Assembly (NCBI GenBank): GCA_022072445.1
Contig: JAJVHV010000030.1
Coordinates: 5,971-69,970, forward strand
DNA from: Phycisphaerae bacterium
Lineage (GTDB): Bacteria > Planctomycetota > Phycisphaerae > UBA1845 > Fen-1342
DNA length: 64,000 nucleotides
Direction of reading: 5' to 3'
Shown here: positions 1-64,000 of the stretch, piece by piece
Layout: every line of letters begins with the position of its first letter
Position numbering within the stretch: position 1 is the stretch's first letter
Program-made: the position numbers and the translations under genes
Notes under the pieces: generated by a model
Database searches by the model: none
What the model was told of the DNA's origin: nothing
Seen by the model: the letters and a program-made list of their open reading frames with translations, nothing else

Positions 1-175
1 CGACGTTTGGCGCGCCTGGCTGGCAGACAGCGCCGCCAGCCGGCCGTCAAAGCCGGGCGGCGAGTGAATGCCGCCGTCGCGCCGCGACGATAAAGTACGC
101 GGTGGACGCGCTATTCAGGCCGGCGCTGCCGTGGCGAGCGGTCGCCCAGGCGCCCGCCATCCAGACGGCGGCACG

Positions 176-2992
176 ATGCTCCCGATCAAGCTCCAGAATC
201 GTCAGAGTCAGAGCAAGCTGCTGGCGTTCATGACGGGCGCGTCGGCGACGGTGATCGTCGCGTGTCTGTACGCGGCGGGCTCGCTCGACTGGCTGGAGCT
301 GCGGTCGCTCGACCTGCGTTTTCGCCACACCAACTCGCTGCGGCCCGACCCGCGGATCGTCATCGTTGGCGTGTCCGACCGCGCGCTGGAGCTGATCGGC
401 CGCTGGCCCTGGTCGCGCGACCTTCAGGCCCGTCTGATCGACGTGCTCTGCGAAGCCGGCGCCAGCCAGGTGCTGGTCGACATCAACTGGATCGAGCACG
501 AGACGCGGCGCGACGAACTCCCGGCCGATCTCGACGTTGTCGCCGACCCGCGCGTGGCCGGCGCGCCGCCCGATGCCGCCCGCCGCCCCGATCTGGAACT
601 GCGCCAGGCGCTCCGCCGCGCCGGAAACGTCATCGTCGCCACCGTGTTCGGCTCAGGCACGGCGGCGAGTGCGTCGCCCGACGAGCTGGCCATCGTCGCC
701 TACCAGCGCCGTATTCGCGATTGGCTCTCGGCCCACCCGGAGAACCACGACGCGCCGCATCGCTGGTTCGGCCAGCTCTTCGCCGCGCTGACCGACGCGG
801 CCATCGAGGACGACACCAGCGCCAAGGCACGCATCGTCGAGGCGCTGCGGCGCGAGCTGGGGCTCGCCGCCACGCTGGCCCACGGCTTCCCATCCTCGCC
901 ACGACTTGCCGCCGCCGTGCGATCCGGTCGGCGCATCACCCCCGTCCATTTCCGCCTGGCTTCAGCGGCGGCGCACGCCGGTTTCGTCAACTGGGAGCCG
1001 GACGGCGACGGTGTCGTCCGCAGGCAGGTGCTGCTCGCGGAGCAGGACGGCGTCGTACTGCCGCAGCTCGCCCTGGCCGGAGCCATGGCCGCGCTTCAGC
1101 TGACCGCCGACGACCTCTCGGCCACTCCCGGCACACTGACCATCGCCCGGCAGCCGGCCGACGGCGGACCGTGCCACATCCAGATCGAGGAGCGCGCCGC
1201 GCGGCGCGGCGAGATGGTCATTCCCTGGATCGCCGGACAGCGCTGGGAGGACCAGTTCCGCCAGGTCAGCGCCGACGCCGCCTGGCAGGTCTGCGATCGC
1301 CGCCGCATGATCGCCGAGAACGCCCGTGTGATGCGCGACACGCGCGAGCGGACCCTCAGCGAGCTGATACCGAATTCCGACGAGTATGTCGTGCTGCTCG
1401 GCACCTACAAGGATGCTGAGAGCGCCGGGCAACAGACCCGGCTTGGCGACGACCTGGCGGCGACCCGCGCCGCGGAGACGCGTTGCGCCGCGCTGCTGGA
1501 GCAGATCGAGGCCTTCGAGGCCGCCGCCATCGCTCGGACGCGCGCCCGCCTGGCTGAGATCGACCCCATCCCCTACGCGCAGCGCGAGGCCGAAACCGAC
1601 ACGCTCGAGCATCTGCTGCGCGAACTGGAAAAAACCGGGCGCGCCGCCGCCGCAAATCGCGCGCTGGAGCTCGAAACGCGCGGCGTGCTGGAGCGGCTCC
1701 GCTCCGCGATCGACGGCGGAATCTGCCTCTTGGGGTACACCGCCACGGCAACCGCCGACATGGCCCCCACGCCGACGCATCCGCGTGCGCCTGGCGTGAT
1801 GGCGCATGCCAGCATTCTCAACGGCCTGCTCACCGGCCGGACGATCCGCTGGGCACCCGCCTTGGCGAACTTCGCCGCCACCCTCGTCCTCGGTCTGCTC
1901 ACTGCGCTGGTCGCCGGGGCCCGCCCGCTCCGCGACGGCGCCCTCACGGCCGTCACGCTCGCACTGCTCAGCGTTGGAGCCGCGGCGTGGCTCTTCTGGG
2001 CGCACGCCTACTGGCTGGCCGTCGTGCCAGCGCTGGCGGCGGTCGGACTCTCCTTCGTCACGATCTCGCTCTACCGCTACGCCTTCGCCGACCGCGAACG
2101 CCGCCAACTGGCCAACGCGCTCAGCCAGTACACCTCGCGGGCCATGGCCCGGCAGATGGCGCAGAACCCCGAGCTCTGTCGCCGGGCCGAAACACGCGAG
2201 GTCACGGCGATCTTCACCGACCTCCGCGGATTCACACCCCTCTCCGAACGCGTCGGGGCCGCCCGCACCCAGCAACTACTCAACATCTGCCTCGGCGAAC
2301 TCACCGCCGTCATGCTGCGGCACGAGGCCTTGGTGAACAAGTTCATCGGCGACGGCATCTTCGCCTTTTGGAATCCGGTCATCTATCCGCAAGCCGACCA
2401 CGCCCGCCGTGCCTGCGAGACGGCCCTGGACCTGCACACGGCACTCCGCGCCCTGATCGAACGGCAGGCCGCGATCGGCGGCGACGACGCCTTTGCTGAG
2501 CTGGAGCTGCGCGTCGGTGTCGCGACCGGCAGCGCCGTGGTCGGGCCGTGCGGCTCGGAGCAGAAGTACGACTACACGTGCATCGGCGACTCGGTGAACG
2601 TCGCCTCGCGACTCGAATCCGCCAACAAATTTTTCGGAACTCGCTGCCTGGTGAGTTCCGAGACGCGCGCCGCGGCCGGTCCGGGCCTGGTCTACCGCCG
2701 GCTCGGTGTCGTGCAGGTGCGCGGCAAACGTCAGCCGATCGAAGCGCTCGAACTGGTCGGCCGCGACGGGCGATTGCCCGCCGCGGAGCTGGCGTACGCC
2801 GCGGCGTTTAGTGCCGCGGTTGACGCGTTCTGCGCCGGCCGCTGGGCCGATGCCGCCGCGGGCTTCGAGAGCTGCCGGGCGCTGCGTGCCGCGGACGGCC
2901 TGGCGCGCTATTACTCGCTGCGCGCCAAGGCGCTGCTCGCCAGCCCCCCGGCCGATGGTTGGACGCCGATCATCGAGCTGAATGAAAAGTAG
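176..2992 (+). CDS. CHASE2 sensor domain-containing class III adenylate/guanylate cyclase
   Basis: ORF 68..2992; probable start ATG 176 (MLPIKLQ.. then a TM helix). CHASE2-type IVIVGVSDRALELIGRWPWSRD, C-terminal TM cluster, then cyclase core FTDLRGFTPLSE / FIGDGIFAFWN / YTCIGDSVNVASRLE. Confidence 0.85.
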   Translation: MLPIKLQNRQSQSKLLAFMTGASATVIVACLYAAGSLDWLELRSLDLRFRHTNSLRPDPRIVIVGVSDRALELIGRWPWSRDLQARLIDVLCEAGASQVLVDINWIEHETRRDELPADLDVVADPRVAGAPPDAARRPDLELRQALRRAGNVIVATVFGSGTAASASPDELAIVAYQRRIRDWLSAHPENHDAPHRWFGQLFAALTDAAIEDDTSAKARIVEALRRELGLAATLAHGFPSSPRLAAAVRSGRRITPVHFRLASAAAHAGFVNWEPDGDGVVRRQVLLAEQDGVVLPQLALAGAMAALQLTADDLSATPGTLTIARQPADGGPCHIQIEERAARRGEMVIPWIAGQRWEDQFRQVSADAAWQVCDRRRMIAENARVMRDTRERTLSELIPNSDEYVVLLGTYKDAESAGQQTRLGDDLAATRAAETRCAALLEQIEAFEAAAIARTRARLAEIDPIPYAQREAETDTLEHLLRELEKTGRAAAANRALELETRGVLERLRSAIDGGICLLGYTATATADMAPTPTHPRAPGVMAHASILNGLLTGRTIRWAPALANFAATLVLGLLTALVAGARPLRDGALTAVTLALLSVGAAAWLFWAHAYWLAVVPALAAVGLSFVTISLYRYAFADRERRQLANALSQYTSRAMARQMAQNPELCRRAETREVTAIFTDLRGFTPLSERVGAARTQQLLNICLGELTAVMLRHEALVNKFIGDGIFAFWNPVIYPQADHARRACETALDLHTALRALIERQAAIGGDDAFAELELRVGVATGSAVVGPCGSEQKYDYTCIGDSVNVASRLESANKFFGTRCLVSSETRAAAGPGLVYRRLGVVQVRGKRQPIEALELVGRDGRLPAAELAYAAAFSAAVDAFCAGRWADAAAGFESCRALRAADGLARYYSLRAKALLASPPADGWTPIIELNEK

Positions 2993-3067
2993 CGGCGCAT
3001 CGGCGCGCCGCTACGTGCGAGCTCGTCTTGCTCTATCGGACCGCGGTCGATCGCGCGGGCTGCCGGA

Positions 3068-3508
3068 TCAGCAGCCGCCGCCGGTCAAGGCGTCGACGAA
3101 CGGCTCCACGTCGAATCCGTTGACCGAACCGTCGTCATTGGCGTCGCCCGCGCACGGCGCGCAAGGCGTGCCGGAGCCGGTCAGCAGCCCGACAAAAGGC
3201 TCAACGTCAAACCCATTCACCGAGCCGTCGCAGTTCGCGTCGCACGGGACGAACCCGGCGCACGGGTCGCCGGCGACGGCGCCGTTCCAGAAACCGCCGA
3301 CCAGTTCAAACGTCCCGCCCGTCATCGGTGCCGCCGGCGAGTTGGCGTCGGGCTGGCCGATCGTTCCGGAAAGGACGAACGTGCCCCCCGAACTCGTCCC
3401 GCCGCCGCCGTCGATGGTGTACCAATTGATGTCGTAAGTCTGTGAGCTGGCAGTGGATACGGTCGTGATCAGCGCCGCGATCGCGGCAGCGCGCAATTTC
3501 CGCGTCAT
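3068..3508 (-). CDS. secreted protein with two dockerin/EF-hand-like Ca-binding repeats
   Basis: ORF 3068..3562; probable start ATG 3508 (MTRKLRAAAIAALITTVSTASS signal peptide). Gly-rich beta domain ending GGFW, then duplicated DAN(C/D)DGSVNGFDVEPFV motif. Confidence 0.65.
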   Translation of the reverse strand: MTRKLRAAAIAALITTVSTASSQTYDINWYTIDGGGGTSSGGTFVLSGTIGQPDANSPAAPMTGGTFELVGGFWNGAVAGDPCAGFVPCDANCDGSVNGFDVEPFVGLLTGSGTPCAPCAGDANDDGSVNGFDVEPFVDALTGGGC

Positions 3509-3778
3509 GCGAATCTCCAGTGGCACTCCGCTAGTGTAGCGAATCGGCGCGACGAACTGCAACCGTCGCCCTTGGCCCGAGGCCGCTGTGCCATAAACGG
3601 CTCTCTATCTGATAAACGCAAAAACCGGCCAGCATCTGACATCTTTTTGTCGCGTTGCCCACGCGCGCCGATCTCAAACGCCCGGGCCCATCACCACAGG
3701 AGCACCGCGTAGGCCCGGCACAGCGTCCACCTCGGATCATAAGTGCTAGTATATTCAGATGTTATGCCAGTTACCGAA

Positions 3779-6250
3779 TCACGGTGCCGGTCGCTCGCCC
3801 GCCATCTTCACGCCCGCGTCGAGCGGCCGCAAATAGAGCCCATACGCACCGCCCACGTTCGTCACCTTCACCAGCACCCGGTTCCAGCCCGCACGCAGCG
3901 GCGCCCGGAAGATCGCCTGAAGCGGGACGGCGGCATGCGGGCCGGCGTCTTCATGCACCACAGCGTCGTTCACCCAGATGCGGCAGCCGTCGTCGCAGCC
4001 CACGGCCATCCGGATCGTACGCTCGTCGGGCGACTGAATGAAACACTGTGCATACGCCGCCGCGTTCTCGCCGGCCTTCTTCTCCGGATTGATCGCACGC
4101 AGGTCGAGATATCCGCTGCGCCCCGCTTTGAGCGGCTTCCAGCCGACCTTCGTGCCATCCTTGCCGGCATACTCGGCCGCCGGGTCGTCGCCGGTCTCCG
4201 GGCTGGTCGCTCCGGGCGCCGGCGTGAGCGGGAAGTAGCCGGCCACGCGCCAGTCGCGGACGTATTCGCCCGGCAGCAGCGCCTCGATTTCGTCGCGATA
4301 CCTCGACACCAACTTCGCGCCCGCCGCGTCCACAAACGCCAGCACGCGATCGACACTGCCCTGCGGCGCGCTCGCCGCCATCGCGTGCAGAAGCGCCACC
4401 TGAAACGCCGGGTCGCCGGTCGCGGACGCAAGCGTGGCTTCCAGATCGGCGAGCAGCGCGGCATCCTTCAACTGCTCGCAGGCCCGCGCCGCGGCCAGCC
4501 GCACGCTGCGCTGCTCGTCGGCCAGCGCCGCCCGCGCCAGCCCCGCCGCCGACGGGTGCTTCCGCTCCGCCGCCGCGTAAATCAGCATGGCCCGCTCGGC
4601 GGGGCGCCAGTCGTGGAATGAATCGGGCGTTAGCGCGTCGGGTTTCCGCTGCACCAGCGCCAGCGCCTGGTCCGCGACCGAGGTGACCGTGCCATCGCCA
4701 TCCGCGTCGATCCAGACCGGATTAGCGATCGCGATCGGCCGCGCCGGGCGGTCCTGATCGTGCACAATCGGCGCCAGCGATTCGTCACCCTCGACCAGCA
4801 CCGCCAGCCACGCGTCTCGCCCCACTTCCAGCTCGCGCTTGGCCGCGAAGCGCCGAACGTCGCGCGACTGCGGCACCGCGATCGTCTCGATCACGTCGCC
4901 GTTCATGACGATCTTCACGCGGTCGCAGTCGATCCACGAGGCGGCCTGCACCTTGATGCTGAGCGTCACCTTGCCGAACATCGCCGCGATCTGCGCGCCC
5001 ATCGGCTCGCCGTTCGCCCAGTACTCGACGAACGGACCCGTGCTCGCAAAGCTCTGCTGGTGTCGCAGCGCCGTCGCCACGTCGGCCGGCTGGATCGCCG
5101 CCGGATCGTCGGTCGGACTGCGCACGAAGTTGCGCGGCCAGGCCGGCAGCGCCGAGTGCACGTTGTGGCTGTCCGAATTCCCCACCGCCGTGTAGCGCTC
5201 CCCGCGGTTCAGCAGGTTGAACCAGTCGCGCGTCACCGAGTACTTGGCGTCGCCGACCGAAAAGGCCTGCGGCAGGTCGGCGTCTTCATAGCCCCAGCCG
5301 ACGTTTTCATTCATGACTTCGATCGTGTCGAAATCCGCCGAGTAGTTCTCGCTGCGCGGCAACCCGGTCACCGGGTCCAGTCGGGCGCGGCCGAAATAAT
5401 CGATGTTGCCCCAGCGCGGGTGATTGAGCTGAATCACCGGCCGCACGCCAAACTTGTTCGGCTCCTCGCGAATGAGCTTGAAAAGCTGGTTGGCGTTGTA
5501 ACTCATCGGCGGCGGCACGGCCCGCTCCGGATCGAGCGGAAACGCGTTGAAGTGCCCGACCGGCGTCGAGACCTCGTTTCCGACCACGGTCGTCACCTGC
5601 CCCTGCTGCCCCAGCTCGCGCAGCGTCGGCTCGTAGTCGATGTTGTGGTTGTGATCGGTCGCGACGGCGAATTCGAGCCCCTCGCCGATGAACGAGATCA
5701 CGCGCTCCTTCATGTTCGCGTCGCCGTGGCCCGAGTGCGTCAGCGTGTGCAGGTGAAAATCGCCGCTGATCCAGCCGGCCGTGTCCACCTCGTGCCACAG
5801 TTCGGCGTTGAATTCGGCCGTCTCGCCCGCGCGAATCTCGATGGGCTGCTCGACGATCGACCACTCCATGCCGCGCGAGGCATAGGCCTTGTACGTGCCG
5901 ACGGGCACGGTTACTAGCGCTTCGCCCGTCAGCGAATAAATGATGTTGTTGCGGATCGCCAGTTCATTCGGCGCCACCTGGGTGTTGGGGAACAGCTTCG
6001 CGCTGGGCCCCTTCTCGCCCAGCAGCGTCAGCCGCGAGGCGAGCGGCTTGCCTTTGGGGTCGGTGATCTTGAACTTCAGAATGCCGCTTGGCGCATCCGC
6101 AGCCGCCGTCGCCAGCGGCGTCTGCGCCCGCGCCGAAGGACTGGCGAACAGGATAGCGGCCGCGACGGGAACGGCGGCCAGCACAGCGTGAAACGCCGCG
6201 GGCAGCAGGGCGGTCAGCGCGGCGTGCCGTGCAGACGTTCGAGCGAGCAT
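3779..6250 (-). CDS. secreted PHP-family (CehA/McbA-like) metallophosphoesterase with HEAT-like repeats and C-terminal beta-sandwich domain
   Basis: ORF 3779..6538; probable start ATG 6250 (MLARTSARHAALTALL.. signal peptide). PHP-type His clusters ISGDFHLHTLTHSGHGD, VATDHNHN, GNSDSHN. Helical repeat region, then a C-terminal GWNRVLVKVTNVGGAYGLYLRP domain. Confidence 0.7.
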   Translation of the reverse strand: MLARTSARHAALTALLPAAFHAVLAAVPVAAAILFASPSARAQTPLATAAADAPSGILKFKITDPKGKPLASRLTLLGEKGPSAKLFPNTQVAPNELAIRNNIIYSLTGEALVTVPVGTYKAYASRGMEWSIVEQPIEIRAGETAEFNAELWHEVDTAGWISGDFHLHTLTHSGHGDANMKERVISFIGEGLEFAVATDHNHNIDYEPTLRELGQQGQVTTVVGNEVSTPVGHFNAFPLDPERAVPPPMSYNANQLFKLIREEPNKFGVRPVIQLNHPRWGNIDYFGRARLDPVTGLPRSENYSADFDTIEVMNENVGWGYEDADLPQAFSVGDAKYSVTRDWFNLLNRGERYTAVGNSDSHNVHSALPAWPRNFVRSPTDDPAAIQPADVATALRHQQSFASTGPFVEYWANGEPMGAQIAAMFGKVTLSIKVQAASWIDCDRVKIVMNGDVIETIAVPQSRDVRRFAAKRELEVGRDAWLAVLVEGDESLAPIVHDQDRPARPIAIANPVWIDADGDGTVTSVADQALALVQRKPDALTPDSFHDWRPAERAMLIYAAAERKHPSAAGLARAALADEQRSVRLAAARACEQLKDAALLADLEATLASATGDPAFQVALLHAMAASAPQGSVDRVLAFVDAAGAKLVSRYRDEIEALLPGEYVRDWRVAGYFPLTPAPGATSPETGDDPAAEYAGKDGTKVGWKPLKAGRSGYLDLRAINPEKKAGENAAAYAQCFIQSPDERTIRMAVGCDDGCRIWVNDAVVHEDAGPHAAVPLQAIFRAPLRAGWNRVLVKVTNVGGAYGLYLRPLDAGVKMAGERPAP

Positions 6251-6602
6251 GACGGTACTCCTTTCCGCGAAAACGCCGCGGCGGCGGACGGGCGGCGGGC
6301 AGCGGGGGACCCAACCAAAGTCAGTCGAGGCCCGACCTCGATAGAATCCTCTCCTCAGTTCCGGCGGCAGAGCCACGGAATCGCCCCGGCCCGGTTCGCA
6401 GCGATCATATCGCGCGCCGCCGCAGGTCGGACAGGCTTTGGCAGCCAAACTTGCGCAATCTTGATCGAATGTGGATCGTCCCGTTCCGCCCCAAAACGAG
6501 CGGCGGCGGGACGTATCCCGCCGCCGCGTGGCTTTCACTCAGTTCCAGGCCGTCCGAGCCGGCCCGGCGATCGCCAGTCCCGGCCGAACGGCGTTGGCGT
6601 CG

Positions 6603-9359
6603 CTAGTGTGCGACCGCTCCAATCCCATCGACGATGAGCTGGAGCGGATCGCCGATCGGCAACACGAACAGGTCGGCGTTGACCAGCTCGTTGCGCAGCG
6701 GCAGCGGGCCGGGGCCGTCGAAGTCGATCGGCGCCTCGACGTTGTGGATGCTGCCGAACACCAGGTTCAGCAGCGCCAGCGACATGAACGGGTTGACGCG
6801 CGTCGCGCCGTTCAGCGCGTTGGCACCGTTGAAGAACTCCGGCGGTGCGAAGGCGGCCAGCAGGTTGACCGTCACGTTGGGCCGGCCGAAACGGAACGCG
6901 TTCAGGCGCGGCTTGAGGTTGCGGGCCACCAGCGCGACGCCGTTCAGCAGCTTCGGCGTGCTCGCCTGCCAGTCGATGTCCTGTGGTGCCGGGAAGCCGT
7001 TGTTGTCGGCGCGGCGGTAGTAGCGTTCGACGAACGTGGAGCGCCAATCGGCCGGGTTGTGCAGGAATTCGCGGAAGTCGAAGACCGGCTCGCCGGCATC
7101 CTGGACGTTGTTGTTATTGAAATCATCGTAGTACGGCGCGCCGTCCGCATCGTAGCCCGGGTTGGCGACGTGCGTGCCGAAGAAGTGCGTCGAGGTCTCG
7201 GGCGCCAGCGTGATGCCCAGAATGGCGGTCGGCGAGATCAGGACGTTGGTCGTCTCGTCGCCTGGCGTAAGCTGCAGCGGGGCGCCGTTGGGGCTGATGA
7301 GCTGGAAGAATCCGGTGCTGTTCGAATCGGGCAGGAACATCACAAAGTACGTGCCCTCGGGGTTGTACGTCGCCACACCCTCGACAAAGTCAACCTGCAC
7401 CGGTTCGCCGTCCGGGCCGAACTGATCCATCAGCACAAAGGCGCTGAAGTTCGGCGGGTTGGTCTCCGGATCGGCCGGCTGGCTGGGATCGAAGTCGGGG
7501 TTCTGAATCCGCAACGCGGGTGCGCCCGGATAGCCCGTGAACGTCTGGGAGAACGCGTCGCCAAACGCCTCGCCATTGACCGTCTCGAACACGGATCCGT
7601 CCATGACGTCGACGATCTGGCGAATACCCTTGCGATTGTGCAGCGGCCGGCCATTGCGACGATCGATGAACTCGACGGCCTGCCCACCCGGCGTCGGGTT
7701 GGCAAATCCGAGGAAGTAGCCGCCGGTGCCGTTACTAATGAAGCGGGCGCTGCTGACGCTGCCGTTGCTGTCCTGAATGATGTCGACGGTGACCGGCGCG
7801 GCGTTGGGGTTCTGGAAGCCGTCCTCGGTGGCCAGGGCGAAAACCTGCGCGGGACCGGAGCGGCTGAACGGCAAATGCGCACGCTGCGCGCGGATGAAGC
7901 GCGCGAACTCGTCCAGGCTGGGAACGCGATCCAGCAGGATACCGGCGTAGATCTCGTCGAACGACGGCTCGGCAGTCGGCGCGAGGAAGTCAATCATCAG
8001 CTTGCGCACGTCGGCCTTGTGCTGCTCGAAGTTGCCGTCGAAGTTAAACATGCCCAGCATCTGAATCTGCTCGTGCAGCAGACCCAGGTTGACCTCGACC
8101 GGGTTGCCGTCGATGCCCAGGAACACCTCGCTGGGCGGTTCGCCCGGGCCATTCGGCCGGACGAACATATAGCGCGCCCCCATGCCGTACTCGAGGTTCA
8201 CGACGATCGCGTGCAGCCCCGACAGGTCGATCGTCTTGCCGTCGAGGAAGAGCTGCGCGAGCTGCGTCAGGATGTGCTCGGAGAAAATCGGCCCGCGGCC
8301 CGGACCGCCGCTCAGATCCTCTTCCGGGAAATTGCGGTCAAACTCGCTGATCGTGGAGTAGTAGAGATCTGGACCCGTAACCGGCACACCCTGTGCCGCG
8401 TCGTCGCCGTGCTCAAAGTGAAAATCCTGGAACGCGACCTTCTGCACCGCCGGCAGCGAACCCAGGAACGAGAGGTCGATGCCGCCCGCGTCGTCGGCGA
8501 TCACGAACCCGCCGCGCAGCATGATCTGCGCCGCGGCCACGACCACGTCGTCAACCGTGTCGGCCTGCGAAAGCTGCACGTTCGCCGCCGCCATGTCCAT
8601 CGCGCGTCGGGCGGCGTCGGGAATAACCGTGTCGAAGAGCGAAGCGAGCACGTCGTCGGCCAGACCCAGCAGCTCGTCGATCGTGATCTCCTCATCTACG
8701 CCCGAATCGCTGAAGAGATTCTCGAACGCGTCGCGGATGCGCGCGACCAGGCCAGAAAGGCTCAGCTCGAATTCGCGCGGGTCGAGGCCGACCGAGACGA
8801 GCATCGCGCGAATCTTGGCGTGAATCAGCGTGCTCAGCGGGTCGACCACGACGCCCGTCAGCGCACCGTCGGTCGAGTTCTCAGTCGCTGGAATGTTGAC
8901 GATCGTCTTCAGGTCGGCGTCCCCGTCGCCGTCAAAGTCCACGTTCAGCACGATGTCCACACCGACCGGCAGTCCGGAAACGCTGAACGACCCGTCGGTT
9001 GCGATACTGAAGCTGGGATACGGCTCGCCGTTGGCGTCGAGCAGCGCGTCGCCATTGAGATCGGTGAACCACCCGGTGGCGTTCGTTGCGATCGCGCGGG
9101 AACGGAGCTTTCGCGCGGACGGGGAATCGCCGGCGTCGCTGGTGGTGGAAACGGAGTCCACGTTACCGCTCACGGAGCCGCCAAAACTCAGCGCCGTTGA
9201 CGAAACGTCGCCCGCCGCCCCGTCGGTCGAGCCACCCGTGCCGTCCGTCGTGCCGCCCGTGCCGTCGTCATCGCCGTCGTTGTTCCCCTGCTGCGGGCAG
9301 CCGGCAAGCAGCAGGCAGACCGCGAGGGGGGTGATTGCGTGAAGCCACCATCTGGTCAT
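6603..9359 (-). CDS. large lipoprotein of unknown function
   Basis: ORF 6603..9626; probable start ATG 9359 (MTRWWLHAITPLAVCLLLAGC lipobox), then an Asp/Gly/Thr-rich linker. No catalytic motif recognised. Confidence 0.65.
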   Translation of the reverse strand: MTRWWLHAITPLAVCLLLAGCPQQGNNDGDDDGTGGTTDGTGGSTDGAAGDVSSTALSFGGSVSGNVDSVSTTSDAGDSPSARKLRSRAIATNATGWFTDLNGDALLDANGEPYPSFSIATDGSFSVSGLPVGVDIVLNVDFDGDGDADLKTIVNIPATENSTDGALTGVVVDPLSTLIHAKIRAMLVSVGLDPREFELSLSGLVARIRDAFENLFSDSGVDEEITIDELLGLADDVLASLFDTVIPDAARRAMDMAAANVQLSQADTVDDVVVAAAQIMLRGGFVIADDAGGIDLSFLGSLPAVQKVAFQDFHFEHGDDAAQGVPVTGPDLYYSTISEFDRNFPEEDLSGGPGRGPIFSEHILTQLAQLFLDGKTIDLSGLHAIVVNLEYGMGARYMFVRPNGPGEPPSEVFLGIDGNPVEVNLGLLHEQIQMLGMFNFDGNFEQHKADVRKLMIDFLAPTAEPSFDEIYAGILLDRVPSLDEFARFIRAQRAHLPFSRSGPAQVFALATEDGFQNPNAAPVTVDIIQDSNGSVSSARFISNGTGGYFLGFANPTPGGQAVEFIDRRNGRPLHNRKGIRQIVDVMDGSVFETVNGEAFGDAFSQTFTGYPGAPALRIQNPDFDPSQPADPETNPPNFSAFVLMDQFGPDGEPVQVDFVEGVATYNPEGTYFVMFLPDSNSTGFFQLISPNGAPLQLTPGDETTNVLISPTAILGITLAPETSTHFFGTHVANPGYDADGAPYYDDFNNNNVQDAGEPVFDFREFLHNPADWRSTFVERYYRRADNNGFPAPQDIDWQASTPKLLNGVALVARNLKPRLNAFRFGRPNVTVNLLAAFAPPEFFNGANALNGATRVNPFMSLALLNLVFGSIHNVEAPIDFDGPGPLPLRNELVNADLFVLPIGDPLQLIVDGIGAVAH

Positions 9360-9653
9360 TGTTCCACGTCTCCTGAAGTGCCCGAAAGGTGCCGCGCAAC
9401 CTTTGCGCTGCACTGGCGGGGAACTTGACCCCGCGTCGAACACTTTGTCGTGACGCGCCCGCGAGAACTTGAAAACCGCTCGGAAATGGCGCGATTCTGC
9501 GCCCGGAACGGTTGAGCAGACCGACGCCGATCGGCATAATCGAGCGCTAGCGGGCGCCCGCGGGCCGGTGCGGGCCCGCGGCGGCGGCTGGAGTTCCGGC
9601 AAGGGCGCGCAGCGGCGCGCCGACACACGTCACCCTCTGCTCGAGAGTCTGTC

Positions 9654-10451
9654 ATGGCCAAGAAAAAGGCGGCACGGAAAGTGAAGAAGGCGAAGAAAGC
9701 CAAGAAGGGACTCAAGAAAGTCGCGATCGCCAAGGCGAAAAAATCCGCCCGAAAGCGCGCAGCGCGGCCGAAGGCGACCCGAAGCTCCAGGCCCGCCACC
9801 GCCCGCAAGAGCGCCGGCCGCACCGTCAAGAAAGCCGCCGCGACGCGCGCCCCGGCGGCCGGCCGAGCCGCCAGCACGCGCGTCGTGAAGTCCGCCAGCG
9901 CGGCCGAAACACGCGTCGCCGCCCGTGCGCCCGTTCCCCCGAAGATCGCGCCGCTGACACCCGCGGTCGGCGAGCCCGCGCCCGACTTCGCGCTGCAGGA
10001 CGAGCGCGGCAACACGCGCACGCTCAGTGCCTATCGCGGCCGCACGCTGGTGCTCTATTTCTATCCCAAGGACGACACGCCCGGCTGCACGCTTGAAGCC
10101 TGCGCGTTTCGCGATGCGTCCTCCGAGTTCGACGCTCTGGCCGCCGCCATCGTCGGCGTCTCGCCCGACACGTCGGAGAGTCATGCGGCTTTCGCGCAGA
10201 AGTTCAGCCTGCCGTTCACGCTGCTGGCCGATCCCGACCATCGCGTCTGCGAGAAATACGGCGTGTGGCGCGAGAAGAATCTCTACGGCGAGACGCGGAT
10301 GGGCGTGGTGCGGACGACGTTCGTCATCGACGAGAACGGCCGCGTCGCGCAGGTCTTCGAGGGCGTCCGGCCCGACGGGCACGACCGTGAAGTGCTGACC
10401 TGGCTGCGCTCGCGCCAGCCCGCGCCCAGCATCGCCCCGAGCGGGTATTGA
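9654..10451 (+). CDS. bcp: Bcp-type peroxiredoxin with ~100-aa Lys/Ala-rich N-terminal extension
   Basis: Core GEPAPDFALQDERG..LVLYFYPKDDTPGCTLEAC..GVSPDT..LLADPDH. The N-terminus MAKKKAARKVKKAKKAKKGLKK.. is in the same frame with no stop. Confidence 0.85.
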   Translation: MAKKKAARKVKKAKKAKKGLKKVAIAKAKKSARKRAARPKATRSSRPATARKSAGRTVKKAAATRAPAAGRAASTRVVKSASAAETRVAARAPVPPKIAPLTPAVGEPAPDFALQDERGNTRTLSAYRGRTLVLYFYPKDDTPGCTLEACAFRDASSEFDALAAAIVGVSPDTSESHAAFAQKFSLPFTLLADPDHRVCEKYGVWREKNLYGETRMGVVRTTFVIDENGRVAQVFEGVRPDGHDREVLTWLRSRQPAPSIAPSGY

Positions 10452-11380
10452 TGGGCGAGCACTTCGCCGACGCGCTGCTCGCCCGGATTCGGGAGCTGCG
10501 CGCCCCGGCCGCGGTCGGGCTCGATCCGCTCGCCGCGCGTCTGCCGCCCGAGCTGCGCGTCGACCCCGACGATGACGTCGCCGCCGCCGCCGCGTTCGAA
10601 GCCTTCGGCCGCGGCGTGATCGACACCGTCGCGCCGCTGGTCCCGGCGATCAAGATCAACTCCGCGTTCTTCGAAGCGCAGCACGAGCACGGCGTCGCGG
10701 CCTATTTCCGGCTGATCGCCCACGCCCGGCAGCGCGGCCTGCTGGTCATCGGCGACGTGAAGCGCGGCGACATCGGCTCAACCGCCGCACTCTACGCCCG
10801 CGGCCACCTCAGCGGCCGCGCGGCGCCCGACGCCGTCACGCTCGCCGGCTATCTGGGTGAAAACGCGGTCCGGCCGTTTGTCGACGTTTGCCGTGCCGAG
10901 CAGCGCGGCGTGTTCGTGCTCGTCCGACCGTCCGATCCGGGCGCTGACGAAGTTCACGAATTCGCAGGTGCTGCCGGTGCGACGCCCGGCTCGGCACGCC
11001 CGTTCTATCGTCACATGGCATCGCTGGTGGCGCGCTGGGGCAGCGACAGCGATCTGATCGGTCGGAGTGGGTACTCGTGCGTCGGCGCCGTGGTCGCGGC
11101 GAAGGACGCCGCCAGCACGCGCGCCCTGCGCGACGCCATGCCTGGCACGCTATTCCTGGTTCCCGGTTACGGCGCGCAGGGCGCTACCGCCGAAGCGTGC
11201 CGAAACTGCCTGAACGCCGACGGCCTGGGCGCGATCGTCAACGCGTCGCGCTCCGTCATCTTCGCCTACCTGGACGCCGGCGTCGCGGAGCGCGGCGGGG
11301 GCGACTGGCGCCGCTGCGTGCGGCTGGCGTGCGAAGATTTCGTCGCCGATCTACGCCGCGCGGGCCTGGCGCCCGCGTAG
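10451..11380 (+). CDS. pyrF: orotidine-5'-phosphate decarboxylase (type 2)
   Basis: ORF 10448..11380 (TTG, then ATG 10451 overlapping the bcp stop as TGATG). AVGLDP, AIKINSAFFE and GDVKRGDIGSTA motifs. Confidence 0.85.
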   Translation: MGEHFADALLARIRELRAPAAVGLDPLAARLPPELRVDPDDDVAAAAAFEAFGRGVIDTVAPLVPAIKINSAFFEAQHEHGVAAYFRLIAHARQRGLLVIGDVKRGDIGSTAALYARGHLSGRAAPDAVTLAGYLGENAVRPFVDVCRAEQRGVFVLVRPSDPGADEVHEFAGAAGATPGSARPFYRHMASLVARWGSDSDLIGRSGYSCVGAVVAAKDAASTRALRDAMPGTLFLVPGYGAQGATAEACRNCLNADGLGAIVNASRSVIFAYLDAGVAERGGGDWRRCVRLACEDFVADLRRAGLAPA

Positions 11381-11462
11381 CACAGCCGCCCCGGCCGCGC
11401 TCCCACCTGCACGCTTGGGTGCTTGGGCGAGCCGCGGCACATCCACTCCAGGTAGCCGACCG

Positions 11463-12083
11463 TCAGAGCGCCGGAATCAGCTTCTTGCTCAGCAGATACT
11501 CGATGACCTGCGTGGCGGCGTCGGCGACGCTCATGGTGGTGTTGACGATGGTCAGCTCGGGCTTGAGCGGCGCTTCGTAAGGCGCCGAAATGCCGGTGAA
11601 CTCCTTGATCTCCCCGGCGCGGGCCTTCTTGTAAAGCCCCTTCGGATCGCGCGTCTCGCAGATTTCCACCGGTACGTCGACGTGCACCTCGACGAACGGC
11701 AGCTTACCTTCCTCGTGAATCTTCCGCACCAGGTCGCGATCCGCGCGATACGGGCTGATAAAGCTCGTCAGCGTGATCACGCCCGTGTCCGCAAAAAGCT
11801 TGGCCACCTCGCCGATGCGACGAATGTTCTCGGTGCGGTCTTCGGGCGAAAAGCCGAGGTTCTTGTTCAGGCCGTGGCGGATGTTGTCGCCGTCCAGCAC
11901 GTACGAGAGGTGGCCGCGTTCGACCAGTGCGTGTTCGACCGTGTAGGCGATCGTGCTCTTCCCGCTGCCCGACAGCCCGGTAAACCAGATCGTGGTTCCG
12001 CGCTGCTTGAGCATGCCGTAGCGCTGCTCGCGGTCGACGTGTCCGTGGTGCCAGGTGACGTTGGTGGCGGCGATCTTGGTCAT
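11463..12083 (-). CDS. cysC: adenylyl-sulfate (APS) kinase
   Basis: ORF 11463..12620, but the conserved protein begins at ATG 12083 ([13 protein letters not shown]). P-loop [31 protein letters not shown]. Confidence 0.9.
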
Positions 12084-12320
12084 GTGTGGGCTTCCGTTTC
12101 GGAATATCGGGTTTCGGGTCGAACGCGGTAGGATAGGCTGGCGACGAGTCGCCGACAACCATCGGCGGCGGGCGCCACGGCCCGCGCGTGCGCTGTCGCC
12201 GCACCCATCGGCACGTTCACCTGGGGCCGATAATCGGCGCGCCCGAATTCGGGTGATTGACCCGACACTTTGCCCGTCCGACAATGACACCGAAAGTCCG
12301 GGCGGAAACGGAGAGCACGC

Positions 12321-12536
12321 ATGAAGATGTTCCGGTCTCGTAAGTGGATCACGCTGTTGACGCTCGGGGCCGCGCTGCCGGCGATCGCCGCAAGCTGCAC
12401 CGAGGCCCAGTCGCTCGTGGGCGGCACGTCGTTCGACGCGCTGCGCGACAGCTTCAGCACCAGCGGACAGCAGGTCAGTCCGTCCGGGGTTCAACGGATA
12501 TCGGGCCTGCGCCTGATCGCGCCCAGCCGGCCGTAG
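12321..12536 (+). CDS. small putative lipoprotein
   Basis: [26 protein letters not shown] signal/lipobox. GGAG-like sequence upstream of the ATG, and a hairpin terminator downstream. Confidence 0.45.
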
Positions 12537-12571
12537 GCGGCGGTCCGCAGCAGCTCGAGCGCTGAGAGAAG

Positions 12572-12606
12572 AAGCCGCGCCCATGGACGGGCGCGGCTTT
12601 CTTTCG
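12572..12606. terminator. GC-rich hairpin with flanking T/C-rich tracts (possible bidirectional terminator)
   Basis: agccgcgcc (12573-12581) pairs with ggcgcggct (12590-12598), followed by tttctttcgt. It lies between the small lipoprotein gene (+) and the last hsp20 gene (-). Confidence 0.5.
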
Positions 12607-12774
12607 TCATCGCGGCACATCGTATCGGGTGGAATGCCCTTGATTGGGAAGCGGCATGCTCTCGCCGTCAGACGTGAACATGCGGTGTTCTGGGTGACAT
12701 GCTTACGCCCGGCGGCGAAAGCAAGCCACCCATGCCACTCAAGCCTAGTCCACCCACGCCGAATCCAACCGAGC

Positions 12775-13263
12775 CTACTCCGTCCGCACCTTGACGGTCT
12801 TCGGCTTGGCCCCGGCGCTCTTGCCGACGCGAATTGTCAGCACGCCGTCCTTGAATGACGCGTCGACGTCGTCGGCGTCCACGCCGCTCGGCAGGCGGAT
12901 ACTGCGCTGAAATCCGCCGAACTGCCGCTCGACGTAGTGGTAATTCTTCTGCTTCTCTTCGCGATCCGAGCGCTTTTCGCCGCGGACCGTCAGCACGTCG
13001 CCGCTGATCTCGACGTCGACGGCGTCTGGATTGACGCCCGGCAGCTCCATCGTGACCGTGACGGCGTCGGCCGTATCGGCCAGGTCGGTGCGCGGCATGG
13101 CGATCAAGTCCTCGTCGGCCTGCTCCCACGGCCAGGCGAACGGATCGCGCATGAAGCGCTCCAGGACGGACTCCATCTGGTCGCGCAGCAGCGACAGCGG
13201 CTGGTCAATCGGCGCCAGCGCGCTTCCTACCTCTCGCTTTCGTCTCCACGGAACGAGTTTCAT
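12775..13263 (-). CDS. Hsp20/alpha-crystallin family small heat-shock protein
   Basis: Alpha-crystallin domain: [39 protein letters not shown] ... [29 protein letters not shown]. Confidence 0.9.
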
Positions 13264-13348
13264 GTCGAACCTCCTTCCTCGTCAGTTCAGAACTGCGCTC
13301 CGGACAGCTCAGCCGGAGCATACGTCTGGTTCCTTGCGTGGTTGCATG

Positions 13349-13747
13349 TCACGTCGGCTTGACGGCAATCTTCCGCGGCCGAAGCGCGCGGACCTTCGGC
13401 AAATGAAGCGTCAGCACGCCGTCCTTCAGTTCGGCCTCGATCTTCTCGGCGTCAATTCCTTCGCCGATCGTGAAGGCACGATGAAAGTCCCCGACGCCGT
13501 ACTCGCGCCGCAGGTAGCGCGTTCCTGCTTCCTGCCGCGGCTTGACGGTGCCGCGGATCGTCAGTTCGCCGCGCTCGTAGCGCACGTCGACGCCCTCGCT
13601 GGATACGCCGGGCATGTCGGCCAGCAGCAGCAGCTCTTCGGGCGTCTCGACGATGTCAACGAAGGGCACGTAGGTCCGGCCAGCCTGCACGCGCTCGGGC
13701 TTGACGTCCTGGGCGCAGCACGCGTTGTTATTGTCATGTGTCGTCAT
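13349..13747 (-). CDS. Hsp20/alpha-crystallin family small heat-shock protein
   Basis: VDIVETPEELLLLADMPGVSSEGVDVRYERGELTIRG ... FHRAFTIGEGIDAEKIEAELKDGVLTLHLPK. Confidence 0.9.
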   Translation of the reverse strand: MTTHDNNNACCAQDVKPERVQAGRTYVPFVDIVETPEELLLLADMPGVSSEGVDVRYERGELTIRGTVKPRQEAGTRYLRREYGVGDFHRAFTIGEGIDAEKIEAELKDGVLTLHLPKVRALRPRKIAVKPT

Positions 13748-13795
13748 GGTAAATCTCTCCCGCGGGCGCGGCTTCGCCGCCGCCCGTTGTCCTGG

Positions 13796-14233
13796 TTAGT
13801 TGGTTCGCACCGTGATCTTCCGCGGCAGGGCCTCGGGCGACTTGGTCAGCCGCACGGTCAACACGCCGTCGCGCAGCGTCGCGTCGACGTGCTCCGGATC
13901 GACGCGGCAGGGCAGCGTCACGACGCGCGAGAACTCGCCGACGCCGCGCTCCCGTCGCTGATACGTCCGCTCGGCGCCGTCGTGCCGCTCGCGTGAGCCC
14001 TTGATGACGAGTTCGTCGCCGGCGGTGGTAATCTCCACGTCCTCGCGCCGCACGCCGGGGACTTCGGCCTCGATCATCACGCTCTGCTGATCTTCCCAGA
14101 CGTTGATGGCCGGGAACGTCGCCGCACCGCCGAGCTCCGTCGCGACCCGGAATCCGAGATCGTCGAAGAGCCGGCCCATCTGCCGCTGAAGATCGTCCAG
14201 CGGATTCCACAGCAGTGAATTCCTACGCAGCAT
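13796..14233 (-). CDS. Hsp20/alpha-crystallin family small heat-shock protein
   Basis: INVWEDQQSVMIEAEVPGVRREDVEITTAGDELVIKG ... FSRVVTLPCRVDPEHVDATLRDGVLTVRL. GGAAAGGAG Shine-Dalgarno upstream of the ATG. Confidence 0.9.
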   Translation of the reverse strand: MLRRNSLLWNPLDDLQRQMGRLFDDLGFRVATELGGAATFPAINVWEDQQSVMIEAEVPGVRREDVEITTAGDELVIKGSRERHDGAERTYQRRERGVGEFSRVVTLPCRVDPEHVDATLRDGVLTVRLTKSPEALPRKITVRTN

Positions 14234-14302
14234 CGGATGTTCTCCTTTCCGGTCATGCGTGCACGTCGCTGCGCGGGCTTATCATCCGCCGTGCCAGGTC
14301 GG

Positions 14303-14350
14303 TGTATTCACATAACTACTTATGTTGTAATAGGTTATGAGATTCTGAGC
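14303..14350. promoter_or_regulatory. AT-rich divergent control region with perfect palindrome ACATAA-N4-TTATGT
   Basis: This is the only AT-rich stretch between hsp20 (-) and lepA (+). The palindrome lies at 14310-14325. It does not match CIRCE or HAIR consensus sequences. Confidence 0.3.
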
Positions 14351-14515
14351 GGCGAAGGGCTTCGTCGCGGGGCTTGTCAATCTGGCAGCCTGGCAGGCAG
14401 TCGCACGGTCCGCGCCAGCAACCGCGCCGGCCACTACAATGCAGCGTTTCACCGCGCCGCGCAAGCGTGGCACGACGCGGCAGAATCGACCCGCGGCGAG
14501 AGCAACAGCGCAGAC

Positions 14516-16312
14516 ATGGACCCGGCCCGCATCCGCAACTTCTCGATCGTCGCGCACATCGACCACGGCAAGAGCACGCTCGCCGACCGCCTCCTGCAGC
14601 GCAGCGGCGCCGTGGCCGACCGCGACATGAAGGAGCAGATGCTCGATTCGATGGACCTGGAGCGCGAGCGCGGCATCACGATCAAAGCCAGCGCCGTCAC
14701 CATCTCGGTCACCGTCGACGGCCAGGAGCACATGCTCAATCTGATCGACACGCCCGGACACGTCGACTTTCATTACGAAGTGTCGCGGGCGCTGGCGGCG
14801 TGTGAAGGGGCGCTGCTCGTCGTCGACGCCACGCAGGGCGTCCAGGCCCAGACGGTGGCGAACGCCTACGCCGCCATCGCCGGCAACCTCGAGATCATCC
14901 CGGTGGTCAACAAGGTCGATCTGCCCGGCGCGCATCCGGAGGACACCGCCATCGAGATTGAGCACGTGCTGGGGATCGATTCCGGCCACGTGCAATTCGT
15001 GTCTGCCAAGACCGGCCTGGGGGTTGATGAGATGATTCGCGCGATCGTGCGGCACCTTCCGCCGCCGCGCGGCGACGCCGCGGCACCGCTTCAGGCGCTC
15101 GTATTCGACTCGATCTACGACGACTATCGCGGCGTGATCTGCTACATCCGGCTGTTCAACGGAACGATTCGCAAGGGGCAGAAGGTGCTGCTGATGGGCC
15201 GTGGGCGGCACTACGTGGTCACCGAGCTCGGCAAGCTCCGCCCGAAGATGTCGCCGATCGAGACGCTCGCCGCCGGCGAGGTCGGTTACGTCGTCGCGAA
15301 CATCAAGATGCTGCAGGACGTGACGGTGGGCGACACGATGACCGACGCGCTGACGCCGGCCGCCGAGCCGCTGCCGGGTTATCAGCCGCCCAAGCAGATG
15401 GTTTTCTGCGATTTTTATCCGGCGGGCGGGGAGGACTATTCGGAGTTGCGCGACGCACTGCAGCGGCTGAGCCTGAACGACGCGTCGTTCACGTTCGTCC
15501 CGGAGCACAGCGAGGCGCTCGGCTTTGGCTTCCGCTGCGGATTCCTGGGCCTGCTGCACATGGACATCGTGCAGGAGCGGCTGGAGCGGGAGGCGGGGAT
15601 CGACGTGGTGCAGACGGCGCCGTCGGTGACGTACGAAGTGCTGCTGAACGACGGCGCGCAGTTGCAGATCGACGCCGCCGGCGACCTGCCTTCGGCCGAC
15701 AAGTACCAGGAGCTGCGTGAGCCGATCGTCGAGGTGCAGTTGATTATTCCGGCCGACGCGGTGGGGGCGATCATGAAGCTGACCGAGCAGCGCCGCGGGG
15801 CCTACCGCAAGACCGAGTATCTTTCGACTTCGCGCGTGCTCATGACGTACCACATGCCCTTCAACGAGATTCTCTACGATTTCTATGACAAGCTCAAGAG
15901 CGTGACCCGCGGCTATGGGACGATGGACTACCACTTCATCGGCTACCAGGCCAGCGACCTGGTGAAGCTCGACATTCTGGTCAACAGCGTCGCCGTCGAC
16001 GCCCTTTCGGTCATTCTGCACCGCTCGAACGCCGAGCGCCGCGGGCGGCGCATCATCGCCCGCCTGCGTGAGGAGATCGACAAGCACCTGTTTGAAATTC
16101 CGCTTCAGGCCGCGATCGGCTCGCGCGTTATCGCCCGCGAGACCATCAAGGCCATGCGCAAGAACGTGACGGCGAAGTGCTATGGCGGCGACGTGACCCG
16201 CAAGCGCAAGCTGCTGGAGAAGCAGAAAGAGGGCAAGAAACGGATGAAGACGGTGGGGCGGGTGGATATTCCGCAGAAGGCGTTCATGACGGTGCTGGAG
16301 CCGGAGGAGTAG
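14516..16312 (+). CDS. lepA: elongation factor 4 (LepA)
   Basis: ORF 14237..16312; conserved start ATG 14516 (MDPARIRNFSIVAHIDHGKSTLADRLL). G-domain motifs DTPGH and NKVD. C-terminal LepA-specific [25 protein letters not shown]. Confidence 0.95.
   Translation: MDPARIRNFSIVAHIDHGKSTLADRLLQRSGAVADRDMKEQMLDSMDLERERGITIKASAVTISVTVDGQEHMLNLIDTPGHVDFHYEVSRALAACEGALLVVDATQGVQAQTVANAYAAIAGNLEIIPVVNKVDLPGAHPEDTAIEIEHVLGIDSGHVQFVSAKTGLGVDEMIRAIVRHLPPPRGDAAAPLQALVFDSIYDDYRGVICYIRLFNGTIRKGQKVLLMGRGRHYVVTELGKLRPKMSPIETLAAGEVGYVVANIKMLQDVTVGDTMTDALTPAAEPLPGYQPPKQMVFCDFYPAGGEDYSELRDALQRLSLNDASFTFVPEHSEALGFGFRCGFLGLLHMDIVQERLEREAGIDVVQTAPSVTYEVLLNDGAQLQIDAAGDLPSADKYQELREPIVEVQLIIPADAVGAIMKLTEQRRGAYRKTEYLSTSRVLMTYHMPFNEILYDFYDKLKSVTRGYGTMDYHFIGYQASDLVKLDILVNSVAVDALSVILHRSNAERRGRRIIARLREEIDKHLFEIPLQAAIGSRVIARETIKAMRKNVTAKCYGGDVTRKRKLLEKQKEGKKRMKTVGRVDIPQKAFMTVLEPEE
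16061..16312 (+). repeat. direct repeat copy A (lepA 3' end, part of the intact gene)
   Basis: 252 nt, matching 17507..17758 at 249/252 positions. The differences are at 16198, 16201 and 16211. Confidence 0.95.
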
Positions 16313-16350
16313 GCGGGCGTACTGTGCGATGTATCGGTGCAGGGAGGTGC

Positions 16351-16779
16351 GTGAATGAACCCGTCGGACTTCCTTATGATGCTGGCGGTGCTCCTTGGGC
16401 GGTTCTCGCGGTTCAGGTGCAGAAGTGGCTCGAGCTGCTTCGTGCGAGCAAACGTCGCCGTCACGAGCTCTTTCGGACTCTCATGACCACTCGAGCCAGT
16501 CGAATCTCACCGGCTCACGTCGAAGCCCTGAACATGATCGATCTAGACTTCGCCGCGGCTAACGACCGTGACAAAGCCGTTCGGATGCCTGGCGGGTCTA
16601 CCACGATCATTCGAACACGCCTGACGATGACAACGAATCGGTGGCCGGGCGATGAGCTGTTCGTCGAGCGCGGCAGCCGGCCCGCAGAGCACTGGCGATC
16701 CGAGGCAACGTAGGGCAGGGTGAACTGGAGCCAGGAGCGACGCTTCCTGAGCGCGGTAGAATAGTCTTGGAGAGTATCG
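16351..16779 (+). pseudogene. degraded ORF with apparent frameshifts (DUF6680-like by recollection)
   Basis: GTG 16351 follows GGGAGG. WAVLAVQVQKWLELLRASKRRRHELFRTLMTTRASRISPAHVEALNMIDLDF reads well. The protein-like sequence then continues in another frame (DAWRVYHDHSNTPDDDNESV from ~16575), returns (GDELFVE) and shifts again (GELEPGATLPERG). Confidence 0.35.
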
Positions 16780-17046
16780 ATGACCCTGCACATCCCGCTG
16801 ACGGCGGAATCGGAAGCCCGACTGCGCGAATACGCCGCCGCGGTCGGGAAGGACGTTACTAGCCTGGTTGCGGAGGCCATTGAGGAGAAGCTGTCCCTGC
16901 TCGACGGCGCGCGGGAAGCGCAACGGCGTCCGCGCACGACCGAAGAGTGGCTGGCGGAGTTCGACGCTTGGGTGGACAGCCACAAACCGGCCGGAAACGT
17001 CGCGGACGACAGCCGTGAGGGCATCTATGAGGGGCGCGGCGAGTGA
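16780..17046 (+). CDS. ribbon-helix-helix-type antitoxin (VapB-like)
   Basis: MTLHIPLTAESEARLREYAAAVGKDVTSLVAEAIEEKL RHH-like N-terminus. The stop overlaps the PIN gene start (GTGA at 17043-17046). Confidence 0.7.
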   Translation: MTLHIPLTAESEARLREYAAAVGKDVTSLVAEAIEEKLSLLDGAREAQRRPRTTEEWLAEFDAWVDSHKPAGNVADDSREGIYEGRGE

Positions 17047-17501
17047 GAACGCTGCTGGACACCAACGTGCTCGCGCGCATCATCCAGAAATCTCATCCGC
17101 AGCACGAGGCCGCGCGGCGTTCGGTGCGCATCCTGCGAGCGCGTGACGGCGAATTGTGCATCGTCCCGCAAGTGCTCTACGAACTGTGGGTCGTCTGCAC
17201 GAAACCGGCAGGCTCCAATGGGATCGGCCTCAGCATCGCGTCCACACGGGCCGAAATGGCGTCGATCCTGCGATTCACCACGCTGTTTCGCGACGAGCGG
17301 GCGATCTTTGAGCACTGGGACCGCCTGGTCGCCACGCACGACGTGAAGGGCAAGTCCGCTCACGACGCACGGCTGGTGGCCGCCATGTTGCGGCACAAGT
17401 TGACGCACATCCTCACCTTCAACACAGGTGATTTTCGCCGCTACCCAGAGATCGAAGTTCTAACGCCCGCAACGATTGTTAGCGACGCGAGCCGCGGATG
17501 A
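17043..17501 (+). CDS. vapC: PIN-domain ribonuclease toxin (VapC family)
   Basis: GTG start. Acidic PIN residues occur in [23 protein letters not shown] and FNTGDF. Confidence 0.85.
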
Positions 17502-17506
17502 AGGGA

Positions 17507-17758
17507 CGCCTGCGTGAGGAGATCGACAAGCACCTGTTTGAAATTCCGCTTCAGGCCGCGATCGGCTCGCGCGTTATCGCCCGCGAGACCATCAAGGCCA
17601 TGCGCAAGAACGTGACGGCGAAGTGCTATGGCGGCGACGTGACGCGGAAGCGCAAGTTGCTGGAGAAGCAGAAAGAGGGCAAGAAACGGATGAAGACGGT
17701 GGGGCGGGTGGATATTCCGCAGAAGGCGTTCATGACGGTGCTGGAGCCGGAGGAGTAG
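17507..17758 (+). pseudogene. lepA 3' fragment (direct repeat copy B)
   Basis: Encodes the last 83 codons of LepA ([16 protein letters not shown]...VLEPEE*) with no 5' part. ORF 17498..17758 gains a fortuitous ATG overlapping the PIN stop. Confidence 0.9.
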
Positions 17759-17815
17759 CTCCCGGCGATTGTTCTGCCCGGAATCACTATCCTCGACCGT
17801 CCCTCCGCCGATAGA

Positions 17816-18046
17816 ATGGAAATGATGCCAGCCGAGCTTACGATCATCTACGAGCGCGGTGCCGAGGGTCGGTGGGTCGCAACCATCCCCGAAGTACCCG
17901 GCGCGTTCTCTCAGGGCAAGACCAAGGCCGAGGCCCGCGAGAACGTGTTGGACGCACTCAGCGAGTTGATGCTCGCGCGCCGAGATCGGGCGCTGCGAGA
18001 ACGCACCAGTTCCGGTGACGTCGAGACGGTGCCGCTGGCCGGTTAG
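17816..18046 (+). CDS. HicB-like (UPF0150) antitoxin-family protein, no HicA partner seen
   Basis: LTIIYERGAEGRWVATIPEVPGAFSQGKTKAEARENVLDALSELM matches the HicB N-terminal fold pattern. No DNA-binding C-terminal domain is present. Confidence 0.6.
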   Translation: MEMMPAELTIIYERGAEGRWVATIPEVPGAFSQGKTKAEARENVLDALSELMLARRDRALRERTSSGDVETVPLAG

Positions 18047-18204
18047 CGCTCCGCGGGTGGGTCGATCCTTCCCGCAGCAATTCGCAGCCTTGTTTGCGCA
18101 AATGTCGGACGAGCCTGGCGCGCTTCATACGTCCCTACATGGTCTCGCGGCTGCGGCGCGGCCTCTCGGCACCAGGACGCCTCCGCGCTGCTGCGCGCGG
18201 CAAC

Positions 18205-18741
18205 TCACACGTCACGTGTCGCAAGGTATGCGGCTCGCACCCGCTCCTCCACCGCCGGCCACCACAGCCGCTCCTCCGCCCCGAAAAACCGCCGCAATTC
18301 AGCATCGACCCGCCGCCCGCTCGTCCGATCAAGAATCGGCGGACACTCCGGCAGCGGCAACGGCTCGTCCGGATCGAGTTCGAGCGTCTCCAGATACTCT
18401 GGCCACTGAACCTCGAGCGCGCCCCACGCAAACAACCGCCGCGCCCCGCGATCGAGCCGCAGCTCGATTCCCTCGTCGCCAATCCACACGCCAATCGACT
18501 CTGGCCACGCCGCCAGGAGCAGCCAGCGCACGCCGCGCAGCGCCAGCACTCCCGCGGCCAGAGCGGGTACCTGCAGCAGCCAGGCAATCGCGAGGTTGGA
18601 GTAGCGATCCGCGGCGGTTCCCACGTCGAACCGCAGGCCGCGCACGATGAGGTAGACCGGCAGTAGCGCCGCCGCCGCGAGAGCGAGGTACACCACGCCG
18701 CGGGTCGCGAAGGTCGCCCGGCTGATGGGCAGGTGCAGCAT
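18205..18741 (-). CDS. membrane protein of unknown function
   Basis: ORF 18205..18765 (TTG); alternative ATG 18741. Three hydrophobic helices, then a soluble acidic domain. Immediately downstream of the SDR gene. Confidence 0.45.
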   Translation of the reverse strand: MLHLPISRATFATRGVVYLALAAAALLPVYLIVRGLRFDVGTAADRYSNLAIAWLLQVPALAAGVLALRGVRWLLLAAWPESIGVWIGDEGIELRLDRGARRLFAWGALEVQWPEYLETLELDPDEPLPLPECPPILDRTSGRRVDAELRRFFGAEERLWWPAVEERVRAAYLATRDV

Positions 18742-18751
18742 GGCTGCGGGC

Positions 18752-19855
18752 TCAGATCGCCACAAGCTGCCCGGCCGCAGAATCGCGGCGTGCGGGCTCC
18801 GGGTTCCCCATCAGGTCCAGCAGGCTCGGAAGATACTCGGTCATCCGCGCGATCCCCGCAGGCGCCTGTCCCGTCTCCGCCAGCAGTCGCTGGTTGTCGT
18901 ACACCACGTTCATGTTCAGAAAGGGCAGGTAGGGCCGCATGCGGTGAAACGTCATGCGCTGACTCGGAGTGCGGACGTGCTCGCGATGGGTGCTGCCGGT
19001 CCAGGCTTCCGGTGCGATCAACCGCAGTGCCTCCGTGCGGCCGAAATAGCGGTCGACGACACGCCCGATTTCGCCGCACGACGCCGAGCGCGCCTCGCCG
19101 GCCGACACGTGGTAGGTGTCGAACGCGGTCGCGCGGCGCGTCGCCAGGTCGGCGATCGCGTCGGCGACGAACCCGACCGGCACGATGTCGAGCCGCGAGC
19201 GCGGATCGACGGGCAGCGCCGGCATCTGGTTCAGCAGCGGAATGAACCACAGAATGGTCCGCGCGAAAGCACGGTCGTGGAGTCCCTTGCTCAGAATGAT
19301 CGATGGTTTCAGCACGAGAAACGGCAACCCGCTGGCGCGAACCGTTTCCTCCGCCTCTGCTTTGGTTCGTGTGTACGCGTTCCAGTGTCCACCGGCCGTG
19401 GCCGCCTCGTCCTCTCCCAGGCAGCGATTTCGCACGGCCCCCACGCTGTACGCCGTGCCGACGTACGCGATCCGCACCAGCCGCCGGCAGTTGCGCGCGA
19501 AGTCGACGACGTGCTGCACGCCGGACAGGTTTGTCGTCCGACACTTTTGCTCGTGCGTGAACGACAGTTCGGCCGCCGCGTGGATGATGAGGTCGAGCTC
19601 GGCGCGCAGCTCGCCGGAGTCGGCGGCCGAGAGACCGAGCCCGGGCTGCGTGACGTCGCCCGCGACGGCGGTCGCGGACCGCGCGCTGTGCAGGCCGGAG
19701 CGCGCCAGCCGCTGCGCGATTCGCGCCGCTGGATCGCGCCCGTTGCGGGGCCGCACGAGCGTCCAGACGCGGTGCCCGCGCGCCAGCAGCCTTGGCAGCA
19801 GTTCGCCCCCCAGCAGCCCGGTTGCACCGGTCAGGAGGATGTTGGACTGGTTCAT
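18752..19855 (-). CDS. SDR-family NAD(P)-dependent reductase (NAD_binding_4 / thioester-reductase-like)
   Basis: NILLTGATGLLGGELL Rossmann motif, YVGTAY, and YxxxK as NAYTRTK. Confidence 0.8.
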   Translation of the reverse strand: MNQSNILLTGATGLLGGELLPRLLARGHRVWTLVRPRNGRDPAARIAQRLARSGLHSARSATAVAGDVTQPGLGLSAADSGELRAELDLIIHAAAELSFTHEQKCRTTNLSGVQHVVDFARNCRRLVRIAYVGTAYSVGAVRNRCLGEDEAATAGGHWNAYTRTKAEAEETVRASGLPFLVLKPSIILSKGLHDRAFARTILWFIPLLNQMPALPVDPRSRLDIVPVGFVADAIADLATRRATAFDTYHVSAGEARSASCGEIGRVVDRYFGRTEALRLIAPEAWTGSTHREHVRTPSQRMTFHRMRPYLPFLNMNVVYDNQRLLAETGQAPAGIARMTEYLPSLLDLMGNPEPARRDSAAGQLVAI

Positions 19856-20049
19856 CGGGTGCGATCCTCGAACGGGATCTCACATCGCACGCACACCGAT
19901 GATCGCCCGTGTCTGATTGAATGCTGGTTGGAGCATGGCCGTAACGAACACGGCCGCGCCAACACCCCGACCGTAATGCAGCCGAGCGCGAAACGCAACG
20001 TCCCGGCCGCGGCCGGCGCCGATTGCCCGCCTCGCGCCCCGAGGATAGC

Positions 20050-21333
20050 ATGCACAACTGTCGCCCCTCGGGTCTGGTCCGTGTCGCGGAGAGCCGCTTG
20101 CTCGCGCAGTCTGCCTCGTGGTCGGCGTGGCTCTGGCCCGCCATCACGCTTCTCATCGGTCTCGTCTGGCTCCGCCGGCACGCCGACCTGAACACCGCCC
20201 AGCGCGAGAAAGTCCTCACCCCCGACGACGCCGGCTCGTCCGACGCCGCGACGCTGTTCGCCTCGTCAGGCGGCGCGAGCGCGGCGTCCGTGGCGTGGCC
20301 GCGCGTCTCGATGCTGGTGGCGGCCAAAGACGAGGAGGCCAACATCGGCCGCTGCATCGCCGGCCTTCGCGCTCAGGATTACCCGAATCTCGAACTGATC
20401 TTCGTCAACGATCGCAGCACCGACCGCACACCGCAACTGATCGACGCTGCCGCCGCCGCCGACCCGCGGATCGTCGCGTGCCACGTCAAGGAGCTGCGCG
20501 CCGGCTGGTTCGGCAAGAACAACGCGATGCGCGAGGGCGCCGCCCGCGCCGGCGGCGAGTATCTGTGCTTCTCCGACGCGGATTGTGCCTTCGACGCGCC
20601 CCAGCTCGTCCGAGCTGCCGTGCGTCACGCCGTGACCGAGCGCATCGACTTCCTCTCCGTCCTGCCGCGCCTGGAGGCCGTCAGCTTCTGGGAACGCGTC
20701 ATCCAGCCGGTCGCCGGCGGCGTTCTGCTCATCTGGTACCCGCCCCGGCGCGTCAACGACCCGAACTCGCCGACGGCCTACGCCAACGGTGCTTTCATGC
20801 TCCTGCGCCGCTCGACGTATGACGCGCTCGGCGGCCACGAGCACGTGCGCACGCAAGTCAACGAGGACATGCACCTGGCACGGCGCGCCAAGAGCGCCGG
20901 TTTTACGCTCCGCTCGATCCGCAGTCAGGGGCTCTATCGCGTCCGCATGTATGCCGGCTTCGCGCAAATCTGGCGCGGCTGGAGCCGCATTTTCTACGGC
21001 TGCTTCGGCACATTCCCGCGCCTGCTGGCGACGCTGGTCTTCCTCGCCCTCTTCAGCCTCTCGCCCTACGTCACGCTGGCGGCGTCCGCGGCGACGCAGA
21101 GCGCCGCCGGCGTCGCTGCCAGTCTGCTCACCATCGGCGCGCAGCAGAGCGTACTCTGGCGCTTCTGGCGGTTATCCGGAATCCCCGCCCCCTGGGCTCT
21201 CACGTACCCGCTCGGCGCCGCCGTCTGTGCCGGGATGGTGATCGCGGCAATGGCCAAGCTGGGCGGCCTGACGACGACCACCTGGCGCGGCACGACCTAC
21301 CGCGGGCAGACGCTTCACAACACGTCCGCGTAG
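20050..21333 (+). CDS. family 2 glycosyltransferase (membrane-anchored)
   Basis: ORF 20023..21333; ATG 20050 is preceded by GAGGA. VSMLVAAKDEEANIGRCI, FVNDRSTDRT, CFSDADC (DxD), NGAFMLLRR, NEDMHLA. C-terminal TM helices. Confidence 0.8.
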   Translation: MHNCRPSGLVRVAESRLLAQSASWSAWLWPAITLLIGLVWLRRHADLNTAQREKVLTPDDAGSSDAATLFASSGGASAASVAWPRVSMLVAAKDEEANIGRCIAGLRAQDYPNLELIFVNDRSTDRTPQLIDAAAAADPRIVACHVKELRAGWFGKNNAMREGAARAGGEYLCFSDADCAFDAPQLVRAAVRHAVTERIDFLSVLPRLEAVSFWERVIQPVAGGVLLIWYPPRRVNDPNSPTAYANGAFMLLRRSTYDALGGHEHVRTQVNEDMHLARRAKSAGFTLRSIRSQGLYRVRMYAGFAQIWRGWSRIFYGCFGTFPRLLATLVFLALFSLSPYVTLAASAATQSAAGVAASLLTIGAQQSVLWRFWRLSGIPAPWALTYPLGAAVCAGMVIAAMAKLGGLTTTTWRGTTYRGQTLHNTSA

Positions 21334-21366
21334 GGCGCCGCGCCGCCGCGCCAGATCGCGCGATGC

Positions 21367-22365
21367 TCACCCGGCAGGTTCGCCGCACGAGCAGACCGGG
21401 GGCTCAGTCTGAATGAGCAGGCCAGTCGGCAGCGGCTCACCGCCAACGTCGGTTTCGAACAGCTCTGCCGCGAGGATGCGGTAGTTGCGCCCGTAGCGCT
21501 CGCACTCCGCGTCCGCCCACTCCAGCCCGAAGCCCAGCAATTGCCCGCTCGCCAGGTCGTCGGGCCAGCCCAGGCCGGCCGCCGAAAGCGGCAGGTCGAG
21601 CACGAGGAATATCTGCTCGCCATCAGACGGAACATCGACGACCAGATAGCGCTCGTCGCCAAAGGACTCGAGCGGCATCCCGGCCCGCAACCGGACGGCG
21701 GCCAGGCGGAAGACCTCGCATTCCCGCTGTCGGCCGGCGGACGCGGAAAACTCGGCGAGCACGAAGACGCGCAGTACGACCGGATTGCCGGGCCGATAGA
21801 CGTGCGGAATCGCGGCGCGCCAGCCAACCGGATACTCCAGCGTCGGGCTTGAAACGAGCAGCGCGTCGGCCGCGACCTGCCCTTCCTCCGCCGACGCACC
21901 CCGCGCGCCGCCGCGATTGTTCGGATCGCGCGGCGTTCCGTCGGCGCCGAGCGTGACGAAGTCGTCGATGAATACGTCAAAAAGCGGCGCAGCGCTCAGC
22001 CCTGGCGGACCTGGCTCGCCCGGCGGCCCCTGCTCACCGGGTGCCCCCGGTTCGCCCGGTGCTCCCGGCGGCCCAGCGGCACCGTCCTCGCCTTGCGGTC
22101 CCGATGGGCCGGCTGGCCCATCGGCGCCTGGAATGGCGCGCCCCGCCGCCTCCTCCAGTGCCTGATTCAGCTCGTCGTCGAACGCCTGGCGCTGGGCGTC
22201 GAGTGCCGCCAGTGCGATCAGCGCCGCGCCCGACGAGAACAGCAGATCGCGCCCATAATCCTGAAGAAAGAAAGCCGAACCGGGGCTGCATCCGACGCTG
22301 ACGCCGAACATCGCCGCCAGCGCGCAGAATCGGCGCCCGCGGCGGAATCGCCGCTTGTTTCGCAT
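21367..22365 (-). CDS. collagen-like triple-helix repeat lipoprotein with uncharacterised C-terminal domain
   Basis: ORF 21367..22461; probable start ATG 22365 ([26 protein letters not shown] lipobox). 14 uninterrupted G-X-Y triplets ([43 protein letters not shown], nt 22000-22128). Confidence 0.7.
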
Positions 22366-22503
22366 TCCATGCTCCGCAAGCCCGACAGGGTGACGGCAAA
22401 CCGGCGCCGATCGACGCCGGCGCCGCGAGATCTGAGCCCTCGCTGGAACTATAGGCGCCACCCAGGTGGGATCAAGCCGCGGCTGCCCTCGTGTGTTGAT
22501 TTT

Positions 22504-23457
22504 CTAGGACAGGTCAGTCGGCTTGCGGGCGGCGATCCAGAAATTGTCGCTGAGTGGATTCGCTTTCACCGAAATGACCTCGAATCCGACATTGACGATC
22601 AGGCGGCCAAGCGTCGCCGGTGAGAAGTATTGCACGTGCTCGGGCCAGCGATAACCCGACCAGCGTGCTCCGAGAACGCGGCGCAGCAGGCAGTCGTAAT
22701 TCGGCGTTTTGTGAACCGTCACGCCGCCCGGCCGCAGCAGCTCGAACAGCCGGCGCAACACCGGCGCGGGGCGCGGCTCGTGTTCCAGATAGCTGACGGT
22801 GACAGCCAGGTCGAACGAGCCGCGTTCAAGGTCGAAATCCGCCAGCCGGCCGCACAAGACGCGCTCCGCACCCATCCGCCGCGCGGCACGCGACGCCATC
22901 TTCGGCGACGGCTCGACGCCGATCGCGTCGTACCCCCAGCGCAGCGCCAGGGCCGGCAGGCGCCCGTCTCCGCAGCCGACGTCGATCATCCGCGCGCGGC
23001 GCGTGCCGCTTGGCACTTCGGTTCCGCTCGGCGCTGCGCGCGTGCCGCTGGGCGCTGCGCGCGTGGCGTGAAGCTCACTCGGCGTCGCGCCCAGGCTCCC
23101 GTCGACGGCGATGGTCGGCGGGGCGCTGCGGCGAATCCAGCGCAGGGCGCGCGCTTCGCGGCTGGGCTTCATGAAGAGCACGGACATCGTCCAAGCCCGC
23201 GCGAAGGGGTTGCGCATCCAGCGCTCCATCCGCTCGCGCTTGAACGACTCGCTCCACTCGAACTCGGTGTCGATCGCCTCGTCGGTCGGATACTCGGGCA
23301 TGTACGGCAGCCCGCAGCCGGCGCAGCCGACCAGCCGCCAGCGGTCGTGCCGCAGCAGTTCGGCGCCGCCGACAGCGTCGCACACAGGGCAGGGGCGCGA
23401 TTCGGTCCGTTCGGCGGAGTGCGCGTCGCCGGCCCTGATCGTGCGAGGCTCAGTCAT
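22504..23457 (-). CDS. class I SAM-dependent methyltransferase with N-terminal Zn ribbon
   Basis: ORF 22504..23475. ATG 23457 forms an ATGA overlap with the upstream stop. CPVCDA..CAGCG ribbon; motif I IDVGCGDGRL; LRPGGVTV. Confidence 0.8.
   Translation of the reverse strand: MTEPRTIRAGDAHSAERTESRPCPVCDAVGGAELLRHDRWRLVGCAGCGLPYMPEYPTDEAIDTEFEWSESFKRERMERWMRNPFARAWTMSVLFMKPSREARALRWIRRSAPPTIAVDGSLGATPSELHATRAAPSGTRAAPSGTEVPSGTRRARMIDVGCGDGRLPALALRWGYDAIGVEPSPKMASRAARRMGAERVLCGRLADFDLERGSFDLAVTVSYLEHEPRPAPVLRRLFELLRPGGVTVHKTPNYDCLLRRVLGARWSGYRWPEHVQYFSPATLGRLIVNVGFEVISVKANPLSDNFWIAARKPTDLS
23003..23065. repeat. 21-nt tandem repeat inside the methyltransferase gene
   Basis: ccgct(c/g)ggcgctgcgcgcgtg x2 plus a degenerate third unit. 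It encodes TRAAPSG-TRAAPSG-TEVPSG in a linker. Confidence 0.6.
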
Positions 23458-24101
23458 TCCGGCACCTCGCGCCACGTTCGCACCTCTGCGGCGACTGCTC
23501 CGAAGCCGACCGGGAACGCGTTCTCAAGCTCGCCTATAGTCCTCGCGACTCGCTCGCAATGCTCAACCGCGCATTTCGTTGCAAGCTCGAGCGAAGGACG
23601 ATCCGTACCGTAGACCGAGTTCTTGAGTTCACGCATCCGCGATCGCGCCGTCGTGCGTGCCCGTAAGTCCCGTATCCAGGCGACTTCCGTCGCGTGTGGA
23701 TCAATGCCGCAACGGTACCATGCTTCGATGGCAGGCATCGCCACACCGATGGCTACGCTGAACGGCGCGCGTCCGACGACATGCTTCAGCATGTCGCGCG
23801 TCTGGTGAACTTCCCGGCGTACTACGCAAAGTCGGCATCGGTCCGTCGCGCAATTTGCCGCAGGACCGCCTTCGTGTGGCGGCGACCCATTCGAATCAAC
23901 GACTACCACCAAACCTCGCACGTCGCTTTGATAGTACAGGGCGCGCATGACTCCTGGCAGCATCTGATACACGTTGGGCCAGCCACGCGCCCGAAAAGGT
24001 GGGTGCTCTGGCGGTTTTGTCGTCAATCCGAGGATCGCGTTTGCCAGAACGCGCAGTGCGGCTTCGTCGGCCGGGGATTCACTCAGAATTGCCACCTTCA
24101 T
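23454..24101 (-). CDS. small DUF4276/Toprim-like protein (partner of the upstream ATPase)
   Basis: ORF 23454..24140. ATG 24101 forms an ATGA overlap with the ATPase stop. MKVAILSESPADEAAL (acidic strand-helix), LVVVVDSNG, AMPAIEAWY. Confidence 0.6.
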   Translation of the reverse strand: MKVAILSESPADEAALRVLANAILGLTTKPPEHPPFRARGWPNVYQMLPGVMRALYYQSDVRGLVVVVDSNGSPPHEGGPAANCATDRCRLCVVRREVHQTRDMLKHVVGRAPFSVAIGVAMPAIEAWYRCGIDPHATEVAWIRDLRARTTARSRMRELKNSVYGTDRPSLELATKCAVEHCERVARTIGELENAFPVGFGAVAAEVRTWREVPE

Positions 24102-25090
24102 GGCCTGCTCGGAACGCCGCCGAGCACACCCGTGTACCACGCGTCGCCGAGCGGCGCCTGCTGCAATATCTCGTCAATGTCCGGCCGGTCAATGAGCCGG
24201 GTGAACCTCGCTTCAAGGTCATGCTTGTCGGCGATGACCACGCACTCGGGATACTCGCGGAAGAGATCAAGAAAGTAAGGCGAGTGCGTCGTGGCAAGCA
24301 CCTGGACAGCCGGCCGGGCCGCCCCAACGGATTCCGGATGGCACAGCCGGAAGATCGCGTCGCGGACGTCCCGAAGCAGACGCGGGTGCAATCCGCGATC
24401 GGGCTCTTCAAGGCAGACCAGCGGAGGCGGCTCGGGCAGGTGGCTGAGCAGCAGCAGCGCCAGCGCGATCAACGTGCCGTGAGACAGGTCCTCGGCGGCG
24501 ATCTGATGCTTGCCGCTCACAGTCCGAAGTGCAACCGATTTCGCGTTCTGCTTGGGAACCAACTGCACATAATCGTACTCCGGAAGCCAGCGCCGGACTT
24601 CGGCGACGAACGACTCGAAGTTTTCGGGATGCAGGTCCTTGAGATTGTCGATCACCGAAGCGAGCTTTTCGCCACGCTCACCAAGTTCCGGCGATGGCTC
24701 TACGCCAGACGGCTGCTTGAGGACTTGGGCCTCAAATGTGAATGCGCGGATTCGAGAGAAGAACTCCTGGACGTTCGGACTCAGTTGACCGCGACTGGCC
24801 TGAGGATCGACCCATGCTCCCTTCTCCGAACCGGTTTCCCAAACACGCCTGACGACGTTGGAGTCAGAGAGTCGGCACGAAATCTCAATGCCGCGCTTCG
24901 GCGCGCCAACGGAAGCGGATCCGCTCAGTGCCCTACTGACTTTGCCCGCGAGCGCGAGGATGCCATCGACGGCAGTCGACTTCCCGGCACCGTTGGGACC
25001 CACCAGTAACGTGAACGGCCCTAACGGCAGCGTCGTGTCGCGCAGAACGCGAAAGTTCTTGAAATCAATGGATTCGATTGAGAGTGCCAT
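24098..25090 (-). CDS. ABC/SMC-like AAA ATPase (AAA_21-type)
   Basis: IESIDFKNFRVL N-terminus. Walker A GPNGAGKS, signature-like LSHGT, Walker B LVCLEEPDRGLHP, H-loop ATTHSP. Confidence 0.85.
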   Translation of the reverse strand: MALSIESIDFKNFRVLRDTTLPLGPFTLLVGPNGAGKSTAVDGILALAGKVSRALSGSASVGAPKRGIEISCRLSDSNVVRRVWETGSEKGAWVDPQASRGQLSPNVQEFFSRIRAFTFEAQVLKQPSGVEPSPELGERGEKLASVIDNLKDLHPENFESFVAEVRRWLPEYDYVQLVPKQNAKSVALRTVSGKHQIAAEDLSHGTLIALALLLLSHLPEPPPLVCLEEPDRGLHPRLLRDVRDAIFRLCHPESVGAARPAVQVLATTHSPYFLDLFREYPECVVIADKHDLEARFTRLIDRPDIDEILQQAPLGDAWYTGVLGGVPSRP

Positions 25091-25181
25091 GTCCCTCGTA
25101 TCCTAGCACGCGCGCACTAGCCCACGCAAACACACGCCGCGCGCCCGCGCCACCTGGGCGGCCACTCCGACGATTCGGCTC

Positions 25182-26693
25182 TCAGGCGCTCCGCAGCCGC
25201 AGCACCGCGCACACAACGCGCGCCCCGAACCACACAACGATCAGCCCTCCCGCCATCGCACGCGCCGTGACGAGCAAATCGCCAAACGTGAACCGGCCAA
25301 CGATCGCCGTCTGATCGGCCCAGTACCAAAACGCCGCTCCCAGCCCCTCGCCCAGCGCGACGACCAGCACGAAGCCCGCCACCGCCGGCGGGATCGCCGC
25401 GGCGGACGCAAGCACACACAGGGCCGTGTAGCGGCGGATGTCGCGGCGCGGCCGCAGACCGACGAGCAGCGCCGCAACGCTGATGAGCAGCATCCCGGCG
25501 GCACGGATGCCGGCGAAGATCGCGAGCGGGACACATGCCACCAGCAGCCAGTTCCCGCCATTTCCGCCGCCGCGGGCTTCAAGTGCGTCAAGAGTCAAGG
25601 CGAGCGCGGCCAGCGGCGCAGGTATCGCCGCCAGCAGCGATAGCACGAGCGAAACGCCGAGTCGCACGTCGGCGGCGCGGACCACCAGTGCGGTGTCGGC
25701 GAGCATCTGCGGGCGCCGCATGACCCGCCACATGACGCGCAGCCAGTGCCAACGCGAGACCGGTGACCCGCCGATCGCCTCCCGCTCGGCCAGCGCGGCA
25801 AGCGTCGCGGCGATCGGCTGGCCACACTCGGGACACTGACCAGCGAGCGGCAAACCGACCAGCAGGTAGTCGCACCGGACACATCGCGGCGGGACGGCGA
25901 GCGGCTCGCCGCTGTCGGACGGCGCGGCGATGAGCCCGTCGGAAGCGAGTGCGAGAGGCGCTGTCGCGCTCGCCGCCGTTGGCCGTGGCGCGCCTCCGCG
26001 CCCGAGGCGCAGGACGATCGCGAACCACCACGCCATGACCAGCGCCGCCAGCGAAACCAGCAGCATTTCGAACTCATCGCCGTTCAGCTTGGGTCGCGCT
26101 GTGATCCAGGCGAACCCGACCACAAGCCATAGGACCGCGCCAAACGGCAGAATGGCGTTGCTCCACAGCCCAAGCTTGACGCACCGCGCCACCAGGCCGC
26201 CGGTTGTCTCGCGCACCGCGACCCACGGCACGGCGCACAGGCCGAGCACGACCGCAACCGCCGCGACGGCCAGAACCAGGCCCGGAAACGCAAGCACGTC
26301 GCCGAGCGGCGCGGAGCGCAGGTAGAGTGTCGAGACGACGCCCGCCACGATGCGCCGCGGCGGATCGAGCGGCCCGTCCAGCGCGGGCGGAAGCTCGGGC
26401 GGGCCCAGTGTGCCGTCGGTCCGAACGATCTTGATCTGCCACGGGCCGGGGTTCGGAGTGTAGAAAAGACTGTCTGCCAGTGCAACGACCAGAGTCGCCA
26501 GAGCTGACATCAGGACGTGCATGGCCAGCGTGCGGCGCCACGACACGCCGGCCAGCCTGGCGCCTGCACGAAGCGGTGTGAAGACGACTCTCCCCGCCAA
26601 AACGATGGGGTTGCTTCGACCGGCCGCGGCCTGCGCGGCGCCTTTCATCGGCGGAGCTGCGCGCAGCGGTTGGAAGACTGCGCCGTTGGTCAT
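25182..26693 (-). CDS. polytopic membrane protein with embedded Zn ribbon
   Basis: About ten hydrophobic helices. Central CVRCDYLLVGLPLAGQCPECG ribbon. The start forms an ATGA overlap with the upstream gene. Confidence 0.6.
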   Translation of the reverse strand: MTNGAVFQPLRAAPPMKGAAQAAAGRSNPIVLAGRVVFTPLRAGARLAGVSWRRTLAMHVLMSALATLVVALADSLFYTPNPGPWQIKIVRTDGTLGPPELPPALDGPLDPPRRIVAGVVSTLYLRSAPLGDVLAFPGLVLAVAAVAVVLGLCAVPWVAVRETTGGLVARCVKLGLWSNAILPFGAVLWLVVGFAWITARPKLNGDEFEMLLVSLAALVMAWWFAIVLRLGRGGAPRPTAASATAPLALASDGLIAAPSDSGEPLAVPPRCVRCDYLLVGLPLAGQCPECGQPIAATLAALAEREAIGGSPVSRWHWLRVMWRVMRRPQMLADTALVVRAADVRLGVSLVLSLLAAIPAPLAALALTLDALEARGGGNGGNWLLVACVPLAIFAGIRAAGMLLISVAALLVGLRPRRDIRRYTALCVLASAAAIPPAVAGFVLVVALGEGLGAAFWYWADQTAIVGRFTFGDLLVTARAMAGGLIVVWFGARVVCAVLRLRSA

Positions 26694-28204
26694 GGCTGAT
26701 CGTCCATCGCGCTTTCGTCCGGCTCGCTCACCGGAACGAGGCGCGGCTCGTTCGCGGGTGCGGCACGCGGACCTGCGTAATCGATGTCATCCAGCTCGCG
26801 CGACGGGTCGCGCTTGCCGCCGTCGTCGCGCGCGTTGTAGCCACACGAATAGAGTTGAATGCTCCCGTCGTCGCTGTGCACGTAGCGGAACGTCTGACCC
26901 GGAGTGATTGGATCGTCGGGAAGCGCCGCGAGGAATTCCGGGACCAGCTCGCGCAGCTCCGCCGGATAGCGATGATGCACGCGATGAAATCGCTGCAGGG
27001 CGATCAGGACGCTTATCGACCTCCATTGCGCCAGGTTGCCGAGCGGTATCTGGTACGTCCGCGTGCTGAAGGGATGCCCCCGGTCGGGTGACTGCCCCAG
27101 CAGCGGGCCGGCAGCGGCCGAGTACATCTCGACGGTTCTCAGTCCATCCAATCGAGCCACGGCCTGTCGATACGGCAGCTCCACCACCGATTCGGCCCGC
27201 TGGAAGAGCCGGTCGATGCGTGCTTCGATCGTGCGGCGGTCGTCGTAAATCGGCGAGAGCAGATTCCAAAGCCGGCTGCGCGCGGCCGGGGCCACGGACC
27301 CAGTGAAGGAAAGGGTGTACGTGTCGGGCTGGTCCGCCAGGACGAGCCAGCCGTTGCCATCGGCGCCGCGCGTGTAGCACATATTGACCATCAGCAGCAC
27401 GAGCCGGCGCTCGCCACGCAGCGCGCTCTGCCAGCTCGCTACGGCGTCTGGGGGCAATGCGACGAAGGCGCTCATGTCGGCCAGCAGGCCGTCGTCAGGC
27501 GAATTTTCCAGGAGCCACAAGGACGTTTCCGAGAGGGCCAGCGATTCGCATGCCACCCCGACCAGCATGTTGACCATGTAGACATGTTCGATGCCGCGTG
27601 AAATCGCAAGCGCGGCCCGCAAGCACTCCCAGGCCCTTCGCCCGTCGCGGCGCTCCTCGCGGAAGTAACGCGACGCACTACAGAGCAGCTTCACGGCGGC
27701 CCTGACCTCGGAGGAATGGATTGACGTACCGCTGTTGTCAGAGAAAAAAACGTCGATCACGAACGGCCGATCAGCCAAAGCGCACATGTCGGCGAGATGC
27801 GACTGCATCGCCGGATCGTCCAACGTGCGGATCATGCGGCGTAGCCCTGGGCGCTCTGCCGGCGACCAGGGACCTCGGCGCACGTCGTCATAGTCTAATT
27901 GATGAATGGGGCCGGATAGGGGGTCCCATGCAAACCCCGGCGGCGCTGGCTCATCGAACACCGGCGGAGCCGGCAGACGATCAAACAGCCGTCGCCACTC
28001 CGGCGTAGCGTCGTCGGGCCTGCGCGTCAGGTGCGCGGCACCGAGCGATGCGTAGTCGCCCAAACGAACGACACTGCGGCGGTTCCAGCGCTCGACGGCG
28101 AACTGGGAGAACGGTACCAGCAGCGCGATCAGGGCGATGGCAGCGATCAGCAGGACGGCTCTTCGCCCACGCCGCGCCGCCCGCCGGCCCGTCGCGCTGC
28201 TCAT
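26690..28204 (-). CDS. membrane-anchored protein of unknown function
   Basis: N-terminal RRAARRGRRAVLLIAAIALIALLV anchor. C-terminal LYSCGYNARDDGG pseudopilin-like tail motif. Confidence 0.6.
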   Translation of the reverse strand: MSSATGRRAARRGRRAVLLIAAIALIALLVPFSQFAVERWNRRSVVRLGDYASLGAAHLTRRPDDATPEWRRLFDRLPAPPVFDEPAPPGFAWDPLSGPIHQLDYDDVRRGPWSPAERPGLRRMIRTLDDPAMQSHLADMCALADRPFVIDVFFSDNSGTSIHSSEVRAAVKLLCSASRYFREERRDGRRAWECLRAALAISRGIEHVYMVNMLVGVACESLALSETSLWLLENSPDDGLLADMSAFVALPPDAVASWQSALRGERRLVLLMVNMCYTRGADGNGWLVLADQPDTYTLSFTGSVAPAARSRLWNLLSPIYDDRRTIEARIDRLFQRAESVVELPYRQAVARLDGLRTVEMYSAAAGPLLGQSPDRGHPFSTRTYQIPLGNLAQWRSISVLIALQRFHRVHHRYPAELRELVPEFLAALPDDPITPGQTFRYVHSDDGSIQLYSCGYNARDDGGKRDPSRELDDIDYAGPRAAPANEPRLVPVSEPDESAMDDQP

Positions 28205-28213
28205 GTCACCGGC

Positions 28214-30337
28214 TCAGCGCCCCGCGCCGGTCAGCTCATCGGCCAGCGCGCCGGCGTCGTAGATCTTGCGCAGCGCCTCGATGATCGCCCGCGAATCGAC
28301 CGCCACGGCGCGGCCCTGCCGCTCGTCGAACTGAATGTCCCACACAAGCGACTGCAGATTGCCGTCGAAGATCAGCCCGACCACTTCGCCCGCCGTGTTG
28401 ATCACCGGGCTGCCCGAATTGCCCCCGATGATGTCCGCCGTGCAGACGAAGTTGTAGGGCGTATCCAGCTTGAGCTTGCTCTTGCCATCGACCCAGCGCT
28501 GCGGCAGCTCAAATCCCTCCTCGCCGTGCCGCTCCTGCCAGCGCTGGTACAGCCCGGCGAAGTTCGTGAACGGCGGCACATCCCGGCTATCCTCCTGGTA
28601 GCCCTTGACCGGGCCGAACGCCAGCCGCAGCGTTCCGGTCGCGTCGGGATACAGGTCCTCGCCGAAGCGCGCGAACATGGCGGCCGCGACCTTAGCGTAA
28701 TTGGCGCGCTCCACGCCTTCGACCGTGTCCTCGAAGCGCGTCCGCAGGGCGCGGTACTCGGGGTCGAGCGCCGCGGCCAGCTTGATGAGCGGATCGTCGC
28801 TGGCAGCAATGGCCGCCGCTCCGCCCGCGGCGAGTTTCTTGCGGGTCTCGACGTCCTTGAGCGTGCAGCCGCGGACGAGCTGCACGGCCCGCTCGCGCGG
28901 GCTCATGCCCGCCAGCGTCGCCGCGACCGTCGGGTCGTCGCCGCCCAGCGTCTCGGCCATCAGCATCAGGCCGCCGGCCAGACGGTCGATCTCGAGCTCG
29001 TCGTAGATCGGCGCCGGCGAATAGAGCCGCAGATAGACCGACTCGAGCTCCGACTCGCGATACTCGCGCAGGCGGTCGCGGCTGGGCTTGGGCAGCTCGG
29101 CGGCGAGCTGCACGAGCGTGTGCGCGAGGCGAAACAGGTCGCTGCGCAGCGCGCCGCGGATGACCGCGTAGCGCGCGTGGAACTCGCGATATTGCTGAAG
29201 CGCCGTGGCGATGTTGTCCCACGCGTCGCCCCACTGCGCCTGCTGCTGCGGATTGTTCATCACCGCCGCCCGCAGATCCTTCTCGAACGACGCCTTGCGC
29301 TGCATCAGCACCGGGTCGAGCAGCCCGCCGAATCCGCCCGTCATCGCCTTGCGGCCGTTCTGCGTGCCGAACAGGTCGTTCTCGCCGATCCGCGCGTTCT
29401 CGGCGCCGCGCTGCACGAACGTCTTGAGCTGCACCTCGCGCCGCCAGGCGTTCCGCAGATTGAACGGGAAATCCACGTCGCGCAGAAAGCGCAGATGATC
29501 GAGCGTGTTCAGCCGCCGCGTCCGTCCGGGATGGCCCGCGACCAGCACCAGGTCGTTCTCCGCCGCGCCGGCCCTGCTCCACTTCAGATAGTGCTCGCAC
29601 TTCAGCGGCTCGTCGTTCTCGTAGACCCGGAAAAAGCACATGTCCAGGTCGTAACGCGGATACTCGAAGTTGTCGTTGTCGCCGCCGAAGAACGCGATCG
29701 ACTTCTCCGGCGCCATCACCAGCCGCACGTCGGTGTAGCGGCGATAGCTGTAGAGGTGATAGCGCGCCCCCTGGTAGAGCGTGACGATTTCGCAATCCAG
29801 CTTGGTGCGATCCTTGGCCTCCTGTTCGATCTCGCTCATCCGCTTGCGCCGCGCGCTGAACGCGTCGGCCGCGGACATTTCGGGCTTCGCCGCCGCGTTC
29901 ACCTTGTCGGTCACGTCCTCGATCGTCCACAGCAGTCGGACTTCCATGTCCGCGCACTTGAGCTCTTCGGCCGGCGTGCGGGCGTAGAAACCGTCGCGCA
30001 TCAGGTTCCGCTCCGGCGTGCTCAGCTTCTCGAGCTGACCGCTGCCGACGTGGTGATTGGTGAGAATCAGCCCGCGCGGCGACACCAGCGAGCCCGACGC
30101 GCCGATCTTCACCGACGCCTTCTGCACGTGTTCGAGCCAGGCCGCCGTCGGCTCGAATCCATACTTCTCCTTCAGCAGCTTCGTCGGCGGGCGGTTGGGC
30201 AACCACATGCCCTCGTCAGCCAGGGCGCCCACGCCGGATGCGAGCAGCAGGGCGATAGGGACGAGCCGCGCGCCGCGGAGCGAACGCCGGCGTTGACGCA
30301 CGACAGGGGTGATTGTGAGTGTGGATGGGTGATTCAT
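28214..30337 (-). CDS. S46 family dipeptidyl-peptidase (DPP7/DPP11-like serine protease)
   Basis: Signal peptide, then DEGMWLP. LILTNHHVG (His) and GGNSGSPVIN (Ser) chymotrypsin-fold motifs are split by a large helical insert, as in S46. Confidence 0.9.
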   Translation of the reverse strand: MNHPSTLTITPVVRQRRRSLRGARLVPIALLLASGVGALADEGMWLPNRPPTKLLKEKYGFEPTAAWLEHVQKASVKIGASGSLVSPRGLILTNHHVGSGQLEKLSTPERNLMRDGFYARTPAEELKCADMEVRLLWTIEDVTDKVNAAAKPEMSAADAFSARRKRMSEIEQEAKDRTKLDCEIVTLYQGARYHLYSYRRYTDVRLVMAPEKSIAFFGGDNDNFEYPRYDLDMCFFRVYENDEPLKCEHYLKWSRAGAAENDLVLVAGHPGRTRRLNTLDHLRFLRDVDFPFNLRNAWRREVQLKTFVQRGAENARIGENDLFGTQNGRKAMTGGFGGLLDPVLMQRKASFEKDLRAAVMNNPQQQAQWGDAWDNIATALQQYREFHARYAVIRGALRSDLFRLAHTLVQLAAELPKPSRDRLREYRESELESVYLRLYSPAPIYDELEIDRLAGGLMLMAETLGGDDPTVAATLAGMSPRERAVQLVRGCTLKDVETRKKLAAGGAAAIAASDDPLIKLAAALDPEYRALRTRFEDTVEGVERANYAKVAAAMFARFGEDLYPDATGTLRLAFGPVKGYQEDSRDVPPFTNFAGLYQRWQERHGEEGFELPQRWVDGKSKLKLDTPYNFVCTADIIGGNSGSPVINTAGEVVGLIFDGNLQSLVWDIQFDERQGRAVAVDSRAIIEALRKIYDAGALADELTGAGR

Positions 30338-30459
30338 GGGCTCTCTCCGATCTCGGCAACGCGCTTGGTTGCCTCCAATCTACCACGAACGCAACCCGAA
30401 GACATGCTCAGCGGCCCGGTAAACGGCGGTTCGCGGCAGAAAAGCCCAGCCCGGCAACG

Positions 30460-30831
30460 TCAGGCCGGCCCCTCGCGCAGGCGGTCCCAGTCGGGCTCGC
30501 ACCAGGCCACGACGTGCGAGCCCGACGAGGAGACCGTCACCCTGCCGCAGACACGCTGTGCCGGAGTGTCGGCCGATTCGTACTCGTACACCCAGGTCTC
30601 GACCGGATCGCGCGATGCCGGCGAGTCGCTCTCGATTCGCCGCGGTTCGCCCAGCAGCGAGCGCAGCTCCTGCCGCGTCACCGAGCGCGACAGTTTCCGC
30701 CAGCGCGCCAGCAACATCGTGATGCGTGTCAGCGACTGGACGCGCAGCTCCGGCAGCGCTGCACCGCACTGGCGGCAGAATCTTGCAGCCTCCGCATTAC
30801 TCGCGGCGCAGCGCTGACACGTCTGGCTCAT
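30460..30831 (-). CDS. Zn-ribbon domain protein
   Basis: N-terminal CQRCAASNAEAARFCRQCG ribbon followed by a ~90-aa domain. Confidence 0.6.
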   Translation of the reverse strand: MSQTCQRCAASNAEAARFCRQCGAALPELRVQSLTRITMLLARWRKLSRSVTRQELRSLLGEPRRIESDSPASRDPVETWVYEYESADTPAQRVCGRVTVSSSGSHVVAWCEPDWDRLREGPA

Positions 30832-30842
30832 GCTTGCTCACT

Positions 30843-30937
30843 CGCTGGCGCTTCGTGCTCGGATGGGACTCCCGTTCACGCGCTGGCGCTTCGTGCTCCG
30901 ATCGCGCAGGTTCTGCATTCTGCATTCTTCATTCTGC
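30843..30937. repeat. intergenic cluster of short dispersed repeats
   Basis: cgctggcgcttcgtgctc occurs twice (30843-30860, 30881-30898). A heptamer array ttctgcattctgcattcttcattctgc (30911-30937) is identical to the reverse complement of 54252-54278 inside metH. Confidence 0.85.
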
Positions 30938-30946
30938 CTTGCCGTC

Positions 30947-33055
30947 CTACGTCTTCCTGCCGCGGCCGTTATCCGCCGCCAGTGCCGTGTGCACCTCCTG
31001 TCGAATCCGCTCCGCACGCGCGTCGGCCGACGCGCCGCTCCGCGCCGGAGTCGCGCCGCCCGCGGCGGGCGGCCCAACCGACGCGACACCCAGGCGATCG
31101 CTGAGCAGCATGGTCAGCAGGGCTTCCATCACGTTGCTGCCGGCCATGCCAGACTTGCCGTCGCCCGCGCCGCCGCCGATCACCACCTTGGGCACCAGAT
31201 CGACGCCCGAGCGTTCGATCGCCTCGGCGAAACGCTCCATGACCTGCCGCGTGATCTGGAACTGCGGCCCGCCGTACGCCCGCACCTGCTCGTCGATCGC
31301 GATGGCCTGCGCCACGCCGATGCGGGCCGCCTTGTCCGCCTCGGCCTCGCCGACCGCGCGGATGCGCGTCGCTTCGCCGTCGGCCAGCGTGCGGATCTTG
31401 GCGGCTTCGGCTTCGGCGACGGCCCGCATCTGCGCCGCCTGTTGCAGGGCGCGCTGATACTCGGCCTTGCCCTGGTTTTCCTGGATGCGAATCGACACCT
31501 CGCTCTCGGTGAGGGCCTGCTGCTGGCTGGCCTTGGCCTCCGCCTCGCGCAGCTCGCGTTCCTTGACCGCGGCCTTCTCCTGCCGCGCGTAGGTCTCGAC
31601 CTGTTCCTCGGCGATTTGCCGCGTGCGGAGCTGGGTGAGGATGTTCTCGATCTTGTTGTCGCCGGCTGACGACGTCGGCGTGCCGATCAGCACCTCTTCG
31701 AGTTCGAGGTTGTAGTGCGCGAACTTCTCGCGCATCTCCTCGCCCGCGAGCTTCTGGATCAGCGCGCGATCCTGCAGGAGTTGAATGAGCGTTCGCGTCT
31801 GGCCGATGTTCTTGAAATACGCCGAGACCATCGGGTCGAGCGTCTGCTCGACCAGCCGCTTGACGTCGCCGAAGCGCTGAATGACCAGCGGCGCCTTGCG
31901 GTAGTCGATGTGCACCACGACGCTGAGCGGCAGCGACGGCTCAAAGGCGTCCTTGGTGATCAGCGAGACTTCGCGCAGGTTCTCGTCGAACTTGTGCATC
32001 CCGCTCTCGTTGCGGATCCACTTCAGGATGAAATTCGTCGTTGGCACCGGGATGACGTGCCCGGCATACGTGTTGAACGCGTATTTGCCGGGCAGCAACG
32101 CCTCGCTCCAGACGCCGCGCTGCCCCGGTTTTACCAGCTCGCCGTGCTTGTATTCGACGCCGGACAGGTCGGCGCCACGCTCGCCTGTGTACGAGACGAC
32201 CACGCCGACGTTGCCGACGTCGATGACAGTCTTGGGCAGCATCTCCACCGTCGCGAACAGCCGGTTGAGATAATACGTGCCGTCGACGAGCACCTGGAGC
32301 TGCCGGCCCCGGCTTCCGCCGGCGGCCAGGAACACCTCGATGTCCTGGAAGTTGTTGTGAAACGTCGACGGGACGTCCGGGGAATTGCCCACAACGGGGG
32401 CGATGATCTCGCCGGCCGGCAGCGCCGGCCCGTCATGAACGGTGATGACGCCGATCATGTCGTCGCTGCCGCGGATCACGACCGGTTCGAAGCCGTTGCG
32501 ATTCCCGATCTCCGCCTGCATGCTCTGAAAGACCGCCTTGTCGTCGCGCTCCAGCGGCAGGTAGTAGAGCTGATCGTCGGTAACGACCGCGAACTGCGCC
32601 AGGTTGATCGCATACGTGCCTTCGCGCAGCAACTTGCGCTGCGGCCCACGCTGCCCGCCGTCCGCCAGAAAGCCGCGCACGTCCTCGAAATTCTGCGCCT
32701 TGACGTTGCACGCCAGCGTCTGCGTCGGCGGCAGCGGGTGCCCGTCACGGGCATACACGTAGCCGATCTGCCCCTGCGGGATCGTCACCAGCGGCAGCAG
32801 ATGCACGCGATACTGAAACGGCGTCAGAAAATGCAGCCCGCCGCGCAGCACGTCCGGTTGAAAGCCGGCTTCGCCGCGCAGCGCGATCAGCCCCTGACGC
32901 ACCGAGCCGCTGTGGCTCCAGAGCCGCTCGACGATGCCGACCCGGCGGTTCGGAATGTACCGAATACCGCTTAGACCGGTGAGCAAGACCAGGACCACAG
33001 CGAGCACAATCGCGCCCACGACCATGGTCGTAACGTCGATGGCTCCGAGTAACAT
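30947..33055 (-). CDS. SPFH/band-7 (flotillin-like) membrane scaffold protein
   Basis: ORF 30947..33115; probable start ATG 33055 (MLLGAIDVTTMVVGAIVLAVVLVLL anchor). SPFH core, then an Ala/Glu-rich coiled coil AEAEAAKIRTLADGEATRIRAVGEAEADKAARIGVAQA. Confidence 0.85.
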   Translation of the reverse strand: MLLGAIDVTTMVVGAIVLAVVLVLLTGLSGIRYIPNRRVGIVERLWSHSGSVRQGLIALRGEAGFQPDVLRGGLHFLTPFQYRVHLLPLVTIPQGQIGYVYARDGHPLPPTQTLACNVKAQNFEDVRGFLADGGQRGPQRKLLREGTYAINLAQFAVVTDDQLYYLPLERDDKAVFQSMQAEIGNRNGFEPVVIRGSDDMIGVITVHDGPALPAGEIIAPVVGNSPDVPSTFHNNFQDIEVFLAAGGSRGRQLQVLVDGTYYLNRLFATVEMLPKTVIDVGNVGVVVSYTGERGADLSGVEYKHGELVKPGQRGVWSEALLPGKYAFNTYAGHVIPVPTTNFILKWIRNESGMHKFDENLREVSLITKDAFEPSLPLSVVVHIDYRKAPLVIQRFGDVKRLVEQTLDPMVSAYFKNIGQTRTLIQLLQDRALIQKLAGEEMREKFAHYNLELEEVLIGTPTSSAGDNKIENILTQLRTRQIAEEQVETYARQEKAAVKERELREAEAKASQQQALTESEVSIRIQENQGKAEYQRALQQAAQMRAVAEAEAAKIRTLADGEATRIRAVGEAEADKAARIGVAQAIAIDEQVRAYGGPQFQITRQVMERFAEAIERSGVDLVPKVVIGGGAGDGKSGMAGSNVMEALLTMLLSDRLGVASVGPPAAGGATPARSGASADARAERIRQEVHTALAADNGRGRKT

Positions 33056-33716
33056 GACTGGCACTCCTTTTCTCAAGCGTGCGAACGCGGCGACGCCCGG
33101 CCGCGCGATCCGCACCGAGGGTCTCGGCGCAGGGCTGCGCCGTCGACCGGTTCAATGCTGGTTCCATACCGCTTCGGCGCCGGGCGCGGCGCCGATCGGT
33201 AGTCGTTACGCACAATGCTCGTGCGCATGCTAATACTGCCGTCGGTGTAGGTTACGTCGAGGGAGGCGGGCTCATGGTTGCTCCAGCGGTCGCCTGCGAG
33301 GTTAGCTGACGGGCGCGCTGCGCTGATTCAGCGTCCGGCTCCGGCCGGATTAGCCCCTGCGTCGCGGGCCTTGTGCCCGCGCCGCGCTGGGTTCCCCGCT
33401 GCCAGGCCGCCTGGGGCAGCCCGACATTCGGCACAAACAGCATGTATTAGAGTAAGTATAGCACAGGTTTGGCCGACTGGCCGGCCGATAACGCGCGCAC
33501 ACGCGCTCGGTACCGTTTTCATTCGACCAGATCCCGGCAAGTATCCAGCAGATCGCGGGAATCCAACCTAACTCCGAAGACTCGCCAGGCTCGATCGGTA
33601 GAGCCATCTCACGAAAGTATCCTCTCGCGAAGCGCCGGAAGTGAAGGCCGAATCGCAGCCAGTGCCAGTAGTCGGCCACCGTGAGCATCGACTGACGCTG
33701 CCAGAATTCGCCGAAG

Positions 33717-34085
33717 CTAGCCACGGCGCGACCCTGCACCGCGCATACTCCCTCCGCACTCCGGGCACGGCCGATCACCCAGATGGCTGCAATCGTATCC
33801 GCACGACGCGCATGTGTCGGGAAAGCGTTCCAGGGTCATTTGTCGGGCGCGCTTCAAGCGACGGTCAATCCCGCGCGAAGCCAAAACCACGGCGCCAGCT
33901 GTGCACACAAGACCGGCGAGGTCACCCGGAAGAACGAACCGCATCGGCACCGCAACGATCGCCCCGAGCACTGTGCTGCCAACCAGGATTGCAATCGTGC
34001 GCGTCGAGAAGAGCAGTTGACGCGTGACGCGCCGGAAATACACCTCGACTTCGGGATTCGAGGGTTCGAACATCGTCCACCGCAT
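33717..34085 (-). CDS. small membrane protein with C-terminal Zn ribbon
   Basis: Two TM helices, then CASCGYDCSHLGDRPCPECG. Confidence 0.5.
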   Translation of the reverse strand: MRWTMFEPSNPEVEVYFRRVTRQLLFSTRTIAILVGSTVLGAIVAVPMRFVLPGDLAGLVCTAGAVVLASRGIDRRLKRARQMTLERFPDTCASCGYDCSHLGDRPCPECGGSMRGAGSRRG

Positions 34086-34124
34086 CGATGGCGCGCCGAA
34101 GTCGCCGTCCCGTCCGACCGTCCC

Positions 34125-35126
34125 TCAACCCAGACCCGCGTTCAGCAGATCGAGCAGTCGCAGCAGCCCGACCGGCCGGCCGGCGTCATCCGCAACGACC
34201 AGGCTCGTGATCCGGCTCTCCATCATCATTCGCAGACAATCCACCGCCGGATGCGATGCCGACACACTTGAGTGCGTCACCGCCGGCTCGGACGACGTGC
34301 GCCGGCTGCCGCGGTGCGCCTCGCGGGCGGTGATCTTGTGCGGGTCGGAGACGCGTTCGAAGACGCGCCGCAGGTCGCCATCGGTGAACACGCCCAGCAG
34401 CCGCCCGTCGCGCTCCGTGATCAGCGCCAGGCCGAGTTGTTTGGTCGTCATCGAGACGACGAGCTGATCGAACGTGGCGTCGGCGTCGACCAGCGGCAGC
34501 GCCGCGCCTGCGTGCATCACGTCGCCGGCCCGCAGTAGCAGGCGCCGGCCCAGCGTCCCCTCGGGATGAAACTGTGCGAAGTCCTCCTTGCGAAAGCCGC
34601 GCGACGCCAGCAACGCCATCGCCAGCGCGTCGCCGAACGCCAGCATCAGCATGCAGCTTGTCGTCGGCGCCAGGTTCAGCGGGCCCGCCTCCGGCACGTC
34701 CGGCAGGCGCACGAGATGATTCGAGAGCTCCGCCAGCCGCGACTCGCGGGCCTGCGTCACGCCGATCACCGGCCCGCCCAGCCGCCGGAAGTGCGTCACC
34801 AGCCGCAGGATTTCGTCGGTGTTGCCGCTACGCGTGAAGGCCATCAGGCCGTTGCGCGGCGTGACGATGCCCAGGTCGCCGTGCAGCGCGTCGACCGGGT
34901 GCATGAACACCGCCGGCGTGCCCGTGCTCGTCAGCGTGGCGGCAATCTTCCGCGCGATGTTGCCCGACTTGCCCAACCCGCTCACCACAAGCTGGTCGCA
35001 GTCGGTCAGGATGGTCTGCACCACCGCCTCGAAGACTGTCCCCAACTCGTCGGCCAGCCGCCGCAGCGCGTCCGCCTCGTCGCCGATCACCTGTCGCGCG
35101 ATGCGGAGCGCCTCGCTTATGCTCAT
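34125..35126 (-). CDS. kdsD: arabinose-5-phosphate isomerase (KpsF/GutQ family; SIS + CBS pair)
   Basis: SIS motif VVSGLGKSGNIARKIAATLTSTGTPA; C-terminal tandem CBS region. The start forms an ATGA overlap with the TPR gene stop. Confidence 0.88.
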   Translation of the reverse strand: MSISEALRIARQVIGDEADALRRLADELGTVFEAVVQTILTDCDQLVVSGLGKSGNIARKIAATLTSTGTPAVFMHPVDALHGDLGIVTPRNGLMAFTRSGNTDEILRLVTHFRRLGGPVIGVTQARESRLAELSNHLVRLPDVPEAGPLNLAPTTSCMLMLAFGDALAMALLASRGFRKEDFAQFHPEGTLGRRLLLRAGDVMHAGAALPLVDADATFDQLVVSMTTKQLGLALITERDGRLLGVFTDGDLRRVFERVSDPHKITAREAHRGSRRTSSEPAVTHSSVSASHPAVDCLRMMMESRITSLVVADDAGRPVGLLRLLDLLNAGLG

Positions 35127-38100
35127 TTTCCATCCGCCGTCGGGGCCACCGCAGGTTGTCCGCCGCGCTCCTGCGCCGCCAGCTTGGCACGTACCTCGGC
35201 GATGAGCCGCGCGTTCTCGGGGGCGGCGGCCCGCTCCTTGTCGCTCTCGGCCAGCTCGACGCAGCGCGCCCAGGCCCGCCTTGCGCTCTCGGCGTCGCCG
35301 AGCCGGAACTCCGCATCGCCCAGATGGTCGTAGACGGTTGCGTCGTCTCCGTCAAAGATGGTCACCGAGCGCTTGAGGTACTTCTTCGCCAGGCTGAAAT
35401 CGCCGCGCTTGTAATAGACCCAGCCCAGGCTGTCGAGAAACGCGCGGTTCAGCGGATTCTCGGAGACGGCCAGCCGGATCATCCCCGCGGCGCGCTCCAG
35501 CTCGCGCCCCATCTCGACGTACGTGTAGCCCAGGTCGTTGTTGGCGCCCGCGTCGTGCGGCCGCAGCTTCAGCAGCCGCTCCATCACCGCGATGTAGTCG
35601 TCGCGCCGCTCGGCACCTTGCAGCACCTGACTCTTCATCTCCAGCAGCGGGATGATCTGTTCGACGGCGCCACCCGCCTCGGCGTTGCTCAGCCAGCGGT
35701 CGCACCACTCCAGCGCCCGCTCGACCTGCTTCGACTCGACCAGCACACTCACCAGCGTACGCCGCGCCCGCTCCAGTTCGCCGGGAACAAACGGCAGGAT
35801 GCGCTCCTCCAGCAGCGCCGTCAGCGTCTTGATCGCGTCCTCGTGCTGGCCGGCCTCGGATTCGGCGATCGCCCGCCAACCACGGATGAAGATGTCGCCC
35901 GCCGGATCGGACGGCTGAAAACCGTTGATGACGTTCAGCGCGTCGCGTGGGCGCCCGGCCGCCAGCAGCGTCCGCAGCAGCGCCTCGGTCAGCAGCGTGA
36001 CGCTGTTGGACGACGTCGCCGTCGAAATCCACTCGCGCAGCCGCTGCTCGACCCGGTCATACGCTTTGGCCCGCAGACACGCGTCGGCGTAGTGCAGCCA
36101 GCGTTGCTCGTCGGCCGGCGCCTCGTTGAGCCACTCCGTCACCAGCGCCACCGCCTGGTCGTTCCGCCCGGCCTGCGTCAGCAGGTTCCACTTCTGCGCC
36201 AGCAGGTCGTTCTTGTCGCGTGCCTCGGCCAGCCAGCCGTCCAGCCGCGCCAGCGCGCCGTCATAGTCGCGAAACAGCGAGTGCGCCAGGATCAGCTTCG
36301 CCCGCGCCAGGTTCCGCTCCGCGTCGCTCAGCCCCAGCGACAGCAGATGCTCGTACACGCTCCGGGCCCGCTCCGGCTGAAAGTCATTCACGTAGCAGTC
36401 GCCCAGCGTGAACAACAGCGCGCGGCGGTTGGAATACCGCCCGGCCAGCGACTCGAGCTGCGCCAGCGCAACGTCGAAATCCAGCCGCCGTGCCGCGATC
36501 GCCGCCGACAGTAGCCGCGCTTCGTAGTTGTCCGGATCGAAGCCCAGCGCCCGCTGCGCCAGCCGCGCCGCCTCGTCGAAGCGCCGCCGGACGTACAACG
36601 CCTCGCCGCAACGGACCGCCGTCACCCGGTCGTCGGGATACGCTTCGGTCTGTCGCAGAAGCTCGGCGATGTAGTCGTCGGGCGTCCCGCCGGCCCGCGC
36701 AAAGCGGATCGACGTTTGCAGGCGGCGTCGGACGTCCTCCGGCAGGCCCGGCTCGACGCGCTCGAACACACTGATGGCGATCTCGCTCTTGCCGCTGTTC
36801 AGGTAGCTGTCGATCAACAGCTCCACCATCTCCGGATCGTCCGGCGCCAGCGACTGCGCCTGCTGAAAATACCGCTGCGCCGCAACGATGTTGTTCAGCC
36901 GGCGGTAGTGCCGGCCAAACTCAAGCGCGTACTGCGCCTCGCGCGGGTTGAGCCGCAGCGCTTCGCGAAACGCCGCCTCAGCGCCGTCCAGATCATCAAG
37001 CCCCGAAAGCGCCCGCGCCAGGAGATAGTGCGCCGCCGCCAACTTCGGCGACACCTGAAGCGCCTGGTCGGCCTGCTCGCGCGCCTCGTTCCAACGATAG
37101 TGCGCCAGCAACATCTCACCCCACGCCAGGCGAGCCGCCGTAAACTCCGGCCGGGCCTTCAGCGACGTCTCAAACAGCCGGATCGCCAGCGCGTCTTGTT
37201 CAGCCGCTGCCGCCAGCGAACCCAGCGCGTACGCCAGCGCGAAGTCATCCGGCGGTATCGCGGCCATTCTCCCCATCAGCGCCAGAAAGGCGTCGGTTCG
37301 GTCAAGGGGCTTCATCCATTCGGCCAGACGCGCCTGAGGCGGATCGAGCGGCTCCGGCGTCGTCCGGACCACGTCACTCAGCGCGCGCACCGCCGCCTCC
37401 AGGTCGCCGCTGTCCTTCAGCGCCACGGCGAGGGCCCAGGCAGCGTCGACGTCGTCGGGCTTGGCGGCAACCAGCTTGCGCCAGACCGAAGCCGCGATCG
37501 CGTGCTCGCCGACGGTTCCCAGCCCCGTCGCCAGCCGTCGGGCAAGCTGAAGCGACTCAGGCGTCGAAAGCTCGCCGGTCAACTCCTCGCTCCACGCGGC
37601 GAGTTTTCCCGCGGCCCGCGCCGCCCGCACCGCCAGCGACAGGTACGTCGCCAGGTTGTCGCCGCTGAGCTTGCTCCGGCACAGCTCGAACGCTTCGTCG
37701 GCGCGCCCGGCGTTGAGCAGCGTCGTAGCGCACAGCAGGCCGATGTAGCTGTCGTCGGGCTGATGCTGAGCCGCCCAGCGCGCCGCGCGCAGCGCGTCGT
37801 CGGTACGCCCCAGTCCCAGCAGAATGCGCAGCGTCTCTTCAATCATCCCGCGCGGGTGCTGCTGAAGAATCTGCTCGACGAGCGGCTCGTTGCGGTGCTC
37901 CGGATGCGAGTCCCACGCCGCCAGGTCGAATCGCGCGTAGCACTCGCTCGCCGCCGCCAGATACCCCTGTTCCTCCAGGCAGCGCCCCAGCTCGAACCAG
38001 CTCGCCGTCACACGCGCGTTGTTCGGCTCGTGCTCGGCGGCCCGTGTCGCGCTGCGGAAGTGCGCCGCCGCCCGCGGCAGATTGCCCGCCGCCCGCAGCA

Positions 38101-38548
38101 GGCGCCCCAGCAGGTGATGCACGTCGGCCGACTGCGGGCGCAGCAGGGCGGCGAACTCCGCCGCGGCGCGGGCTTCGCCCGTCCGCCCGCTCTCAAAGCG
38201 CGCCGTGGCCAGCAGGTAGTGCAGCTCGAAGCAGTCGTCCGGGGCCGATCGAATGGCCGCGTCCAGACGCGCGATCGCCGCGTCGTACTGGTGATCGTCG
38301 ATCAGATCGCGCGCCGCTTCGTACTCGTCCCGCAGCGCGCCCTGATCGGGAAGCTCAATCCCCGGCCGCGCCGGCCCGGTCGACGCCGGCTCGATCGTCG
38401 AGAGCGGCGCCGCGGCCCGCCCGTCCGTCGCCGGTTGCGTCCCCGTCGGCTGGGACTGACAAGCGGTGGCCCGCGTGGCCGACGCAGCGAACGCAGCGAC
38501 CAGCACGGCGGAGATCATCCGCACGACTTGCGACACGGTGTGGTTCAT
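35123..38548 (-). CDS. large secreted TPR-repeat protein
   Basis: ORF 35123..38758; probable start ATG 38548 (MNHTVSQVVRMISAVLVAAFAASA signal). TPR-like A/Y/L periodicity throughout. Confidence 0.8.
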   Translation of the reverse strand: MNHTVSQVVRMISAVLVAAFAASATRATACQSQPTGTQPATDGRAAAPLSTIEPASTGPARPGIELPDQGALRDEYEAARDLIDDHQYDAAIARLDAAIRSAPDDCFELHYLLATARFESGRTGEARAAAEFAALLRPQSADVHHLLGRLLRAAGNLPRAAAHFRSATRAAEHEPNNARVTASWFELGRCLEEQGYLAAASECYARFDLAAWDSHPEHRNEPLVEQILQQHPRGMIEETLRILLGLGRTDDALRAARWAAQHQPDDSYIGLLCATTLLNAGRADEAFELCRSKLSGDNLATYLSLAVRAARAAGKLAAWSEELTGELSTPESLQLARRLATGLGTVGEHAIAASVWRKLVAAKPDDVDAAWALAVALKDSGDLEAAVRALSDVVRTTPEPLDPPQARLAEWMKPLDRTDAFLALMGRMAAIPPDDFALAYALGSLAAAAEQDALAIRLFETSLKARPEFTAARLAWGEMLLAHYRWNEAREQADQALQVSPKLAAAHYLLARALSGLDDLDGAEAAFREALRLNPREAQYALEFGRHYRRLNNIVAAQRYFQQAQSLAPDDPEMVELLIDSYLNSGKSEIAISVFERVEPGLPEDVRRRLQTSIRFARAGGTPDDYIAELLRQTEAYPDDRVTAVRCGEALYVRRRFDEAARLAQRALGFDPDNYEARLLSAAIAARRLDFDVALAQLESLAGRYSNRRALLFTLGDCYVNDFQPERARSVYEHLLSLGLSDAERNLARAKLILAHSLFRDYDGALARLDGWLAEARDKNDLLAQKWNLLTQAGRNDQAVALVTEWLNEAPADEQRWLHYADACLRAKAYDRVEQRLREWISTATSSNSVTLLTEALLRTLLAAGRPRDALNVINGFQPSDPAGDIFIRGWRAIAESEAGQHEDAIKTLTALLEERILPFVPGELERARRTLVSVLVESKQVERALEWCDRWLSNAEAGGAVEQIIPLLEMKSQVLQGAERRDDYIAVMERLLKLRPHDAGANNDLGYTYVEMGRELERAAGMIRLAVSENPLNRAFLDSLGWVYYKRGDFSLAKKYLKRSVTIFDGDDATVYDHLGDAEFRLGDAESARRAWARCVELAESDKERAAAPENARLIAEVRAKLAAQERGGQPAVAPTADGK

Positions 38549-38552
38549 AGGC

Positions 38553-39470
38553 TCAGGCCGTCTTGGCTCTCTTGCCGCGGTTGGGGCGCGGCTTCGCCGC
38601 CACCCGCTCCGCGACGCCGCCGGTCGGCTTGGGAACGCGCACCCGGCGCGGCTCGCCTTGCGCCTTCGCGGGCGTACGCGACCCCTTGCGCGCCGCGGCC
38701 CGAGCGCCCGCGTCAGGCGTCTCCAGCTCCTCGGGCAGGTCAGCTTCGGGCGGTTCATCCGTGTCGGTCGAGCCGTCCGGCCGCATCGGACGCAGCATGT
38801 TGCGCGATGAGCGGTTCGGCGGCACGCTGCGGATGCGCTCCACGTCGTGCTTTCGAACCGCCGTCCCCACGTCGATCCAGGCTTGCTTGCGGATCAGCAG
38901 GTACACCTCCAGCGCTTCCTTGTCCGGAATCTGCCGCTCCAGGAAGGCCTGCGCCTCGTCCAGCGTGCACTTCTCGTCGACGATCCGCTGCTGACGCGCC
39001 CAGGCCCACATGGCCTCATCCAGCGGAAACGCGTGATGCCGCAGACCCAGCAGCCGCAGCCGGGCCCGCGTGTAGGGCTCCAGCCCGTCGATCCGCGCCA
39101 GAAATTCACGCACTTCCTTCTTCGACGCGCTGTTCATCCAGTCCAGCGCCACGTCGTGCCGGATCGCGAAAATCCGGTTCAACGCCCGCGACATGTCCTC
39201 GCACTTCGTCCACGCGTCCGGATACTCCCCCACATACTCGGCCAGCTCGCGCGGCGACGTTACGCGCAGCTCGTTGTAATCCACGACCATGCTGCGAATC
39301 CGCTCGATCACGTCGTGTGCCCGTGCCTCGGGCATGTCACGCGTGAAAATCCCCAGAATCAGCTGCGCGAGCGGATCGCCCGGCGAGGGCGCCGGCAGGT
39401 CGCCGTGCCGCGCTCGCAGAGCCCGTATGACCTTCTTCAGTCGCCGCGCGCAATCGCTCGCACCCCGCAT
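38553..39470 (-). CDS. HhH-GPD (endonuclease III-like) fold protein with basic C-terminal tail
   Basis: DPLAQLILGIF..; REFLARIDGLEPYTRARLRLLGL..PLDEAM aligns by eye to the EndoIII HhH and Asp region. Lys/Arg/Pro-rich tail. Confidence 0.5.
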   Translation of the reverse strand: MRGASDCARRLKKVIRALRARHGDLPAPSPGDPLAQLILGIFTRDMPEARAHDVIERIRSMVVDYNELRVTSPRELAEYVGEYPDAWTKCEDMSRALNRIFAIRHDVALDWMNSASKKEVREFLARIDGLEPYTRARLRLLGLRHHAFPLDEAMWAWARQQRIVDEKCTLDEAQAFLERQIPDKEALEVYLLIRKQAWIDVGTAVRKHDVERIRSVPPNRSSRNMLRPMRPDGSTDTDEPPEADLPEELETPDAGARAAARKGSRTPAKAQGEPRRVRVPKPTGGVAERVAAKPRPNRGKRAKTA

Positions 39471-39473
39471 GGG

Positions 39474-39887
39474 CTATTCGGCCTCCTCTGCCTGTTCGGT
39501 CCGGCTGCCGTCCGCCTGGGCGCGCGCCGCCTCACGCGCCCGCAGCTCGGCCATTTCATGATCGATCAACTGCGTCAGCGCGAACCCGCGCTTCAGCGAC
39601 TCGTCCAGGTGAAACCGCAGCCGCGGACAAACCCGCATCGTCAGTTGCGGCGCCAGGATGGACTGAATCCGCCCCGCGGCGTGCCGCAGCGCCGCCACGC
39701 ACAGCTCCGCCCCCGGCCCCGCCGACATCACGCTCACGTGCACGTCCGCCACCGAGAAGTCCGGCGCCACATCCACCCGCGTGACCGACGTCAGCGACGG
39801 CACACGCGGGTCGTGCAGGCCATCCTGGATTTGCTCGGCCACGATGCGGCGGATGAGACTGGCTACGCGTTCAGTTCGTCGGGACAT
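39474..39887 (-). CDS. rbfA: ribosome-binding factor A
   Basis: RTERVASLIRRIVAEQIQDGLHDPRV..LTSVTRVDVAPDFSVADVHVS..RFHLDES. Confidence 0.9.
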   Translation of the reverse strand: MSRRTERVASLIRRIVAEQIQDGLHDPRVPSLTSVTRVDVAPDFSVADVHVSVMSAGPGAELCVAALRHAAGRIQSILAPQLTMRVCPRLRFHLDESLKRGFALTQLIDHEMAELRAREAARAQADGSRTEQAEEAE

Positions 39888-39899
39888 CAGCTCGCTGAC

Positions 39900-40181
39900 T
39901 CACCAGATTTCGATTTCATGTTCCACGAGCGACGCCTCGGGATGCGTGCGCAGCTCGTCCACGATGCGGGCCAGCGCGCTCTCGACGAAGCGCGCCTCGT
40001 TTGAAACCATCGCGACGCCCAGCGTCGCCGCCTGCCGGTGGTCCAGATCGTCCACTTCACTGATCGAGACGTTGTGCCGGTTGCCGACGCGGTCCTTGAT
40101 GCTCTTGACGACGCGCCGTTTGTCCTTCAGCGAAAGCGCCCCGAATATCGCCAGTCTTACGCGCAGCACACCTACGATCAT
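39900..40181 (-). CDS. DUF503 (YlxP-like) protein
   Basis: ORF 39900..40520, but the conserved 93-aa protein starts at ATG 40181 (MIVGVLRVRLAIFGALSLKDKRRVVKSIKDR). Typical position between infB and rbfA. Confidence 0.8.
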   Translation of the reverse strand: MIVGVLRVRLAIFGALSLKDKRRVVKSIKDRVGNRHNVSISEVDDLDHRQAATLGVAMVSNEARFVESALARIVDELRTHPEASLVEHEIEIW

Positions 40182-40228
40182 GATCGGTCCGCCGCGGCCG
40201 GCCCGCCGCGCAGCCGCCGGCCGCTTGA

Positions 40229-42961
40229 CTACAGCGTCCGCGCCACTTCCGCGACTTCGTAAATCTCGAACACGTCGCCGATCTTCAGGTCGTCGAACCC
40301 GGCCAGCCGGATGCCGCATTCCATCCCGGCGTTGACCTCCTTCACGTCGTTCTTGAAACGCCGCAGCGACGCGATGTCTACGTTCTCGCGAACCACGCGG
40401 CTGTCGCGGACGATGCGAATCTTGTTCGTCCGAGCCACCTGACCGTCCACAACGCGGCAGCCCGCGATCGAGCCGGCCTTCGGCAGATTGAAGATCTCCA
40501 GCACCTCCACCTTGCCGCACGGCGTGATGCGGATTTCAGGCTCCAGCAGCCCCTCGAGCGCTTTCTTGATGTCGTCGATCACGTTGTAAATCACGCGATA
40601 CGAGCGGATCTCCACGCCCACCTCGTCCGCCAGACGCTGGGCTCCGTCCTCGGCCACGACACAGAACCCGATGATCAGCGCCGACGAAACCTGCGACAGC
40701 CGCACGTCCGCTTCGGTCACGGCCCCGACGCCCGCATGCAGGATGTTCAGCCGCACTTCGTCGGACGGAATCTCCCCCAACGAGCCGCGCAGTGCATCCA
40801 GCGATCCCTGAACGTCCGCCTTGATCAGAATGTTCAGCACCGGCACTTCGTCCGCCGTCGCACCGCGGAACAGCTCCTCCAGCGACATCCGCTTCGTCCC
40901 CGCCGACAGCGCCTTGTCACGCCGCTGCGACCGGACTTCCTCCGCAATCGACTTCGCCGACGCCGCACTGCTCACCTGGTACAGCATGTCCCCCGCCGCC
41001 GGAAGCTCGTCCAGTCCCGACACTTCCACCGGCGTGCCCGGACCGGCCTCCGGCAGGCGACGGCCCGCGCTGTCGTGCAGGGACCGCACGCGGCCGTATC
41101 CCGGTCCGCACACGATCGTTTGCCCTGGACGCAGGATGCCCTCGCGCACCAGCACCGTCGCCGTCACGCCCTTGCCCTCGCGCATCTGGGCTTCGATCAC
41201 CTGGCCGACGGTCGGTATCGTCGGATCGGCCTTGAGATCAAGCAGCTCGCTCAGCGTGCTCAGATGCGCGATCAGGTCGTCGATCCCGACGCCCGTCGTC
41301 GCGCTGGTCTTGATGACGTCGACTTCGCCGCCCCATTCCGAAACCGTCAGCCCTTGCTCGGCCAGTTGCCCGTACACGCGGTTGAGGTCGACGCCCGGCA
41401 GATCGATCTTGTTCAGCGCCACGATGATCGGCACCTTCGCGGCCTTCGCGTGATTGATCGCTTCAATCGTCTGCGGCATGACACCGTCGTTCGCCGCGAC
41501 CACCAGCACCACCACATCCGTCAGGTTCGCACCCCGCGCACGCATCTCCGTGAACGCCTGGTGGCCCGGCGTGTCCAGAAACGAAACGTGCCAGTCGCCG
41601 CGGTCGATCCGGTAGGCCCCGATGTGCTGCGTAATGCCGCCCGCCTCGCCCGCCGCAACGTTCGTCTTGCGGATCGCGTCCAGCAGCGACGTCTTGCCAT
41701 GGTCCACGTGCCCCAGCATCGTGACCACCGGCGGGCGCGGCTGAAGCTTGTTGCGCGCGAGAGCGGCGAACTGCTCCTCCAACGCCTCCAGCGCCGTCCG
41801 CCGCTTCAGCATCTTCACCGCGAGCCCGAACTCCATCGCCAGCAGCTCGGCCGTCTCAAAATCGATCATCTGGTTAATCGTCATCAGCCCGCCGGTGTGC
41901 TCCTGCAGCTTCGGCAGCAGCTTGACGTACGGAATGCCAATCGCCGCGCAAAAGTCGCGCAGCGTCAGCGGCGCGGTGATCTCGACCTCGGCGCGCCGCG
42001 CCGCCGGTGGCGGCGGGGGGGCCCCCTTACGCGTCGGCCGCTCGTCCAGCCGCCGATCCTTCAGCGTGTGCCCCGTCGCACTCGCCAGTCGCTCCTTGCG
42101 CTCCAGCAGGTCCTGATCTCGCCACTCACGCAGCCGCTCTGTCGCAAGTTCGACCCCGTCGTCCCGGCGCACCGGCGACCGCGCACGACGCGCTTCCTCC
42201 TCCGCGGTCGTGCCGCGACCTTCGCGCGGCTTCCGTCGCGGCGTCGTCGTTGACGTTCGGTCCGGCATCGGCGGCGGAACGCCCATCGGTCGCGGCCGCG
42301 GCGTCGGGAGCCGATCCGGAGCTTCCATCCGGATGAGCTGCGGACCCTTCAACTCCGCCGGACGCGGAACCAATTGCGGACCCGCCGGCGCAACCGGCTT
42401 CGACGGTGGTGGCGGCGGCGCTGCGACCCGACGCGGCGCAGGCGTCGCCGGCGCAACCGTCGGCGTTACCACGGGAGGTGCCGGCGGCGCTTCCGGCGCC
42501 GGAGGTGTCGGCGGAGCCACCGCCGCCGGTCGCATTGGCTCAGGAACCACTTCCAGCTCAGGCACCACCGTCACCGCAGGCGGCTCAGTGATCGTCGGGG
42601 CTGGCGCAGGTGGCAGCTCCAGCGCTGGCACTTCAACCGTTTCCGGCTCAGCGGCCAATTCAACCGGAGTCGCCGATTCCTCCTCGAAGGCCTCCGCCAC
42701 CGCCGCCCCGCCCTCGTCTCCCTTGCGGCGGCGACGCTGCTTGCGCACCTTCGACAAATCGACCGGCAAGGCCACTTCCACGGATGTCACGTCGGCGCCA
42801 ACGCTGAACCACTCGCGAATCGACTCCGCCAGGCCCGCCGAAACCACCGACATGTGGTTCTTCAGTGTGTCAATTCCCTCGGCGTCGCACTTGGCAATAA
42901 TGTCCTTGCTCGCGACCCCCAACTCCTGCGCCAGCGTATGTACCCGAAGCTTTTCCGACAC
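40229..42961 (-). CDS. infB: translation initiation factor IF-2
   Basis: ORF 40229..43060; probable GTG start 42961 ([15 protein letters not shown]). Pro/Ala-rich linker. G-domain [25 protein letters not shown]. Confidence 0.95.
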
Positions 42962-43264
42962 TCGACTCTCCGTGGCCGACACGACACCGATCGGATCCGC
43001 ATCCGAAATCGGGTGGCACTGCTCCGCGCGGAGTCCGCCACGACTCGCCGCGCGTCCCAATAATCGACGAACCGCCGGCAGGGCGCACCCTCTCCGGACG
43101 GTCCGCTACATTCGCAATAGAATACTCGCCCGCAACTCGTTTTGCCAGCACGCAAACCACCCCAGCCCCACAGATTGTTTCGCTCAGTCATGTCCGTGAA
43201 CGATCCCGAATCCGCCATTCGGCGTCCGCGCCTCACCCTCAACCAAGCCGTCGTCTTCGGTCGA

Positions 43265-43294
43265 TTGACAGTAACGGCACTCGACCAATATCAT
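43265..43294 (+). promoter_or_regulatory. sigma70-like promoter candidate upstream of the GT4 gene
   Basis: TTGACA (43265-43270), 18-nt spacer, TATCAT (43289-43294); ~135 nt upstream of ATG 43431. Confidence 0.3.
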
Positions 43295-43430
43295 CACGAC
43301 CCTCATTCGACCGGCTATCCCAGTGGTCCGTGCGGGCCGCATGAACCGAGTGGGATGAACGGCCTGAGTGATGATTCTCCCCCGCAACGCGCGGTTTGCG
43401 TCACGCTCGCCGCAGGAGCTTGCGCAGTCC

Positions 43431-44810
43431 ATGAAAGTCTTCATGCTCGGTTGGGAGTTCCCGCCCTACATCAGCGGCGGCCTCGGAACCGCGTGCTTCG
43501 GCCTGACGCGCGCCCTCGACGCTGCCGGCGTCTCCGTGCTCTTCGTCCTGCCGCGCGCCGTCGATAATCCCCGCGCCGAGCACGTCAAGCTCCTCACGGC
43601 GGCGTCCATCCCCCGCGGCACCCTGTTGCGTGAAGAAGTCTCCGAGTTCCGCCTCAAGGAATTCGGTCATGCCGAGTTCGTCACCGTCGACGCCTCCATC
43701 GCGCCTTACGACCGCCCGGCCGAACCGCCGAAAACATCGCGCACCGCCACCCCCACCGAAAAGGAAGTTCTCTACGCCGGCCGCAAGGTCTCGCTCGAAG
43801 ATCTGCTCGCCACGCCCTCCGCCAGCGGGCCCGCGCCCACCGCCGTCGTCCCGATGAACGACGGACCCGGCGCCAACTACGCCGGCGATCTCTTTCGCGA
43901 AATCGAGCGCTACGCGCAGCTCGCCGCGCTGATTGCCCGCGACACCGAATTCGACGTCATCCACGCGCATGACTGGATGACCTTTCCCGCCGCGATCACG
44001 GTCCGCGGCCTGTCCGGCAAACCCCTGGTCGTGCACGTGCATTCGACCGAGTTCGACCGCTCGGGCGAACACGTCAATCAGCGCATCTACGATTTCGAGC
44101 GCGCCGGCATGCACATCGCCGATCGGGTCATCGCCGTCAGCCACCTGACCCGCAACATCGTCGTCAACCGCTACAGCGTCGATCCGAAAAAGGTCTCCGT
44201 GGTCTACAACGGCATCGACGACGACGGCGGCATGAAGGACGTCCGCCTGCCCGCCATTGCCCGCGACGAGAAAATCGTCCTGTTCCTCGGCCGCGTCACC
44301 ATGCAGAAGGGTCCCGAGTACTTCCTCGCCGCCGCCAAGCGCGTTCTCGAACACGTCCAGAACGTGCGCTTCATCATGGCCGGCAGCGGCGACATGATCC
44401 GCCGCACCATCGAGATGGCCGCCCAGATGGGCATCGGACACAAGGTGCTCTTCACCGGCTTCCTGCGCGGCGACGACGTCAAACGCATCTACCGCATGGC
44501 CGACCTCTACGTCATGCCCAGCGTCTCCGAGCCCTTCGGCATCGCCCCGCTCGAAGCACTCTCCAATGACGTGCCCGTGCTCATCAGCAAGCAGAGCGGC
44601 GTCGCCGAGGTGCTCACGCATGCGCTGAAGGTCGATTTCTGGGACATCGACGAGATGGCCAACAAGATCATCGCCGTCCTGCGCCACCCGCCGCTTCAGA
44701 ACACGTTGCGCGACCACGGCCGCATCGAGGTCGGCCGCCTGACCTGGAGCGAAGCCGCCGAACGCTGCGAGGAAGTGTACCGCCAGATGGTCGCATCACC
44801 GCGCCGATGA
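43431..44810 (+). CDS. GT4-family glycosyltransferase (glycogen/alpha-glucan synthase-like)
   Basis: ORF 43368..44810; start ATG 43431 (MKVFMLGWEFPPYISGGLGTACFGL). C-terminal PSVSEPFGIAPLEAL GT-B motif. Confidence 0.85.
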   Translation: MKVFMLGWEFPPYISGGLGTACFGLTRALDAAGVSVLFVLPRAVDNPRAEHVKLLTAASIPRGTLLREEVSEFRLKEFGHAEFVTVDASIAPYDRPAEPPKTSRTATPTEKEVLYAGRKVSLEDLLATPSASGPAPTAVVPMNDGPGANYAGDLFREIERYAQLAALIARDTEFDVIHAHDWMTFPAAITVRGLSGKPLVVHVHSTEFDRSGEHVNQRIYDFERAGMHIADRVIAVSHLTRNIVVNRYSVDPKKVSVVYNGIDDDGGMKDVRLPAIARDEKIVLFLGRVTMQKGPEYFLAAAKRVLEHVQNVRFIMAGSGDMIRRTIEMAAQMGIGHKVLFTGFLRGDDVKRIYRMADLYVMPSVSEPFGIAPLEALSNDVPVLISKQSGVAEVLTHALKVDFWDIDEMANKIIAVLRHPPLQNTLRDHGRIEVGRLTWSEAAERCEEVYRQMVASPRR

Positions 44811-44991
44811 GCGTGGAGCGGGCATCTTGCCCGCTTTCGCTGTCGCATTACCTCCAGTCACAGGTAGGGCAGGTCGCTGTTGGGCGACCTGCCGCTGTGC
44901 TCTGAACAGCAGGGACTGCACGCGAGCCGTCATCCGCGCGCATCGTGATGCGGCCTATTCACCATCGCGCCCTTGGGCTATCCTCTCCGCC

Positions 44992-46197
44992 ATGGCGTCC
45001 GTCTGCTTCTACTTCCAGGTCCACCAGCCCTTCCGGCTCCGCCGCTACAGCGTTTTTGACACCTCGCCGCACTACTTCGACGACCACAAAAACCGCGAAA
45101 TCGCCCTCAAGGTCGCGCAAAAGTGCTACCTGCCCATGAACGCCGTCATCGAGGAGCTCGTCGCTCGCCACAACGGCCGTTTCCGGGTCGCCTACAGCAT
45201 CACCGGCGTCGCCCTTCAGCAGTTCGAGTGGTACGTGCCCGAGGTGCTCGAGTCATTCAAACGCCTCTCCGCCACCGGCTGCGTCGAGTTCATCTCCGAA
45301 ACCTACTATCACTCGCTCAGCTTCCTCTACTCGCGACGCGAATTCCTCGAACAGGTCCAGCTCCACCGCGAGAAGATCCAGTCCCTCTTCGGCCAGACCC
45401 CGCAGGTCTTCCGCAACACCGAGCTGATCTACAACAACGAAGTCGGCAAGGCCGCCGCCCGCATCGGCTACCGCGCCGTGATCTGCGAAGGCGTCGACAA
45501 CCTCCTCGGTTATCGCTCGCCCACCTTCCTCTACGGCGTGCCCGACGCCGACGGCGCGGCCCTCCTGCTCAAGCACTATCGCCTCTCCGACGACATCGCC
45601 TTCCGTTTCGGAAACCGCGGGTGGCCCGAGTGGCCGCTCTCCAGCGAGAAGTTCGCCGGCTGGGTCAATCAGATCAACGGAAACGGCTACGTCTGCAACC
45701 TCTTCATGGATTACGAAACCTTCGGCGAACATCAGTGGGCCGACACCGGCATCTTCGACTTCGTGCGGCACCTCCCCGACTCCATCTTTCGTACAGGCGA
45801 GAACGACTTCAAAACCCCCTCGGAGTGCATCACGGCCTACCCTGTCAGCGGCGAATACGACGTGCCGCACATGATCTCCTGGGCCGACACCGAGCGCGAC
45901 CTCTCCGCCTGGCTCGGCAACGCCATGCAGGCCAACGCCCTGCACGAGCTCTACCGCCTCGAAGATTCGGTCAAGGCCACCGGCGAACCCGGCATCATCG
46001 AAGACTGGCGCAAGCTTCAGACGTCCGATCACTTCTACTACATGTGCACGAAATATTTCGCCGACGGGGACGTGCACAAGTATTTCAATCCGTATGACTC
46101 GCCCTACGATTCCTATATCAACTACATGAACGTGCTCGACAACCTTCGCGCCCGCATCCGCGCCGTCGCCAAATCCGCCGCCGCCTCAGCGCCCTGA
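44992..46197 (+). CDS. glycoside hydrolase family 57 (alpha-amylase/branching-type)
   Basis: ORF 44827..46197; start ATG 44992 (MASVCFYFQVHQPFRLRRY). ISETYYHS and FMDYETFGEHQW motifs. Confidence 0.85.
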   Translation: MASVCFYFQVHQPFRLRRYSVFDTSPHYFDDHKNREIALKVAQKCYLPMNAVIEELVARHNGRFRVAYSITGVALQQFEWYVPEVLESFKRLSATGCVEFISETYYHSLSFLYSRREFLEQVQLHREKIQSLFGQTPQVFRNTELIYNNEVGKAAARIGYRAVICEGVDNLLGYRSPTFLYGVPDADGAALLLKHYRLSDDIAFRFGNRGWPEWPLSSEKFAGWVNQINGNGYVCNLFMDYETFGEHQWADTGIFDFVRHLPDSIFRTGENDFKTPSECITAYPVSGEYDVPHMISWADTERDLSAWLGNAMQANALHELYRLEDSVKATGEPGIIEDWRKLQTSDHFYYMCTKYFADGDVHKYFNPYDSPYDSYINYMNVLDNLRARIRAVAKSAAASAP

Positions 46198-46432
46198 GGC
46201 ATCCCGCGCGCCAGACCCACCCGCGTCGCGCGCCCCCCGATCATCCAAACCCGAGCGGAAGCGACGGGCTTTGTCCGCCAGCGTCCGTACCTTCGCGCAG
46301 GGGCGCCCCCAGCCGAGCCCCGCGCGTCAGCAAGGGGTTCGACCTGAGCGTGCCTCCGGACTCGGCACATCGTGCACGTCGCGAGGCGCAAGAATCGACA
46401 TGCGGCCCGCAGCTCGGCCACGGGGCGCGACG

Positions 46433-47668
46433 ATGGGTCTTCTTCAGATGAGCCTGACCGGCACGCCCACAACCGCACCATCACGCCCGCCGGACCACGC
46501 GGCCTGCCCCGACACGGATTCCCGCATGCTCACGCCTGACGGCGAGAGCACGCCACGCCGCGAAGCCATCGAACTGCCGCCGGCATCGCTGGCCGAGGCG
46601 CTCATTCGTTGCTCGCTCGACATGATCATCTCGGTTGACCTTCAGCGGCGAATTTTCGAGTTCAACCCCGCCGCCGAGCGCCAGTTCGGCTACGCCAGGC
46701 ACGAGGTGCTTGGCCGGCCGGTCGACATGCTCTACGCCGAGCCGGCGGAGGGCGCCGCGCTGTCGGCGCAGACTTTGCGCTGCGGATTCTGCGGCGAGCT
46801 CTGGAACCGCCGCAAGGACGGCACGCGTTTCTGCTGCTACGTATCGGCGTCGCCGCTGCATGACGCCAGTGGGGCGGTAGTGGGTCTGATGGGGATTTCG
46901 CGCGACATCACCGAGCAGCGTCGCTCGCGCGAGGCGCTTCAGCAGGCGCACGCCGATCTGGAGAAGCTGAACGGTGAGCTGGATGAGCTGAATCGTGCGC
47001 TGGAGGGCAAGGTGCGGCAGCGGACGGCGGAGCTGCGGGCCGCGTACGACGATACGCTCGACGCGCTGGTGCTGGCGCTCGACGCCCGCGAGCACGCGAC
47101 GGCGGGACACTCGCGGCGGGTCGCGGTCTACTGCGTCGAGTTGGCGCTGCGTTGCGGTTTGTCGGATGGCGCATTGGAGAACATCTATCGCGGCGCGCTC
47201 CTGCACGACATCGGCAAGATCGGCGTGCCCGACGCGGTGCTGCTGAAGCCCGGCCGGCTGGACGATGCCGAGCGCCGCGTCATCGAACAGCACGTCGTGA
47301 TCGGGGCGCGGCTGCTGGAACGCGTCGGGTATCTTCAGTCGGCGACGACGATCCCGCGCTTTCATCACGAGCGCTACGACGGGGGCGGCTATGTCGCCGG
47401 TCTGGCCGGAGAGGCCATTCCACCGGAGGCCCGCGCTTTCGCAATTATCGACGTGTACGACGCCTTGCGCTCCCAGCGGCCCTACAAGCCCGCGCTCGGC
47501 CACGACGACGCACGGAAGGTGATCCGCGGCGGCGCGGGGCGGGAGTTCGATCCGCGGATGTGCGCGGCATTCGCCGACGTTTCCGAGCAGCGCTGGGCGG
47601 CGCTGGCCGGGGTCGCCGGCCGAACGGATCGGTTTGACGAGGTTCTGGCGGCGTGCCGTGCATCGTAA
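46433..47668 (+). CDS. PAS sensor / HD-GYP phosphodiesterase-type response protein
   Basis: ORF 46271..47668; the start is uncertain (ATG 46400 or 46433). PAS (DMIISVDLQRRIFEFNPAAERQFGY), coiled coil, then HD-GYP core HSRRVA..LLHDIGKIGVPD..HHERYDGGGY. Confidence 0.8.
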   Translation: MGLLQMSLTGTPTTAPSRPPDHAACPDTDSRMLTPDGESTPRREAIELPPASLAEALIRCSLDMIISVDLQRRIFEFNPAAERQFGYARHEVLGRPVDMLYAEPAEGAALSAQTLRCGFCGELWNRRKDGTRFCCYVSASPLHDASGAVVGLMGISRDITEQRRSREALQQAHADLEKLNGELDELNRALEGKVRQRTAELRAAYDDTLDALVLALDAREHATAGHSRRVAVYCVELALRCGLSDGALENIYRGALLHDIGKIGVPDAVLLKPGRLDDAERRVIEQHVVIGARLLERVGYLQSATTIPRFHHERYDGGGYVAGLAGEAIPPEARAFAIIDVYDALRSQRPYKPALGHDDARKVIRGGAGREFDPRMCAAFADVSEQRWAALAGVAGRTDRFDEVLAACRAS

Positions 47669-47764
47669 TCGCGCGGCCTGAGCGTCACCGCGTCGGCATG
47701 GGACCCATGTGGCATGCTCACGCCTGGCGGCGAGAGCATGCCATCGCGTCATCGGGCGCCAGCC

Positions 47765-49144
47765 CTATGGCTCCCGCCCGGCCGCCGCCGGCCACAGGTC
47801 GATCCCCGCGCCGACGTAGCCGGCCCGCGATCCGGCCCGCTCCAGCCGCTCGGCGATGGCGCGGTACTGGAATGCCGGAACGCCGCTGTGCGTCGCTCCG
47901 TCGCCGTCGGCAAACGCTGGCAGCCCGTTCGGCGGCCAGTTGCCGGCCGCGGCACGCCGCAGGCGCCAGTCGCGTGCCGCGCGATCGACGAATCCAGGGT
48001 CGCTGCCGAGCTGCGCTCCGTGATACGTCGTCGCCGGATCGAGCCCGGTCGCTGAGGCGTCGTAGCCCTTGCTGAGCCAGTTGTGGTCGCCGGTAATGAC
48101 GCTGGCGTCGGGGATGTTCGCCAGCTCGTAGAGCCGCGGGCCGTTCTGCCGATCGTTGAAGATCACGTTGTTCACCAGCTCGGCCCGCGAACCCGCCGCG
48201 CTGAGGAAAACAACCGCTCCGTAGTGCGGCGTGACGATGGTGTTGTGCAGCAGGTGGAGCGTTCCGTCGTGGCCGCCGCCGCCGTCCTGGCCGAAGTGGA
48301 TCACGTTCGAGTTGCCGCTGAGCGGGTCGCGCTTGACGATGAAGTTGCCCAGCAGGACGGCGTGCGCGTGCGGCCGGGCGGTGTCCCAGGCGTCGACCAG
48401 GTCAAACTCGCGGTTGGCCGAGTCGCGCACGAAGTTGTAAGCGAACAGGTTGAAGTGCGCCCGGCTCTTGACGTTGTGGCCGGTGAGCGCGTCGCGCACC
48501 TCGCAGAAGCGCAGCGTCACGCTCGTGCCGCCGAGGTAGAGGTTGTGGTTATAGCCCGGCTCGTCCGGCTCGCCGTTGGTGTGGATGATGCAGAACTCGA
48601 TGAGCTGGCCGGACGCGGACGTCGGGTTACCGGCCGCGCCGTTCGACATGATTCCCATCTGGTTGTGATGAATCTCGCAGCGGCGGACCGTCGCGCGGCT
48701 GGCCTGGTTGATGCGCACCCCGGCGGCGTTGTGCGACGCGTTCTTCGCGTTGCGCAGCTCGAAGCCCTCGATCAGCACGTCATCGGCGGCGGCATTGACC
48801 TGGAAGATGGCGCGCGGCGTGCTGCCGACGCCGCTGTAGTCGAAGCCGTCGCCGTCGAGCACGATGCGGGTACTGTCGCCACCCTGCCCGATGAAGCGCA
48901 GACCGGCTTTGGCGACATAGACCGCCGGCCGGCGATAGACGCCGTCGCCCGCAGCGGCATAAACCTCGATCGTGTCGCCAGGATTGGCGGCGGCGTTGGC
49001 GGCTTCGATGGTGGCGAACTGCCGGCCTTCCCCGACGGTGAGCGTAGCGCCCCGCGCCGGGAGCGGCGCCGCGCCCGACAGAAGCCCGGCACGGGCCAGG
49101 AGGAGCCCGGCGTAGGCCAGCGTGATGTGCCGGCGGGTGCTCAT
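47765..49144 (-). CDS. secreted right-handed parallel beta-helix repeat protein
   Basis: ORF 47765..49297; probable start ATG 49144 (MSTRRHITLAYAGLLLARAG signal). Repeated IEGFELRNA / VRRCEIHHN / LRFCEVRD beta-helix rungs. Confidence 0.75.
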   Translation of the reverse strand: MSTRRHITLAYAGLLLARAGLLSGAAPLPARGATLTVGEGRQFATIEAANAAANPGDTIEVYAAAGDGVYRRPAVYVAKAGLRFIGQGGDSTRIVLDGDGFDYSGVGSTPRAIFQVNAAADDVLIEGFELRNAKNASHNAAGVRINQASRATVRRCEIHHNQMGIMSNGAAGNPTSASGQLIEFCIIHTNGEPDEPGYNHNLYLGGTSVTLRFCEVRDALTGHNVKSRAHFNLFAYNFVRDSANREFDLVDAWDTARPHAHAVLLGNFIVKRDPLSGNSNVIHFGQDGGGGHDGTLHLLHNTIVTPHYGAVVFLSAAGSRAELVNNVIFNDRQNGPRLYELANIPDASVITGDHNWLSKGYDASATGLDPATTYHGAQLGSDPGFVDRAARDWRLRRAAAGNWPPNGLPAFADGDGATHSGVPAFQYRAIAERLERAGSRAGYVGAGIDLWPAAAGREP

Positions 49145-49459
49145 GCACAAGAGCATGTGCCGCCGGGGCGCGGCGTGCAAGTGTGGTCGCGGTTGGCGTG
49201 GCTTCGCCGCAGGCGTAGGCATGCACCGCGCAGGTCCCCCGGGCCGTTGGCACACGTGAGAGGCGGGTGCCTTGCCGACGGTTTTCCGCGTCGGCAAGGT
49301 GTCAGCGCGAAGCGCATAGGCTGGGCTGAGCCCTCAAATCCTAGCGATTTGCTATGATCGCGGCATGTTTTCCCCCATGATCCGGCGCGCGGATCAAGAA
49401 GCTGGGCTTCAAACGTCCATCCGAACCCACTACTACCTGCCTGACCGAGGAATACACGC

Positions 49460-50038
49460 TTGAACCGGATCAGAGCACAGGAGCCGCGCATCAGCCGGGG
49501 AACGCCGCGTGCGCATCGCAACGCAGAAACATCGCGCTGGTTGGACCTCCTTGGCCGCCTCGAAGAGCGCCTGATGGAGTGCCACGAGGACGACACCCCT
49601 GACTCGATCAGAAGGCGACTCGTCGAGGCGCGCGCGGTGATCGCCGCGTGGAAACAGATCAAATCTGACACGAGCGCGCCGGTCGACGGCGAGTGCGCAA
49701 ACGAGCGCTGGGCACGCCTGGTTCTACAGACACTCGACATGGCGCGAATTGTGTATGCGTGCAGACGGTCTCGGTGCAAGCGTTCACGCGCGCAACTTGA
49801 AGCGGGCTGTTGGGAGGAGGTTTTCCGAGCACTCACGACTGAGGAAGTTCTTTCGTTGCGTACACTTGCTCGACGGCTCAATAGCCGTCCGAGCACGATC
49901 GCTCAAACACGGCCGTGGAATGCGTATCAGGTGTATTGCGAGCGAACTGGTCGGAGAATTCTGCGCGCGCGACCGATTTTTGTAACATTGGATGAAAAAA
50001 GACATTACGGCACACCACACAATGAACCGGAGGACTAA
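49460..50038 (+). CDS. hypothetical protein (orphan, lower-GC islet)
   Basis: TTG start. The helical sequence is plausible (RWLDLLGRLEERLMECHEDDTPDSIRRRLVEARAVIAAWKQIK). No motif recognised. Confidence 0.35.
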   Translation: MNRIRAQEPRISRGTPRAHRNAETSRWLDLLGRLEERLMECHEDDTPDSIRRRLVEARAVIAAWKQIKSDTSAPVDGECANERWARLVLQTLDMARIVYACRRSRCKRSRAQLEAGCWEEVFRALTTEEVLSLRTLARRLNSRPSTIAQTRPWNAYQVYCERTGRRILRARPIFVTLDEKRHYGTPHNEPED

Positions 50039-50190
50039 ACCCCGGTCGTGGCGCAGTATAGTAGTGGCGGGCGGTAACTCACTGCTGCTGCGTCCTCTTG
50101 CCCTGTCGTACTCCACGATCAAGATCCCATTCAACGTAACCCGAGTCGGTGCATTCCTGCCGCTTGGGTCCTTTCTCCTTGGAGGAACCG

Positions 50191-50568
50191 ATGTTCGCGA
50201 ACACTGAAGAGGGTATGCTCGGGTCTTGCATGTCTTACTCAAAGGCGATGGCGATGCTAGCACAGAAATGGGGCGTGCCGAATCCAGGTCCGTCCCGGGG
50301 CAAGTCCCGGCTTGAAGACCTACTGAAGCTCGTGCAAACCATCGTGCGAGAAGAGGCGCGCCGAGCCGCGGATGAGGCAGTGTTTCGAGCGTTTCGTGTG
50401 GCAGCGAGGTGCCTGCCGAGCGATCCACGTGACGGACTATTCGTGCCGGCGCAACGCATTCGGATCAATACCGCCGATGTCGGGTTGCTAGAGATTCGGT
50501 CCTTTCGCGGGCACCGCGATGATGCACTACCGGAGGACGACGCGTGCCACCTATTAGTCCCCGGCTAG
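50191..50568 (+). CDS. hypothetical protein (orphan)
   Basis: ORF 50149..50568; ATG 50191 is preceded by GGAGG (50181-50185). No motif recognised. Confidence 0.4.
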   Translation: MFANTEEGMLGSCMSYSKAMAMLAQKWGVPNPGPSRGKSRLEDLLKLVQTIVREEARRAADEAVFRAFRVAARCLPSDPRDGLFVPAQRIRINTADVGLLEIRSFRGHRDDALPEDDACHLLVPG

Positions 50569-50897
50569 GCGGCATCGGTAAGTACATTCGCGACGCATCG
50601 TTGCCCGTTCACGATCCGCGCAGCGGATTTGAATCCGAGCACGCGGCGCGGCTGCTGATCCAGGCCGGGGCTCGGTGGATCGAGTTCGCCGATCTTGAGG
50701 TTTCCCGAACGGACGCACTCGACTGGATCGCGCGCGTCGTCAGCTCGATCCGCTCGAAGCCAAACGGCAGCGAGGAACTGACGCGCGCGCTCGAACGGGC
50801 ATCCGCGGAAACGGACAGGATGATTCGCGCGGCGAACTCAGGTCCGCTCGGCCGCGTTCTGGACGCACTCTCTCGGCCCTGGCGCAAGCCGACGTGA
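50544..50897 (+). CDS. hypothetical protein (orphan)
   Basis: GTG start overlapping the previous ORF by 25 nt. No motif recognised. Confidence 0.3.
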   Translation: MPPISPRLGGIGKYIRDASLPVHDPRSGFESEHAARLLIQAGARWIEFADLEVSRTDALDWIARVVSSIRSKPNGSEELTRALERASAETDRMIRAANSGPLGRVLDALSRPWRKPT

Positions 50898-51178
50898 GAC
50901 TCAGCCGTCAGGGCGGCGCCGCGACATCCGAACCCGGAGTCGATCTCGATACATCTTCGGTGATGGGTGCCGGCACTGGATCGCCGTGCTGCACAGGTCG
51001 AAGTCACGGTGGGAAGGCGTTGGCGGTCGTTGACGCGCTCCGTGCGCATGCCGACGCAACGGCCGTCGGCATGGCACCCGTGCATTCATGGGTTTGTGGA
51101 TTGGTGTATTCAAACACGCAGCGCCCTCGCTCGCTCGGCACCTTTGGTGAAGCACCATTGCGCCCCGCGCTCGCAACG

Positions 51179-54100
51179 CTACCTCACACTGAAATACCGC
51201 GCCGCGGGATGATGCGCGATCACCGCGCTGGTGCTCTGCTCCGGATCAAGCTGGTATTCGTCGCTGAGCGAAACGCCGATGCGCTGCGGCTCGAGCAACT
51301 GCATGAGCTTGGCCTGGTCTTCCAGGTTCGGGCAGGCCGGGTAGCCGAAGCTGAAGCGGCTGCCCTGGTAGCCCTGCTGAAACAGCTTCTGCCGCTCGCG
51401 GGCGTCGTCGCCGGCGATCCCAAGCTCCATCCGCACCTGCTTGTGCACGTATTCGGCCAGCGCCTCGGCGGTCTCGACGCCCAGGCCGTGCAGGAAGAGG
51501 TATTGCTGATACTCGTTGCGGGCGAACCACTCGCGGGCCACCTCGCTGACGCGCTGGCCGGCGGTCACCAGCGAAAGGGCGATCACGTCGGTCTCCCCGC
51601 TCTCGACCGGTCGCCAGAAGTCGGACAGACACCAGTGCGGCGGCTTCTGCTGCCGCGGGAAGGTGAAGCGGGCCACTTCACAGCCACGTTGCGACGGAGA
51701 CAAGGGCGAGCGAGAAGGTAGCCCGAATGAGCCACGGAGGGAGGGAGCGGCTCGATCGCTGGACAGGCCCGGAGAAGCGAGCGCAATCGGAGTCGATCCC
51801 GGCGCAGACGCCATCGACTCCAGTCCTTCCTTCCCCTTCGTGCCTCCGTGGCTTCCTGGCTTCGTGGCGCCTTCTCCTTTCGTGGCTTCGTGGCTTCGTG
51901 GCTTCGTGGCTGTGTCCCAGATGATCAGATCGTCGCCGTCGGAGTTGCAGGGCCAGTAGCCGTAGATGGCCTGCGGCCGGAGGATCGCCTCGCGCTCGCA
52001 ACGCGCGACCAGCTCGCGGTAGATCGGCCGCACGTCGCGGTCGATGTAGCGGCGGAAGTCATCGCCGGCGCGGCCGCGCTTGCGGAAGCCCCACTGCACC
52101 TGGAAGAGCATGATCTCGTTCATGTAGCCCAGAGCGGCCTTGAGCGGGATGTGCTCGAGCACGCGCGCACCCCAGAAGGGCGGCGCGGGAATGGCGTTGT
52201 CGATCGGGATTTCGGAGCGGCGGCGCGGCGGCGCGGCGGCGCGGGCGCGGTCAATCGCGCTGGCCGCGACGAGCGGGCCCTCGGCGACGGCGTCGTCATC
52301 CTCGGCGGTCTCGCCGATGGCGGCGAGGCCGAAGCGCTGCTCGGCGTCGAGGTCGAGGCGGCGCGGGGGTTGGGCGGCGGAGATCGACGCTGCTTCCAGG
52401 TCCGGGCGGTCCTTGCGTCCGAAGGAAACCCCTCCCTTACGGTCGGGGCTCGGCTGGGTGGCGGCGCTCGGCTGGGTGATTTCTCGTTCTTCCAACGCTT
52501 CGTCGCGTTGTCGCTTTTCCCCTTGGTCGTTTCGTCGCTCTGTCGCTTCGTCGCGTCGCCCCGTCGTCGCTTCGTCGCTTCGTCGCTTCGTCGCTGTGAT
52601 CTCCCCCATCAGCCGCAGACCCTCGAACGCGTCCTTCGCGTATGAGAGGCTTCCGGCGTAGAGCGGGCGCAGGTCGTTCTCGACGTAGCCGCGCGTCAGC
52701 GCGGCGCCGCCGAGGATGACCGGCACGCGGATGCCCTGCTCCTCGAGCACGAGCAGATCGTCGCGCATCACCAGCGTCGACTTCACCAGCAGGCCCGACA
52801 GCCCGATCGCGTCGGCGGCGTGCTCGCGCCAGGCGGCGATGACGTTGTTGATCGGCTGCTTGATGCCCAGGTTGAACACGCGGTAGCCGTTGTTGGTCAG
52901 AATGATGTCGACCAGGTTCTTGCCGATGTCGTGCACGTCGCCGCGGACGGTCGCCAGCACGATCCTGCCGCGCGACGTGTCGGCGGAGCGGTCCATGTGC
53001 GGCTCAAGCAGGGCGACGGCGGCTTTCATCGTCTCGGCGGACTTGAGCACGAAGGGGAGCTGCATCTGGCCCGAGCCGAAGAGGTCGCCGACGGTCTTCA
53101 TGCCGTCGAGCAGCAGGTTGTTGATGATGTCGAGCGGCGCGTAGGTCTGGAGCGCGACGGCGAGGTCGGCGTCGAGGCCGATTCTCTCGCCGTCGATGAT
53201 GCGGCGTTTGAGGCGCTCCTCGATGGGCAGGTCGGCGATCTTGACTTTCGTGCCGACTTGTTCGGTATCGGAGAAGAGGCCGATAAACCGAACCAGCGGG
53301 TCCTCATGTGGCACAGCCGCCCCCGGCTGTGAATGTGGCACAGCCGCCCCCGGCAGTGGCTGTGGCTGTGCCACATCGTAGATCAAATTCAGCGCCGCCT
53401 CCCAGCGCTCGTCGCTGATCTGATTGCGCGGCAGGATCTTGCTCGAATGCACGATCGCCGCGGTCAGGCCGCGCTGCCGGGCCTCGTGCAGGAACACAGA
53501 ATTGAGGACCGCGCGGGCGGCGGGGACAAGGCCGAAGCTGACGTTGCTGACGCCCAGGATCGACTGGCAGCGCGGGAAGCGCGTCATCACCGCTTCGATG
53601 CCGTCGAGCGTCTCGAGCGCCAGCCGCCGATCGGCCTCGTTGCCGGTCGTGATCGGGAATGTCAGGCAATCGAAGAAGATGTCCTCTTCGGCGACGCCGT
53701 ACTTGCGCGTGAGCAGGTCGTGAATGCGCGTGGCGATTTCGAGCTTGCGCTGCGCGGTCTTGGCCATGCTCTCGATCGGGTCTTCGTCGATCGTGAGCGC
53801 GACGACGGCGGCGCCGTATTGCCGCAGCAGCCGCGCGACGCGGGCCATCTTGACTTCGCCGTCCTCGAGGTTGACGGAGTTGACGATGCACTTGCCGCCG
53901 ATGAGCTTCAGGCCGGCTTCGATCACCTCGGGCTCGGTGCTGTCGAGCATGATGGGGACGTTGACGTCGACGGCGTAGCGGTCGGCGACGCGCGTCATGT
54001 CGGCGACGCCGTCGCGCCCGACGTAGTCGACGCACAGGTCGAGGACGTGCGCGCCTTCCTTCACCTGCTCGACGCCCACCTGCACCAGGCCCTCGATGTC

Positions 54101-55363
54101 GCCTTCCGCGAGCAGGCGTTTGAACTGCCGGCTGCCGTTGGTGTTGCTGCGCTCGCCGACGATCAGAAAGCTGTTGTCCTGGCGGTAGGGCATGGCCTGG
54201 TAAAGGCTGCTGCACGCCGCCTCACGAGATCGGCTCGGCGATGGGCCTAATGCAGAATGAAGAATGCAGAATGCAGAAGCGTCCTCCGTCGTCGAGCCGG
54301 GCTCAGGTTTCGTCGCCGGTGCGGGCGGATGCTCGGCGGACCCAGAAAGGCCGATTGCAGAGGCATCCGGCGACGAAGAACCGGTTTCTGCATTCCGCGT
54401 TCTGCATTCTGCATTGCTTTCTGCATTGCCGTGGAATCCGATCGCCTCCACCACCGCGCGCAGATGCGCCGGCGTCGTGCCGCAGCAGCCGCCGACGATC
54501 CGCACGCCGTCAACGTCGACGAACTCCTTCAGCCAGCGGGCCAGCTCGGCCGGCGCGAGCGGGAAGTGCGTACGCCCGCTGACGAGCTGCGGCAGGCCGG
54601 CGTTCGGCATCACGCTGATCGGACGCGTGCTGTTCCGCGCCAGATACCGCACGTGCTCGCTCATCTCCTGCGGCCCGGTGGCGCAGTTCAACCCGATTAC
54701 GTCGACTTCCGGATACGCCTCGATCGCCACCAGCGCGGCGGCGACGTCGGTGCCCACCAGCATCGTGCCGGTGGTCTCCATGGTTACCTGCACCATGAGC
54801 GGCAAGCGCTTGCCGGTTTTCTCGAACGCCGACAGCACGGCCCAGATCACGGCCTTGGCGTGCAGGATGTCCTGACACGTCTCGATCAGCATCGCGTCGC
54901 AGCCGCCGTCGATCAGCCCGCGGGCCTGCTCGCCGTAGCTCTCGAGCAGCCCGTCGTACGAAATCTGCCGCAGCGTCGGCAGCTTCGTCCCCGGACCGAG
55001 CGAGCCGACGACGAAGCGCGGCCGCGGCAGCGTCGAAAACGCCTCGCACGCCCGCCGCGCGATCTTCGCCGCCGCGACGTTGATCTCGTAGCAGCGGTCA
55101 GCCAGGCCGAACTCGGCCAGCACGTGCCGCATGCCGCCGAAGGTGTTGGTTTCGACCGCGTCGCAGCCGACGTCGAGAAAGCTGCGGTGAATTTGCTCGA
55201 CGGCGTCGGGGCGGGTGAGGTTCAGGACTTCGCAGCAGTTTTCGAGGCCGTTGTAGTCGCTCAGCGGCAGATCGAGCGCGTGGATGCTGGTGCCCATGGC
55301 GCCGTCGAGAAACACCACGCGCCGCCCGACGAGTTCCAGAAACGCCGATTCCGATCCGCGCAA
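51179..55363 (-). CDS. metH: cobalamin-dependent methionine synthase with four repeat-derived in-frame insertions
   Basis: All modules are present: Hcy-binding (VVFLDGAMGT..GGCCGTTP), pterin-binding (FLIVGERSNTNGS), B12-binding (GDVHDIGKNLV), AdoMet activation (PACPNLEDQ). 1394 codons from a TTG start. Confidence 0.95.
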   Translation of the reverse strand: MRGSESAFLELVGRRVVFLDGAMGTSIHALDLPLSDYNGLENCCEVLNLTRPDAVEQIHRSFLDVGCDAVETNTFGGMRHVLAEFGLADRCYEINVAAAKIARRACEAFSTLPRPRFVVGSLGPGTKLPTLRQISYDGLLESYGEQARGLIDGGCDAMLIETCQDILHAKAVIWAVLSAFEKTGKRLPLMVQVTMETTGTMLVGTDVAAALVAIEAYPEVDVIGLNCATGPQEMSEHVRYLARNSTRPISVMPNAGLPQLVSGRTHFPLAPAELARWLKEFVDVDGVRIVGGCCGTTPAHLRAVVEAIGFHGNAESNAECRTRNAETGSSSPDASAIGLSGSAEHPPAPATKPEPGSTTEDASAFCILHSALGPSPSRSREAACSSLYQAMPYRQDNSFLIVGERSNTNGSRQFKRLLAEGDIEGLVQVGVEQVKEGAHVLDLCVDYVGRDGVADMTRVADRYAVDVNVPIMLDSTEPEVIEAGLKLIGGKCIVNSVNLEDGEVKMARVARLLRQYGAAVVALTIDEDPIESMAKTAQRKLEIATRIHDLLTRKYGVAEEDIFFDCLTFPITTGNEADRRLALETLDGIEAVMTRFPRCQSILGVSNVSFGLVPAARAVLNSVFLHEARQRGLTAAIVHSSKILPRNQISDERWEAALNLIYDVAQPQPLPGAAVPHSQPGAAVPHEDPLVRFIGLFSDTEQVGTKVKIADLPIEERLKRRIIDGERIGLDADLAVALQTYAPLDIINNLLLDGMKTVGDLFGSGQMQLPFVLKSAETMKAAVALLEPHMDRSADTSRGRIVLATVRGDVHDIGKNLVDIILTNNGYRVFNLGIKQPINNVIAAWREHAADAIGLSGLLVKSTLVMRDDLLVLEEQGIRVPVILGGAALTRGYVENDLRPLYAGSLSYAKDAFEGLRLMGEITATKRRSDEATTGRRDEATERRNDQGEKRQRDEALEEREITQPSAATQPSPDRKGGVSFGRKDRPDLEAASISAAQPPRRLDLDAEQRFGLAAIGETAEDDDAVAEGPLVAASAIDRARAAAPPRRRSEIPIDNAIPAPPFWGARVLEHIPLKAALGYMNEIMLFQVQWGFRKRGRAGDDFRRYIDRDVRPIYRELVARCEREAILRPQAIYGYWPCNSDGDDLIIWDTATKPRSHEATKGEGATKPGSHGGTKGKEGLESMASAPGSTPIALASPGLSSDRAAPSLRGSFGLPSRSPLSPSQRGCEVARFTFPRQQKPPHWCLSDFWRPVESGETDVIALSLVTAGQRVSEVAREWFARNEYQQYLFLHGLGVETAEALAEYVHKQVRMELGIAGDDARERQKLFQQGYQGSRFSFGYPACPNLEDQAKLMQLLEPQRIGVSLSDEYQLDPEQSTSAVIAHHPAARYFSVR
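51836..51914. repeat. octamer array (tggcttcg)n ending tggctgtg, inside metH
   Basis: The perfect array lies at 51883-51914, with degenerate copies from 51836. It encodes TATKPRSHEATKGEGATKPGSHGGTKG. Confidence 0.85.
52448..52598. repeat. gctcggctgggtg x2 plus octamer array (tcgcttcg)n ending tcgctgtg, inside metH
   Basis: The 13-mers lie at 52448-52460 and 52466-52478; the octamer array lies at 52567-52598. It encodes ATKRRSDEATTGRRDEATERR.. Confidence 0.85.
53306..53376. repeat. 27-nt tandem repeat with hairpin-forming core, inside metH
   Basis: atgtggcacagccgcccccggc(tgtga/agtgg) x2, followed by the inverted ctgtggctgtgccacat. The cacagccg/cggctgtg arms are self-complementary. It encodes PGAAVPH x2. 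Confidence 0.85.
54249..54430. repeat. ~180-bp composite palindromic element inside metH
   Basis: Outer arms are (gcagaat)n at 54251-54280 and (attctgc)n at 54386-54430. Inner arms are ggtttcgtcgccgg at 54306-54319 and ccggcgacgaagaacc at 54367-54382. Confidence 0.85.
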
Positions 55364-55408
55364 CGCGACTTCCTCTGTCTGCTGGCCGGTGAGATTCTAT
55401 GCGAACGC

Positions 55409-55512
55409 CGCCCCTGCTGCCCCCTTTGACCCTTCAACCCTTCGACCCCCTGGCCCCTCGCCCCGTGAGCCCCTCGGCCCCCTCGGCCCCCTCGACCTCT
55501 CGGCCCCTTCGA
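55409..55512. repeat. C-rich short tandem/dispersed repeats in the metH / aldolase divergent intergenic region
   Basis: Iterations of cccctcggcc / ccttcgacc between the metH start (55363) and the aldolase start (55538). Confidence 0.7.
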
Positions 55513-55537
55513 TTTGCTTTCCCCGCGAATCTTCATC

Positions 55538-56275
55538 ATGCTGTATCCGGAGCCGAGCACCTTGGCATTGAACGAACAGACCCTGCGCGAACAGATCTGC
55601 GATGTCGGCCGGCGAATTTACGCCCGCGGATTCGCCGCCGGCAACGACGGAAACATCTCGCACCGCCTCGGGCCGGATCGCGTCCTCTGTACGCCGACGC
55701 TGGTCAGCAAGGGCGCCATGAGGCCCGACGACCTCTGCATCGTCGACATGGAAGGTCGTCAGCTCGCCGGCACACTCAAGCGCACCAGCGAAATCATGCT
55801 CCATCTCGAAGTCCTCCGCGCCGACGCCTCCGTCCAGTCCGTCGTCCATTGCCATCCGCCGCACGCCACCGCCTTCGGCGTCGCGCACGAGCCGATCCCC
55901 TCGTGCATCCTGCCGGAGGTCGAGATTTTTCTGGGCGTTGTGCCGCAGGCCGAATATCAGACCCCCGGCGGCCGCGACTTCGCGGCGACCGTGCGGCCGT
56001 TTCTCGGACGGGCCAACACGGTGGTGCTCAGCAATCACGGCACGGTCAGTTGGGGTCCCACGCTCGAACAAGCTTATTGGAACACCGAAATCCTCGACGC
56101 CTACTGCCGCATCCTGATCCTGGCGCGGCTGCTGGGCCGGGTGGAACGCATTCCGGACGAAAAGGTCCTCGAGCTCCTGAAGCTGCGCGAGAAATTCGGC
56201 GCACCGGCAGACCCGCGCCTGGTCGAGGGTGCACCGATGCGGGTCAACGAGACGTTCGGGCGTCCGCCCGAATAG
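55538..56275 (+). CDS. class II aldolase/adducin-family protein (fuculose-phosphate aldolase or MTRu-1-P dehydratase-like)
   Basis: ORF 55514 (TTG)..56275; ATG 55538. GNDGNISHR, SEIMLHLEV, VVHCHPPHATAF, LSNHGTVSWG. Confidence 0.85.
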   Translation: MLYPEPSTLALNEQTLREQICDVGRRIYARGFAAGNDGNISHRLGPDRVLCTPTLVSKGAMRPDDLCIVDMEGRQLAGTLKRTSEIMLHLEVLRADASVQSVVHCHPPHATAFGVAHEPIPSCILPEVEIFLGVVPQAEYQTPGGRDFAATVRPFLGRANTVVLSNHGTVSWGPTLEQAYWNTEILDAYCRILILARLLGRVERIPDEKVLELLKLREKFGAPADPRLVEGAPMRVNETFGRPPE

Positions 56276-56671
56276 GGGCGGCGCCTACCAGAACCCCGCA
56301 CGCGAGTGCGGCGCGGCCGAACCCAACTCGCATGGTGGGTTCGGTGTACTGCCTCGGAAATATTGCGTCCTATTGGCCGGTGCGAAACGCCGTCCGCACT
56401 GGCCGGAGGCCGATGCGGACCGGCCGGAGGCCAATGCTCCCCTTCGGAATACCGCACGGCATTTCTGAGGCACTACACCAGGCCAAGGGTGCGGACCTCG
56501 AATCATCGGCGGCGAAATCGGAATACCGATACGGGCACGCGGTTTCTGCGCGCTCCGGAAGGGCTGCGGTCGCCGCCGGCGCGCAAGTCGTTGTGCCGGC
56601 TGAACGAAGCGTTCCGCATACGGCGGGTTTTTGTAATGTCGCCAGTGCAGCGGTGAGGTACACTTCCAGCA

Positions 56672-57079
56672 ATGGAAACGTCCCCCGGCATCCTGGGTCG
56701 ATTGTCCGAAAAAGTGCTCGGTTGGATCGCGCTGGGCCTGCTCGTCGCGCTGGGAATCGCCATCTGGCAGACCCCCGCCGACACCAAGCAGGCCATCTGG
56801 AGTGGCGTCTGGCGCGCCACGGCGTGGCTTGCGATCGTCGCGACGTTGCCCTGGGCCAGCCGCCTCTTCATGGGTCGCGTGCTGGAGCAATCGTCGAACT
56901 GGGCCGGGGTGGCGCTGGTCGCCGCTTACTGCCTGGCGGACGTGATCGCGGCGGTGTGCCTGATGACGGTCTGGCCGGCGAGCGGTTGGGCCTGGTTCCT
57001 GAGCGCCGTCGCGCTGGCCATCGCAGGGACGTATAATTATCTGGTTTGCGAGTATGTCGCGGAACAATCGGGCCTATGA
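56672..57079 (+). CDS. small integral membrane protein
   Basis: Four hydrophobic helices (WIALGLLVALGIAIW, WLAIVATLPW, GVALVAAYCLADVIAAVCLM, AWFLSAVALAIAG). Confidence 0.6.
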   Translation: METSPGILGRLSEKVLGWIALGLLVALGIAIWQTPADTKQAIWSGVWRATAWLAIVATLPWASRLFMGRVLEQSSNWAGVALVAAYCLADVIAAVCLMTVWPASGWAWFLSAVALAIAGTYNYLVCEYVAEQSGL

Positions 57080-57122
57080 AGCCGATCTGTGAACAATGCG
57101 GGCGGCTTTGCGGGGTCGAGCG

Positions 57123-58196
57123 ATGAGCACGAAATATCAGACCGGGCTGCGCGTCAGCGAATACGTACTGGAAGAATGCGTCGGCAGCGGCGCGTTCGCC
57201 GAGGTTTGGCGCGCCCGGCATCACATTTGGGAGTCCGAACAGGTCGCGGTGAAACTGCCGCTCCAGCCCGAATTCGCGCGCTATCTGCGGCGCGAGGGCG
57301 CGGTGGTCCACGGCGTGCGGCACGCCAACGTCGTGCGCGTCCTGGGGATCGACCCGTACGGCGAGATTCCGTATCTGGTCATGGAGCTGGTGCGCGGTCC
57401 GTCGCTCAAAAGCGTGATCGTCGAGCATCGCACCGGCGTGCCGGTCGACCTGGCGCTGCGCGTTTTCCGCGGCATCCTGACCGGGTTGGCGGCCGCGCAC
57501 GAAGCGAATGTGATTCACCGCGACATCAAGCCGGGCAACATCCTGCTCGATCTCAATGGCAAGCCGCTGTCGGAGCTGCGCAGCGAGCAGGTGAAGCTGG
57601 GCGACTTCGGCTTCGGGCTGGCCGACGTCGACGCCATGCAGTCGATCGCGCAGTCGGCGTCGATCAGCCGCTCCGACGCTCTGGTCGGAACGATCGCGTA
57701 CATGGCCCCGGAGCTGCGCGACGGGCACGCGGCAGCCGACGAGAAGTCCGACCTGTACGCCGTCGGGGTGGTGCTCTTTGAGCTGCTGACCGGCGAGCGG
57801 CCGGCCGGCGCCGAGCTGCCCAGCAGTGTCCGGCCGGCGATCAGCCCGGCGCTCGACGAGCTATTCAAGAAACTCTATGCGCGGCACGACCGCCGCTACG
57901 CCTCGGCCAACGCCGTGCTGCACGACCTGGACGCGCGGGTGCCCGCCCCCGACGGGGCGCCCGGCGCGCCGCACCTGCCGCCCTTGCCCGAGTCGGGCCG
58001 CCCGCGTTCGTCGCGGGCGAACTGGACGTGCGGCTCGTGCCATCGGCCGGCCGATCCGGCCGACCAGTTCTGCATCCACTGCGGGGCCCAACTGGTCGAG
58101 CGCGTGCGGCGTTGTCCGGGCTGCGATGGGTTTCCCGGCGTGGACGATCGATTCTGCATTTTTTGCGGCGCGTCGCTGCCGCCCGTGACCACGTGA
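57123..58196 (+). CDS. Ser/Thr protein kinase with C-terminal double Zn ribbon
   Basis: ORF 57096..58196. GSGAFAEVWRA..VAVKLP, HRDIKPGNILLD, DFG, GTIAYMAPE. C-terminus CGSC..CIHCG and CPGC..CIFCG. Confidence 0.9.
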   Translation: MSTKYQTGLRVSEYVLEECVGSGAFAEVWRARHHIWESEQVAVKLPLQPEFARYLRREGAVVHGVRHANVVRVLGIDPYGEIPYLVMELVRGPSLKSVIVEHRTGVPVDLALRVFRGILTGLAAAHEANVIHRDIKPGNILLDLNGKPLSELRSEQVKLGDFGFGLADVDAMQSIAQSASISRSDALVGTIAYMAPELRDGHAAADEKSDLYAVGVVLFELLTGERPAGAELPSSVRPAISPALDELFKKLYARHDRRYASANAVLHDLDARVPAPDGAPGAPHLPPLPESGRPRSSRANWTCGSCHRPADPADQFCIHCGAQLVERVRRCPGCDGFPGVDDRFCIFCGASLPPVTT

Positions 58197-58207
58197 GGTG
58201 ACGCGCG

Positions 58208-58504
58208 ATGCACGGCCAAGGCGTCATTGTCCTCTGGGTTTTCGGCCTGCTGTTCGTCGGCGTCATCGGCATCGCCATGCTGGTGCTTGTCGCCGTTCTG
58301 CGCGCCGGCGGCAGGATTTTCCGGCACGTCGGTTTGGCCATGGGCGAGACCGGCGGCCGCGGGTCGGCCCCCTCGGGTGCCGCGGGCCGGCCGCGCTTCT
58401 GCACGCGGCGCGGCTGCCTGCATCCCAACCGCGGCGCGGCCCGCTTCTGCGCCCGCTGTGGTCAGGCGCTCGGCGGCGGGTACGATACGGAACTGTATGG
58501 ATGA
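58208..58504 (+). CDS. small TM protein with cytoplasmic Zn ribbon
   Basis: VIVLWVFGLLFVGVIGIAMLVLVAVL helix, then CTRRGCLHPNRGAARFCARCG. The 3' end overlaps the next gene by 8 nt. Confidence 0.6.
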   Translation: MHGQGVIVLWVFGLLFVGVIGIAMLVLVAVLRAGGRIFRHVGLAMGETGGRGSAPSGAAGRPRFCTRRGCLHPNRGAARFCARCGQALGGGYDTELYG

Positions 58505-59969
58505 GATCGCGCGACAGCGGCAGTTTGAGGAGCAGTTCCTCCAGCAGATCCGCGCCAAGGCCGCCGGCCTGACGCGCGGCACCCTGCCCGCCGACCGCGT
58601 CGTCGTCGAAAAGGTGCCCGACGGCATCGACGGCGTGCGGGCCACGCTGAGCCGCCTGGAGGTCTTCGATCACGAGCTGCTGCACCGCATGCCGGGCACG
58701 CAGGCCTGCCAGCTCAAGTTCACACGCTCGATGCTCGGCGGCCTGATGGAGCGGACCGTCTCGCGGCTGCGGGCCGTCGTGCTCGCGCCGGTCGCCGCGC
58801 TGGCCACCGGTCAGGCGCCCGGACCGGTGACCCGCGAGGACGTGCTCAACGCGCTGGCTCGCTACGACCTGATGCCGCGCGGCATGAGACCCACCGGCGT
58901 GGTCTTCGCCGCGCCCACCGGCTTCAGCGACAGCGCCCGCTCGCTGGTGAACGGGCCCGGTTCGCCTACGGTGATTCTGATGGGCGGCCGGGCCGACGGC
59001 GGCTGGGACGTGAGCATGTCCGATGCGGTCGCGAAGAGTCCCTGGGGCAAGCTCTTCGAGCTCGAAACGCAGGACGAGCTGGTCAAGCGCCTCGCGCATC
59101 ATCTCGACGAGTCCGCCGACCTCGTCGATTCTCGCGGACTGTCGATCGAGGAGCTGAGCGAGAAACTCGGCGTGGACCGCGACAAGACCGAGACCCTGGT
59201 GCGCAAACTGGCCCGCACCGACCCGCGCATCATGACCGTCGCCCACGACGGCCGAACGCACGTGTGCCGTACACCCTTCGCCGAGGAGGGCTCTTCCATG
59301 AGTCTCTGGAGCCGAGTTCGCAGACTGCTGCGGCTGAAGCCGACCGTCGCCGAGCAGGTGCGCGAGATGACCGCGCAGCGCGTCAAGCTGGAGCAGCAGC
59401 GCTTCGAGATCGACCGCGCGGTCAACAAGCTCCAGGACGAAGAGGTGCGCATCGTCAAGAGCGGGGCCGCCGCCACCACCGACGTCGAAAAACGCCAGCT
59501 TGCCAGCAAGCTCGTGCGCCTGCGGCGCGACCTGGGCCGGCAAAAGGCCCAGGCCGACGTGCTCACCAAACAGATCGACATCATCGGCACGCACCTGCAC
59601 CATCTGACGCTGGCCGAGCGCGGGCGCCGCATGGAACTGCCCAAGGCCGAGGAGCTGACGCGCGAGGCGGCCCAGGCCGAACAGGTCATGGCCGATCTCT
59701 CGGCCAACGCCGAACTGGCCGTGGGCATCGAAGTTGGCGGCGGGGCGCAGGCCGTGTCGGATGAGGAAGCGGCGATCCTCGAAGAATTCGCGGCGGCGGC
59801 GGGGACGACGCCGGTGAAGGAAACGCCCGCGGCGGCGCCGGCGGCGGGCGAATCGGGACGGGTGGCGGATGCCGGCCGGTCAGGCCCGGTCCGCGCACCC
59901 AGCGCAGCGCCGCCGGTGCCTGGTGCGGCGGCGTCGAAGCGTGAGTCGGCGAAGCCGGAGATGGGGTAG
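58497..59969 (+). CDS. fusion protein: unknown N-terminal domain + wHTH-like segment + C-terminal ESCRT-III/Snf7-like coiled coil
   Basis: ORF 58227..59969; start ATG 58497 (MDEIARQRQFEE). C-terminal half SLWSRVRRLLRLKPTVAEQVREMTAQRVKLEQQRFEIDRAVNKLQDEE..LVRLRRDLGRQKAQADVL is paralogous to 60721..61326. Confidence 0.65.
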   Translation: MDEIARQRQFEEQFLQQIRAKAAGLTRGTLPADRVVVEKVPDGIDGVRATLSRLEVFDHELLHRMPGTQACQLKFTRSMLGGLMERTVSRLRAVVLAPVAALATGQAPGPVTREDVLNALARYDLMPRGMRPTGVVFAAPTGFSDSARSLVNGPGSPTVILMGGRADGGWDVSMSDAVAKSPWGKLFELETQDELVKRLAHHLDESADLVDSRGLSIEELSEKLGVDRDKTETLVRKLARTDPRIMTVAHDGRTHVCRTPFAEEGSSMSLWSRVRRLLRLKPTVAEQVREMTAQRVKLEQQRFEIDRAVNKLQDEEVRIVKSGAAATTDVEKRQLASKLVRLRRDLGRQKAQADVLTKQIDIIGTHLHHLTLAERGRRMELPKAEELTREAAQAEQVMADLSANAELAVGIEVGGGAQAVSDEEAAILEEFAAAAGTTPVKETPAAAPAAGESGRVADAGRSGPVRAPSAAPPVPGAAASKRESAKPEMG

Positions 59970-59985
59970 AGGGTTTGCAGAGGCG

Positions 59986-60351
59986 ATGGACATGGCAAGT
60001 GCGCTGCCCACAGAGCTGCTGTTGCGTAAGCCCGTCGGCGAAGAAACTCTGCGTGAGCTTGTTCGCCGCATCGCCCAGCTTCGTAGCGACGCTTGCATCA
60101 TTCTGTTTGGGTCGCGGGCGCGCGGGGACGCACGGCCGGGGAGCGATCTTGATCTGATGGTTATCACGCAGGCGGATCGGAGTCCGCTGGCGATCGCGGG
60201 CGATCTCTACGCGGCACTGGCGGACCGTGATTTCGGGTTAGATATCGTCGTCATGCCGCGCGACCGCGTGCGGCGGGCACGAGACGGGTTCGATCCTTTT
60301 CTGAACGAGGTGCTCGCACAAGGCAGAGTCCTGCATGGCCGACTGCATTGA
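59986..60351 (+). CDS. minimal nucleotidyltransferase (MNT/MntA-type antitoxin), pair 1
   Basis: ORF 59869..60351; start ATG 59986. ILFGSRARGDARPGSDLDLMV (GSxxxGxxxxxSDxDL). Confidence 0.85.
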   Translation: MDMASALPTELLLRKPVGEETLRELVRRIAQLRSDACIILFGSRARGDARPGSDLDLMVITQADRSPLAIAGDLYAALADRDFGLDIVVMPRDRVRRARDGFDPFLNEVLAQGRVLHGRLH

Positions 60352-60724
60352 CTTTGAAGACTGGCTGGCCAAAGCGGAGGGAGATCGAGAAGGCGCCATG
60401 CTGCTGATGCGCGAATTCAGCAAATCTATCGCCGGCCTGATTGCCTTTTTGTGTCAGCAGTCGGTGGAGAAGTACCTCAAGGCGCTCCTGGTGCGTCAAC
60501 GAGTCTCTTTTCCTCGTACGCATGACCTGGCGGCGCTTGCGGCAGGCAGCTATCCGGACATCGCTCGAATTCAGCCATCGCTCGCGCGACTTCAGCCGTA
60601 TGCGGTTAATGTGCGATACCCTGGATTTGATCCGGAGCGCCCCGAATGCGAAGAGGCGATCGGCCATCTGGAACGAGTCCGGTCACATTGCCGCGAGCTG
60701 CTCGAATTGGGTGAGTGCGAATGA
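60335..60724 (+). CDS. HEPN-domain protein (HepT-type toxin), pair 1
   Basis: Overlaps the MNT gene by 17 nt. QQSVEKYLKALL..FPRTHDLAAL..AVNVRYP HEPN pattern. Confidence 0.85.
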   Translation: MADCIDFEDWLAKAEGDREGAMLLMREFSKSIAGLIAFLCQQSVEKYLKALLVRQRVSFPRTHDLAALAAGSYPDIARIQPSLARLQPYAVNVRYPGFDPERPECEEAIGHLERVRSHCRELLELGECE

Positions 60725-61326
60725 ACTTCTTCACCTGGCTGACGACCAAACGCAAGACGCTCGCGACGATGAGCGCCGCCGAGCTGCGCGCCCAGGAGAT
60801 GATGCTCGAGAACGAGCGCGACCGCATGCTGAAGCGCATGGAGAAGCTGGCCGGCGAGAAGCACCAGGTGATCGAGCGCGGCGCGAAGGAACGCACGCCC
60901 GAGCTGCGTAAGACCTACGCGCAGCAGTTCGACCTGCTGCACACCGAGCAGATGATGCTCAGCCGGCACCTGAACATCCGCAGCAAGGAGCTGCTGACCG
61001 TCTCGCGGCTGCGCATGCTGCGCGAGACGGCCCAGCGGGCCGGCACCGGCATGGGTGCGTTCGGCACGATTCGCGAAAAGGATCTGGCGGTGATCGAGGC
61101 CCTGATCGAGAACGACAAGGTCACCACCGACATGTACCAGGAGCGGCTCGACGCGATCCTGCAGATCGGCGCGGCGGCGGACGAGGAGGCGACCGGCCTT
61201 TCGGCGGCGGCGGGCGAGCTGCTCAAGGTCTGGAACGACATGGACGCCGGGCTGATCTCCAACACGGCCGAAGCGTTCGACGAGGCGGAGAAGCGGGTGC
61301 GTGAGAGAAACAGAGCAGCGGAGTAG
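60721..61326 (+). CDS. ESCRT-III/Snf7-like coiled-coil protein (paralogue 2)
   Basis: ORF 60715..61326. ATG 60721 forms an ATGA overlap with the HEPN stop. The ~200-aa helical protein has a basic N-terminus, long heptad hairpin pattern and acidic C-terminal part. The family call is by eye only. Confidence 0.55.
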   Translation: MNFFTWLTTKRKTLATMSAAELRAQEMMLENERDRMLKRMEKLAGEKHQVIERGAKERTPELRKTYAQQFDLLHTEQMMLSRHLNIRSKELLTVSRLRMLRETAQRAGTGMGAFGTIREKDLAVIEALIENDKVTTDMYQERLDAILQIGAAADEEATGLSAAAGELLKVWNDMDAGLISNTAEAFDEAEKRVRERNRAAE

Positions 61327-61332
61327 CCTCAT

Positions 61333-61701
61333 ATGCAACGACGCCCGAACCAGCGCGAAAACCGCGAGGCGCTCCGCGGCCCGATTGACAATCGCGTCAT
61401 TGGACAAATCGTAGACCGCTTGTCCAAGCGGTTGCCGGACTGCTGCATTGTGCTTTTCGGCTCCCGGGCCTACGGAACGCCGACCAGCCAGAGTGACGTT
61501 GATCTGCTGGTGGTGGCCCCGTCGCAACGTGACCCGTACGTGCTCTGCGGCGAACTACATCGCGAACTCAGTCCACGGGATTTCTCCGTTGATCTACTGG
61601 TCATGACGCCCGAGACTTTTCGTCAGCGCCGCTCACGGTTTGATCCGTTTTTTGCAGAACTCACCTCAAAGGGCCGCGTCCTGCATGGTCATCTCCCCTG
61701 A
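61333..61701 (+). CDS. minimal nucleotidyltransferase (MNT), pair 2
   Basis: VLFGSRAYGTPTSQSDVDLLVV. Paralogous to pair 1 through the C-terminal KGRVLHG. Confidence 0.85.
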   Translation: MQRRPNQRENREALRGPIDNRVIGQIVDRLSKRLPDCCIVLFGSRAYGTPTSQSDVDLLVVAPSQRDPYVLCGELHRELSPRDFSVDLLVMTPETFRQRRSRFDPFFAELTSKGRVLHGHLP

Positions 61702-62071
61702 TGCGGCGGAATGGGTCGATCGCGCCGAAGGGGACGTGCGCGCGCTTCGGAAGCTCGACCCAGTCGAGGATCGTGTCGTCGTGGCGTTTCTCGCTCAGCA
61801 GGCCGCGGAGAAGTACCTGAAGGCCACTCTGGTCAACAGCCGGATATGCTTTCCAAAACCACACGACTTGGTCGCGCTCGTCTCCCTGTGTCGGCAGATC
61901 AGTGATGAATTCGAGTCGTTGGTGGGCGCTGCCGCCGTGTTGCAGCCCTTTGCGGTGGACGTGCGATATCCCGGACCCGCCCCCGGAGAGGCCGCCGTGC
62001 GGGCGGCGATTGAGAATATGGACGTGATCCGAACCTTTTGCCGCGAGAGGCTTGCGCTGCAAGCGCCCTGA
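61685..62071 (+). CDS. HEPN-domain protein, pair 2
   Basis: ORF 61640..62071; start ATG 61685 gives a 17-nt overlap with the MNT gene. QQAAEKYLKATL..FPKPHDLVAL..AVDVRYP. Confidence 0.85.
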   Translation: MVISPDAAEWVDRAEGDVRALRKLDPVEDRVVVAFLAQQAAEKYLKATLVNSRICFPKPHDLVALVSLCRQISDEFESLVGAAAVLQPFAVDVRYPGPAPGEAAVRAAIENMDVIRTFCRERLALQAP

Positions 62072-62095
62072 ACGGCGATCACGCGGAGATGTACG

Positions 62096-62713
62096 ATGGC
62101 CCTATTCAAGTCAAAAGAAGAGCGCCGCATCGAGCAGGACATCAAGATCCGCCAGGGCATCCGCCGGATCGAGAAGTCCATCAGCGAGCAGAGCAAGTTC
62201 ACCGACGAGTTCGTGAAGAACGCCCGGCATGCGAAACAGATCGGCGACAACGGGCAGTATGTCTTCATCCGCAACTCGCTCAAGAAGACCGCCACCATCA
62301 AGAAGCTGCTCGAACGGCAGCTTCTGAGCGTCAAAAACGCGCTGCTGATCAAACGCCAGGCCGAGGCCTCGGCCGATTTCGCCAACGCCATGAGCCTGAT
62401 GGCCCGCGAAGTGGGCAAGCTCTACGGCGACACCGATCTCGTGAAGACGCAGACCGACTGGGAGAAGGCGCTGCTGCAGAGCCAGACGATGGAGGAGCGC
62501 ATGCAGATGTTCCTCGATTCGATCGAAAGCGGCGCCGCGGCCGACATCGCCGCCTCGCCGACGGCCGCCGAAGCGATCAGCGACGACGAGATCGACCGCA
62601 TGATCGCGGTTGAGGAGCAGGTGGAGAAGGCGAAGGAGACGCAGCAGATGTCGGCGCTGCGGGCGGAGCTGGCGGAGCTGAAGGGGGAGAGTAAGGATAA
62701 GGAGACGAAGTGA
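62096..62713 (+). CDS. ESCRT-III/Snf7-like coiled-coil protein (paralogue 3)
   Basis: GGAG 8 nt upstream of the ATG. MALFKSKEERRIEQDIKIRQGIRRIEKSI.., FANAMSLMAREVGKL, acidic ISDDEIDRMIAVEE, terminal amphipathic helix LRAELAELK. By eye it aligns along its length with CHMP2/Vps2-type proteins. Confidence 0.6.
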   Translation: MALFKSKEERRIEQDIKIRQGIRRIEKSISEQSKFTDEFVKNARHAKQIGDNGQYVFIRNSLKKTATIKKLLERQLLSVKNALLIKRQAEASADFANAMSLMAREVGKLYGDTDLVKTQTDWEKALLQSQTMEERMQMFLDSIESGAAADIAASPTAAEAISDDEIDRMIAVEEQVEKAKETQQMSALRAELAELKGESKDKETK

Positions 62714-62850
62714 GGGCGGGCGTCTCCATGACTCAGGGACAGCTTGAATCGTGGGATGTCGTCCGCGGGCAGGTCCCGATTCTGGAACCAGATGAAGAAA
62801 GAGGACAAGTACAACGCGATTCATGAGCCGGATGACGACACGCCAGACGA

Positions 62851-63549
62851 GTGAGAGCATTGCCGATTAAGCCGCAGAAGTGGTTAGAGATGCTTGCTGA
62901 GGACTTGGTGCGCGACATCACGTCCAACCACTCGTTGCGCAGGTACACGACAAACGCGGATCTGCTTGGGGCGTGGGCTGAAGCGTGCGTACGAAACCTG
63001 ATTGCTCGCATGGTTCATCCGCTGCGAGTCTCACGCGGTGCGATCGTTTACGAAGGCATTTGCCCGGACGAAGTCCCAGAGCTGGATGCCATCGTGTGGA
63101 CCGCCGCACCCGTGCCGGCGGTCTTCGATCTTGGCGACTTTGCAATAGTACCGCGCGGCTCGGCCGTTGCTTTTCTTGAAGTCAAGCGAAGCGCGTACAC
63201 CGGCGTAAGCGACCGGATGCGCAAGACGCTCAACGGTACTGAGTGTCTCATCACACATTGCGAGCAAGAAAAGGGAACGCGCTTGGACGGAGAGGCTCTG
63301 GGTGTCGTCTGCATGAAGAGAGAGGACCAGAAACTCGACCGCACACTCCAAAGGCTCATGGACGACCAGAAGGCTGTTCTGCTCCTTGAGGAGAAGAATG
63401 GGTCCTGGAGGGCCATGGCGAGGGACGTACTTCGGCTTGTGAACTTTCTCGCGGCGGTGCGGGTCCGTGCGTTCGTCCTTGCATCCCAGCTCGGCGTAAA
63501 CACCGAGATTCTGGCTCCGGTACTAGGTAGCGACGGGACAGCGTCATGA
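62851..63549 (+). CDS. PD-(D/E)xK nuclease-fold-like protein of unknown function
   Basis: GTG start (alternative ATG 62890). VPELDAIVW ... AVAFLEVKRS gives a D...E-x-K arrangement. The stop forms an ATGA overlap with the MNT pair 3 start. Confidence 0.5.
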   Translation: MRALPIKPQKWLEMLAEDLVRDITSNHSLRRYTTNADLLGAWAEACVRNLIARMVHPLRVSRGAIVYEGICPDEVPELDAIVWTAAPVPAVFDLGDFAIVPRGSAVAFLEVKRSAYTGVSDRMRKTLNGTECLITHCEQEKGTRLDGEALGVVCMKREDQKLDRTLQRLMDDQKAVLLLEEKNGSWRAMARDVLRLVNFLAAVRVRAFVLASQLGVNTEILAPVLGSDGTAS

Positions 63550-63887
63550 TCGGTATCTGCACGCCCGTTCGAGTCACCGACGAACGGATCGCCGAAGTCG
63601 TGCGCCGCCTGGTCGAGGCGTTGCATCCGCAGCGCATCTACCTCTTCGGCTCGCATGCCTACGGAACGCCTCACGCGGACAGCGACGTCGACCTCCTTGT
63701 GCTGGTTGATGACGCCGAGCTGACGCAGGACGATCATGACCAGCGCGGCTATCGCTCTCTGCGCGGGATGTTTCTACCCATCGAGCTGCACATTCGAGGT
63801 CGGCAGGCGTTCGAACGGCGCGCGGTCGCTCCTCACAGTTTCGAGAACGAGATCCTGCGAAAGGGCAAGCTGCTCTATGCCGCGTGA
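63546..63887 (+). CDS. minimal nucleotidyltransferase (MNT), pair 3
   Basis: YLFGSHAYGTPHADSDVDLLVLV. Confidence 0.85.
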   Translation: MIGICTPVRVTDERIAEVVRRLVEALHPQRIYLFGSHAYGTPHADSDVDLLVLVDDAELTQDDHDQRGYRSLRGMFLPIELHIRGRQAFERRAVAPHSFENEILRKGKLLYAA

Positions 63888-64000
63888 TCCCGCTCTCATA
63901 CGCGAGTGGCTGCAGAAGGCCCGAAACGACCTCGAGACCGCGCGGCGCGCGATGGCCGAGAAGCCCATTCTCGATACCGGGTGCTTTCATTGCCAGCAGG
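63877..64000 (+). CDS. HEPN-domain protein, pair 3 (5' part, truncated by the window end)
   Basis: ATG 63877 lies inside the MNT 3' end. MPRDPALIREWLQKARNDLETARRAM matches the N-termini of HEPN 1 and 2 (..DWLAKAEGD.., ..EWVDRAEGD..). Confidence 0.7.
   Translation, partial: MPRDPALIREWLQKARNDLETARRAMAEKPILDTGCFHCQQ

What the first reader, a model, noticed from the sequence alone, without database searches (positions are those of the whole stretch)
60721..62713. Stand-alone ESCRT-III/Snf7-like proteins in a bacterium
Two ~200-aa all-helical proteins (60721-61326 and 62096-62713) show ESCRT-III hallmarks. These include a short basic N-terminus (MALFKSKEERR / MNFFTWLTTKRK), a long heptad-patterned helical hairpin and an A-x-A-M-type segment (FANAMSLMAREVGKL). 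They also have an acidic C-terminal region (ISDDEIDRMIAVEE). In paralogue 3 a terminal amphipathic helix LRAELAELK resembles the MIM1 pattern LxxRLxxL(K/R) of CHMP proteins. By eye paralogue 3 tracks CHMP2/Vps2 more closely than PspA/Vipp1, the only ESCRT-III superfamily branch established in bacteria. With the fusion protein upstream there are three paralogues in 4.2 kb. No Vps4-like AAA ATPase is present in the window.
Basis: inference. Interest (0 to 1): 0.8.

Follow-up and report, generated by a model that had tools for sequence, protein, structure and literature searches.

The report
Bacterial ESCRT-III operon with AAA ATPase
A planctomycete that has no FtsZ encodes a true Snf7/CHMP-type ESCRT-III protein, with two divergent look-alikes, in a conserved operon with a Vps4/Cdc48-like ATPase that lies just past the window end. 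This kind of membrane-cutting machine was thought to be limited to archaea and eukaryotes, and it is a candidate for how these bacteria divide.

Summary
Both ORFs are real, strongly conserved genes of a Phycisphaerae (Planctomycetota) genome.

**P3 (62096-62713)** belongs to the Snf7/CHMP branch of ESCRT-III, not to PspA/Vipp1.
- A diverse family profile hits CHMP2A, CHMP3 and Snf7 in register. It hits no PspA or Vipp1.
- 22 of 51 relatives match Pfam Snf7.
- The eight best Foldseek matches of the model are all ESCRT-III.

**P2 (60721-61326)** and the C-terminal domain of the upstream 490-aa protein are paralogues of each other. Their link to ESCRT-III is only suggestive.

**"Stand-alone, no Vps4" is a window-edge artefact.** A single-cassette AAA ATPase starts 305 nt past the window end. 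It scores about equally with CdvC and with the Cdc48 D2 domain.

**Conserved order:** membrane protein, Ser/Thr kinase, zinc-ribbon protein, 490-aa fusion, P2, P3, AAA ATPase, beta-propeller protein. Distant planctomycetes keep the core. The three MNT-HEPN pairs in this genome are inserted cassettes.

**Reading:** an ATP-driven ESCRT-III-like membrane-remodelling system. A role in FtsZ-free division is plausible but untested. I found no description of it in the searchable literature.

The parts
56672..57079 (+). 135-aa polytopic membrane protein, first conserved gene of the cluster
   Evidence: The sequence has hydrophobic segments. The gene is found upstream in most related loci. It has no Pfam family.
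57096..58196 (+). Eukaryote-type Ser/Thr protein kinase with a C-terminal double zinc ribbon
   Evidence: Pkinase E 7e-37 and DZR. HRDIKPGN, DFG and APE motifs are present in the sequence. Conserved upstream in 63 of 68 loci.
58208..58504 (+). 98-aa protein with an N-terminal transmembrane helix and a C-terminal zinc ribbon
   Evidence: Sequence. Weak DZR hit. Called as a gene and partly conserved.
58497..59969 (+). 490-aa fusion protein. The N-terminal ~265-aa domain is of unknown fold with weak HTH hits. The C-terminal domain (about 59290-59850) is a paralogue of P2 and a candidate divergent ESCRT-III module.
   Evidence: The gene call starts at MDEIARQ. hhalign of the C-terminus against the P2 family gives probability 85%, E 6e-6, in register. 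Against the P3 family it gives E 3e-3. Snf7 hits are faint, E 0.1-0.3, in 4 of 35 orthologues. In locus L090 the two halves are separate genes.
59992..60724 (+). MNT (nucleotidyltransferase) plus HEPN toxin-antitoxin pair 1. An inserted cassette, not part of the conserved system.
   Evidence: NTP_transf_2 2.6e-10 and HEPN 2.8e-19. Absent at this position in most related loci; in RAS1 P2 and P3 are 5 nt apart.
60721..61326 (+). P2: 201-aa helical protein with an amphipathic N-terminal helix, a long hairpin and an acidic C-terminal half. A candidate divergent ESCRT-III-like subunit.
   Evidence: Conserved family. AlphaFold model H3-16, H19-56, H60-106 plus short helices. The merged P2/fusion profile against the P3 family gives E 2.7e-4, probability 42%, in register. 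No direct Snf7 or PDB ESCRT-III hit.
61333..62071 (+). MNT plus HEPN toxin-antitoxin pair 2, an inserted cassette
   Evidence: Pfam hits. 39-42% identical to pair 1. Position varies between genomes.
62096..62713 (+). P3: 205-aa Snf7/CHMP-family ESCRT-III protein
62890..63549 (+). 219-aa protein of unknown function, a strain-specific insertion
   Evidence: No homologue in the other 80 loci. No Pfam or PADLOC hit.
63546..64000 (+). MNT plus HEPN pair 3; the HEPN gene runs off the window end. The AAA ATPase gene follows at window-equivalent 64305-65447, then the ~590-aa beta-propeller protein.
   Evidence: Identity of L001 with the window.

Best explanation
The finding is the middle of a conserved Planctomycetota operon. 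That operon most likely encodes an ESCRT-III-like polymer and the AAA ATPase that remodels it.

Shown:
- P3 is a genuine Snf7/CHMP-family ESCRT-III protein.
- P2 and the C-terminal domain of the upstream 490-aa protein are paralogues of each other. They share P3's size, helical-hairpin topology and basic-N/acidic-C charge layout.
- The gene cluster is conserved across Phycisphaerae species.

Inferred mechanism:
- P2 and the fusion C-terminus are divergent ESCRT-III-like subunits.
- The subunits bind the cytoplasmic membrane through their basic hairpins and N-terminal amphipathic or basic tips, and co-polymerise.
- The AAA ATPase has a single cassette, intact Walker A and B motifs, arginine fingers, a KWVG pore loop and a small three-helix N-terminal domain. 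It engages the conserved C-terminal helices and extracts subunits. This drives turnover and constriction, as Vps4/CdvC does in archaea and eukaryotes.
- The Ser/Thr kinase, the two small membrane or zinc-ribbon proteins and the beta-propeller protein recruit or regulate the polymer.

Planctomycetes lack FtsZ, and Phycisphaerae still divide by binary fission. Cytokinesis is therefore the most attractive role for this system. Membrane repair or vesicle formation is equally compatible with the data.
For: P3 as ESCRT-III:
- PDB profile hits are in register. 14 of the 20 listed are ESCRT-III (CHMP2A, CHMP3, Snf7, CdvB, CdvB2, CHMP1B) and none is PspA or Vipp1.
- 22 of 51 relatives match Pfam Snf7, and PF03357 is precomputed on 13 relatives.
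- Charge asymmetry is as expected.

The ATPase:
- It has AAA, AAA_lid_3 and Vps4_C (29.1 bits against a cut-off of 21.3).
- The NCBIfam CdvC model scores 240 bits over residues 91-377, almost its full length.
- Catalytic motifs are intact in the sequence.

Linkage:
- The AAA gene follows P3 in 46 of 60 species-level loci, with a median gap of 769 nt. P2 is upstream in 64 of 68 loci. The fusion and the kinase are each upstream in 63 of 68.
- Distant relatives at 27-38% identity also sit beside AAA ATPases and kinases.
- Locus L090 has the order N-domain, fusion-C-like, P2-like, Snf7, AAA.

Paralogy: fusion C-terminus against P2 gives E 6e-6. The merged family against P3 gives E 2.7e-4.

Division hint: six distant family clusters fuse the P3-like domain to an FtsK/SpoIIIE ATPase.

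Literature: all planctomycetes lack ftsZ and the driver of division is unknown (PMC6952346, PMC12673574).
Against: - The window's own P3 gives no Pfam or NCBIfam hit as a single sequence. The assignment rests on profiles built from relatives. Those scores carry a heavy coiled-coil composition correction, and the Foldseek E-values are above 0.05.
- P2 and the fusion have no direct ESCRT-III hit.
- The ATPase is not demonstrably a Vps4 orthologue. It scores the same against CDC48 (242 bits) as against CdvC (240 bits). Its lid and C-terminus are closest to p97 D2.
- The N-terminal domain gives TPR-like hits. A MIT hit appears in only 1 of 28 orthologues, at E 0.039.
- 14 of the 60 loci lack the ATPase within the downstream sequence held, including strain RAS1.
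- No functional, localisation or essentiality data exist.
Confidence: 0.72

Rival explanations
1. The components are the same ESCRT-III-like proteins and ATPase, but the system does envelope-stress membrane repair or maintenance, or vesicle and invagination formation. Its role would be PspA-like or MVB-like, with no role in cytokinesis.
For: - Membrane repair is the proposed ancestral role of the superfamily. In prokaryotes that have both FtsZ and ESCRT-III, the latter is thought to act elsewhere (PMC7619361).
- The downstream protein has a weak SPFH/Band_7 signal. A true Band_7 gene lies in the distant locus L088. SPFH proteins partner with PspA (PMC10936438).
- Kinase regulation fits a stress response.
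Against: - Planctomycetes have no FtsZ, so the argument that FtsZ does the dividing does not apply (PMC12673574).
- Conservation is very high, 70-88% identity across species, and the multi-paralogue composition resembles Cdv.
- The FtsK fusions in the family point towards division or chromosome segregation.
Confidence: 0.35
2. P2 and the fusion C-terminus are generic coiled-coil adaptor proteins unrelated to ESCRT-III. Only P3 is an ESCRT-III protein.
For: - hhalign probabilities against P3 are only 6-42%.
Against: - The alignments are global and in register, and they improve as family diversity grows: E 6e-3 rises to 2.7e-4.
- Length, helix order, N-terminal amphipathic helix and charge asymmetry all match P3.
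- Adjacency to P3 and the ATPase holds even in distant lineages.
Confidence: 0.3
3. The cluster is an anti-phage defence or toxin-antitoxin island, made of an Iet-like AAA ATPase, a defence kinase and MNT-HEPN modules. The helical proteins would be accessory.
For: - The ATPase hits PADLOC IetA at 130 bits, and the kinase hits PD-T4-6 models.
- Three MNT-HEPN pairs are interleaved in this genome.
- A distant locus has an AAA gene, a 196-aa gene and an S8 protease in a row, which is Iet-like.
Against: - The PADLOC hits reflect generic AAA and kinase similarity. CdvC and CDC48 score about 240 bits.
- P2, P3, the fusion and the propeller protein hit no defence model.
- The MNT-HEPN pairs are variable insertions, absent or differently placed in other genomes.
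- The core is syntenic and highly conserved across at least 80 species-level genomes. This is unlike patchy defence islands.
Confidence: 0.04
4. P3 belongs to the bacterial PspA/Vipp1 branch, and the Snf7 resemblance is superficial.
For: PspA/Vipp1 is the common bacterial branch of the superfamily. One relative is named 'phage shock protein A' by JGI.
Against: - PspA_IM30 is not among the 25 most-matched Pfam families for the 51 members, whereas Snf7 ranks first with 22 members.
- No PspA or Vipp1 chain is among the PDB profile hits at E up to 10.
- Foldseek ranks Vipp1 22nd and PspA 44th, at probability 0.12-0.16, against 0.98-0.99 for CdvB and CHMP2A.
Confidence: 0.03

Closest known systems
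Archaeal Cdv system (CdvA, CdvB paralogues, CdvC) of Sulfolobales and Thaumarchaeota
   Same: - Several ESCRT-III paralogues are encoded next to a single-cassette AAA ATPase.
- P3's best structural matches include CdvB and CdvB2.
- The ATPase aligns over almost the whole CdvC model.
- The host lacks FtsZ.
   Different: - The host is bacterial.
- No CdvA homologue was seen.
- The ATPase scores far below the CdvC equivalog cut-off (240 against 650 bits), and its MIT domain is unproven.
- Extra conserved partners are present: a Ser/Thr kinase, zinc-ribbon and transmembrane proteins, and a beta-propeller protein.
- Two of the three subunits are very divergent.
Eukaryotic ESCRT-III (CHMP2A/Vps2, CHMP3/Vps24, Snf7/CHMP4) with Vps4
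   Same: - These are the best sequence-profile matches, aligned in register from the N-terminus: CHMP2A 5.5e-5, CHMP3 9e-4, Snf7 2e-3.
- The helix order matches.
- The core is basic and the tail acidic.
- A conserved C-terminal amphipathic helix sits where the MIM would be.
   Different: - There are no ESCRT-0, -I or -II genes.
- The MIM1 consensus is only partly met.
- The ATPase lid and C-terminus are closer to p97 D2 than to Vps4.
- Sequence identity is about 11-18%.
Bacterial PspA/Vipp1/LiaH (PF04012)
   Same: It belongs to the same ESCRT-III superfamily and fold class, has a bacterial host, and probably acts at the membrane.
   Different: - No profile or Pfam match to PspA_IM30 was listed.
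- PspA systems have no Vps4-type ATPase (PMC7619361).
- The partner genes differ: there is no PspBC, PspF or LiaIF.
Sporadic bacterial Snf7-clade proteins and Vps4-like AAA+ transfers described by Ravi et al. 2024 (PMC11237479)
   Same: That paper reports Snf7-clade proteins in bacteria, some in operons with AAA+ ATPases. It proposes ATP-dependent membrane remodelling.
   Different: - The reported cases are in Actinobacteria (an RND-transporter fusion), Deltaproteobacteria, Bacteroidetes and a candidate phylum.
- In the reported Vps4 transfers the snf7 gene is displaced.
- Planctomycetes are not mentioned.
- No phylum-wide, multi-paralogue, kinase-linked operon is described.

Membership tests
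ESCRT-III / Snf7 family (Pfam PF03357), tested on P3 | Significant sequence-profile match to Snf7/CHMP/CdvB proteins | tested here: met
   The family profile (alignment A3) hits CHMP2A at 5.5e-5, CHMP3 at 9e-4 and Snf7 at 2e-3, all in register. 22 of 51 relatives hit PF03357, best E 5.5e-5. PF03357 is precomputed on 13 of the 120 relatives listed. The window's P3 sequence on its own gives no hit.
ESCRT-III / Snf7 family (Pfam PF03357), tested on P3 | Alpha1-alpha2 helical hairpin followed by alpha3 to alpha5 within about 200-240 residues | tested here: met
ESCRT-III / Snf7 family (Pfam PF03357), tested on P3 | Basic N-terminal core and acidic C-terminal autoinhibitory region | tested here: met
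   Net charge is +10 for residues 1-105 and -11 for residues 106-205.
ESCRT-III / Snf7 family (Pfam PF03357), tested on P3 | C-terminal MIM motif that binds a MIT domain (MIM1: LxxRLxxL[KR]) | tested here: inconclusive
   The invariant C-terminal helix reads ..S-A-L-R-A-E-L-A-E-L-K-G. It matches L188, L192, L195 and K196, but has E191 where the consensus has R. Binding could not be modelled.
ESCRT-III / Snf7 family (Pfam PF03357), tested on P3 | Polymerisation on membranes and membrane remodelling | not testable with these tools
   This needs biochemistry or cryo-EM.
ESCRT-III superfamily, tested on P2 and the C-terminal domain of the 490-aa fusion | Detectable homology to an established ESCRT-III family | tested here: inconclusive
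PspA/Vipp1 (Pfam PF04012) | Profile match to PspA_IM30, PspA or Vipp1 | tested here: not met
   PspA_IM30 is not among the 25 most-matched Pfam families of the 51 members. No PspA or Vipp1 chain appears among the PDB hits at E up to 10. Foldseek probability is 0.12-0.16.
Vps4/CdvC ATPase, tested on the AAA gene just beyond the window | Single classical AAA cassette with a C-terminal Vps4_C helix | tested here: met
   AAA 1.5e-39, AAA_lid_3, and Vps4_C at 29.1 bits against a cut-off of 21.3. The same C-terminal segment aligns equally well to p97 D2, so this feature does not discriminate.
Vps4/CdvC ATPase, tested on the AAA gene just beyond the window | N-terminal MIT domain | tested here: inconclusive
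   A conserved ~70-residue N-terminal segment is followed by a Gly/Arg-rich linker; the three-helix reading is by eye. Pfam gives TPR-like hits, and MIT appears in only 1 of 28 orthologues at E 0.039. The profile found no MIT structure in PDB.
Vps4/CdvC ATPase, tested on the AAA gene just beyond the window | Orthology to CdvC or Vps4 rather than to Cdc48, PAN or FtsH | tested here: not met
   NCBIfam scores: CdvC equivalog 240 bits (cut-off 650), CDC48 242, PAN 229, FtsH 205. No phylogeny could be run.
ESCRT-III plus Vps4 system (gene-neighbourhood definition used for archaea) | One or more Snf7 genes co-located with the AAA ATPase gene | tested here: met
   46 of 60 species-level loci have the ATPase after P3, with a median gap of 769 nt. 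The same holds in distant relatives.

The most novel reading that the evidence does not exclude
This operon is the missing FtsZ-independent cytokinesis machine of Planctomycetota. It would be a bacterial counterpart of the archaeal Cdv system. A composite ESCRT-III-like polymer (fusion protein, P2, P3) would assemble at mid-cell under kinase control. A Vps4/Cdc48-like ATPase would constrict or resolve it. FtsK-fused relatives would couple the polymer to chromosome clearance.
Probability: 0.25. Interest if true: 0.95.

Novelty: new variant of a known kind. Interest (0 to 1): 0.85.

Why it matters
[quoted passage not shown] A Snf7-family protein with an adjacent CdvC/Cdc48-like ATPase, vertically conserved in at least 80 sampled species-level planctomycete genomes, would revise that picture. 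It also bears on when ATP-driven ESCRT-III remodelling arose.
- **It suggests new regulatory links.** The attached kinase, zinc-ribbon proteins, beta-propeller protein and FtsK fusions point to regulation not seen in other ESCRT-III systems.

Tried and rejected
- **Single-sequence scans.** Pfam and NCBIfam scans of P2 and P3 gave nothing. BLASTP among the three proteins gave nothing.
- **Shallow profiles.** Profiles from close orthologues (Neff about 1.4) gave no PDB hit. Only the diverse set from the representative search worked.
- **P2 and fusion profiles.** Against PDB and Pfam these returned only designed coiled coils.
- **MIT domain.** Pfam and a PDB profile search for a MIT domain in the ATPase were inconclusive.
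- **Vps4 versus Cdc48.** I tried to separate them using the lid and C-terminal segment. It sided with p97 D2.
- **Defence-system reading.** Rejected after the PADLOC scan and the synteny analysis.
- **MNT-HEPN pairs.** Rejected as system components because their position varies between genomes. They share no flanking repeats and are only 29-42% identical to each other.
- **Tool limits.** The afdb50 fold library was unavailable. The genome scan with the most diverse alignment failed and was rerun with a narrower one.
Full report
**1. Observation**

The window is high-GC DNA (about 0.66). The exact P3 protein is recorded in NCBI under a Phycisphaerae bacterium MAG. Both ORFs exist as described:
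- P2 is 60721-61326, 201 aa. Homologues start at MNFF, which confirms the ATG at 60721.
- P3 is 62096-62713, 205 aa.

All quoted motifs are present. Both are real genes. P3 has 1848 database relatives and P2 has 453. The 120 best of each are mostly 70-88% identical, and those that carry a taxon name come from Phycisphaerae or Planctomycetota MAGs. AlphaFold models are all-helical:
- P3: H7-49, H52-110, H115-153, H163-197, pLDDT 70.7.
- P2: H3-16, H19-56, H60-106 plus four short helices, pLDDT 75.8.

Each protein has a basic N-terminal half and an acidic C-terminal half: +10/-11 for P3 and +7/-9 for P2.

**2. What P3 is**

The P3 sequence alone hits no Pfam or NCBIfam family. A profile of close orthologues hits nothing in PDB. 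An exhaustive HMM search of 1.84 billion cluster representatives found 331 clusters at E up to 1e-3. A 51-member alignment of full-length relatives, with mean column identity 32% (alignment A3), gave the following results.
- **PDB sequences.** CHMP2A scored E 5.5e-5, with query 13-148 aligned to residues 10-145. CHMP3 scored 9e-4, Snf7 2e-3, and CdvB, CdvB2 and CHMP1B scored more weakly. ESCRT-III chains make up 14 of the 20 listed hits. No PspA or Vipp1 chain appears.
- **Pfam.** 22 of 51 members match PF03357 Snf7, best E 5.5e-5. Snf7 is by far the most frequent family.
- **Precomputed annotation.** A second search with only the distant members listed 13 proteins already carrying PF03357. 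Their named sources are Planctomycetota MAGs.
- **Foldseek on the P3 model.** S. islandicus CdvB (probability 0.98) and CHMP2A (0.99) rank first. The top eight are all ESCRT-III. Vipp1 ranks 22nd and PspA 44th, at probability 0.12-0.16.

I conclude that P3 is a Snf7/CHMP-branch ESCRT-III protein. Two caveats apply. The HMMER scores carry a large composition correction, and the Foldseek E-values are above 0.05. The weight of the evidence therefore lies in how specific and how well aligned the hits are.

**3. P2 and the fusion protein**

- The fusion's C-terminal ~225 residues are a paralogue of P2. hhalign gives probability 85% and E 6e-6. The alignment runs in register from an N-terminal amphipathic helix.
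- Each family aligns globally and in register with the P3 family, but weakly, at E 3e-3 and 6e-3.
- I then added distant members recovered from other lineages and merged the two families. The match to the P3 family improved to E 2.7e-4, probability 42%, over 114 columns.

In the distant locus L090 the order is a 259-aa N-domain protein, a 214-aa fusion-C-like protein, a 202-aa P2-like protein, a 201-aa Snf7 protein, then the AAA ATPase. This shows that the 490-aa protein is a true fusion and that the three-subunit arrangement is old. I rate P2 and the fusion C-terminus as probable, but unproven, divergent ESCRT-III-like subunits.

**4. The proteins are not stand-alone**

A 10.4-kb contig matches the window exactly over 7552 nt. 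After a third MNT-HEPN pair it continues into a 380-aa AAA ATPase at window-equivalent 64305-65447.
- **Domains.** It has one AAA cassette (1.5e-39), AAA_lid_3 and Vps4_C at 29.1 bits against a cut-off of 21.3.
- **Motifs.** Walker A (GPPGTGKT), Walker B (IIFIDEVE), arginine fingers (RPGR) and an SKWVGE pore loop are all intact.
- **N-terminus.** A conserved ~70-residue domain, which reads by eye as three helices, is followed by a Gly/Arg-rich linker.
- **Family scores.** NCBIfam ranks CDC48 (242 bits) and the CdvC equivalog (240 bits, nearly full length) equally, ahead of PAN (229) and FtsH (205).
- **Discrimination attempts.** The lid and C-terminus are closest to p97 D2. The N-terminal domain gives TPR-like hits, with MIT in only 1 of 28 orthologues.

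It is therefore Vps4-like in architecture, but orthology to Vps4 is not established.

**5. Conservation of the cluster**

A scan of one genome per GTDB species found 329 genomes encoding a P3 relative. Of the 80 best, nearly all carry Phycisphaerae, Planctomycetota or 'Planctomycetales' titles. tblastn across these loci gives the following.
- The conserved order is: 135-aa membrane protein, Ser/Thr kinase with zinc ribbon, small transmembrane/zinc-ribbon protein, 490-aa fusion, P2, P3, AAA ATPase, ~590-aa protein.
- The ATPase follows P3 on the same strand in 46 of the 60 loci with at least 5 kb of downstream sequence. The median gap is 769 nt.
- P2 is upstream in 64 of 68 loci. The fusion and the kinase are each upstream in 63 of 68.
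- The ~590-aa protein has a C-terminal WD40-type beta-propeller (E 6e-23). It has a weak N-terminal SPFH/Band_7 signal (E 0.011).

Distant P3 relatives, at 27-38% identity, also lie beside AAA ATPases and kinases. The MNT-HEPN pairs and the 219-aa gene in this window are insertions. In strain RAS1, P2 and P3 are 5 nt apart. Other genomes carry different small cassettes in different gaps.

**6. Function**

Shown: family membership of P3, paralogy of P2 and the fusion C-terminus, intact catalytic motifs in the ATPase and the kinase, and operon conservation.

Inferred:
- The subunits co-polymerise on the cytoplasmic membrane.
- The ATPase turns the polymer over through the conserved C-terminal helices.
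- The kinase, zinc-ribbon proteins and propeller protein regulate or recruit it.

The P3 C-terminal helix (SALRAELAELKG) is invariant in the sampled Phycisphaerae orthologues. It matches four of the five MIM1 positions.

Two observations make cytokinesis an attractive role. First, all planctomycetes lack ftsZ, Phycisphaerae divide by binary fission, and the driver is unknown (PMC6952346, PMC12673574). Second, six distant family clusters fuse the P3-like domain to an FtsK/SpoIIIE ATPase, and one fuses it to RuvB plus NERD. Membrane repair or vesicle biogenesis remains equally compatible with the data.

A defence-island reading is unlikely. Only generic AAA and kinase similarities to PADLOC models were found. 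The core is syntenic and highly conserved across species.

**7. Comparison with what is known, and novelty**

The closest systems are archaeal Cdv and eukaryotic ESCRT-III/Vps4. PspA/Vipp1 is excluded for P3. [quoted passage not shown] Ravi et al. 2024 (PMC11237479) did note sporadic bacterial Snf7-clade proteins, some AAA+ associations, and Vps4-like transfers in which snf7 is displaced. They do not mention planctomycetes or this operon. Nine full-text searches, on ESCRT, Snf7, Vps4 or CdvB combined with Planctomycetes, Planctomycetota or Phycisphaerae, and on Phycisphaera division, found no description of it. I classify it as a new variant of a known kind. Only open-access literature was searched.

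**8. Verdict**

It is correct and strengthened for P3, tentative for P2 and the fusion, and wrong about the proteins being stand-alone.
- Interest is high. The finding contradicts a current generalisation and makes the question of FtsZ-less division directly testable.

Noticed in passing
window 59992-60724, 61333-62071, 63546-64000: Three divergent MNT (nucleotidyltransferase) plus HEPN toxin-antitoxin pairs occupy successive intergenic gaps of the operon. They are 29-42% identical to each other and have no flanking repeats. Related genomes carry MNT-HEPN or other small cassettes in different gaps of the same operon, so these gaps look like a hotspot for small selfish modules.
   Followed up: partly
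window 62890-63549: A 219-aa ORF with no Pfam or PADLOC hit and no homologue in the 80 related loci. It appears to be a strain-specific insertion between P3 and the third MNT-HEPN pair.
   Followed up: partly
proteins P0349, P0358, P0362, P0366, P0373, P0381, P0390; locus L087:1338-2873: Distant members of the P3 (Snf7-like) family carry the ESCRT-III-like domain at the N-terminus of an FtsK/SpoIIIE ATPase (six clusters). One carries it on a RuvB plus NERD protein. In L087 the fusion gene is followed by a second stand-alone P3-like gene.
   Followed up: partly
L012:13899-15668 and orthologues (downstream of the AAA ATPase, beyond the window): A conserved ~590-aa protein with a C-terminal WD40-type beta-propeller (E 6e-23 against PDB) and a weak N-terminal SPFH/Band_7 signal. 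A true 625-aa Band_7 gene sits in the distant locus L088. SPFH proteins are known partners of PspA and of some archaeal ESCRT loci.
   Followed up: partly
L090:7941-11699: In a distant planctomycete the 490-aa fusion is split into separate N-domain (259 aa) and ESCRT-III-like (214 aa) genes. A P2-like gene, a Snf7 gene and the AAA ATPase follow. The fusion's N-domain profile also matches an S8 peptidase (L091:15951-18629, E 5e-7).
   Followed up: partly
L012:9411-9884: A 157-aa ORF lies in the P2-P3 gap of another Phycisphaerae genome. By eye it resembles the four-helix-bundle '23S rRNA intervening sequence protein' type and is flanked by short repetitive coding-like sequence. This may explain why many genomes have a P2-P3 gap of 550-650 nt.
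   Followed up: no
L088:1-2414: A distant P3-family locus (assembly GCA_964438515.1) lies next to a 1035-aa protein with a hydrazine-synthase-alpha (HZS_alpha) Pfam domain. This might indicate an anammox-type planctomycete, another lineage that divides by fission without FtsZ. Taxonomy was not checked.
   Followed up: no
window 51179-55363 (- strand): A very long methionine synthase (MetH-like) ORF of 1394 aa, read by eye only. It contains several low-complexity, Pro/Ala/Ser- or charge-rich inserts between recognisable domains.
   Followed up: no

What the first reader, a model, noticed from the sequence alone, without database searches (positions are those of the whole stretch)
62851..64000. 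PD-(D/E)xK-like protein translationally coupled to a third MNT-HEPN pair
The 232-aa product has a restriction-endonuclease-like arrangement: ..VPELDAIVW.., about 30 aa, then ..AFLEVKRS (D ... E-x-K). From memory this resembles the S-x-Q-x-D-i-i-i / E-V-K pattern of DUF6602-type proteins. Its stop overlaps the MNT3 start (ATGA at 63546-63549), and HEPN3 follows with an 11-nt overlap. A nuclease-fold gene fused into a HEPN-MNT operon suggests a three-component toxin or defence variant. The window ends inside HEPN3, so downstream partners are unknown.
Basis: partly seen in the sequence, partly recalled or inferred. Interest (0 to 1): 0.5.

Follow-up and report, generated by a model that had tools for sequence, protein, structure and literature searches.

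The report
Solitary NucC-like nuclease beside MNT-HEPN pair
The gene encodes a real restriction-enzyme-like (NucC-like, DUF6602-related) nuclease, but it looks like a free-standing, probably anti-phage gene that landed next to a resident MNT-HEPN toxin-antitoxin-like pair, not part of a new three-part system.

Summary

The three-component interpretation is not supported. None of 12 genomic contexts of family members has an MNT or HEPN gene nearby. MNT3-HEPN3 orthologues sit at the same spot, just upstream of an AAA+ ATPase gene in a conserved Phycisphaerae operon, in at least seven related metagenome loci. None of those loci carries the nuclease; upstream they have nothing or an unrelated AbiEii-like gene.

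The position between g205 and MNT3 is a variable cargo slot. Tight gene packing is the rule throughout this operon, so the overlap says little about partnership.

Most likely this is a divergent member of the DUF6602 family, of which a single-gene member (Damona) has reported anti-phage activity. It is co-transcribed with an independent MNT-HEPN module. I rate it a new member of a known kind, of modest interest.

The parts
62714..62850 (.). 137-nt spacer between g205 and the nuclease gene (176 nt if the nuclease starts at ATG 62890). It is the only sizeable intergenic gap between g98 and the AAA+ gene and is probably the upstream edge of the inserted cargo.
   Evidence: Intergenic distances. 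No similarity to the g205-downstream spacers of related loci. No sigma-70-like promoter or flanking repeat found.
62851..63549 (+). DUF6602-related, NucC-like PD-(D/E)xK nuclease gene (232 aa from GTG 62851; alternative starts TTG 62860 and ATG 62890). Predicted catalytic residues are E44 (62980-62982), D79 (63085-63087), E110 (63178-63180) and K112 (63184-63186). The last ~12 residues (221-232) score below pLDDT 50, and in alignment A1 the tail is not conserved from about residue 215 onwards; this tail runs into the MNT3 start.
63546..63887 (+). MNT3, a minimal nucleotidyltransferase (113 aa) with GSHAYGTPHADSDVD (GS-x10-DxD). Its start overlaps the nuclease stop (ATGA).
   Evidence: Pfam NTP_transf_2 3.2e-10 and Polbeta 1e-9. 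NCBIfam MntA_antitoxin 39 bits, below the cut-off of 60. Motif. Orthologues at 46-51% identity in the same slot in L017, L018, L019, L023, L025, L026, L032 and L036.
63877..64000 (+). HEPN3, 5' part. The full gene is 141 aa and would end at window-equivalent 64302 (L001 7429-7854). It overlaps MNT3 by 11 nt and is followed 2 nt later by the AAA+ ATPase gene. The canonical Arg of the R-x4-6-H motif is missing (WHEVVTPKVH).
   Evidence: Pfam HEPN 8.9e-6 for the 41-aa fragment and 9e-26 for the full protein. Alignment with orthologues and with HEPN1/2. Junction distances.
62096..62713 (+). g205, the upstream anchor of the slot. It is a highly conserved 205-aa helical protein of a core Phycisphaerae operon and is context, not part of the module.
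   Evidence: More than 1800 homologues, the listed ones at about 76-88% identity; every named source is Phycisphaerae or Planctomycetes. Synteny in metagenome loci.

Best explanation
Gene 62851-63549 encodes a free-standing Mg2+-dependent PD-(D/E)xK DNA endonuclease. It belongs to a small, sporadically distributed family that is a divergent branch of DUF6602 and whose fold is closest to the CBASS/type III CRISPR effector NucC. Its most likely role is stand-alone anti-phage or anti-mobile-element defence, like the single-gene DUF6602 system Damona.

In this Phycisphaerae genome the gene occupies a variable cargo slot of a conserved operon, between g205 and a resident MNT3-HEPN3 module that sits immediately upstream of an AAA+ ATPase gene. 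It is co-transcribed with MNT3-HEPN3, and probably translationally coupled to it, simply because genes in this operon are packed end to end. The nuclease and the MNT-HEPN pair are independent modules.

Shown here: the fold, the conserved catalytic residues, family membership at family level, the solitary occurrence of relatives, the conserved position of MNT3-HEPN3 without the nuclease, and the variability of the slot.

Inferred, not shown: nuclease activity, the defence role, insertion as the historical event, and independence of function.
For: Fold and active site:
- Foldseek places 11 NucC chains (three species, plus one Serratia entry) above everything else, with full-length alignments.
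- E44, D79 and K112 are invariant and E110 is at least 90% conserved in 98 relatives, and they lie on the expected helix and strands.

Family:
- 79 of 98 relatives hit PF20247 DUF6602, best 2.9e-11.
- Damona, a single-gene DUF6602 protein with PD_DExK and CBASS-endonuclease similarity, is reported as an anti-phage system often found in prophages (bioRxiv 10.1101/2024.07.02.601686).
- I see the same weak PADLOC matches, PD_DExK and NucC.

Solitary, mobile-like distribution:
- Relatives are about 200-260-aa single-domain proteins.
- The family is rare: 12 close homologues in 5.8 billion proteins and 1 hit in 185,579 species genomes.
- In 12 contexts they sit between unrelated genes. These include a prophage-like region (L014, next to a 969-aa ORF that I read as a phage tail tape-measure and an ORF that I read as RhuM-like, both from sequence and not tested) and an IS91/integrase/reverse-transcriptase/IS110 region (L100).
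- None of the 12 has MNT or HEPN.

Slot:
- MNT3-HEPN3 orthologues (46-51% and 39-49% identity) abut the AAA+ gene in L018, L019, L023, L025, L026 and L036 and are present in L032, where the contig ends before the AAA+ gene. L017 keeps only the MNT gene.
- Upstream of them is nothing (78-bp gap in L017/L018) or an unrelated AbiEii-like nucleotidyltransferase family.
- Other loci carry DUF3800, DUF5615/PIN or PIN_3 genes in the slot, or no insert at all.
- GC of the nuclease and MNT/HEPN genes is 0.57-0.64, against 0.66-0.74 for most of the core genes.
Against: - The window protein itself does not match the DUF6602 HMM at E<=1. The link is transitive, through relatives.
- No biochemical or phenotypic data exist for this subfamily. 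The Damona evidence comes from one preprint, on a distant Vibrio protein that I did not align directly.
- No mobile-element hallmarks (repeats, integrase) flank the gene here, so insertion is inferred only from comparison with related loci.
- How a solitary nuclease would avoid cutting host DNA is unexplained.
- Twelve contexts is a small sample of a family with about 445 clusters, and several of those contigs are short.
- The 4-nt overlap with MNT3 is compatible with functional coupling and cannot exclude it.
Confidence: 0.65

Rival explanations
1. True three-component module. The nuclease is a second toxin or effector controlled by MNT3 (for example by nucleotidylylation, as MntA does to HepT) and/or works together with HEPN3.
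For: ATGA stop/start overlap and an 11-nt overlap give a compact nuclease-MNT3-HEPN3 block preceded by the only sizeable gap in the operon. HEPN3 lacks the canonical catalytic Arg, so another effector could in principle have taken over the toxic role.
Against: 0 of 12 family contexts have MNT or HEPN. MNT3-HEPN3 orthologues occur in at least 7 loci without the nuclease. Tight or overlapping junctions are general in this operon, including junctions between clearly unrelated genes such as HEPN1->g201 (-4) and HEPN3->AAA (+2). The nuclease C-terminal tail that creates the overlap is unconserved and its last 12 residues have low model confidence.
Confidence: 0.08
2. Signal-gated NucC-like effector. 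The protein is activated by a cyclic oligonucleotide, as NucC is by cA3. The signal would be made elsewhere in the genome (CBASS or type III CRISPR) or, more speculatively, by the neighbouring minimal nucleotidyltransferase.
For: NucC is the best structural match by both methods, over the full length and at similar size, 232 versus ~240 aa. There is a weak PADLOC NucC HMM hit across the catalytic motif region.
Against: No CD-NTase or Cas10 was seen next to any of 12 family members. The PADLOC NucC hit is not significant (E 0.072). Sequence identity to NucC is 13-18% and TM-scores are only 0.39-0.49. The cA3 pocket and gate loop could not be assessed. A 113-aa MNT has no known cyclase activity (established knowledge of the Pol-beta minimal NTases).
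Confidence: 0.1
3. Not defence. A selfish or housekeeping nuclease, for example a free-standing homing-type endonuclease that promotes its own insertion, a type IV (modification-dependent) restriction enzyme, or a DNA repair/recombination nuclease.
For: Distribution is sporadic and single-gene, between unrelated housekeeping genes and without accompanying mobility genes (L098, L099, L095). No methyltransferase partner appears in any context. The structural neighbours are mostly type II restriction enzymes.
Against: No target-site duplication or repeats at the insertion. The only experimental hint for DUF6602 proteins is anti-phage activity. A type IV restriction enzyme would still count as defence.
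Confidence: 0.12
4. Inactive remnant: a decaying cargo gene with no current function.
For: It is the only occurrence in 80 related operon loci. It is divergent enough to miss the Pfam model.
Against: The reading frame is intact over the full family length, and all invariant and nearly invariant family residues are retained. The structure is predicted with reasonable confidence.
Confidence: 0.05

Closest known systems
DUF6602 (Pfam PF20247) proteins, including the single-gene anti-phage system Damona from the Vibrio cholerae chromosomal integron
   Same: The homologous region runs from the Glu-bearing helix through the D...E-x-K strands; relatives align to profile positions 7-96 of 104. Both are single-domain, stand-alone proteins. 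Both give weak matches to Cas PD_DExK and to NucC/CBASS small endonuclease models. Both occur in prophage-like or mobile contexts (L014, L100).
   Different: The window protein does not reach the Pfam model at all, and only 2 of 10 close homologues reach the gathering score. This branch is found mainly in Planctomycetota-type metagenome contigs. No phenotype has been tested. Here the gene sits inside a conserved operon rather than an integron cassette or prophage.
NucC, the cA3-activated endonuclease of CBASS and type III CRISPR systems (PDB 6p7p, 6q1h, 7zgv/7zgw, 6uxg)
   Different: 13-18% identity and TM-score about 0.39-0.49. No CD-NTase or Cas10 partner here or next to any relative. The cyclic-trinucleotide pocket and hexamer assembly were not assessed.
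Type II restriction endonucleases of the EcoRI/NgoMIV-like class (BbvCI, NgoMIV, PspGI, Kpn2I, AgeI, SgrAI, EcoRII-C)
   Different: No cognate methyltransferase in any of the 12 contexts. Much smaller, with no recognisable DNA-recognition elaborations. Identity is 8-13%.
MNT-HEPN modules / type VII HepT-MntA toxin-antitoxin systems (applies to MNT3-HEPN3, not to the nuclease)
   Same: Minimal nucleotidyltransferase with GS-x10-DxD, encoded first and overlapping a HEPN-domain gene.
   Different: The HEPN domain is of the PF05168 type, not DUF86. MNT3 scores 39 bits against a cut-off of 60 for the NCBIfam MntA model. HEPN3 lacks the Arg of the R-x4-6-H motif. The pair is retained at a fixed position in a conserved operon across a clade rather than being sporadic.

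Membership tests
PD-(D/E)xK (restriction endonuclease-like) superfamily | Alpha-beta-beta-beta-alpha-beta core fold | tested here: met
PD-(D/E)xK (restriction endonuclease-like) superfamily | Catalytic Asp on beta-2 and (D/E)-x-K on beta-3, usually with an acidic residue on the preceding helix, conserved in the family | tested here: met
   D79 lies on strand 77-83, E110-V-K112 on strand 105-112 and E44 on helix 36-54. E44, D79 and K112 are invariant and E110 is at least 90% conserved in 98 relatives.
PD-(D/E)xK (restriction endonuclease-like) superfamily | Metal-dependent nuclease activity | not testable with these tools
   Needs purified protein and E44A/D79A/K112A mutants.
DUF6602 (PF20247) | Match to the Pfam HMM at or above the gathering score (27 bits) | tested here: not met
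   The window protein gives no hit at E<=1. Close homologues P0010 (28.8 bits) and P0005 (27.0 bits) reach it; four others score 19.5-24.5 bits.
DUF6602 (PF20247) | Homology to DUF6602 members shown through intermediate sequences | tested here: met
   The profile of the window protein's family retrieves 445 clusters. 79 of 98 full-length members hit PF20247 at E<=0.01, best 2.9e-11.
Damona (single-gene DUF6602 anti-phage system) | Single-gene system without conserved partners | tested here: met
   12 contexts of family members share no common neighbour.
Damona (single-gene DUF6602 anti-phage system) | Protection against phage | not testable with these tools
   Reported only for the Vibrio protein in the preprint.
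NucC (CBASS / type III CRISPR effector) | Match to a NucC sequence model | tested here: not met
   PADLOC NucC E 0.072, 10.8 bits, covering only residues 75-119.
NucC (CBASS / type III CRISPR effector) | Genomic association with a CD-NTase or a type III CRISPR locus | tested here: not met
   None in L001 or in the 12 contexts of relatives. MNT3 is a 113-aa minimal NTase, not a CD-NTase.
NucC (CBASS / type III CRISPR effector) | cA3-binding pocket on a trimer and signal-induced hexamer | not tested
   Would need multimer modelling or biochemistry.
Three-component toxin-antitoxin/defence module (nuclease + MNT + HEPN) | Recurrent co-occurrence of the three genes in unrelated genomes | tested here: not met
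   0 of 12 nuclease-family contexts have MNT/HEPN. 0 of 80 g205-anchored loci have the nuclease, including at least 7 with an MNT3-HEPN3 pair.
Type VII HepT-MntA toxin-antitoxin (for MNT3-HEPN3) | MntA-type nucleotidyltransferase with GS-x10-DxD, encoded upstream of and overlapping the HEPN gene | tested here: met
   GSHAYGTPHADSDVD motif and 11-nt overlap. However, the NCBIfam MntA model scores 39 bits, below the cut-off of 60.
Type VII HepT-MntA toxin-antitoxin (for MNT3-HEPN3) | HEPN toxin with a catalytic R-x4-6-H motif | tested here: not met
   HEPN3 has WHEVVTPKVH: the His is conserved and the Arg is absent. HEPN1 (RVSFPRTH) and HEPN2 (RICFPKPH) keep the motif. Some HEPN3 orthologues have an Arg one position earlier.

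The most novel reading that the evidence does not exclude
The NucC-like nuclease is functionally wired to its neighbours. MNT3, a minimal nucleotidyltransferase, would modify the nuclease or make a nucleotide signal for it, and an Arg-less HEPN3 would act as sensor or regulator. That would be a previously undescribed three-part defence module. It would also be embedded in, and possibly guarding, a conserved Phycisphaerae membrane-remodelling-like operon whose intergenic slots collect such cargo.
Probability: 0.07. Interest if true: 0.65.

Novelty: new member of a known kind. Interest (0 to 1): 0.3.

Why it matters
For the finding itself the value is mostly clarification. It places a small uncharacterised family (about 445 clusters at 50% identity) firmly in the PD-(D/E)xK superfamily. 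It links the family to DUF6602/Damona and identifies NucC as its closest solved structure, which gives concrete residues to mutate: E44, D79, E110 and K112. It also shows that a stop/start overlap with a toxin-antitoxin-like pair is not evidence of a composite system when the surrounding operon is tightly packed throughout.

If the nuclease is confirmed as a stand-alone defence gene, it would extend Damona-like systems to Planctomycetota. The wider context may be more interesting than the gene. A core operon conserved across Phycisphaerae tolerates, and repeatedly acquires, toxin-antitoxin and defence-like genes in its intergenic slots.

Tried and rejected
- Direct family scans of the 232-aa protein gave nothing usable. 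Pfam had no hit, NCBIfam only noise, and PADLOC only weak hits.
- A sequence search against PDB chains gave only a spurious E 1.6 hit.
- tblastn against 50,697 phage records and 72,556 plasmid records found no match.
- A scan of IMG/VR viral contigs with the family alignment found no relative.
- The GTDB species-genome scan found only one locus, L014, too few for statistics.
- A search for flanking direct or inverted repeats, promoter-like sites and terminator-like sites around the nuclease found nothing above chance.
- The g205-nuclease spacer has no similarity to the spacers of related loci.
- I considered that the three MNT-HEPN pairs were recent tandem duplicates and rejected it. They are only 29-42% (MNT) and 33-39% (HEPN) identical.
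- I considered calling the downstream ATPase Vps4. By sequence it is closest to Cdc48/p97 D2 domains, no MIT domain was detected, and only the Vps4_C helix matches, so I call it a classic-clade AAA+ ATPase.
- The ESCRT-III-like reading of g205 stays suggestive. The profile-versus-PDB sequence search was negative, and Foldseek hits to CdvB/CHMP/Vipp1 have E 0.06-1.
- The AFDB50 fold library was unavailable.

Full report
**Observation**

ORF 62851..63549 (+, 232 aa, GTG start) is present as described. Reading the sequence, D79 is encoded at 63085-63087 within VPELDAIVW, and E110-V-K112 at 63178-63186 within AFLEVKRS. The TGA stop overlaps the MNT3 ATG (ATGA, 63546-63549). MNT3 (63546..63887) overlaps HEPN3 (from 63877) by 11 nt.

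MNT3 matches Pfam NTP_transf_2 (3.2e-10) and carries GS-x10-DxD. The HEPN3 fragment matches Pfam HEPN.

A public contig, L001, is 100% identical to window 56449-64000 and extends 2.9 kb further. It shows the full 141-aa HEPN3 (HEPN 9e-26). An AAA+ ATPase gene follows 2 nt later.

The start codon of the nuclease gene is uncertain. The candidates are GTG 62851, TTG 62860 and ATG 62890. The family profile and the predicted N-terminal helix favour one of the two upstream starts.

**What the protein is**

The window protein hits no Pfam or NCBIfam family. In PADLOC it gives only weak matches to PD_DExK (E 0.013) and NucC (E 0.072).

It has 12 homologues in the 5.8-billion-protein set. A profile of these finds 445 cluster representatives at E<=1e-3, and 124 at E<=1e-30. 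Nearly all are 200-260-aa single-domain proteins.

In an alignment of 98 of them (mean column identity 19%), the only invariant residues are G40, E44, G63, D79 and K112. E110 is at least 90% conserved.

An AlphaFold model (pLDDT 74.7, pTM 0.75) puts E44 on a helix, D79 on the following long strand and E110/K112 on the next strand.

The structure searches agree:
- Foldseek independently ranks 11 NucC chains first (E 1.4e-4 to 1.2e-3, probability 1.00, alignments 222-256 columns), well ahead of anything else.

The PD-(D/E)xK reading is therefore confirmed, and the closest solved structure is NucC.

**DUF6602**

6 of 12 close homologues hit PF20247. Two of them (P0010 at 28.8 bits, P0005 at 27.0 bits) reach the 27-bit gathering score. 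79 of 98 wider relatives hit it at E<=0.01, best 2.9e-11. The window protein itself misses the model, so it is a divergent relative rather than a scorable member.

The only paper in the library that mentions DUF6602 describes Damona. This is a single-gene anti-phage cassette from the Vibrio cholerae chromosomal integron whose DUF6602 domain also matches Cas PD_DExK and a CBASS small endonuclease. Its homologues are often found in prophages (bioRxiv 10.1101/2024.07.02.601686).

**Is it a three-component system?**

I looked at the question from both sides.

(a) Contexts of nuclease-family members. I examined twelve independent places: L002, L003, L004, L005-L010 (the same protein on several contigs, counted as one place), L011/L012, L013, one JGI contig without DNA, L014, L095-L097, L098, L099 and L100.
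- None has a gene with a nucleotidyltransferase or HEPN Pfam label nearby. Where Pfam labels were on record they came; L014 was judged from its ORF list and tblastn only.
- tblastn with all six MNT/HEPN proteins against the eleven of these places for which DNA was held finds only noise.
- Neighbours are unrelated to each other: tRNA synthetase, acyl-CoA dehydrogenase, a SnoaL-like protein and DUF6398.
- L014 (a Phycisphaerae MAG) lies after a 969-aa ORF that I read as a phage tail tape-measure and before an ORF that I read as RhuM-like. Both readings are from the sequence and were not tested.
- L100 lies amid IS91, integrase, reverse transcriptase and IS110 genes.

(b) Contexts of MNT3-HEPN3. 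The upstream gene g205 is highly conserved: more than 1800 homologues, the listed ones at about 76-88% identity, and every named source is Phycisphaerae or Planctomycetes. I used it to fetch 80 metagenome loci.
- tblastn with all operon proteins shows a conserved order: g135, Ser/Thr kinase, g98, g490, g201, g205, AAA+ ATPase, g356.
- MNT3-HEPN3 orthologues (46-51% and 39-49% identity, against 29-30% and 33-39% to the window's own pairs 1 and 2) lie directly upstream of the AAA+ gene in L018, L019, L023, L025, L026 and L036. They are also present in L032, where the contig ends before the AAA+ gene. L017 keeps only the MNT gene.
- A different MNT-HEPN pair occupies the slot in L033.
- The slot has no MNT-HEPN in L020, L030, L031, L037, L041, L043, L045, L049, L050, L052 and L054.
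- The nuclease is in none of the 80 loci.

Between g205 and MNT3 the content varies:
- a 78-bp gap in L017 and L018;
- a 173-bp gap in L026;
- an unrelated ~180-226-aa family with weak AbiEii/NTP_transf_5 similarity in L023, L025 and L036, apparently in fragments in L019, and in the same slot in L020, L029 and L045.

Other occupants of the g205-AAA slot are DUF3800 (L033), DUF5615/PIN-like (L037) and PIN_3 (L044).

The pair MNT3-HEPN3 is therefore a long-term resident at a fixed position, and the place just upstream of it is a variable cargo slot. In this genome that slot holds the nuclease.

**Packing**

Junctions from g98 to the AAA+ gene are -8, 22, -17, -4, 6, -17, 24, 176 (137 with the GTG start), -4, -11 and 2 nt. 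Overlaps therefore occur between clearly unrelated genes too. The nuclease's last ~12 residues, which create the ATGA overlap, have low model confidence, and the C-terminal tail is not conserved in the alignment of close homologues.

The only sizeable gap lies upstream of the nuclease. GC of the nuclease and MNT/HEPN genes (0.57-0.64) is lower than that of most core genes (0.66-0.74). This fits later acquisition. No repeats or promoter-like sites mark the boundaries, and the spacer has no counterpart in related loci.

**Mechanism proposed**

The protein is most likely a stand-alone metal-dependent DNA endonuclease with a NucC-like architecture. It probably acts in defence against phages or other mobile DNA, as reported for the DUF6602 protein Damona. 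It is expressed from the operon transcript together with MNT3-HEPN3 but is functionally independent of them (confidence about 0.65).

- Shown: the fold, the catalytic residues, family relations, solitary distribution and slot variability.
- Inferred: enzymatic activity, the defence role and functional independence.
- Open: how self-DNA is spared.

Rivals:
- a real nuclease-MNT-HEPN triad (about 0.08);
- a cyclic-oligonucleotide-gated NucC-like effector (about 0.10);
- a selfish, type IV restriction or repair nuclease (about 0.12);
- an inactive remnant (about 0.05).

**MNT3-HEPN3**

The pair has the gene order and nucleotidyltransferase motif of MNT-HEPN / type VII-like modules. Three features set it apart. 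Its HEPN domain is PF05168-type. MNT3 is below the NCBIfam MntA cut-off (39 versus 60 bits). HEPN3 lacks the Arg of R-x4-6-H: it reads WHEVVTPKVH, whereas HEPN1 and HEPN2 read RVSFPRTH and RICFPKPH. Its ribonuclease activity is therefore doubtful.

**Verdict**

I rate it a new, divergent member of a known kind (DUF6602/Damona-like, NucC-like PD-(D/E)xK nucleases), interest about 0.3. The operon context is recorded separately, because it may deserve its own follow-up.

Noticed in passing
window 56672-64000 and L001 1-10413 (g135, kinase 57096-58196, g98, g490 58497-59969, g201 60721-61326, g205 62096-62713, AAA+ L001 7857-8999, g92, g356): The nuclease and the three MNT-HEPN pairs sit inside an operon conserved across Phycisphaerae: Ser/Thr kinase, three coiled-coil proteins, a single-domain AAA+ ATPase and g356. 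The g205 model is a long helical hairpin plus two helices. Its top Foldseek hits are ESCRT-III proteins (CdvB, CHMP2A/3, CHMP1B, Vipp1), but only at E 0.06-1. The ATPase matches Pfam Vps4_C (29 bits, cut-off 21.3) but is closest by sequence to Cdc48/p97 D2, and no MIT domain was found. [quoted passage not shown] From my own knowledge, and not checked for this genome, planctomycetes are described as lacking FtsZ. If both hold, an ESCRT-like system here would be notable if confirmed.
   Followed up: partly
L015-L094, slots g201->g205 and g205->AAA; window 59992-60724, 61333-62071, 62851-64000: The intergenic slots of this conserved operon repeatedly hold small toxin-antitoxin or defence-like genes that differ between relatives. 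Examples are MNT-HEPN pairs, an AbiEii-like nucleotidyltransferase family (7 loci), DUF3800, DUF5615/PIN, PIN_3, and a 23S_rRNA_IVP (PF05635) gene in the g201->g205 slot of L018, L019 and L025; homologous-length ORFs in L015, L017, L020 and L023 were not scanned. An operon interior acting as an insertion hot spot is unusual.
   Followed up: partly
window 59992-60724 (MNT1-HEPN1) and 61333-62071 (MNT2-HEPN2): Pairs 1 and 2 are 42% (MNT) and 39% (HEPN) identical to each other and keep R-x6-H. Apart from L049, which has a pair-2-like module upstream of g205, no MNT-HEPN pair was detected at these two positions in the related loci. This genome is unusual in carrying three pairs in one operon.
   Followed up: partly
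window 63877-64000 / L001 7429-7854: HEPN3 lacks the canonical catalytic Arg (WHEVVTPKVH). Orthologues vary at this position: Arg one residue earlier in L018, L019, L025, L026 and L032, Gln in L023 and L036, Asn in L033. His62 and an R-Y-P motif are invariant. It may be a non-catalytic or differently wired HEPN.
   Followed up: partly
L011 1279-2410 and L012 98-1229: One nuclease-family member (P0006) overlaps by 8 nt a downstream DUF6398 gene (5.2e-34), followed by an 88-aa ORF. This is a different possible partner from the one in the window.
   Followed up: no
L014 1815-8224; L100 712-10648: Two family members lie in mobile contexts. L014 (Phycisphaerae MAG) sits after a 969-aa ORF that I read as a phage tail tape-measure and before an ORF that I read as RhuM-like; both readings are from the sequence and were not tested. 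L100 sits among IS91 and IS110 transposases, an integrase, an Imm32-like gene and a reverse transcriptase.
   Followed up: no
L095 4513-4908, L096 142-537, L097 520-915: A 131-aa ORF with no Pfam match lies about 90 nt upstream of the closest long-contig homologue (P0280, 47% identity). It is seen on three contigs carrying the identical P0280 protein, likely one locus sampled three times. It may or may not be a partner.
   Followed up: no
L019 3401-4442: The AbiEii-like cargo gene upstream of MNT3 in L019 appears broken into several short ORFs, although the N-terminal MFFQDEGPVPETF motif is visible in the DNA. This suggests a pseudogene or an assembly frameshift.
   Followed up: no
window 58208-58504 (g98) and 57096-58196 (kinase C-terminus): The small membrane protein g98 and the C-terminus of the kinase share a short double-zinc-ribbon-like segment (32% identity over 47 aa, E 0.007; Pfam DZR weak).
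   Followed up: no
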